This document shows positions 1-43,121 of a stretch of DNA of 43,121 nucleotides, piece after piece; within the stretch, counting starts at the first letter, position 1, and every line of letters starts with the position of its first letter. The notes beneath the pieces are model-generated. The model searched no databases. It saw nothing but the letters and a program-made list of their open reading frames with translations, and had not been told where the DNA came from. The stretch is from Hyphochytrium catenoides (lineage: Eukaryota > Protista > Hyphochytriomycota): assembly GCA_900088475.1 (NCBI GenBank), contig FLMG01003322.1, positions 1 to 43,121 on the forward strand, in the 5' to 3' direction. The translations under genes and the position numbers were made by a program.

Positions 1-3000
1 CAGCTGCAGATTCTCTACCTTGATGCCTCCCTCAGAGGGCCAAGAAGCAGGTGGAGAGACAGTGACCTCCTTCTTCGCTCCTTCTTTCTCCAGTTTGAAA
101 TACTCAAAGATCCTCTCCGTGGACGTCATGCTATTTTCTAACATGATCGCGCACCGGACGGTCCACTGAAGCATTCCCGTCAAATGCAACGAGTAGGTCA
201 GCGCCAGCCCAGCAATTCCAGGGTCCACAGAGCCTCTGAAGCCCACTGCAAACATTGCCACCGCCAGGACCAGAAGGGCACTAAGCAGGTCCAGTCTGTA
301 GGCGAGCCATCTGCTCGACATCCAGTATACAAAGTAATTCTTCACGTTAACGTTGACTGCTTCCCTGTTCTTGTGAGAGAACTGCTCCTCCATGTTATAC
401 GCCCTAATGGTCATTAGTCCGTTGAGAGTCTCGTTGAATGAAGAGTAGATCGGAGAACGAGAAATGCTCTCGAGTCTTTTCAGCTCTCTACTGCTCTGCC
501 GGAAGTACTTGTCGACGAAGAAGAAAGCTACGGCCATGGGGATGATGACAAGGAGGATGTAGGGAGAAGTAAAGCAGCAGAGAAGGAGGATAATGATGAT
601 TTCGATGGTGTTTACCAGCAGCATCGACATCAAGTCGGGAAGAAAGGCATCAACCTGATCAAGGTCCCTCGAGAAGCGATTGACAATTCTACCAAGAGGT
701 GTGATGTCAAGGAAGGTAGTGACTGGAGCTCGGATGACTGCGGCGAACACTGTGTGATGGATCTGATAAGAAATGCTCAGGGTCACATAAATAAGGAGAA
801 AGGACCGGAAGAGCGTGAAGAGCGCTGTCCCAACACCTAACACGCAGTAGACCCAGATATAAAAGGTCTGAGACCGATCGAACTCGTCACTGCCCCAAGC
901 AGAGAGCCACCAGTCAGAGAAAGAGAGTACCGCCTGAGTTGCGATGAAGCCAAAGAGAACGAGGAAAGCAAGGACGAACCCCCAGCTTCCAAGAGCAGCA
1001 AAGTACTCCTTGTAAACTCGGCCCTCCACAGCACCTTCCCTTCTCTCTTCCTCCACCATCAGTTCACCTCGCTTGTTTGTTACCGTCGTCATCATCTGAG
1101 ACTCCCTGGCCTCCGACGGGAGCGGGTCTTTTCTCTCACCTTCCACACCACCTCCTGTTGCTCCGTCTTGGCCCTGTGCCTCTTCTTCCTCTTCCTCATC
1201 TGCCACATTGAAGTACTTTGGAAATGAAGAAGCCAGATCAGCAGGAGCTCCTTGGCCTACAACCTGCCCATTCTCGACGATAACAACCTGGTCAAAGTGC
1301 TTTAGGAAGTGGTAGTGAGAGTTGAGCACCAACACACGAGTCCGGTCCTTGCAAAAGCTCAAGATAGCGTTATCCAGTATCAGCTTGGCTGTCCGAGCGT
1401 CTACAGCAGAGAGAGGATCGTCCATCACAAGGATATCAGCATCCGGTGAGTAGATAGCTCGTGCAAGAGACACGCGTGCCTTTTGACCCCCGGAGAGATT
1501 GATGCCTCTCTCTCCTATCTCAGTAGCATCCCCAGCAGGCAGGATAGAGAGATCGTGAGAGAGTTCACACACTTGGACAACCTTTTTATAGCGAGAACGG
1601 TTGTACGAAGACTCAAAGAGGATGTTGTCTCTCAATGACTTGTGCTGGATCCACGGCTGCTGAGCTGCGTAGGCTACCTTTCCTTTCAGCAGTCTGGAGC
1701 CTGAGAGCTGATGCATCTGTCCCAAGACAGCAGACAAAAGAGAGCTCTTTCCGCTGCCGACTGGGCCCACAATACCTACCAGGGTCTTCGGTCTGATGTG
1801 CAGATTGACCTCGCTCAGGACAGGGCGTATGCTGCTTTCCTCTCTTTCTCCCTCTTCCCCATGGGCCTCAATAGTCACCCTTGTCATACCTACAAGCTCC
1901 TTCTCGGTGTGCTTCTCGTCCTGTTCGTCTTTCCTGTTCTTTTTCTTTTCTTGTCCGCTGCCCTCTTGACCAGAGGTGGCTTTGGGGTGAGTCCACGAGA
2001 ACGAAGCACCCACGACGTTGATCGCCCCTACATCTGCTCGTCTTCCATCTTTGCTCTCCTCTTCATTGTGAGGGTCAATTTCTTCTAAGAGGAAGAACTT
2101 CTGAAGACGATCTGAAGCCACCTTCGCCTCCATGATGGAGGCTAAAGTATGTGGTAAGAGGTTTAGAGGCAAACGGACGAGGTTGATGAACGCCATCGTA
2201 GTGAAAACCTTCGTGACAGTCAGCTCATTGCCTGCTGCGGCATACACAGCGAAAGTACTGCCAAGTACCATGACAGGGGAGAGAAGCATCAGGACCTGGT
2301 TGAATGCCTTCGTATAGCCCAGCTTCTTGTAGAAATGGATCTCTTTCTTTCTAGAGTTCTCCACTTTCTCCTCCATTGGCTTCTCCCAGGCGTTAAACTT
2401 CAGAACTCTGACTCCTTGTAAGCAGTCCGTAATAAGCTTCACTCTGTCCTGAGTGTGAATCACCGTCCTTTCCCTTGCTTTGCCTATGAGCTTGGCCACA
2501 TAGGCTTGTATAACGAGGAAGAAGAACATCACTCCTACGCCAGCAAAGGCCGCCACGCCGATATAGTTGACCAGCAGTCCCATTCCAATGGTGAGCATCA
2601 CGGGGGCAGCCCAGATCCAGTGGAACGACATGAACGCTTGGAAGAGACGCTCTGCATCCACGCTCATCAGGGTAACAATCTCCCCAGTTGTACTTCCTTG
2701 CTTCGCGGATGCGGAGAGCACCAGTGCCTTCCTAAAGACTGTATCCATACAAGCGTTCCTAACATTGAGCCCAACTTTGATGGCAAGGTTGGAATGGATA
2801 CTCATCACTGTCACAGAGAGGAGAGAAACAGCACCGAGGAAGGCGGCGTAATAGTACCCAGATCCTACGCCAAGAGGATCGGTAGGCTCCTCTGTGATGT
2901 AACCCACAAGGGCTTCTACGAGGTAAGGAGTGAGCATCTCAAGAGCAACGTAGACGCCTAGACTGACTCCTGAGGCGATGAACCAACTCAGAATGAGACG

Positions 3001-3372
3001 AAGGAGGGCACGGGGAAGCGGGTACCTGCCCCCCGCGTCCAATGCCTTCTCCCACAGAGGAGCGAACTGCTCTGCACAGCGATAGATGTCATGGTCGGCA
3101 GGCACCGCCCAGATATCTTCAGCAGTCAGTGGTCTTTGTGAGCCCAAATGAAGCAGCGAGTTCAGCCACCAGATGGTGGCTCTTGATATTAAGGTAGCTC
3201 GATCGTATGGATTCTTCTCCGTCGGCGGAGGATGCCGACTTGTGCGCTTCATCTCATCGGTCTCTGGGAGTGCAGATCCACCAGGGCTCAGCACATGGAC
3301 GAACGGAGCCTCATCACCCTTGCCTCCTTCACCTTTACTAGGCGAGGGCAAATGCACCGGAGATGCGGGCAT
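1..3372 (-). CDS. ABCC/MRP-family ABC transporter (short type without TMD0; TMD1-NBD1-TMD2 in window, NBD2 beyond the window edge)
   Basis: Minus-strand frame from ATG at 3372 (MPASPVHLP...NPYDRATLISRATIWWLNSLLHLGSQRPLTAEDIW) stays in register to base 1, with no stop seen in the segments translated. Contains Walker A (VGIVGPVGSGKSSLLSAVLG), signature EIGERGINLSGGQKARVSLARA, Walker B (ILVMDDPLSAVD), TPLGRIVNRFSRDLDQVD and the WPSEG motif that precedes NBD2. Probably missing from the ORF track because it has no stop in the window. Confidence 0.95.
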   Translation of the reverse strand, partial: MPASPVHLPSPSKGEGGKGDEAPFVHVLSPGGSALPETDEMKRTSRHPPPTEKNPYDRATLISRATIWWLNSLLHLGSQRPLTAEDIWAVPADHDIYRCAEQFAPLWEKALDAGGRYPLPRALLRLILSWFIASGVSLGVYVALEMLTPYLVEALVGYITEEPTDPLGVGSGYYYAAFLGAVSLLSVTVMSIHSNLAIKVGLNVRNACMDTVFRKALVLSASAKQGSTTGEIVTLMSVDAERLFQAFMSFHWIWAAPVMLTIGMGLLVNYIGVAAFAGVGVMFFFLVIQAYVAKLIGKARERTVIHTQDRVKLITDCLQGVRVLKFNAWEKPMEEKVENSRKKEIHFYKKLGYTKAFNQVLMLLSPVMVLGSTFAVYAAAGNELTVTKVFTTMAFINLVRLPLNLLPHTLASIMEAKVASDRLQKFFLLEEIDPHNEEESKDGRRADVGAINVVGASFSWTHPKATSGQEGSGQEKKKNRKDEQDEKHTEKELVGMTRVTIEAHGEEGEREESSIRPVLSEVNLHIRPKTLVGIVGPVGSGKSSLLSAVLGQMHQLSGSRLLKGKVAYAAQQPWIQHKSLRDNILFESSYNRSRYKKVVQVCELSHDLSILPAGDATEIGERGINLSGGQKARVSLARAIYSPDADILVMDDPLSAVDARTAKLILDNAILSFCKDRTRVLVLNSHYHFLKHFDQVVIVENGQVVGQGAPADLASSFPKYFNVADEEEEEEAQGQDGATGGGVEGERKDPLPSEARESQMMTTVTNKRGELMVEEERREGAVEGRVYKEYFAALGSWGFVLAFLVLFGFIATQAVLSFSDWWLSAWGSDEFDRSQTFYIWVYCVLGVGTALFTLFRSFLLIYVTLSISYQIHHTVFAAVIRAPVTTFLDITPLGRIVNRFSRDLDQVDAFLPDLMSMLLVNTIEIIIILLLCCFTSPYILLVIIPMAVAFFFVDKYFRQSSRELKRLESISRSPIYSSFNETLNGLMTIRAYNMEEQFSHKNREAVNVNVKNYFVYWMSSRWLAYRLDLLSALLVLAVAMFAVGFRGSVDPGIAGLALTYSLHLTGMLQWTVRCAIMLENSMTSTERIFEYFKLEKEGAKKEVTVSPPASWPSEGGIKVENLQL

Positions 3373-3717
3373 TATAGAGCACTACAATGAACCTTGAAAC
3401 CTTGGCACTTTACAGTCTGCGAGTAGGCAAACCCTCCCTTAGAGCGCCTAAGTGGATGCCTTTGCAGCTGTCCCCAATGACGGTGAAAGCTGTCGAGCTT
3501 TTGCCTTACTGTGTTCTTTCTACAAAGCTTATCCCCGAGTTGCCCAATTGCTAAATAGTCTATCTTCTCTGTCAGGACCAGGTTTAATAAGCGTTAAGCC
3601 TGTACCAGCTCTCAGTCCTCGCTCTTCTAGTGTCGTTGCCTCTCCTTGTCTAGGAATGAGATTGAGCGGTGAGGAACTGGTAGCATAGAAGCAACCCATC
3701 TGCTGCTCTTGCTCTGT

Positions 3718-3838
3718 GTGTTCGACATGCTGACAAAGAAGGGTTAGGTGTTAGACACGCTGTAGATAGAGAAGAGCTGGTGTTAGACACCCTGACAAAG
3801 GGAGAGCTGGGTGTTAGACATGCTGACAAAGGAGAAGC
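3718..3838. repeat. Four degenerate ~31-bp tandem repeats, core GTGTTAGACAYGCTGACAAAG
   Basis: Units start at 3718, 3748, 3780 and 3811. Confidence 0.85.
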
Positions 3839-5175
3839 CACACTTGTCTTACTGCATCTTCACACAGAAGGAGCAGCGTCTGGGCGTGTCTGCACTATAC
3901 TACCCTTCGGTTGCTGCTATTATTGGGAAGGGGAAAGGGGGGGGAAGAGGATCTCTGCAACTAGTTCTAGAACTAGTGCTCCTACACCTGCTCTCCGTAC
4001 CAGAGATTGCAGTGGGACTATTCTTCTCTAGGGCCAGTCTTAGACAGCAAAATATAGGTGTAACCCACAGATGTATAAAGCGGCAGATGCAACGACTGTC
4101 ATGTCCTTTCACTATTCACTACTATACTAAAAGAACAGGCTTGTGGTCTGTGGCAAGTTCACAAATTTGCTTTATTGTTATCGCTGAAGAAAGGGGTATC
4201 TTAGACACAGGATCGTTCCAGCCGTCACCCAAGTACTACCCTGGACCTGCACCTGCAAAACAGTAGTTCCTAGCATCTGCAGTATCAAAATGCTAATGAT
4301 GATGCTGGCAAAGAGCCAGGCTTTACTCTGGCTGTTCAAGAACACCAGCTTGGAATCTTAAATATTTTATGCTCCAGTACGATGATCCTTCAATCTCTAG
4401 CCAGGAGCCTGCTCATTACTCCTGGTAGAGCTGCTGGTAGCCCAGTAGTTCTAGGAGAAGCCTCCGTCGAAGCCGCCAACAAAACAACGAGGCCAAGGAG
4501 GTTTCTGGGCTTGTCGTAGAACAAAGGTCCTCCAAGCCGAGCCTAGACGTTGGACAACCCTTCCGGAATATAATAATGCCACTACCATCACCACGATTTT
4601 GGTGGGAAGAGATACACGTTGCAGCTGGCAGAATGTGTATGCTCTATCAGCCAGGCCTAACCATTGCCTGTACCATGTTTATTATCAGGGGAGGGCCAAC
4701 ACCAAATGCGACAGGACCAGTATAAGACAAGCTAGAACTGCAGCAGGCACCGCTGTGCGGAGAGCCTGGCGCTCTCACGTGGCACATTCCTGTTCCTCTC
4801 AGCACTTTACTTCCTACTACTAACTGTCGTCTGGACCAAAATGTAGTTCTACCGGTCGGTAGATCCGGGCAGAAAATAGATCGTGGTGTTGATTGTATGA
4901 AGACTTTTAGAAAAAGGATGTGAACTCGAGAACTATGGACTACAAGTTCTACATAGAACTGCAGAAGTAGTTCTACTGTTGAAGAAGGGTAGTGTAACCT
5001 GGTCTATCGCTGGCTTCCAGTTCATCATCTACAACGGCACGAAGCTACGGTGGGTTTCAGTCTCCAGAAGAGCATCTTGCCCCCAGTCCAATTAGCATCA
5101 GTGCTGCACGACTAGGATGTGTTAGGACTGTGAGTTGTATCCAGTATAGGGTGCCTGGTCACTCCAGTCTAGTAT

Positions 5176-5255
5176 GGATATTTGGTGCAATGTCTTCGTG
5201 ATAGCACGCTTGGTTGATCAGTCATGAGATCCAGGTTCAAGTCCTGGAATATCCT
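5176..5255 (+). tRNA. Atypical tRNA-like gene (tRNA-Gln-like scaffold; no assignable canonical anticodon)
   Basis: GGATATT-TG-GTGC-[AATGTCTTCGTGATA]-GCAC-G-CTTGG-[TTGATCAG]-TCATG-AGAT-CCAGG-TTCAAGT-CCTGG-AATATCC-T. Perfect acceptor (7 bp), D (4 bp) and T (5 bp) stems, B-box GGTTCAAGTCC, and a T4 tract at 5260-5263. Confidence 0.7.
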
Positions 5256-5951
5256 TTACTTTTCCACTGAACTCTAAGAGCGATTTCCTTTCAGGATGAC
5301 CAGAACTGGGCGCTGTAGTTCCTTTACAATTACTTAGCTCACAGACGCTGCTGAAGGTAAGCACGCCGGTGAACACCAAGTGCGTGGCGGACCCGGTGGC
5401 TGGTCCGCTGGAGGTGAAGAGTCGGCGAGAGCTCGCTCTGCAGAGTCTACACTAGCGTCTTCAATCTCTTGAATTGACTGAGATCTATAAATAAAGCATC
5501 GCTGATGATCCGCTGTAATCTTCGTAATTCCTGCTCCTCGATCTTCGCTTATTAGAGTACTGAAAGATTCTTTCCCCTACGTGTTGTCAAGAGAAGCGAC
5601 TCTTCTACTTTATTATTAGTGGGCACTTCTTCTCTTTCTCTCTTATGTTCTTTCTTCTCTCTCCTCGCTGTCTCTTATTCCTTTCCTCTCGCTTACTTTT
5701 GTTATTCTCCCCTTTTGTTTTGGCATGCTACGACGTGTAGCTTATCTTCCAGGCTCGGTCATTCTTTGGCTAACCCTTGGTAGCTTGCTCTGTGCAGAAG
5801 ATAAATCTTCTATCAACAACTGTCATGTGATGTCGTTGTTCCGTCGCGCTCTCGCACTTGTTCCCCTTTCATGATATCCTTGCCTCCTGCTGTTTGGCTC
5901 TCCCTCTCGTTTTCTCCTGTTTCAATGTCTCCATAACTCCCTCTCTTCCTG

Positions 5952-5985
<34 letters not shown>

Positions 5986-6472
5986 TACACCCTCTCTTCT
6001 AATTATCTAGTTTTTTAAGTCTGTTCCGTCTCGCTTTATTTTTGCTCCTCTCTTGATCTCATTCTCTTCACATCCATCTCCTTGCTCTGTTCTCTCGTCC
6101 GCCCTCTTCTTGTTGTCTTCTTAGGCTATTATCCGGCGTCGCTTTCGTGTTTCTCTCATATATCTTATAGCTATATCTTATAGCTTATAGCTCTATCATT
6201 TGCCCTGTTAGTCTTCTACCGGCAGTTCGATGGAGTTTTGTTCTTCACTCTCTTTACTTCGGTCGTCAACATTGCTCTTGGCATCAGTAGTAGGGTCACG
6301 AGCTCTTCTCCTTCAGCCCCTCTGGTGCATCAGCATTGTCCTGTTATAGTTGTACTCCCTGCTGGTCCTGCTGCTTTCCGTCCTATCTGTGCCTCTTCGC
6401 TCTTCTTTCACTTTCTCTCTTTGATCTCTCCTCCGCCCTCCATATATAAAACGCCTTCACACGAGAATCTCT

Positions 6473-6718
6473 ATGGCGATTCTTGAAGAAAATGCGCCCC
6501 AGATTCTGAAGCTTATTCCTCTTGAGCAGTTTGACCCTTCGCTTGTTGATTGCCTCGCGGCGGTCGAGCTTGATGGTGATGACATTATTGTGGTTGGTGG
6601 TTCACCTCCTCCTCCTTCTTCTCCCCTTATAATCACTGAGGATATCAATCATGATTCTTCCTTTACTGATGATGAGCGTGGAGGTGATCGAGCAGAGGCC
6701 GAGATCAAGGCGTTATAG
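6473..6718 (+). CDS. Putative small acidic protein (81 aa), function unknown
   Basis: ATG-started ORF with coding-like codon pattern inside low-complexity pyrimidine-rich DNA. TATATAAA at 6443-6450. No homology recognised. Confidence 0.35.
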   Translation: MAILEENAPQILKLIPLEQFDPSLVDCLAAVELDGDDIIVVGGSPPPPSSPLIITEDINHDSSFTDDERGGDRAEAEIKAL

Positions 6719-6993
6719 CTTTTCCTCTCTTCTCTCTTCTTTTTCTTCTCCTCCTTCTTCTTCTCTTCCTTCTTTTCTTCTTCTACCTCTTTTACTTCTT
6801 CTTCCACTTCTTCTCCTCCTTCTCCTTCTCTTCCTTCTTCTTCTCTTCTTCTACCTCTTTTACTTCTTCTTTCTCTTCTTCTTCTTCTCCTTCTTCTTTC
6901 TTCTCCTCCTTCTTTTCTTCTTCTTCCTCTTCTTCGTCTTCTCCTTCTTCTTCTCTCCCTTCTTTTCTTCTTCTTCTTCTTTACTTCTTCTTA
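6719..6993. repeat. Degenerate (TTC)n polypyrimidine tract
   Basis: About 275 bp that is almost entirely C/T. Confidence 0.95.
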
Positions 6994-7881
6994 GTTAGAG
7001 AGTCTGATTGATATGTCAAATAAGAAGAAAAAAAAACCTTCTTCTCCAAAACATATAACACAAAAAAAAAGTATATAATGTGCTCTGCGTCAGCTCTTCG
7101 TCCCCGCTTCTGTTTATCATTTCCCATTCTTTTCTTTTTTCTTCTCTCTTTCTTCTCTCGTTTCTCTTCTTCTCACCAGCCGTCGTCGTACGGCTACTCT
7201 TCTACTACTTTCTCGCAGCGACGTTCTCTTAACTTTTGAAGCAAGGCGAGGAAAACTTAGGAAAGAAAGAAGAGGAAAAAAGAAAAGAAAGACGGGGAAG
7301 CAGCAGGAGGAGTCACAGGGAAAAAGAGTGAAGCGGAGGGACCTAGTAGTTCCCTACTATTATCGGAAGAGACGAAGAAGGCAGCGAAGGCCGAATATAA
7401 TGAGTGAACAGGGAAGAAGAGGATGATGAACTAATAATAAGGCCGACTTATAGACGAGCGGGAAGAAGAAAAGGAGATACGGAAAACAAGTTCAACGCCT
7501 ACAAAGCCGGTAACTGATACACAAGATGGGTCTTTAACACTTCAAGAGTAAGCTATGAACTGCATGTTTAAAGACACTTACCATGCCGTCACTGGAGCGG
7601 CAAAGGAATTAGAGATCCAGAGACAGGAGTGCGGAGACACTGCGGAATCTTCATCAGTGCGCGGGGCCGCAGCATCTCCTCCGCAGCCCCCAGCAGTCCC
7701 ACTCCGACTGCTCCCTTGAAGGTTGATTGAACAGGAGAACGAAGGCTGATTGGCCTCATAAGAAGCGAGGAAAGCCTCAGGAGGGGTTTGGCAGGAGTGG
7801 TGGACGGCTGAACGGGTGCTGCTTCTTCTTCTGTGGTATCCCAGAAAGCCGGGGTGGGCTGTACGTCGCCTGAGGAGAGCT

Positions 7882-9636
7882 ATGTCCTTTAAGATGGCGC
7901 AATCGCTAAAAAGGCTGCTACTTACTGGCGCCCCTGGCTCCCTTCGAAGAGCATGGGGCACGCAGGTTCGTTCGCAAGGCACCTTGGCCCCTTCCGGCTA
8001 CCCGAGAGTCCTCTGGCGTGCTCCTGTCGGAAAGCGTTCCTTGGAGGAGATTTCTTCCTCACGTGAAAAAGAGAACATAATCACGGAAGCAGAGGCCATT
8101 TTGGCTGTTTTTCGTAAGGGCAGACCGAAGCCTAGTGACGAAGACTGTCTCAAAGTGATTAAGAGCTACCTCTATAGAGATATGGCCCAGCACGCGTGGA
8201 GATTTCTTCTAAAGGACATGAGGGAGGCCCAACTCCAGCCCACAGTAGAGCAGTTCAACACCTTGATCAATGGATACTGTGAGCTAAAGCGGCTTGATAA
8301 GGTGAAACACCTAGTCTTCCGATGTATGGCGCAAAAGAAAGTCAAAGCCGACGCACAGACCTGTTCACTCACCATACGCACCTATAGAAGCCGAGGACAA
8401 GCGATGGAAGCGTATAACTTTCTCGTCAACCGCATGGAAAGAGAGCTTGGCGTGAAACCTGAGTTATCCCACTTTATCCAGGTAATAAAAGGCCTGTGCC
8501 ATCAGAGGAATTACCCTAAAGTGATGGAGATTCTCAAGCATGACGTTCCGGCCGCCGGTTTGAAGCTTGACAATCGTCCCCTAGCCGCTGTGGTGGACGC
8601 ACTCAGCCAAACTGGCCGCCTCGAGGAGGCAGAGAGGTTCCTGAAAGAAGAAGTGCCATCCTTTGGAGTAAGCCTCACCGCCCGGGATCATACGCCACTC
8701 ATACGAGCCTATATTGCGCGAGGGGAGCCTCAGAAAGCCGAAAAGCTTCTCTTTGAGTCTCTTCCTTCACAAGGGCACCGGGTTCCGGTGGACGCCGTGG
8801 TGGAGTTACTCAAGGGTTACATAGCAAAGAAGCAATTCTCGGAAGCGGAGAGGCTTGTCCTGCACACTCTTAAGGGAAGAGAGGTCCATGGCCCTCCGAT
8901 AAAGTGCTTCAATGCACTTCTGGAGCTCTACCGTGATGGCAAGCGAGTCACTGATATGGAGCATCTTATCTTTGAGCACCTGCCGTCTGTAGGGTTAGCT
9001 CCTGATCGGCAATCTCTCTCTCTGCTCATTCAAGCATATGTCCTCGTAGACAGAGTAGAAGAAGCCGAGAAGATCCTCCTCGATGAACTTCGCGACCGCC
9101 TCCAACAAGCAGACCACGTAGCTTTCGCCCTCGTACTGGAGGGCTATGCCCGCAGAGGCAACTATGGCAAGGTCTCCCGCCTGCTGAACCACGACATGAA
9201 GATTGCAGGTCTCGAACCCGATCCTGCGGGACTGACTTCACTGTTGAAGGCTTACGTCTTCGCTAAGGACATGGATAAAGCTGAGAAACTTGTCACACAG
9301 ACCTTCCCAAAAGCCAAGATCCGGCCAAGTTTGCGGCAGTTCAATCTCCTGATCCATGGATATATGCAAGAGACTCGCTACGAGGACGCTGAGGACGTCT
9401 TTTCAAAGATTATCCCCAAGTTTGGCTTCCAACCATCGTGGCACAGTGTTGAAGAGCTTTTGCTTGGATATCTTCGAAGTGGAGACGTGCGGAGGGCCCG
9501 CGCGTTCGTTAACAGCACCCTAAGAACGCCTGGGCTGAAGATAAAGGCCCAGTACATCACGCAAGCTGAACAGATTCTTGAAAGGTTGAAGCAGAAGGGG
9601 ATCGTTACGCGTAAAGAGATCTTGGGCGAGCAATGA
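7882..9636 (+). CDS. Pentatricopeptide-repeat-like protein, 13 tandem repeats, probable organellar (mitochondrial) targeting
   Basis: Repeats such as QFNTLINGYCELKRLDKVKHL...VKAD, CFNALLELY...GLAPD and QFNLLIHGY...GFQPS. Arg/Ser/Leu-rich, acid-free N-terminus. First ATG is 7882 (alternative 7894); the track start at 7816 is GTG. Intronless. Confidence 0.92.
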   Translation: MSFKMAQSLKRLLLTGAPGSLRRAWGTQVRSQGTLAPSGYPRVLWRAPVGKRSLEEISSSREKENIITEAEAILAVFRKGRPKPSDEDCLKVIKSYLYRDMAQHAWRFLLKDMREAQLQPTVEQFNTLINGYCELKRLDKVKHLVFRCMAQKKVKADAQTCSLTIRTYRSRGQAMEAYNFLVNRMERELGVKPELSHFIQVIKGLCHQRNYPKVMEILKHDVPAAGLKLDNRPLAAVVDALSQTGRLEEAERFLKEEVPSFGVSLTARDHTPLIRAYIARGEPQKAEKLLFESLPSQGHRVPVDAVVELLKGYIAKKQFSEAERLVLHTLKGREVHGPPIKCFNALLELYRDGKRVTDMEHLIFEHLPSVGLAPDRQSLSLLIQAYVLVDRVEEAEKILLDELRDRLQQADHVAFALVLEGYARRGNYGKVSRLLNHDMKIAGLEPDPAGLTSLLKAYVFAKDMDKAEKLVTQTFPKAKIRPSLRQFNLLIHGYMQETRYEDAEDVFSKIIPKFGFQPSWHSVEELLLGYLRSGDVRRARAFVNSTLRTPGLKIKAQYITQAEQILERLKQKGIVTRKEILGEQ

Positions 9637-9983
9637 GTCTAAACTGGCTATGGCATTCTTCCGCTCGTGTCTGCTGCACGTTCTACAGTCTCCGCGTCCC
9701 CCTCCGTCTTTGCGTCAGTTATTCTCACTCCCGATCATGGCCGCTATCCTCTCCGGCGGCTTAAGGTATCCAGCGGTTTGGCTAGCTAATCAGGCCCAGA
9801 CTTGAACACTAGCCCATAACCATGAAAGTACACTACAGCCAAGAATCGCTACGATGTCAGGCTCCTCAATTATATCCAGTCAACTATCGGACTGATATTG
9901 AAAGATAATTTTGGCGCACTGACTGCGTGCCACTTTCTCATTTTAGGTGACTCTTCCTTGTTTCTATCCTCTGGCCGGTCCCC

Positions 9984-11012
9984 CTAGTGTTTGGAAGGGG
10001 ATGAGTACGAAGAATCTGATCTAGCTATGTCCCTTCTTATCATGAATGACACTTCGTTGCTCATGGCAAGCTAGTAGGTGACAGTAGTAGCCAACGACTA
10101 GGAACTAGTGGGCCGTTGTTTCTTTCTAACCCTGACCTGAAATCCTGAGATCGTTTTGCACCTGTTCTCTTCTAGTCTTGTCATTCTTCAGGTATTATGG
10201 TAGCTCAACCGCAGCCGCTGCTCTAGCCGTACTCTATTGCAAAGTAGCCTTTCTTGTTGCTCATCTTCTTCGCCCTCTGCGCCTTATGACCACGACGACA
10301 TTGCCAGAGATCATCCCAATCAAAATCGACAATCATGTAAAGCTTTCCGTATTAAGAGGACCTCATGATGCTCACGAGGTTGCTACTGTGTGTCGCGCCG
10401 TCTCCAGGTCAAACCAGCACATGCCGCATAGCACCTACAATGTTTCCTGTGTCACCTCGAAGAATAGCGAATGGATTTGCCCACTGGAGATCCACAGCTG
10501 GCAGTCCTGCCCAGTGAAGGAAGTCTCAGAAGCTTGTAAGCTGCTCTAGAACTTCCTTTCTAATTTTGAAGCTTCTGCAATGGCAGCGGATGGCACGGAT
10601 GATGGAGCGACGTGCCAAGATCTTCAAAAGGTTTGAAAGTATGGGAATGTTTCAGATAGGGGTAAATTAATTTTGCAGGTTGTAATATCAATCCAGATGA
10701 ATTATTCGCAATCAATTACAAGGAAAGCTTCATTGAAAAGATGTAATTCCTCGTCTCTGGAATGTGAAGCTTTAGATCCAGAGAATCTGACAATCTCTAC
10801 ATACATCATAAGTGCCCGCAGACTCAGCGACAAACTGCACTGACCTCGAGCTTCATTGTGGACTTGGAAGGTCTTGAACTTCACTGCCTTCGTTCAGAAG
10901 TCCGTCTACTGTCCTCGTTGCACAGCGTTTCTTCTGCTTGAGAAGGACCCTCTGGTCAAGGCATCTTGAGATCGTAGCAAAGAGCGGTACCCGAGCAGAG
11001 CATCCCTTCCAT
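9984..11012 (-). CDS. Hypothetical multi-exon gene (~135 aa) of unknown function
   Basis: A phase-consistent chain of GT-AG exons can be built by eye (see findings). No recognisable homology, and alternative splice solutions exist. Confidence 0.3.
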
Positions 11013-11028
11013 TTGCCGATTAGAAGAG

Positions 11029-11566
11029 ATGGCTAGCAATCAACAGCAAACGACTATCAATGCCAACCTCTTCTCGGAGATGATGAAGAGGTAGGTAAAC
11101 TTTATCATAATGTTATGCAAGACCCTGAGGGGCTTCTCATGGACAATTGCTTCTCAGATACTCCGATACGACACCGAAGAAGGTGCAGCTGATTGACTCC
11201 TTCATTGTCTCGGCCTTGTGTTCGGGAGCAATACAGTTCCTCTATGTTCTATTAGTGGGCACCTTCCCTTTCAACTCCTTTCTCTCTGGCTTCGGTACAG
11301 CAGTCGGGCTCTTCGTGCTCACAGGTGGGCTTATAATCTCCTTCTGGCCTTCGCCGTCTTTCCACACCCCAACTTTTGGATGATACTTTCAAGCTTTGCT
11401 GAACGCATTAGCACTAACTGTCCTTCTCTTTCTTTGCGTAGTGTCGTTAAGAATGCAAGTGGAGTCATCAAAAGAGTTCCGTGGAAGTAGTCCTGAGCGA
11501 GCCTTTGCAGATTATATTTTCTGTGCACTTATTCTTTTCTTAGTAGCAATGAACTTCTTAGGTTAA
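11029..11566 (+). CDS. DAD1: Oligosaccharyltransferase subunit DAD1/OST2; exons 11029-11090, 11158-11324, 11442-11566
   Basis: Spliced translation MASNQQQ...YSDTTPKKVQLIDSF...IQFLYVLLVGTFPFNSFLSGF...VLTVSLRMQV...SPERAFADYIF...MNFLG*. Two GT-AG introns; branch point ACTAAC in intron 2. Confidence 0.97.
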
Positions 11567-11757
11567 CTCTGCCCTGCAAGGATTTGGACGACGGGAAATG
11601 ACCGAAAGACGACCTGCGCAATTTGTCTCCAGGGGAGATGAGATCAGCTTTGGGGACTTAGAAGAACTGCTAGCAACGTGAGCCAAGCAAAATTGACAGA
11701 GCAAAAAGAATAGACATCCCTACTCTCGAGCGTATCCTAGAGCAGGCGCCGCTTTCG

Positions 11758-11857
11758 TTAATCTATAATAAACACCTCTTATACAGTCTAATAATGCTTC
11801 TTCCTTCTTTAATCTATAAGAAACACTCTTTATACAGTCAGATAACGTTCCTTCCTT
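11758..11857. repeat. Two-copy 51-bp tandem duplication spanning the DHHC stop codon
   Basis: TTAATCTATAAtAAACACctcTTATACAGTC... at 11758 and TTAATCTATAAgAAACACtctTTATACAGTC... at 11809. Confidence 0.85.
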
Positions 11858-14744
11858 GCCGAACGCGGCCCATGGGTAGAGTAGTGCCTCAGGCCAAGAT
11901 CCTCGAAGGTGGGAAGGAAAGATATGATCTTCCAGCTGTTAAAAGAAAAGCAAGGCGCGACGTACATTAGTGAGCCAAGCGAGTTCAGAGGAACTTCAAG
12001 GAAAGAAATCGAGCGCCAAAGAAGCTCTAGCTTTCTAGCTTCCCCTCACCGTGTTGGTCCGAAGACCTCCTCCCAGTTCTGGTGTGAGTCTCCTGTATGA
12101 TAGTCCTTGTAGACCTGCAGAAGAGAAGCAACGACGAGACACTTAGAGTTAGGCAAAGTTCGCCGCTCAGCCGTCAGATCCTCCGCTTCTGCTTACTCCC
12201 CAACATCCGCCGCTTCAAAAGAGAATTTTAAGACCTCCTTGGCTCTTGCGCACCTGTGCGTCTAGTCTTTTGCCTCTCTTCTTATGTGTATCCTTTTCAC
12301 CCTAATTGTGCCTTTTAACCGATCTTTTCTCATTTCCTCTTACCGTTCTGCCATTTGACCTTCTTCGGCCCAAAGAGGCATAAAACTCTATAGTAGTCTG
12401 GAGCCATGCGGAGAAGTCACACATAAGAAATATGGAAGATGTCGTCTCAGGTACCTCATCTCTCTCTCCCGCCCTTATCACCTTCGATTGTCTCCTAGAA
12501 ATCATTTGTCACAGTTTTTCGGTCTCACTGTGCGCTTCTTTCCGAGCTCTTCCTCTCCCTTCGTAAAGCTACCTTTACCAATCCTTACTATAGAGCTGTC
12601 AGGTCTACGAGTACCCTACCTGGTTACTCAGTATGAGATAGAGATGAAATGACAGCAGGATTCCGACAGCCGCCGTACAAGACAGACAAAGAACGAAGCT
12701 CAGGCTTATAGCTATATCCAAGGACACTGCAAACCTCCCAAAAAGATAGATTGACCGCTTTAAACAAGAGAGCGAAGTCAGTCAGACAATGAGCAAAGAG
12801 AATTGCAAAGCGAGAGGATGAAGCAGGAACCAAAGTCTGAAAAGAACGTCATGCCAAAGAAAAGACACGCACCTGATTGTATTTGCCACCCTCCGCCAAA
12901 AAGGGCTTGGCGCTGAGGAAAACTGAGTAGAGACAGCCCACAACCAAATGAAAGAGGAACTTCACGAAGTACTATTTTAAGATAGAGCAAAACGACTGTG
13001 AGTTCCGATATATCAAACGGGCCTTCAGCCTTAAGTTGCACCACCTTATAGTTGTTCTCCCCTACGCAGTTATTGATCCACGGACCTTACATGGGATGAT
13101 AGGTTAGGCAGAGTAGAACTCTGGTGGCAATGACACGCAAGCATGCCGACAAACAAAATAGATCATTGATAAGAGATAGGCAGAAACACGGAAGAAGAGG
13201 GAAGACGATGCAGGAGCCGACCAAAACGTGAGTGAGCCACATGGGTACTTCTTACAATGGTGATCCATCTTCAGAACACACATCCCACACGCCGAGCAAT
13301 GATGAGCTCGCTCGGGACGGTAGGCAGAACCTAAGGAGTGAGAAGTGGCAACGGGTAGACATATGAAAAAGGTCAGAGTACTGCCCGGTGGCTCCAGCTG
13401 TCCAGGCCATTATAAGCTACACGATACCAGGGAAGAAGAAAGGAAAAATGAGAGCAACGCTGCAAACAAGATCAGCTGTCTGAAAGAAGAGAGGTATGCC
13501 ACAAGTAAGGACGTCGGACCATTCTAAGAGGCAGAGGACGAACTGGCAGCGCCAGGGTCTCGCTCTACCAATGGCTAGGTCGAGAAGATCAAGCTGCGTA
13601 GATTATAAAGTGACTGAAGACCCTTTCAACAGGCGCTTTTCTATCTTACATTGGCCGCAGTAAGTGTAGGTTCCTACTCCTGGCAAGCCCTCATTCATTG
13701 GAACATCATGAGACTGAACGATGCGTATGCCGCTGGCCGGTCTGCGGCAGAAGTCTGATGGGGAAGAAGGCTCCAAGCTCGTTTCCTCACACTCCGAGGG
13801 GAGGCGGTCACGTACGTAGCCCTGCCGGAGGGAAAGAGGGAACAGCTGTAAGACATGTAAAAGGCCCGAGGAAGAGAAGAGGCATAATTTTACGGCGGTT
13901 TACACGGAAGAAACCTCTTAGGAGGCGGATGGTGAGCTCTGCCTACCGGTGATAAAAGCACTGCCGCTAAATAGTTGTGCACAATGTTGAACAGGATCAT
14001 GAGCCCAACAAGCACGTAGATTACATACTAGGCGACAAACGGTGTTGGAGAGGAGTCCACGGTGCAGGAGGAGCATATGAAATAGGAGTAGAGGGAAATA
14101 GAGTGTACGAGCTACGACAGCCAATACGAAGGCGCATGAAGCGGTCTGAATGACTTGCACGAGGAATATGGGACAGTGTTGAGAGACCAACAGAAGCGAG
14201 CGTATTGATATGGGCAAGTGACGCCATTATTGAGAGAGGAGCAAAGAGACAAGCCAGCAGAGTCAACTCTTAACGCCAGCTAGGGCCGGACGAGGTCAAG
14301 AGAAGGCGTGGGAGAAAAGTTCGGAAGGTCCACGACTCCACCAGCACTTGGTGATAGAACTGTAATGTGGACTCACGGCAACTTGGTCAGAGTCCGCAGC
14401 GACCGGCACCAGAAAGGAGAGGGCAGTAATCGCAATCACAGCAATAAGCCCTGCAAATCAAAAGCATAAGCGTTGTGGCCTACTTTCCCTGACAACTTTA
14501 CGCTGAGCGTTCTTCTCCTTGTTACTCTCGGCGTGTTTGTCCTGCCCGATCACACCCTCACTCACTTAGCCCTTGGAGCCATATTGAACAGTGTCCATCC
14601 TCTCCAACTCTCTACTTTGATCATGCTTTAGAGCATTTGACAGCACCTACCGAAGCCAAAGCACACCAAAGCAGGACCTAGGTACTTGATTAGCAGGTCT
14701 CCAGCCACATCCGCCCAGGCAAGGCAGCGCTCTGAAATGCTCAT
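11830..14744 (-). CDS. DHHC palmitoyltransferase (ZDHHC family, ZDHHC16-like), multi-exon
   Basis: Exons encode MSISERCLAWADVAGDLLIKYLGPALVCFG, ILFNIVHNYLAAVLLSP, YCGQC/SAYRPERAHHCSACGMCVLKMDHH/CPWINNCVGENNYK, the TTIEF motif, NWEEVFG, and a final exon ...KERYLTV* (TAA at 11830-11832). Some internal exon boundaries are unresolved. Confidence 0.93.
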
Positions 14745-15017
14745 GGTACTCCGTCCTCCAGCCCTTGCCGGTACGGCCCTTCTCACAGCCGTCAGCCGTC
14801 AAAACCTTCTGAGGCTCAACAAAGCATGTTCAAAAGGATAGTCTTGCTCGAATGACTCCCAGCGGCTGTGTCGGAAAACCCGTTTTACTCCTCGATCTGT
14901 AGCTTTGTCCTTGTCTAGAGGAAATATGATACTCGCTGGCTTGGCACAGCTCTGTAAACCCTAACCCTCAATGGCCTCGCGGCCTATGTTCTATCTCGAA
15001 GTGCAAGCCCTATTCAG

Positions 15018-18000
15018 ATCATAAGTCTGCCAGCTCTTCGTTCTTCTTGTCCTGCTCTTCACTTCCTGCTGAACAACCTGCGCTTGGAAGCTTCAGCGTC
15101 TGCTTCGCTGGCGACAGTGCTAGAAGTATGCGTCTCCTGGCGCTGCTTCTGCCTCGCTGCTGATGGTTCAACATCAGAAAGTTGGGAAACTAACAACCCA
15201 ACAGTCCTCAGTGTGAGAACCCAGGAGGAGGTCTGGGGGAGCCAAGCTCCAGGGGGAGGTGTGTGAAGTACAAAAGAGAGCATTTTCTTCGAGAAATTTT
15301 TTACTAATTCTGAAGCTTCTGATTGAAGATGCAGATGCTGCACCTGCGGAGGACACACAGGAGTTCGACGGTGATACTGATGAACTTCTGAATGTTTTTG
15401 CAGACTTGCTAAGGTCTGTTGACAGCCTGGGTGTGGGTCCAGCTCTTTTTCCAAGAAAAGACAATAGAGGAAGAGGTAACTGAGAAAGAGTCGCTGACAG
15501 ATGCGCGATAAGGTTGCAAACGAGGAGAAGAGTGGCGAACCTGCGTAAGACCGGTCGTCACGGACAACGACGTTGGGGCCATGCCGGCTCTTCAACGGAA
15601 GGTTTACGCTTGCGGACAGGTAACGAAAAACCGGATACAATGTGTGGCTTGCTCTGCCCATTTCCTAGCCATGAATTTCCTCTTGAATCGCAGAACACAT
15701 GTGGGGAATTATCTATCACAAGTTGCGATGACAGGATCACGGCGCCCGCACTAATGGAGGCTCAACCTGAACACCCTGTGAGCATTGCAGCCGGGAACGA
15801 GCTATCCATAATAGTCACCGGTAAGACAATTTTAGAACGAGAAGTTGAGATTTCTGTAACTAAAGCACTACTACACGTAGCCGCTTGTGAGGAGTTTGCT
15901 TGTGGGCTGAATGAGCTGTACGTATGAAGATGGTCTTGGGACGAGTCTAATATTCTGCAGTGCAGAACGTTCGTGTCCTTTCTGTGTTATTTATCTCCTA
16001 GAAGCGCTCTACTTAACTCCTTCCTGCAAGTTCCTCGGGTTTTGCTTATAGAGCGCCTGCTGTATCTGTGTCCTTTTGTTATTACCTCTAAATCCCAAAC
16101 CTCGGTGTATACTTTTGATATCTTGCAGTCCCTAAATCTTTTGTCTACCAGCGGTCAATGTGGCAGCAACAAGCCCCAGAATGTTCCATTCTTAGAAAGA
16201 GTTCAAGGTTTGGACGGTGTGGCCGTAGCAAACGTAGGGAGCCTTAACGGCAGCGAGCACCAGCTGATACTTACCAGTACGGACCTTTAGCTTACGTGAC
16301 TCTCAGTCCGTTCAATGGGCTTCTATTTTACCTCTATTGTCCGACTTGGTATTATTCGTAGTAGGTCAATTTCTGTCTTTTACTTCCGCTCACTGATGTC
16401 TCCCTATGTTCTAATTATCGTGCCCTTTATTGACAGCCTTACCGCGAAGGGGGGACCATCCTCTTTTCGCCACGTTCACTCTCTGGCTATCTCTCCTAAG
16501 CCTGCGGCAGGCCTACCGATTGTATTGAGTGTCCATTCTGTAAAGTGGCATCAACTACTTTTTACTCCCACTCTATCTTTTGCTGTTCTTATATCTTAGA
16601 GTTAGGCGAGGTCTTTGTGCTTGGGAACAACTCTGAGGGTCAGCTAGGGTTAGACTTGAAGTCTCCTCTTCCAACTCCAGTCCCTCGAATCTTGTCCTCT
16701 CTTCAGAGAGTGAGAGTGAAAGCAGTCGCGTGCAGCTTCAATCATAGCTTTGCAATCACAGGTTACTCCCGGACTATCTCTTGACACCAACCATGTCTCA
16801 TTCACGTGGCCTTTGTCAGCTGTAATGTGTGACGAACTCCTTTGTTGGCAAGACATCCCTACGTGTCATTTTCTCCGTTACTGTTTGGAGCTCTTCCTGG
16901 CTCCTTGAGTCCTAATCGTTGCAGTTGCCATCTCCTAAATCTTTGCATAACCTCCGTTTGCTCTCCAACCACGCTTTGGAGAATCTAGATCATGGGTCTG
17001 CATTCTCCTGGGGCAGGTAAGCCGGCCTACTTGATCAAGACTTTGGTCATCTACTCTCACATTTCAGTATGTGTAGAAACGACGCGGGACAACTGGGACT
17101 GGGAGATACCTATAGCCGCTGCTCTCCGGAAGAGCTCCCCTCAGTCTCAGACGAGCGCTTTGTATACGTCTCCTGTGGGCTGAATCACACCGCTCTCTGC
17201 ACGGGTACGTCTATTTCTGGATCATTCGGGACGTTTTAGCGCGTCTGTCGTCCCACTTCCGTTTCACTTGCTGTGGTCTCCGCTAGTCACATATAAATTT
17301 GTTCTCTGTGCTCTGGACGGGCCAAGGTCTGCATCAGCGATCCTGTAGTCTTTGTCCTGCGCTTGACCTTGCTCATTGTACCTATGGTACTCGGTGTCGT
17401 TATAACTCGAGACCCCGCAGTATATGTGATCATAATTCCATCTTTGGCTCCGCTGATGCTGGGAAATTTGACAGCACTTTCCTGTATATGCTTCCCACGC
17501 TAACTGAAACGCTGGAAGATGCTGGTAGAGTATATGCTTGTGGAAAAAATGACTACGGGCAGCTAGGGCTTGGTAATGTTTGGGACTCTCCAGACCTTCG
17601 CGCAATTCCTCTAAACCTCAGAATAAGAGTCTGGAGGACCGCCTGCGGGTACTCCCACACACTCTTCCTCTCGACCGACGGTGAAGTGCTTGGCTGCGGA
17701 AGTAAGCAGAGCGCCTCCGCTGCTTATTCCTTAAAATCGTTGAGGTTGCCTTCTGGCCCCACGGTATCCATCTTGCCCTTTATCCCTGACTATTATTCAT
17801 CTTTTTTCGTCTGCTGTCTCGTGTTAGTTCCGCACTCTCCCCCTCTCGCAGTGCCATGTGTTGACTTCTTCGTCCATCTCTACCTATCCTCTTTGTAGCA
17901 TATATGACTTACTCAGTAACCACATTGGCTAGGAAATGACTATGGCCAACTTGGATTAGGGCAGAAGCGTCTCTCAATAATCTCGCCAACCGTAAGTCAG

Positions 18001-19794
18001 CACCCTAAGGAGGAAGTAAAGGAGGATAGAAGGTCAATCTTGGATTATTGTGAGAGTGTCAGGGGCTAAAACTGCACTGCTTAGGCCATCAGTTACCTTC
18101 AGGGTCGCCGAATTACTCAGCTCTCTTGTGGTAGCTATCACTCCCTACTAGTGGACGAGACAGGCAGAGCCTTCGCTTGTGGTCGGTAGGTGCTGACTGA
18201 AGAGCCCACTTTTCTTCACTACTTTATTTAACAACCCAACCTCCCTATACTGGATGGTTTTCCTGTTTTCCACCTGTAAGAAACAACCACGGCCAACTAG
18301 GCATCGGTTCATTGGTAGACTCGACAATCCCTCAGCCAGTGCTTATGCCATTTAATGAGAGGGTCGCCCAGGTCAAGATCATCTTTCTCTCTCCTACGCG
18401 ATTATGTTTTCTGCCAATGGATTGGCATCAATACCGTCCGTCTTCAATCATGCCTCCAACCCAACGAGAGCTAATTTCTCTGTTTGTAAAGGTTGCGGCA
18501 GGCTTCTACCATTCGCTTTTCCTTACAGGGCCTCAGATAGCAGCAGACGGAGGAGTTCCTCTCCCTTCTCTCGGATCCGATCTCTCGCGGCTTGTGAATA
18601 ACCCACTCTTGAGTGACATACAATTTCGGGTGGAAGGCGAAACCTTCTATGGCCATCGATGTATTATAACCATGAGGTCCGTCCTTCAAGGTCTCTCCAT
18701 TATGCTACCGTCGGTGGCTTTGACCCTCAGACCCTGCTTCTTTGTATATAACAGTTCTTCAGCCCGTCAGGCGGACGCTCATTGTCTGCCCTTCCTCTCC
18801 AACCTCCGTGTATTATAAGTTAGTAGTATTGCTTGTTTATCTCGATACCACTCCTCTCATCAATCTCTATATCCGTCGTTGGCCCTGACACTCTTAGCCG
18901 CTGGAGTCATTCAAGTACTTCGCAACGTATTCTTTCTAACATTGCCTTCCTTAGATGTGAGATGATGGCCAGAATGCTGCAAAGCCAGATGATGGAGTCC
19001 ACACAAGATACGATAGAGATCAAGGATGTAAAGGTACCTAGACACAGATGCTAGCTCTCCAAAATCCGCAGTTCAATTCTCCCTTCAGCCAAGTTCGATA
19101 CCAGAATGGTTCTATTCGCTGAGTAACCTCACATATACCTGAAGCTCACCTTCGCTGGTCATAGGCTGAAGTCTTCTTGGCTCTGTTGGAGTTTCTATAC
19201 ACAGACGATGTGAAGATGATCAGCTGCGGACAATATGACTATGACCTCGCATTCGATTTGCTAGCAGCCAGTAATAGGTTCTTGCTAGACAATCTGACAC
19301 GGTAGGTTTGAAAAGCTAAAGAGGTGGAGATATTTTTGAGAATCCTCCTCGCTGAACTGGCTTTGGTTCGTTTGTAAGGATATGTGAGACTGCTCTGGAG
19401 CAGCAAATATCAGTGGAGACCGTATCGCGGATACTGCAGGTTAGCTCTTCCCCATTCTGTCTGGGCTTCATAGCTCTCGAATGGCAAGTCAATTAGACCG
19501 GTTAAACAACTCATTCCGTTGTCAATGTCCGTGTAGGGAGCTGAAAGTCGCTTTGCACGTGGGCTAAAGGCAATTTGCATGAACTATGTTCTTGCGCATC
19601 TCCATGAGGTCACCGCAACATCGGTAAGATTCGAATTTGCCTAGAGTCTCTTAGTTTGTTTTTCTTTCCTTGTGACACGTTCCGCTCTGTCCTTACCTTT
19701 CGCTCTTTACTAGTCATTTCTTCTTCTTCCGGAGCAACTAAAAGTGGAGATACACAACGCTGCGTCGAGGCTAGGGATCGACATGAGCACCTAG
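15018..19794 (+). CDS. RCC1-repeat + C-terminal BTB domain protein (RCBTB-like), many exons; 5' end unresolved
   Basis: Repeated RCC1 motifs (GEVFVLGNNSEGQLG, GRVYACGKNDYGQLGLG, ACGYSHTLFL, SCGSYHSLLV, VAAGFYHSLFL), then BTB (LVNNPLLSDIQFRVEGETFYGHRCII...FLALLEFLYTD) and a BACK-like tail. Stop TAG at 19792-19794. Confidence 0.92.
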
Positions 19795-19923
19795 TGCTGA
19801 GGCTCGTTATGCCCGTTATAGAGGTAGGAAATATAAATAGAAGATGGCGAAATAAATAATAAATAAAGACTGAGCAGCGACCTATAATATCGCTCTTTTG
19901 TACCGTCATTGACCTCTTCCATG

Positions 19924-22900
19924 TCATCTAGGGCTTTGTATTCGATGCAGCTTTTTCTTCAAATAACTTCTTTCCCCTTCTTTTACCATGGTCTCCTTAT
20001 GTGCACCGTCTAGCATCATCTTCAGTATTCGAATCTCTTCACTTTGAGCGGCCATCTCAGCTCGGAAGGTAGAAGTCTCCATGGCAATCTGATGTCGTAG
20101 CTGTTCTTTTAGACGTTGCAACTCTCGCTAAAGGTAGGAAAGATGTATCTTTAGTCCTCGATCCTGCATCAAGGCATGCCTACCCAATGACTATTCATAC
20201 CTTTGTGGCTTGATGTTCATCAGTCTCTCTTCTAAGCTTAGATGAGAGACTATTATGAGATGATCTCTCCTCGTCTGTGATCGAAGTGAGATCTCGGAGC
20301 TATGTAGGGCACCCGAGGTTAGCTTGGACCCTTAATGAATGGCAGGACCATAGATTTCATGTTGACGAGGCACGATTGTATACCTGAGTGAGTAGCGTGC
20401 GGATCTTGAGATCTCTATCCTTAATTTGTTTTTGTTGCTCAAGGTCTCGCCTTTCTGCCCGCTGAAGAGCCTGCTCTTGTTCAGAAATCTCGGCTGTTGC
20501 TTCCTTCAACCTCGTCTTTGGTCAAGAGCTTAGTTTTGCATGGACTTGACTGCTGACATGCCGTTGGTGGTTGGCTGGCTTACCTCGTACTTAAGCCCGT
20601 GCTGTTGATATTCGCCTATACTTTCCTGAAGTTTGGAGACCGTACTCTCCAGCTGGGCTATTGTTGCAGTGGCAGAGCCTAGCTTCTCCTCTAGCGCTTT
20701 TATTTGTCTTTTTGCTGCGATATCGAAGGCCAAACCTTAGTACTAGACAGCAAGCTTACATTGCAGACAGATTTAGCTACCTTTCGTTCTCACTCTGTCA
20801 AGCTCAGCGTCCACCGCCATATCAGACTCCCTATGCATGTTAGCAAGGCGACCGCCTGCATCCCTGCACCCATACAAAATTGAAATGCAAGCATTACCGG
20901 ACGTCGTCAAACACCGATATTTTGGCTGGCTGTCGACTTTACGACCCTCTAGGTATTCCCCGTCCAAATATAAGAGGTCTCGCTTAAGATCATAGCGGCG
21001 CGAGTCATGCTCAACAATGGTCGGAGTTGTCGCAAGCCAAATCCTTCCACCATCATCATTGTAACTTATGACTGCAACCTACCTTGCAATCATCCAAGAG
21101 CTTATCACTTCAGCTTCAGCGTACACCTCTGCCATCGCTTTGACGTAATTCTCTTCGTTTGACTCATCAGATCCTTAAGCAGGAGTTAGTGAACGTCAGA
21201 CGGTTATGCCAAACGCTATTGAACAAGCTGAGTCTTACTCCGCTTTATAGGCGAAAGCATATCGGCAGACGCTTGCCTTAGTGCTTTCAGCGCGTCTAGG
21301 AGCCTTCTAATGAGATCTCCAGCTTTCACGTGTCCTGTCTCTATTGCTTTACCCTTGTAAGGAGAATTCTTTTCTAAGGATGGCGAATCTGCAGCTTCCC
21401 AATTTCTGTTATCTTGTAAGCTGTAGAGCGAAGGTCAGACTCTAAAACGCCAAGGCATTTTGCCAATGGACTCACCTGTAGCTTCCTACGGATGCACCTA
21501 TGAGTGTGGGGGAAGGCATATCAGGTTCGACTATCTTATTCCCTTTGAGGACCGTTGAGCGTCTATTGTTAAGATGAAGTAGGGTCGGCAAACGACCTCA
21601 TAACTGCAATGTGCCCACCTAATGCTTCTTTCTGTGAAAACGGTCCTGTACGTCGCCCATTAGCAGTCTCAGCGTAATCAGGGGCATTTATCGAGCCTTC
21701 TCCCAGCGCCGTGGTACGGACCTCAGACTCCTACGAAGGAGTATTGAGATGTGTCCAACATGAGGAACTGAGCATACAGCTACCTTGAATGTCACAACCC
21801 TTTCGTCGTCCTTAAGGACTTCCCATGTATTACTGGCGCCGTCCATCTCGTCATGGCCTGGGCTGAGACCCTCTGCTGATCTTTCAGAATCATGACCTTG
21901 ATGCTGGTGTGAACCAAGGCCTTCAGAGGATGTCTGGGACTATGATTTAACGAAACTGTCAAGCCCATTTATTCCCGGGGGTTAGCGTGAAAGCGATCTC
22001 ACCGAATTTGGTTCTTGTTTTGGTCTGGGCCTTTGATCTTTGTGACTGTCCTCCAGTTTGGGTGTATTTGGATTGGTAGATGTTGAAGGCTTGGCCATTC
22101 TCTGTTCATGCAATCCTTCAATCCGATGCTCCACATCTGCTAATTGCTCTACATCTAAACTAGGTCTGTCTGCGATCGCTGCCGTGGTGACTGCACCATC
22201 AATCATCTCATCTTCATGTCCCCCCTCGTCATGGCTAATGGGAGCATCATGTTCGAGCCCTCTCAGGACACCACCTTCATTCTTTTGCGAGCCAGGCAAA
22301 GGGCCATCTTGAGTTCCTACTTCATCTTGCAAGTTGAAACTGGCGTTCCCCGTCTCCTTCGGGACATCTTTATTTTCCCCTCTTTGGCTATCGTCGGAAG
22401 GTGTCTCTTCAATAGCATCATCACGACGAACTTCAACAGATTGATCCTTGATGGAGTCAGATGTCAGAAGAGGCTAAGGGGAAGCAATGGCACCCTCAGC
22501 CAAGTATACCTGGGGAGCTTCTGAGGTAAGAGCCTCAGAACTCTTGATGGCTGCACTCTCTTCACCTCTGCTCACGTTGATCTTATCCAATGATTGCTTT
22601 TCGCCACTAACTATTGCCTGGTATTTTAATAAGAACCGACGAACATATCAGTACTATCTATGTAGCTCTTTATCTTGTTATTTGTCATGTCCGGCCTCCA
22701 CTCTTCAACGGTACTCTTTACTTTCGCGTCTAAATTCTCTTCTGGCCGCTTACCTGAGGTCTTTCTAGCCCCACCTGGCTGTGGCGCGGCCCCGGCTGTC
22801 GGGGCCAGGATTGATGTGCTTGTATGGGATTCCCCGCTCCTGCCGAAGCATTTACAATACCTTCTCCCCCGCCTGACGATACGGTAACCAGGTGCTTGAC

Positions 22901-23621
22901 ACTTTCATTTCCATGTTCATCGTTGAGTTCTATGGGCCTATGCATGTCCTTCAGCTGAGCTTGAGCTCCACTTAGCTCTGTTTTCAGCTCAGTAATCTCC
23001 TTCTTTAGGCCTTCCACCTGGCTCTCATGTTGCAATTCCGCCCGACGCATCTGGAATAGCTGTGTTTCCGCCAAAGTTAGCCGGAAGCGAACTTGATTTA
23101 GTTCCTCGGACTCTTGCGAAAGCTCCCTAATGCGCTTTTCTGCCGCTAGAAAAGAGTAAGGTTGCTCAACATAGTGCTAACTATGTGACGTCGAAAGTAA
23201 GCTTGACCATACCTTGAAGCTTGGCATTTAAATCTTTTAGGGCCTTGCTCTCGCTCTCGGTAGAGGGGGTTATAATGCCCTGTGGGGCACCGATCTTTTG
23301 GGAGCCGATAGCTTGCGGCGATTGGATGCTGGGTACATAAGGTATGGTTGCAGCTACGTCGCTGGGAGTTTTACTACGGATCGACGTAAAACCTTCATTC
23401 CCGAAGTCCGACCTCTTGTCCTTTGCCAAATAACCCGCGCTGTTACTTTTCTTCAACTCCCCAACGTTTGTTCCCTGTAATGGTTTAGTGTCCAAGGACC
23501 TAGTGCTAATGTTATCGTGTACTTTGCCTTGCGACTCGCCCGTAAGCGTGCCCGAAGACTTTTGGCTGCCCAAGGCCATCTTGGTCAGAGAGAAGATGTC
23601 AATTTTGCTATCCATGTTCAT
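19924..23621 (-). CDS. Long coiled-coil protein of unknown function, multi-exon
   Basis: Heptad-rich exons (AELQHESQVEGLKKEITELKTELSGAQAQLKDM; IKALEEKLGSATATIAQLESTVSKLQE; QRLKEQLRHQIAME...KKKLHRIQSPR*) flanked by GT-AG sites, with a central disordered region. Start codon tentative. Confidence 0.75.
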
Positions 23622-24296
23622 CTCCCTTTCATTGCCTCACGCTCCAACTTTGACCTTCTAGCAAGCGGATGGCAGACAATGCTCTTTAGAATATTTCTAG
23701 CCGCTGGCCAGATCTCCTCGAGCCATTTTGAAGCTTCATCTGGCGAACCTTGAACCTCGACTTGTATGGGTTCACGCTGCCTGTAACCCAATGACGGACT
23801 CAATGACGAAGTTTATTGATCAAAACAGGAATCAAATTAGGAAAGCAATTCGGGAATAGGAAGCGAAATTTAGGAGGTGCATTTCTAACCTTTTTGATGA
23901 TTCGCATGAGAGAGTTTGGGACATTGGTGGCACCTTTTAGCTTATCTGTAATAATGTCGTGCGGAACCCGGAAGAAAGTGAAACATTTCCCAAATTTGTA
24001 CATCAGTTACAAAGTGAAGCTTCCAATCTTCTTTACCGCGAATTTTCGCCCCATTTTAACCGATTTTCTTTTGGCTGTTATTTTATAAATCTTTTTTGCA
24101 GCCTCAACAGAGATCTGTGGAGTCTCTAAAATTATCTCTCAGCAACCAGCAGGCGCTATAAGAGGTAAAGATAGTTATAGTCAGTCGATAGGGTTTTCAA
24201 AGGATGAGCTAGAGAGTGCGTTATAGGCTCACTGGCTCAGTCCGCAACTCGGATATTATTCTAAGATAAACAAGTACTCAAGTGAGCAAGAAGAAG

Positions 24297-27200
24297 ATGA
24301 GTTCGACATCCTACAATGAGGAACCTTGGGAGGTTGCCCTTGGCGATACTGTTCAAAGGACCAGGGCGATTGGCAGAAGAACCCTCGATTTTATTGAGAA
24401 GAATGAAAATATGGTCTATGTGGAGTCATCGGAGGTAGGAAGTAACTCAAGTCACTCGACCCGCTATCCTTTCACAAAGTGACCATAACAACCGCGTTCC
24501 ATCTCAAAGTGGAAGAAGGTCCGTGATTTCGGGCGGAGGAACTTGGAAGTGAACTGGAGTCAGATGAAGCTGCGATTGAAAGTAAGTTCATGCTAGCGAG
24601 AGCTTACTTCGGATGTTGGGCTTAAGCTTAGCTGCCTAGGAGGAAGAGAAGCAGAGACGCCAGCGCTTTGGAGATACCAACACATACCCACCAGCAGATG
24701 ATATTCTGCTGGTGGACTCTGATGATGAGGATGACGAAGAAGTGGACATATCCCTGCAAGAGAGAAGGGTATGAACTTGTGATGATTATTCTTGCTGCTC
24801 CACTGGCGCTGATGGGACGCTAGGCAAGGAAATGGCTGGAGGAAGACTGGGACACTTCCACCTTTAGCGCCCAAGAGCTGGAAGGGGCGATTTCCGAGCT
24901 TATCGACATAGTCATCGCAGCCAGGGACCCCAAGAGGAGAAACCTTGCTTCACGAATGATCCATCATCTTGTGTCCAAACACTCAGGTATAATGGCTCCG
25001 CACGGCGACTTTGCAGTGTTTCACCTCTTTCTACTTATCCGACACAAGGTGCGCAGCGGTCATTTGAGATTGCATCAGAATCCTTGGTGAAGAAGACTTT
25101 CAAGAAAGTCATCTTTGGAGGGCAAGAACTTCAGAGAATCTGCAATCTTCTCCATTTACTGGCGGTGGTTGCCCCTCTGGTTGGTACGAAGCTCTTCATG
25201 GAGTCAACTGTAAGTCCAGCGCTTGCATGCATATGTATGGTAGCACTGGGTCCATGAGACGAACGGTGATGGTCTGCGAATAGGCATAGGTGTGACGCAT
25301 TGAATCCTCCATTAGCACTAAAATTGCCTTCTTTGTTGTGGCGAAGTAGTTAGATCGCTCTATCGCGTGTATTGGCGTCAGAATGGACCTGGCTGCCGCC
25401 TTGGTCCAGCAGTCCTACCGCTTTAGGCTGCTAAGAAAGAAGTTGGACAAAAGCGACATTCCGCTAATCGAGAGGACACGCCACAAAGCCCTAATGAGGT
25501 TCAAGGTCAGCCCCTATTCTCAGCGATTCCAGCTCTTGCTTTCCTTGCCTGGGCTCCACGTCCTAAACGATATCACTCTTCAGCAACTCGATCTCAGCGA
25601 GGCTTGGAAGAAGCTTCTTCGTAGCGCCAATGCGGGAGAAATGGATGAAGAAATGCTTCACAACCATCTTAGCATTATTCTGTCCCTGCTTGATCCCAAG
25701 AAAAATAACGACTACAAGATAGCCCGCGCTCAGGTCTGACTTCACTTTCAAAACTTTATCCTAAGAATCTTCATAGCGCATCCCACCCTTGTTGAGGGTN
25801 NNNNNNNNNNNNNNNNNNNNNNNNNNNNNNNNNNNNNNNNNNNNNNNNNNNNNNNNNNNNCCTTGGAGGGCTAGTGCCTATCGTCCAACTCTTTCGCCTG
25901 AACCAAACAACCTCAAGCATTTGCTGTAGAATCTTCTCTTTTCTTGCGGAGGAGCTGGATTTGATTGTTCCGGTATGTGCAGAAGGGAAAATCCCTGGAT
26001 AGGGGAGGTAGTCATTTGTTGCCATATGGGGAATCCTAAAATGTGATGCTAGATATTACGCAGCGAGTGCGTGGCAAAGCTGGCAGGTGCACTTCAGCTC
26101 TCTAGATCAACAGCGCCAGAGCAACTGCAACTCCAGGCTTTAATAGCTCTGGATGGCCTATCAGGTAGAGGCTTCCTTTTGCGTTGTCCTCGATCCTGTG
26201 CTGCGTCCCATTTGTTCTTACTACTCTCGCAATTGCTTCTATCCTCCAGTGGCTACTGAGCGCTAAGCTAGACGCTTCTGATGCCACCTTCTTCTGTCCG
26301 ATTGGCCGCAGAAAACATCATCTACTATAGCACTGTCAATGCTGACTCAAAGTTCACTAGTTTGGTGGCTGGACAAGCTCAAACAGAGAGAAAAATGACG
26401 GAGGAGATGGCAAAAAGCCGTGCTGGGCTCTTTCACATAGTCCTGAAAGTATTGGCTATCCCTTCCGTTATAAGTAGTATTGCAGACTTTATTTGCTCCT
26501 CTAGTGTGGAGCATCAGCTCAAGGCTATCCAAGTAAGAGTGATACTTGCCTGTCAAGAACTGTGCAATATCGTTTTCGCAGAAGTTTCCTCCCGCCTGTG
26601 TCCTCAATTTAGCCATAAACTCTCCAATTACCTTTCTCAATTTTATCCCTTTTACAGCTAGTACACAGCCTTGCATGCGGCCCAGGATATGCGATTGTGC
26701 TCGACCACTTTACCAAGGCGGGAGGAGCAGCGTTAGAAAGCCTAGTTCGAGGTTCGTGATGGCCTATCATCTTGCTCAACAGTCGATATATTCTTATGAT
26801 TAGGTTTGCCAAACTCTCACTCAATGGTCGTCCCTGCAGCTATGGCCTCTTCTGACGAAAGAGTAGTAAGCGCAACAATACAGGGAATTTCTCAGCTACT
26901 ATCTCGTCCCGAGGGCAGAGACGGCTGTGAGTCAGCGGGAATGTTAGCAATGCTGCACCAGCTGGGTGGAACATCAGACTTGAGGAGCGTGCTGGCTTTT
27001 ATTTGTATTAGTTACTTGACGAGGCAGGTGAGTCCCTGTGCATTGTGGTATCATTTAGCCAAGGGGCACCAAACTATGTCACCTATGTATCAGCCAATAG
27101 CCCTATCTTGCCACCCAAAAAGTGCAGATTCGACTTGGACTTAACTGTTGCTCTTCTTCGACCGTCAGGGCATATATAGTACTGAAAGAAGAGATGCCAA

Positions 27201-30200
27201 TCGTTATAAAATCTCGCTTGAGGACCTACTGGACGTTTGCCTGCGTCTGTTGCTAGAATCGCTGTGCAGACCAGGCACATACGGTCGAGATGCCGCGCTG
27301 CGATTTAGCCGCCTAGACGTACTACCGGCGTTAAGAGACTTTCTAATACATCCGGAGAACCCAGCCTTCGTCTACCAATGCTCACGCCTTCAAAGGTGCC
27401 TATCTCGTTGCGTAACTAAAGTCTATGTCTCTCGAGTGTTGTGGCCCTTGTAGCAATCGACCTGTCTATTAGTGGTTTGCACTACTAACGTGAAGCCTTA
27501 GATTTGTCTTACTGGCATCCTTTGTCGTCCAAGCCTTCCCTAGCATATATCCTCTGGTATCCGATAGCACCTAAAGCCTCACAAACTTCCAGTCACCGGT
27601 TGTCCACCTTCCCAGAGTCCTAGAAGAACCCTAGTGTTGTATAGTCTCTTCACTAACTTTTTTTCGCTTCCTATCTTTCCAGATGCACCACTGCAATTAT
27701 TTTATGGAAGTTATGTGTCGATGCAATTGCGGTGACCCAGCTATACTCTGGTGAGCTTGTCAGCTACTTGGTCCGCCTAATGCAACATAACCACACCGAA
27801 AAGGCAGATGGGTTGCTCACTTCTCTTTCCACGGAAGAGCAGGTATATTGAATCCCACATCGCTCCCACGGCCCGAACTAACATGAATGCGTCTCGCTAC
27901 CTCACTATCGCCGTCGTCAAAGGGTCTCTTTGAAGTTTCAACACAGGCTAGCTGCTCTGCTCTAGCTTCTTTGGCTTCTCTGACTCTAAACACCAAGGTT
28001 GAGGTGATTCAAGACGTGAGAGAAAAATTTCAGCACGACAGAGCCTTTGACTGGGAAGGACCAATTTGGAAGGCGAGTACTCAAAGATCCCTGAAAAGAA
28101 GCCAACGCAAAGGGTAACCCTTAGGTGCTGAAGGTTTATCTTATACCCTTCTCCTATTGTACAGGTAGCTGAGATAATATTGAAGCAGCATGCCCTCCAA
28201 GACATTGCGGCTCTAGCCATGGTGCCTAGGTAGGGATACGTGTTCCTCTAGGTTGGTCATCTTTCTCTTTCTTCCATACCTGAGCTTTTACCCCCAATCA
28301 ATAAGTGGCATACCGTTCACCTTCATTGGAAACGACGTTCGTTTCTCATTGTCTTATAACTCCTTGGTATTCTATAGCTTCAAGGGCATCACATATGAGG
28401 CTGATATAGAGTTAGCATCGGTTGCTATCCACCTGATTGGCTGCATTTGTCCCGAATCTCCAAATGGCGACGAGTCCGGAAGGCAAAGGGAGGCAAATCT
28501 CCCAACGGAGGCTGACAAAAGGCGGCTAATACGTCTCCTTAGTAGAATACTCTCAGAGACTGCTGATGTTCTAATCACGAATTTGACCATGTAGGGTGTG
28601 CATCCTCAAATCTAACGTCATGCTCTATCTACCTGTACAACAACTGTAGCTCTTCCTGCAAACGCTGATTACTGCTCCACCGTTGTCTCACCTTAACGTT
28701 CGCTGTCTCTTAGCGGAACCTCTACCAACCAGGTTCGTAGCTTGTGCTACCATGCGTTGGCTAGGCTTTGTAGCACAGAGGAGAGTTGTAGAGAGGTTAT
28801 GGCGAAGGACTTGCTAAAGGCTATCGACCAAAACTTTGCAGAGTACTCAGCTCTCTTTTCTCGCACCAAAAGAGTAAGCAAGGGCGCGTTTGTACCTCCT
28901 CATCAGGTCTGGTGCTTTGAAGAGAAAGCGGACAGAATGAGGTACGCTGAACGAGAGGGGAGAAGCTTGTCCGGCCAGTATCCTGACCCTTGGGATGGTC
29001 AGACTCATTGGTTGCGGCCAAATCTATCAATAAAACTCAGTCATCACCCGATGTCCGCTGACACTTGGTCTTCGCAGTTTGCAAAAAATCCCTGCGTCAG
29101 CCTTCGAACTGATTGCGAACCTTTCCAAAACAATTGAGGGCAAGGAAAAAGTATCGGAGAATGGCATCTTCCTGCTAGCTCTGGAACGATTCTGCATGAA
29201 TACGGGCCAAGATAAAGATCTTGACGGTATGGCGATCTGTCCTTCCAACACCAATATATTTGATCAACCTTGTGAATAAATAGGGCTTGATTGTCTTTAC
29301 AATCTATTGACAACCGTTCCGGCTCCTCAAATTTATTTTAGCGCTGAACTCCATCCCATGCGTTATCATGTGTTCAATTGTATATTGATAGTATGTCTTC
29401 ACCGTGTAACTCCTGCATTCTTCAGAGGATGAAGAGGCACTAGTTCAAATTGCGTGCCTTATGTCGCGCATGACGAATGCCAACACTCGGCATCTCGGGA
29501 ATGTAAATGAGATATTGGTGCAAAAGAGTGTGATACTTGGCTTACGGAGACTAGTACTCTCAAATCGACCTCACCTCCGTTATTTTGGCTTCCAAGTGCT
29601 GGGGGCTCTATCCGAGGACATTCTCTTGGCAGGACCAGCTATTATGACAGCAGATTTCCTTACCCCCTGCGAAGGGCTCCTTTCTCGTCAGTGAAACGTA
29701 TTTTTAGATTTGTAAAAGTCTTGCACCGGATGCTGGTTTACTCTATGGTGTCGCATCTTTGACTTCTGACTTCCGTTTGGCTTCCGCTCCCCCTTGACCT
29801 CGGCTCTCCTACTCTAATTTTAGCTACATCCTTTGATTTCTTCCATTTTTTGACCTCTGGTTCTTCTACGTGGTTCTAGCTTTCTATTTCGTTTAACTCA
29901 AACGGTCTTGGTGTATGATACATGACCATCAAGCGCGACGGTTATATTAATTCATTCAACCTCATGACGTGACTTGTTTACCTGCTTCATGTACTGATTA
30001 CTTTGTCTTTCCAGACTTCTATGACTCCTCCAATCCTACCCCTCAGCCAATAGCGAGACAGATCCTGCGCTTGATACGAAACTTGATGAGCTATCCCGAA
30101 GGTGGGATGGTCATTCGCTGAGTCCATTGGGCTTCCTTCCCTGCACTTGTCTCACTCTCCATTTACCTCTCATGTTTCTTCTGGGACTTGTCGTTATAAC

Positions 30201-31896
30201 CAACCCCTCTTGCCTTCAGAGAATTTGACCTTTGGTTAGTGCTAATGAGTTTTTCATCAGCTGGTTTGAAAAAAGCCATAGAGAGTGGTGGTGTTTTGCG
30301 CCATGTTCTTAGAATTGCCAGTGATTTCAAACTCGAGCTTTCCTGCGATCGGGTGGACAAATCTGTTAAGAGCTTGGGTGAGTGGGGTGACGGTTCATGT
30401 ACACTTGGCACCATGATGACCACTGCAAACACTGCAAAAGAGGCTTCGAGTGGTAGGAGCTTTTTGTATAGCTCCTTGATGCAATAGAGCTAGCACTGTC
30501 ACACAAACTTTAATGTCACTGATTTCTCTATGACTGACCAGTGCTTTTGCATTTAGGAGAGCTTGCACGGGAGATTCTTGGCCTGGTTGGACATGGCACT
30601 GGAGTTGGAAGAGGACAAGATAGCAAGCTATCCGACCTAAAGAAAGAAGCTGTCGAACAGAAGCCCGCTTATGACGGGGACGAAAGGTAATGCAAGGAGT
30701 TGACTTTCGGTCTATACCTGGGAAAGGCTGAACGTTTGGGCCATGCAAGTTCCCGCTATCCGCAAGCAAGCAATCCCGTTACAGCAAAATCGCTCTGCTG
30801 CTCTCTCTTCTCTCCCCTAGTCGCAGTCTACTCCAGTCTCTCATACTCCTATACCCCGTTACTGCTTTGTCGCATGCCTCTTTCCATTCCCAGAGTGAAA
30901 AAGGAGGAGAACCAACGAAGCTTTGAGCGGGAGATGCAGCAATTATTGCAAACTTCCTGCTTCCCGCAACCTAGGTCTCCTCCCGAAGTTGCTAAGAAGA
31001 GGGCAATTGAAGTCAAATCTCCTTCTCAGGCCCCTTCCTCTCCTATACGATCTCCTGCTGTGTCGAAAACCAAGAAGGCAGAGCTTGGAAAAGGCTCCAA
31101 TCTCTTGCCTGTACTGCCTGTTGATTGGCTTGCCACCAAACCCAGTAAGCTGCCAGAAAGGCCCAAAGGGCAATCATCTATGCCACAGACAGTCATCGCG
31201 AATTCTCCATTGAAGGTAAGGGATGGGGACTGACGTTTCAGCATCTACCAGAGATCATGCTTCGTGTAGTATCTTCGGCGTCAAAAGAGACTGGCTGCTT
31301 CGCTTGCCACTTCCTTTCAAGTGCCTTCCTACGATTCTGTCTACAGACTACTCTATTCCAAGCCTAGCTAGACCAATATTGATTCTATACTTCCATAGTC
31401 TGTTCACTATCAGACCTAACGTTCTTCTACAAATGACAGACACCACCTGAGAAGACAACAAAGGTTTATAACTTCGCCCGTCCTGTTCGGGCTGTCCAGG
31501 ATGCTCCTCCTGCAGCTCTATTTCTTGACCCTACTTTCGCCAGCGTTCGTGTGGATCTCTCTATGGAACAAAAGCTGAGTAAAGAGACACTTTCAGAGGA
31601 AGCAGAAACTCCCCAACAAGCGAACCCTATCACTAATCTGAAACCCAATAGACAGACAGGATTTAGCCATAGGCTCAGCTTCAGTGGACAGCAAGTGGTC
31701 GTGAAGTCATTGCGCGATGCAGGAACGCATTGAAGGGCTCAGTCGGTAGGAGGCCATCTCTGCCAATCAGTCGGCATTAGAAGAGGAGGAAACAGATATG
31801 GGATCCGTAACGGCCCTTACTCTTATACTCGAAACTATGGACAAGAGAGAGGTGACCAAAGATATAATGATTATCTATGACGAGTCTAGACGATAA
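24297..31896 (+). CDS. Large armadillo/HEAT-repeat protein, many exons, with low-complexity Ser/Pro-rich C-terminus
   Basis: ARM-like exons: GGLVPIVQLFR, CYHALARLCSTEESCREVMAKDLLKAI, AFELIANLSKTIEGKEKVSENGI, GLRRLVLSNRPHLRYFGFQVLGALS, ILRLIRNLMSYPE/GLKKAIESGGVL. Last exon ...DIMIIYDESRR* (TAA at 31894-31896). Could be more than one gene. Confidence 0.75.
25800..25860. other. Assembly gap within the ARM-repeat gene (covers an intron/exon junction)
   Basis: N run directly upstream of coding-like LGGLVPIVQLFR. Confidence 0.9.
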
Positions 31897-31991
31897 TAGC
31901 TTAGAGCCAGGGAGGATGAGCGGTGCCAGGGGTACTGAGTCTGCCTTGACGCTCAATATTTATTAGTATTTATGCAGCACTCAGAAGACAA

Positions 31992-34900
31992 TTACCGTTT
32001 CTCCACTTGTTTCCGTCGTGGGGCCTTTCTATGATTGGCGGTGTTAGAGTGTGCATCGTCAGAATGTCTCTGATCTCTTCTCTTAGTCTTTATGCCCGTT
32101 GTTTTTCTGTGTACCTCCACAGCTTCAGTTCTAGGCACGGAAATTGTAGCCTCTCCTTGCTCAGCTGCAATTGTGGAGGAGGGCTTACCTCTGGGCGATC
32201 CTTCACTGAGTTGGCCACCTTCATCTCCTCTGTCCCTGTTTCTAGCTTTATCTGTTGTTTCGCCCCTCTCCGGACCTTCTATCTCGACTTTGGGCCGCTC
32301 AACCGCCGCTGTTTTCTCTAAGGAATCACCAAGCAGGGCAACGCCAACTTCAACTTTTTCACCTTCTTCTACCTTCGAGCCCACTATCAACTCTGTGGCT
32401 TGACCTTGTCGCTTCTGTATCTCTTTACGTTTTGCTCTGAGATCCGAGGGTTGGAGAGCAGAAGGTTTGTACTCACCAAGACTCGAGTCCTCTAACACCT
32501 TGAGAGACGAGGAAAAGCCTTCTAGCATTTTTTCTGCCTTTTCATTCCCCTGGTAACGCATCAGGATCATTTTTGTCTTCTTGTGTACGTCGTCAAGCAG
32601 TCTCCGGTAGTCGGCTAGCTCAGCACGTTTGATGACCAGAAGCTCCAGCAGATTTTGAGGCTTCAGCTGACTAAGTTCAAAGGGCTGTCTAATGCCGATA
32701 GAAAGCGCTCTAGCTCCAAGAGCTTTAATTCCTTGCTTTAGAACTCTCCATTTCCTCTTTCCAGGTGGCACAGAGGTGGTCACCTCTACATTGTCCACAC
32801 TCCGGGGATTAGTTGGGGAAGAAGATGAGTTTGCAGCCGGAGGGGAAGAAACCGGAGTAACGCAAGAGGCGGAAGAGGTAGGCGGTAGAAGACTAGCTCC
32901 GTCTTCGAAGATCCTCCGGTGAGAAGTTCCCTCCTGCATGGAATCTAGTGCTTCCGTCTTCAGAGTCTTTTCTTCCCCTGGAGAGACCAAAGAACTATTA
33001 GTCGGGGGCTTTCCGTCATCCAGCTGGGGGCTCTCTTCTTCGTGGCTCTGTTCGTCGGCACAGTGGACAGAAGAAGTCTCGTCCAATGTAATAGGATTTT
33101 CAGCTGACGAGGGGATATTTTGCAGTTCTTCATCTGCTCCACTATCTCTATTTTCCTCTTCAATTCGTAGCCGTCTTTGTGAGCCTCTGCCTTTGGCAAG
33201 CTGCAATGGCGTCGACGTCTTTCTGCTGGCACGCTTCACTCTCTTTGGTTGCACTCTGATCTCATTAATCTCAACAATCTTCTTGACAATGTCCGCATGC
33301 TCTTCCTTCTTCCTCTCAACCATCCTCTCCCATTCCTCTCTGTGTCTCTTCTTTTCCTCTTTGAACTGGACGAAGACGGGTATGATCGCTCTTTCAAAGA
33401 TTTTAACAGCTTGACGTACAAGAGCCACCTGCTTGTCCAGCTTCTTCTGCTCCGGGCCATGATTCTGGAGGAGAACCGTGACAATCTTGGAGCTCTCCCT
33501 CTCTACAATTTCCACGTCCTTACGCGAGAGCGCTTTCTCTAGCTGTGTTCCGATCCTGTTGAGTTGGCTAACAATCTCCCCAATGTGCTTGATCTGAGAG
33601 ACAGAGTTGGTTCCCATTCTATAGACTGTCTCCAACTGGTTTAGGTTTTGGGACGTGAGAGATGGAAAGGGAAGAGGCTCATAAGGAGGTATCTCTAACT
33701 CAGGAATAGGTAACGGAGGATCAGGAGGAAGGATGATCCACTCTGCCTCTTCTCTCCTTCTCTCTTCTTCTCGTGCTAGAAGCCATACCGTGGCAGGAGG
33801 AAGACTTTCCTTATCGACCCATTGAATCTCTAAGTCCACAGCCATCTTCTCTCCTCCCTCGCTGACCCCATCACCTTGTAGGGTATAAAGACCACGGACA
33901 ACCCTTCCGTGGTCAAAAGAGAGAAGAGGTAGCAGAATTTTTCCAAGTTCGGCGCTCTGGAGATAGTTGAAATTGTAGAGAGTGAGGGAGAGCTTCTCGT
34001 CCTTATTCTTCTCCCAGGTGCAGGGGAAACCAAAGACTTCATTCCATTCAGGCGAGGACGACTCTTTAGCCACTCTGGTCTTCCAGCTTTCATCTCCCAG
34101 TGTCATCTCTATGAAGGGGCGAAGCTTCTCCTCCTTGGTCCTGACGTTGTTCGCGGAGAAGAGGCGAACAAAGAGACAACTTAAACTTTGCAGTCTCTCC
34201 TTCTCCTCCTGCTCTGCCTGCTGCTGAGACTGAGCAGCCCTTTCTCCTGCCATCCCTGCCGCTCGAGAGCGAAGGAGAGAAACTCCTTTCTTTTTCTTCA
34301 TATCCTGATGTGCCTTTCTCCTAGCGATCCGTCGTCTATACGCCATCTGGATTGTGATCGTCGCTTGTATCTTCCCATAGTCTCCCACCATGACATAGGT
34401 GGGAGGAACAGAGAGAGACTTCTCTCCAGTCTCTTTGCTGATGAAGTGAAATTGAGATGCACTTTCATCATACACTTCGACCCATTTCAGGGGATCAAGG
34501 GAGTGTGCGGAGTCTGCTACTTTCTTGCACTGCTCCACTCGTGCCTTAAGTCCTGGCTTGAGTGACTGGAGAGACAAGAAAATAGACAAAGAGGAGAAAG
34601 GTCGTTAGGGCAAAACATCCGTGAGGAGTACTCAGCAGATTTCACAGGTCCGATATGACTGTGAACACAATCAGTTGAAAGAAGCGAAGTATAAGCTTCT
34701 GCAGGCAGACAAAGGGGCGCATGATTAAAAGATCGCTGCCCACCATGCCAGAACAGACAGATCCGACATCCCGACTATGGAAGCAGTACGAGCGAGAATA
34801 TCAGGAAGTTTGAAGATAGATGGCTGCTCACCTTCATCATATCCAGGGCCCTAGCGGCAGTAACAGCCTCTACATCAGCTGGGGACATCTCCTCATCCTC

Positions 34901-37900
34901 GAAGGACTGAAGCGAAGCCGCAGAGGAAGAGGAAGCAATGGCAGGTGGAGAATGTGCGATTTCATCTGACGCCAGATTGAAGAAGAAGAACTTAGTTTGG
35001 TCGGCAGGATCCTTAAAGCGGACCCAGGGAGAGCAGAAGAGCCCTTCCTCCACGTCCCTTTCAAAAGAGAAAGCTGGAGGAGAGTCCCATTGATACCGCA
35101 GCGCCATCACCTCTTTGTTTGGGATCTGCTGTTTGAAGCACTCTTTCAGCGTCTCTTCCAGTTCCCTCTCCGCTTCTTTCTCTTTCCCGCCCTCTCTCAG
35201 TGCAGTGGCCAGTAGAAGAGCTACCTCATAGGACCAGCCTATGAAGCGCTGGGCTGTGCGGGAGAGCGAGACTGCCAAAGTATAATATCTTTGCGCTAAG
35301 CACTTGCGAATCAATGCTGTCCAGGTGTAGGTGGAAGAGAGTGAAGCTGCGAGTCCTCCTCTTTCTTTCTGAAACAATGTCAGAAGATCTTTGATCTGTC
35401 GATGCCGCATTTCCGTCTCTCCTCTCGTGCCAGGCATGTGCGGTGTCTCTCTCTCTTCTTGCACTAGCTCCAGTTCTATTTCTATAGTACTCTGTTTCAC
35501 GTCCCACTGCCAATTGTCATCAAGGTGCAAGGTTTGGACTCCTCTCCATTTCCTATTTCCATTGAAAGGGAGCTCGCTTGGTGAGAGTTGAAGGCGTCCT
35601 ATAACCTTAGCGTCTCTAGAGAACTCGTCTCTGATGTTGATAGTAAACTTCTCTCCAGCGCTAAGAGCTAGCTGATAGACTTTGCTCCCCTGTCCCCAGA
35701 AGGGATCCTTTGCCGACAGATGGCCACTGGAAGAAGAGAAAAGGCGAGGGCCAGATGCAGGGTAAGATGTAGTCATTGGTGACGAGAACGCCCGGAGAAA
35801 GGGTAAGGCCCTTTGACGCAGAGAGGATTGAATTGCACGAGACAGACCCAACGCTCCATTGCCCAGCGCTGCTGTGCGGAAGCTTTGTCCATGACAGAGC
35901 ACTTCCGCGTATGGAGCAACGTGAAGTCTGTGCAAAGGTACAGGAAGACGGGAGCACCGAATGATGCGAACGTTGAGCCTGTGCGGAGGGGGTTGAGAAG
36001 AAAGAGAATCCTCGTCCTCTCTTTGCTTCGCTTCCTTTTCCTTATTAAGAGCAGGGGGAAGAAGAGCCAAGTAAAAGAGCTCTCGCGCCTTTCGCCTGTA
36101 CTCCTGCACGCGACGTCTAATCACTCTTTCTTCAGCTTCGTCCCACTCCTTCAAGAAGGACTCTGATAGCGAGGGAATCTCCCTTTGCGCCGGTGTCTCT
36201 GTTGACGATGCGCCAGGTCTTGTGGGAGAGCGGGGAAGACTGGAAGACGGGACAGCCTCAGAACAGAGTCCGTTAGTCTCGGTTGGAGCTATCTTGTCTC
36301 CTTCCACAGCCGCTGCTGGTGAAAGAAGAACTGATTTACTTTGATCTACTGATTGCTCCTGTTTAGCGTTTACGATGGGGTCGTTCTGGGCTAGCTTCTC
36401 CTCTTCGGATCCGACCTTTCTCTCTCCATTGGCCATCTTCTCCTTCTTTTTAGAGATCTTCTTCTTCTTTGTTGTGGTAGACTCGACTCTAGCAACTTCT
36501 TCATCTGCTTGCTGTCTCCCTTCCCCGCCCGTCTTCTTCTTCTTCTTCTTTCCTTTCTTCTTTTTAGGTGATGATAAGGCAAGAGGCGGTGGAGGGCCTG
36601 CAGGAGGAAAAGGCTTAGGTGGCGGTCCTTTCGGTGGCAGAGTCCTAACTGGAGTAGGAGCGACGAGGGGCAATGGCTCTGATGAAGGCAGCAACGAAGT
36701 AGAGGCCAGAAGTTGGTCTGCTGATGAGTTGGAGGGAGGTCCTTCCTGCGGATTTGGACTGCTCTCTTCTTGACGTTGAGGCTCTGTCTTCAAAAGGGTC
36801 ATGACTTTGGCGGGCCCTTCTGTCACTATCCGCTCCGCGGTGTCGACCCCCGTTTTAGCTATCAATAGGGAAGGAGAAATGGCGGCCGTTGGGGATTCTT
36901 CCTTCCGTTCAGCTGATGGATTCGCTCTCTTAGTTTCTGGTTTTACACTAAGATCGGGCCCAGTGTTCTCTCCATGTCTCTCCGGAGTCGCAGAAGGTGC
37001 CGAGTTGGTGAGAAGAAGAGCGGCAGGGAGTTGTCTCTCCCTTTGTCGTGCCTCCTGCCTTTTACCTAAGGTATAGGTCAAATGCTCCGCCCAAGCGGAG
37101 TAAATCATCGCCAAAATCTGCAGAACATCTTCAGAAGAAAGCTGTTCTTCTCTCTCGCGCCTATCCTTCCTCTTGTCTGTCCTAATACTGCCCGTCTTTT
37201 CGTCGTCTATCACCTCCCTCAGCAGCTTCCTAGCATATCTAACACACTTGCCATAGTTGTCAAGCTCGAGAGAGTTCTGAATGATCAGAAAGAGAACCGC
37301 TTTTCTCCCTCCCTCTTCCCTCTTCGGCGGCTTCTTCCATCCAGGGAATTCTTTAAGAAGTCTGGCCCCTAACTTGTTGCTCATTACATATTTCTGCGAC
37401 GCATGGTAGCACAGAGCAAGGAGATAGACGGACGAGGGAGAGATCGAGCATGCAGGAAATTGCAGAGAGAGCTCAAGGGCCTCTATAGCGCCCTTAAGGT
37501 TGGCAGGGTCTCCCTCGTCTCTCCATTGATAGAAGTGACTCTTTCCTAAGAGTTGAAAGAAGCTTGAGTCTCCAAAATAGGAGCCTTTTCTCTTCACGAA
37601 CTCGAGGATAGCAGCCATTTTCTTCCAGTCTTTCTTTCTTTTGTCACGTTCTCCACTCTTCTGTCCTCCTTCTCTTGGCCATCTCCCATACTTATAAGCA
37701 CGCGTCAGGAGCCGGTGATAGAAGTGGTTTTTGCGAACTTCTTCATCGAACGGGCTCCCGGCAGAGGCCCAAAACTTCCTCTGAGCCGCAAGGACCGAGA
37801 GAGAAGAAGAGATATTGGGCGACTTCGGGGTAGGAGCTGAAGATGGATCTGATTGAGAAGAGGCCGCCTTTATCGCTTTTTGCAGCCACACAACGGCATC

Positions 37901-39673
37901 GACATTTCGGTTTGTCTCTCTATAACACAAAGCGATCTTCTCATAGTGACCCGCATTGGAACTAGAGAAGGAGAGAGAGGACGAGTGGCTGGCAGAAGAG
38001 AGAAGTGTCGCCTGCTGCAGAAAGTCCCGCGCAAGATAGAAATCATTGTGGGAGAAACATTTTAGTCCAAGCTTTTCCCATAGTACGGGGCTAAGAATCC
38101 ACTCTTGCCAAGAGAGAAAGTACTCTCCCGCTCCATCCCCACTGTCTTCCTTCTCCGCGCGTCTCTTCAGCACCGGGAGGGAGATGTCCAGTCCGAAGGA
38201 GAGAGGGAGACGGCGGAGAAGCTCTAACATGGACGTAGTCCTCAAGTGGGTCCTCTTATATTCATAAAAGCCCTGGGTCGTTCTCTTGAAGTCAACATCG
38301 GCAAAGGAGTCTTCCGTCTTTCTGACGCGTACTATTAGCTGAAGAGAAGCATCATCTACCCGGTTCTCCTCCTTGGAGAAGACAAGGAAAGAACCTACTG
38401 GCTTTCTCTGTAGGTGGGAAGAAGCATGGGAAACTCAATCAGCATGAGAGACATACACAGAGACCGTCGAGAGTTGTGGCTTGAGAAACCCATAAGAGAC
38501 AGACTCATACTTTTAGGGCGAGAATATCTCACGTCTCTCTTTCCATGCCTCTCTCCCTGTCCCTGTTGATTCCTCCTGGACCGCTTTCCTCTCTCTCTCT
38601 CTGTCTTACTATCTCTCTGTTGCTCTATCTTCTCTCGTTCTTTCTCACCTCGATCAAAGCCGCAGCTTGGTCTTCCGAGATCTCTCCAAAATAGGGTCTA
38701 TCAGGTGAGAGAGTCAGAAATGACGAGCAAGACACGTCCCAAAGAATTCTTTCCTCTACTCGTCTCTCTATTTACCCTGGCCCCACCTACACCGAACTCT
38801 CTCTCCGCGGCAATGTACGGTCCGCTCTCCCGAGGCACTACAGAGTGTATTTAACTTTTCCTGATCCGCCCTTTGCTCTCTCTCTCTCTCTCACTCTCTC
38901 TCTCAATCCTGGTCTCTCTTTCGTTCTCTAAAGGTTGGGATCATCATCAGGTTCCACTTCTTGGCCTTGTCATCCTAGGGCGACTCTATTCCCTCTGACA
39001 CCTCACCACCGTGCCTGCGACAGCAGCTTAATGACTGACTTACCCAGTATCTGTATGCAGTTCTCTCTCCAAGTAGAGTTGTTCGTAGATAAGGTTTGCT
39101 TCGTTCATCTTCTCCGTCTCTTCTCCCTTTCCCCACTTCTCAAAGGTGCTTGCAATCATCAGCCGGAAGTCATCTTCAGTGTAAGGAATGGTGGGAGACA
39201 CAGAGCCCGGAGCGATGGAGGATTGAGTCCGAGGAGAGGCGGGAGAAGACGAAGAAGAAGGATAGCAAGCTTCCATAATCTCCCTAAGACCAGCAATAGC
39301 CTCTTGATAACGAGAGAGCTCTCGGAGATAACAAGCACGACGGAAAAGGAGAGCGAGGCGCTCTGAAGTGGCTGCATAACGGTCTATGAACCTTTGGAAA
39401 ACAAAAAGAGGGGAGAGACAGGAAGAAGGAAGACGGTGAGGACGGAAGAGAGAGAGGTGAGAACGGAAGAAGAGAGAGAGAGAGAGATCGGGAGAACCAA
39501 CGGGGAACAAAGAGATCAAGAGCAGAGAGAGAAGGAAAGGAAGAGAGAGAGAGATGAAGAGGGAAAGAGCGGGAGAGGGAAAGAGAGACGGGGGCAGGGG
39601 AGAGGAGAGAGAGAGAGAGAAGAAAATTGAGAGAGAGAGAGAGAGAAAGAGAGAGAGACAGAGAGACAGAGAA

Positions 39674-39706
<33 letters not shown>

Positions 39707-41494
39707 AGAGAGAGAGAGAGAGAAAGAGAGAAAGAGAGAGAAAATATGGTCAAGAATGCCATCGGAAATAAAATATTGGGAGAAACTTCCTATGGCCTTT
39801 TGCCCACTCAGCTTCCTCTTACATCCTGGCCGTTCTTTTCCTGATGGTTGCGCTTACCTGGCAATCATCTTCACGTTCTCCTTCAGTTCGCCATTCTTCT
39901 CTAATAAATATATGCACTTTAGAAACGCATCCTCTCTGCAATTCTCCTCATACTCGAGGCTCTGTTTATAGGCAGAGCAAGCCAAACGTAGAACAGAAAG
40001 CTCTCCGCTAACTTCCCAGGTGCTGTAGAGAGAGAAAGCAAACTTTCCCCAGAGCTCGGGAGAGAACTTGGCTCCTGCCTGGAGAGCAAGAGAGAGGAGA
40101 ACTGCAGCGCGACGATAATCTCCCACTTCGTAGGCAAAGAGAGGAAGAGAGACGTCCTCTCTTCGTTTTTGCTCGTCTGTATAGAGTCTCTTTCTTCGTG
40201 CGATCTCTCGGCCTTTCATCCCTCGGTACACCCGTTGAAGGAGCCTCACTCGCCGGTCAAAAAACCGAACACTCTCTCTCTCTATGGCAAGGCTGGTAAT
40301 TCGAGAGACATAGCGCCGGCTTTCTCTCTCTCTTGCCAATCTCTCTCTCACTTCCCGAGCAATGTACGCACGGAACTGCAGCTGTATGGAGACGCAGGCC
40401 TTATTCCTCTTTCTCTTCCTGTACTCCTTCCTTGCCACATAACACCGAAAGCTCCTTTGAATGGTCTCCGCCGAGCGTTGCTGCCTACGGTTTCTCCCTA
40501 ACTCAAGCGCTCTGACCTTCCTATGGTACCGTCGGAAGAGAGACTGGATCTTCCTGGCACTCGTATCCCTCAAGGAGAGAAGGCTCTCCTTTGTAGAGTG
40601 TATCAGAGGGATAAGCACTCTGTCTATCACTCGAATCGAGAGAGAGTGACAGAACCGTCTCTCTATCCTTCTTTTGGTCCTCTCCCATCGATACCAGCGT
40701 TGAACCCTCTCTACTGCCCTTACTATCAGAAGAAGAGGAATCTCTTGAAGAAACTCTGTTGCCACTTTCTTTCGCCATCTCTCTCTTCGTCTCCTATAGA
40801 GCTTATACCGGATCTGGAGAGAAGAGATTGCCCGCTGTACATTCCTTATCGCTCTTTCCTGAAGAAGCAGAAGAAATTTCTTGCGACTCGCATACTTCCG
40901 CCACAAGCTTTGTATCCGAATAGCTGCTTGGACCTTCTGGTGCTCTCGTGCAAGAACACTATCTTCACTGTTGGTTCCTTTCTCTCTCTTGTTCTTCCAT
41001 CTGTCTTTACTCCTTCCCACCACATCGCCAGTGTAGAGTGAAGCTGTGTAAACAGAGGCGAGGCTAGAGAGAGAAAATTCTCCGTTGGGATAGAGTCTGT
41101 TCTTTCCTTCTCTTCCGATAGGCTTTCTTCCATCAGGAGAAGGGGATGAAAGGGCGGGAGAGAGTGAAGAAGAAGGGAGAGGTGGTCGTACAACCTGGCT
41201 CGGTCGGGATACAATGAGCTTCACATGCTCTACTTTCGAGGAAGAGAAAGAAGGAGAGACCGAGAGGGGAGAAGAATGAGAGGATGTAGGGACATCCTGC
41301 CTGACCTTCACCACGGGAGACTTCAAGGGAACCATAGCGGGAGATGGAGACTGCCTCTGTTCGCTATCTAGAGAAGGAAGAAGGATCAGAGGATTATCTC
41401 TATCTCCTTGGTTGGTAGAAAGAGAAAGAGGAGGATTAGAGCCGACCACAGGACGTTTGACTCTATTTTGACTCGAGTCGGTCGGTCTTAACAT
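31992..41494 (-). CDS. Giant multidomain scaffold, 2727 aa: IQ cluster-TPR-SH2-like-TPR-Pro/Lys linker-C2-TPR-WW-like x2-IQ-C2-coiled coil; exons 41494-39858, 39391-39044, 38697-38649, 38407-34832, 34565-31992
   Basis: All four introns are GT-AG and phase-consistent (phases 2,2,0,0); the exons sum to 8184 nt. IQ motifs (AAIRIQSLWRKY, SAETIQRSFRCY, ACVSIQLQFRAY, ATITIQMAYRRR), C2 (PFIEMTLGDESWKTRVAKESSSPEWNEVFGF), WW-like (WVRFKDPADQTKFFFFN; WVEVYDESASQFHFIS). Confidence 0.85.
39400..39740. repeat. (GA)n-rich microsatellite/polypurine tract inside intron 1 of the giant scaffold gene
   Basis: Directly visible; explains the LSLS and RERE artefact ORFs. Confidence 0.95.
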
Positions 41495-42266
41495 CCCTCC
41501 GGAGGCTAGAGGAGAGAGAGAGAGAGAGAGAGATAAAGGGCCCTCAGGTCTCTTCCTTGCACTGAATGACTCTAAAAAGAGCAAACCGTACCCAGTGCTT
41601 TGGGAGGTTCGCTCTATTCCTCTTCCTCCTGTCCTCCTCCTCTCTCTCCCGTCTTGGATGAAGACAGCACATCAAGCTCATCTTCTTAGGGAGAGGAAGA
41701 GCGGGAGCGAGAGAGAGGGCTTTCGAGGGATCCTTAGTTCTTTCTTTCTAGGAGTCTTCCATTGAATGTCTCAAAGAGTGAAGAATGCACAGGTATCAGG
41801 AAGGAAAGGGGGGAGATCTCTCTTATGAGGGTTGCTAAATCGAGGAAGGACGCGAGAGCTATACATTAGAGGAAAGAGACGGACACTGCAAGGGCGCAAC
41901 CTCTCTATGGCCCTGCCAGACAGGAAGGGAGAGTCACCAAGGGGAGAGTTAGCACCAGAGAGAGAGAGACAGCAACAAAGGAGGAGAGAGAAAAGAGAGA
42001 GACAAAGAGCATCGCGGGCCAAGAGTGAGAGGAAGAGAGAGAAAGGAAGGTCTCGAACAGCGATGCCCGAGGCTAACAAGGGGAATAGAAAATGTCGCTT
42101 CGGCTTATAAGCCAGTGCTAGCCGTTAGAGGCTTTCTGGGAAACAAACCACGGGAAAACAACAGACTGTAACGCCTCCTTCTGTCTCCAGGCGGTTACCG
42201 GCTATTGTGGCGTCAGATGGTCGTGATTACATGCTTGCGGGGCTTCTGTCCACTGCTGAGGATCTA

Positions 42267-42365
42267 TTCTCTCTCTCTCTNNNNNNNNNNNNNNNNNNNN
42301 NNNNNNNNNNNNNNNNNNNNNNNNNNNCTGTCTCTCTCTCTCTCTCTTTCTTTCTCTCTCTCTCC
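42267..42365. repeat. (CT)n microsatellite containing an assembly gap (N 42281-42327)
   Basis: CT repeats flank the N run on both sides. Confidence 0.9.
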
Positions 42366-43121
42366 CTCTCCTCTGCCTCTGCCTTCCCGCTCGCTTGCTA
42401 TGCTATGCGTTTGCTCTTCTTATCCTCTTGTCCTCATCTTCTTCTCTGTGGGGAGGAGATATCTTTTTGTCTGCCTCGATATACGCTCTTTCCACTCACT
42501 GTCTAGTGCCTGCTCCTATGTCTTGCCTCTTCCGCACTTACTGACCTGCTTGAAACGTCTATTTCCTTTCCTCTCCATCCAAATCTGTTCGTTGCTCTCG
42601 TCTGCCGGTATCTTCTACAATCCAGAGCCCGGTGCCCTTTCTGCCTGCATGCAGTCTCTCTCTCCTTCTTCTCCCTCGGCTATGGAGGGATGGAGCCGAT
42701 GATGAGTGATGACATGACTTCCTGTCGTCTGTCGCGCCAGATTGTGGCAGCTTCTTGTTCTTACCCGCAAGCGTTGCCAGATCAGCTGAGCCCGTAGGAC
42801 CGAGCTGGTGACAATAAAAGAGGAGAGACAGTGGAGGAGGAAGAGGTTTGGTTAGCATGACAGCTCCAGCAGCACCTTGGTCAGATCCTTTGAAAGATTC
42901 TTCCTAGGCCTCCTCACTTGGTGAAAGAAAGATGTGAGACTAGGAGGAGGAGATCCCAGCTTGGCCATCCCTTCTGAAATAGGAAGGACAAGAGACGAAA
43001 GGGACAGAGGGCAATAAGGAGAGAGAGGTAAGAGGGAGACCGAGGGAGACCGAGAGAGAGGAGGATGGAGGATGCGCGCCGCCACCGCTCTTCCATTTTT
43101 CCCTTCGGAGGCTGCGGGCCC

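Follow-up and report, generated by a model that had tools for sequence, protein, structure and literature searches.

A candidate SH2-like module, split by a 49-nt microexon and with both phosphate-binding arginines replaced, in a predicted IQ/TPR-like/C2 scaffold of Hyphochytrium catenoides

Introduction

Does a large gene of the protist Hyphochytrium catenoides carry an SH2-type domain whose first helix is hidden in a 49-nt exon, and could such a domain still read phosphotyrosine with both of its phosphate-binding arginines replaced? The question was raised by the first-pass annotation of a 43,121-nt stretch of DNA (contig FLMG01003322.1, positions 1 to 43,121; the whole of it is called the window below). 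There, an exon at 38697-38649 was spliced to an in-frame stretch starting at 38407, and the product was described as a pseudo-SH2 domain inserted between TPR helices. The kind of domain, an SH2 without the arginine of the FLVR motif, is already known, and the present module would be a strongly diverged variant of it in a new host architecture. In the working SH2 domains of human RIN2 and TYK2 (both His) and of SH2D5 (Trp) this arginine is replaced (PMC7530234); since these are members of the family without it, its loss alone does not exclude an SH2 fold. The locus was therefore considered at three levels: the exon structure that would bring the module together, the resemblance of the product to SH2 domains, and the residues found where the phosphate would be bound.

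Exon structure and domains of the host gene

The host gene runs from 41494 to 31992 on the minus strand and was modelled as five exons. Exon 1 (41494-39858) is followed by exon A (39391-39044), which lies upstream of the microexon, by the microexon itself (exon B; 38697-38649, 49 nt), by the large exon C (38407-34832, with open reading to 34775; 1210 codons) and by the last exon (34565-31995); the junctions were read directly. The exons add up to 8181 nt, which is divisible by 3 and gives 2727 codons, the length that had been stated before. All the introns of the gene are of the GT-AG type with GTRAG donors. Pfam recognised IQ motifs in three stretches of exon 1 (PF00612, E=4.8e-8), and the last exon matched the C2 model (PF00168, E=4.6e-13). 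This C2 domain had also been proposed in the first-pass annotation, together with WW-like segments and a first C2-like segment for which there was no Pfam match at E<=1; a search for WW domains in the host gene returned none at that threshold.

The exons on either side of the microexon are weakly TPR-like. Exon A, which is helical, matched TPR_6 (E=0.022; 15.8 bits against a cut-off of 26.3) and, again below the cut-off, TPR_2 (E=0.18). Downstream of the module, residues 109-180 of exon C (37868..38083, minus strand) matched TPR_2 (E=0.004; 17.6 bits against a cut-off of 27) and TPR_1 below its cut-off (E=0.33), and a low-confidence AlphaFold model of the first 240 residues of exon C has helices from residue 100 on. 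The proposed location between TPR helices thus finds matches on both sides, all of them below the Pfam cut-offs, and is weakly supported. The protein would be a large scaffold with IQ motifs, TPR-like helices and a C2 domain.

A candidate 49-nt exon with good splice signals and a tandem acceptor behind it

Exon A ends at 39044 in phase 2, with two bases (GG) of a Gly codon placed before the donor gtaagt. The intron that this donor opens (38698..39043, minus strand, 346 nt) has a branch-like CTGAC motif ~17 nt before its acceptor, ...cacctgatag. The microexon could be read directly, with the acceptor ...ctctcacctgatag in front and the donor gtgaga behind, and its translation in the phase of exon A is (G)PYFGEISEDQAAALIE. 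The next intron (38408..38648, minus strand, 241 nt) starts with that donor, contains a branch-like CTGAT motif and stops in all frames, and ends with the acceptor ...cttcttcccacctacag. Exon C then starts at 38407, after ccacctacag, and reads RKPVGSFLVFSKEEN... (in a longer quotation, RKPVGSFLVFSKEENRVDD...). Translation and splice phase agree across both junctions, and the peptide and the coordinates reported earlier, in which 38697-38649 is spliced to 38407, are correct.

To place the 49-nt segment among its competitors, every open AG..GT segment in the intron with a length of 3n+1 was taken as a candidate frame-restoring exon. Among the 61 candidates so obtained, the 49-nt segment was the best, being the sole one to combine a YAG acceptor, a 71% pyrimidine tract and a GTRAG donor. 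The acceptor of exon C is, moreover, a tandem one (CAGAG; 38406..38410, minus strand). Use of CAG starts exon C at 38407 and needs the microexon, the same acceptor leading to a frameshift into a stop when the microexon is left out. Use of GAG moves the start to 38405, and the direct join 39044/38405 is then in frame with the microexon skipped. Since the two AGs are 2 nt apart, the choice of acceptor would be coupled to the inclusion or skipping of the microexon; and since the direct join is also in frame, an open reading frame does not by itself require the microexon.

The mRNA might accordingly skip the 49-nt segment by way of the GAG acceptor, leaving in exon C a decayed betaB-betaG relic of an SH2 domain that is no longer formed. 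The direct join gives an uninterrupted product (...HTDTGKPVGSFLVF...), and exon C alone did not yield a confident AlphaFold fold (see below), both of which would suit a remnant of this kind. However, GAG is the least used acceptor at tandem NAGNAG sites, where the upstream CAG normally wins, a preference that may not hold in this organism. The pyrimidine tract, YAG acceptor, GTRAG donor and branch-like CTGAC of the microexon also speak against skipping, and the segment encodes exactly the SH2 block that exon C lacks, a coincidence that would go unexplained if it were never expressed. The loss of the domain by skipping is thus regarded as very unlikely, and the microexon, judged by its sequence, is probably present in the mRNA.

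Resemblance of the product to the SH2 signature

Together with ~78 codons at the start of exon C, the microexon would encode a single module of ~95 residues with a signature running from betaA to betaG. The microexon (38649..38697, minus strand) matches the N-terminal block of SH2 domains and provides the equivalents of betaA (YFG) and helix alphaA; the first 78 codons of exon C (38174..38407, minus strand) provide SH2-like betaB to betaG, with GSFLVF, LQLIVRV, GFYEY, SMLELLRRL and GLDISLPV. The module was extended to ~38174 because PLSFGLDISLPV, the sequence that succeeds the last helix, agrees with the tail of SH2 domains as well. The signature blocks (W/Y-F-G..I-S, GxFLV, G-x-Y and F/L..S..EL) are all present, and in order.

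The weight of this resemblance was measured in two ways, both of them with patterns that do not come from a curated profile. When a loose regular expression, modelled on the N-terminal block of SH2 domains and not demanding the arginine, was run over the six frames of the 43-kb window, it matched once, at the microexon; 2.4e-4 matches would be expected per window, and 100 shuffles produced 0. When the SH2 consensus written in the first-pass annotation was scanned over 86,238 six-frame positions, exon by exon and unjoined, the microexon block ranked first of all positions, by 14 to 12 over the next best. The four-block chain of exon C, at 38401, also ranked first (27 versus 24 for the next; null mean 10.8, sd 2.6); on this uncurated consensus, both margins are small. 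Between these two top positions there are 241 nt; they share a strand, and their order and splice phase are those that the domain requires. The unique regular-expression match and the top-ranked blocks bear out the end-to-end consensus match that had been claimed.

Language-model features gave a similar picture. For an 85-aa query from exon C that did not include the microexon, the three hits shown by the ESM Atlas were SH2 clusters and the ten best named matches were all in the SH2 family or clan, with a score of 0.78, which falls in the tool's 'lead only' range, below its trust range. When the search was repeated with PF00017 and PF14633 skipped, no usable match was obtained, so SH2 is the only family that these features indicate.

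All this might be a chance resemblance, the segment being a mixed alpha/beta linker, peculiar to the lineage, that connects helical repeats and is neither an SH2 homologue nor SH2-folded. Such an explanation can draw on the very large number of windows scanned, among which rare coincidences are to be expected somewhere, and on an ESM score short of the trust range. Against it stand the two exon-wise top ranks, which are independent of one another; chance is hard to invoke for them because they are adjacent, ordered and in splice phase. The low expectation for the N-terminal block, the indication by ESM of SH2 and no other family, and a match that covers every SH2 element, the GL...L.P tail included, also argue against coincidence. 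The profile, structure and homology searches described next bear on the same point.

Profile, structure and homology searches

Profile, sequence and structure tests were made exon by exon, and hence on part-domains. At E<=10, hmmscan matched no SH2-clan Pfam model to exon C, taken in pieces of 67, 95 and 1210 aa, or to the ORF of the microexon, taken as 20 and 36 aa; PF00017, the model by which the first-pass annotation had proposed to check the domain, was thus unmatched on the exon pieces, and so was PF14633 on the exon C pieces and the microexon ORF at the same threshold. Neither an EF-hand nor a Cbl model of Pfam matched the exon pieces. A phmmer search of all PDB chains, likewise made exon by exon, was empty at E<=10.

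AlphaFold, run without an alignment, gave a mean pLDDT of 56 for the first 95 residues of exon C, in which helix alphaA is absent, and of 38 for the first 240 residues. Both of these low-confidence models have a strand at residues 22-28, a strand at 48-53/55 and a helix at 57-66, an arrangement compatible with betaC, betaE/F and alphaB. When they were submitted to Foldseek and VIA-align, noise-level ferredoxin-like matches were returned and no SH2. The combination of AlphaFold and Foldseek, the second check that had been suggested, therefore ended, for exon C alone, in low pLDDT and no SH2 match. The module is not an established member of the SH2 family, since neither the profile searches nor the fold models of its pieces provided support: of the SH2 identity first claimed, the part concerning the signature has stood (consensus and ESM), and the part concerning the fold has gained no support from Pfam, the PDB or the AlphaFold models of the pieces.

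Relatives of the module were also sought. When residues 1-460 of exon C were used with phmmer to query 1.84 billion representative proteins, one match was obtained, to the TPR-repeat protein P0001 (E=4.3e-5), and it is confined to residues 126-185 of exon C; for the SH2-like module, this query found no relative among those representatives. Word searches were empty with exon C residues 1-460 (covering proteins of <=2118 aa), with residues 1-300 of the last exon (covering proteins of <=1514 aa) and with the 95-aa module. A scan of metagenome contigs gave 96 pattern matches and 0 confirmed loci. The exon pieces thus have no Pfam, PDB or structure-search support, and no homologue of the module appeared in the protein or metagenome searches, as would be expected of a linker that resembles SH2 by chance. 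When these results are set beside the adjacency and completeness of the signature, a chance resemblance is considered unlikely, yet it is the alternative to be taken most seriously. The module most likely takes an SH2-like fold.

Residues at the phosphate-binding positions

If the signature alignment is right, on which all the residue assignments of the module depend, both arginines of the phosphotyrosine pocket have been replaced. The position of the FLVR arginine, betaB5, holds a Phe (38380-38378, minus strand; motif SFLVF), and alphaA2 holds a Glu instead of an Arg (38675-38673, minus strand; motif GEISE). Both replacements had been noted before and are read directly from the sequence. According to the same alignment, the BC loop has the acidic sequence EENRVDD, and betaD4 shows no evident His. 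Since the alphaA2 and betaB5 arginines are replaced and a betaD4 His is not evident, the module is proposed to be blind to phosphotyrosine, and its canonical pocket most likely does not read this residue.

A phosphorylated (or acidic) residue might nevertheless be bound in a non-canonical pocket, through other basic side chains. Basic residues do occur near the expected pocket, namely the Lys after FLVF, the RVRK that ends betaC and the KR in betaD, and there are precedents: the C-terminal SH2 of p120RasGAP recognises phosphorylated residues non-canonically by means of betaD4, betaD6 and the BC loop, and that of Spt6 has a back-side pocket for pSer (PMC7530234). On the other hand, the loss of both arginines, the acidic BC loop and the Glu at alphaA2 would make the site unfriendly to phosphate. 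A working phospho-reader is, on balance, held to be very unlikely.

Comparison with known SH2 domains

Compared with canonical SH2 domains (PF00017, e.g. that of Src), the module is alike in the order and spacing of its blocks ([W/P]YFG-x-IS, A..LI, PxGSFLV, a hydrophobic betaC and GFY), in an alphaB helix ending in ..ELL, in the GL...L.P tail and in its length of ~95 residues. It differs in having Pro for the first Trp, Glu at alphaA2, Phe at betaB5 and no evident His at betaD4, and in that its pieces have no Pfam match.

The replacement of the betaB5 arginine is shared with TYK2, RIN2 and SH2D5 (PMC7530234). These are, however, animal proteins that profiles recognise, whereas in the module betaB5 is a Phe, the alphaA2 Arg has been lost too, and the host is a protist IQ/TPR/C2 scaffold. 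A functional parallel is proposed with the JAK family, the SH2 domains of which are phosphorylation-independent receptor-binding modules that act in interactions inside a larger assembly (PMC7530234). The C-terminal SH2 of Spt6, found in all eukaryotes, likewise has an SH2 fold without the canonical phospho-binding pocket (PMC7530234), which is comparable with the replaced phosphate-binding arginines of the module. Spt6 differs in being a transcription elongation factor whose SH2 domains form a C-terminal tandem, and the rest of the host gene bears no likeness to Spt6.

Preferred reading and its significance

The reading preferred here, with moderate confidence, is that the locus encodes, in a microexon and the exon after it, a diverged SH2-like module that is blind to phosphotyrosine in its canonical pocket and has an interaction or packing role in an IQ/TPR-like/C2 scaffold. 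Like the SH2 domains of JAK/TYK2 and SH2D5, to which it is compared by analogy, the module may serve as a phosphorylation-independent peptide-binding or packing unit inside the scaffold. At present this claim has signature-level and language-model evidence only.

A more far-reaching idea, to which rather little probability is assigned, is that the module founds a branch of SH2-derived domains, restricted to protists, in which phosphate reading was given up altogether, and that it docks hydrophobic or acidic peptides in a giant scaffold linked to calcium/calmodulin and to membranes by its IQ motifs and C2 domain; in that case a 'pseudo-SH2' would have arisen independently outside animals.

Should the fold be confirmed, the locus would be a case, from neither an animal nor an amoebozoan, of an SH2-type domain in which both phosphate-binding arginines have been lost, and a non-animal example of the reuse of SH2 as a phosphorylation-independent interaction module. 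The combination of IQ motifs, TPR-like helices and a C2 domain has, to our knowledge, not been described for SH2 proteins. A confirmed fold would also mean that a 49-nt microexon can hide the first helix of a domain from ORF-based annotation.

Other features of the locus

Some further features of the window were recorded. A run of N at 42286-42336, with GA/TC dinucleotide repeats on either side, marks an assembly gap ~800 nt upstream of the start codon, so the promoter region of the host gene is incomplete. ARAGORN found no tRNA genes in the whole window (1-43121), a result that bears on the non-canonical tRNA-Gln-like RNA claimed at 5176-5263. The middle of exon C (34832-36900) is a long low-complexity region, Pro-rich (PPKGPPPKPFPP) and with Lys runs after. 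The intron that follows exon 1 contains a long imperfect (AG)n/(CT)n array at 39519-39741 (TRF period 2, 112 copies, 72% matches), followed by a 21-22 nt repeat at 39407-39485; together they give rise to a spurious SLSLSL 'ORF' in the mechanical ORF list.
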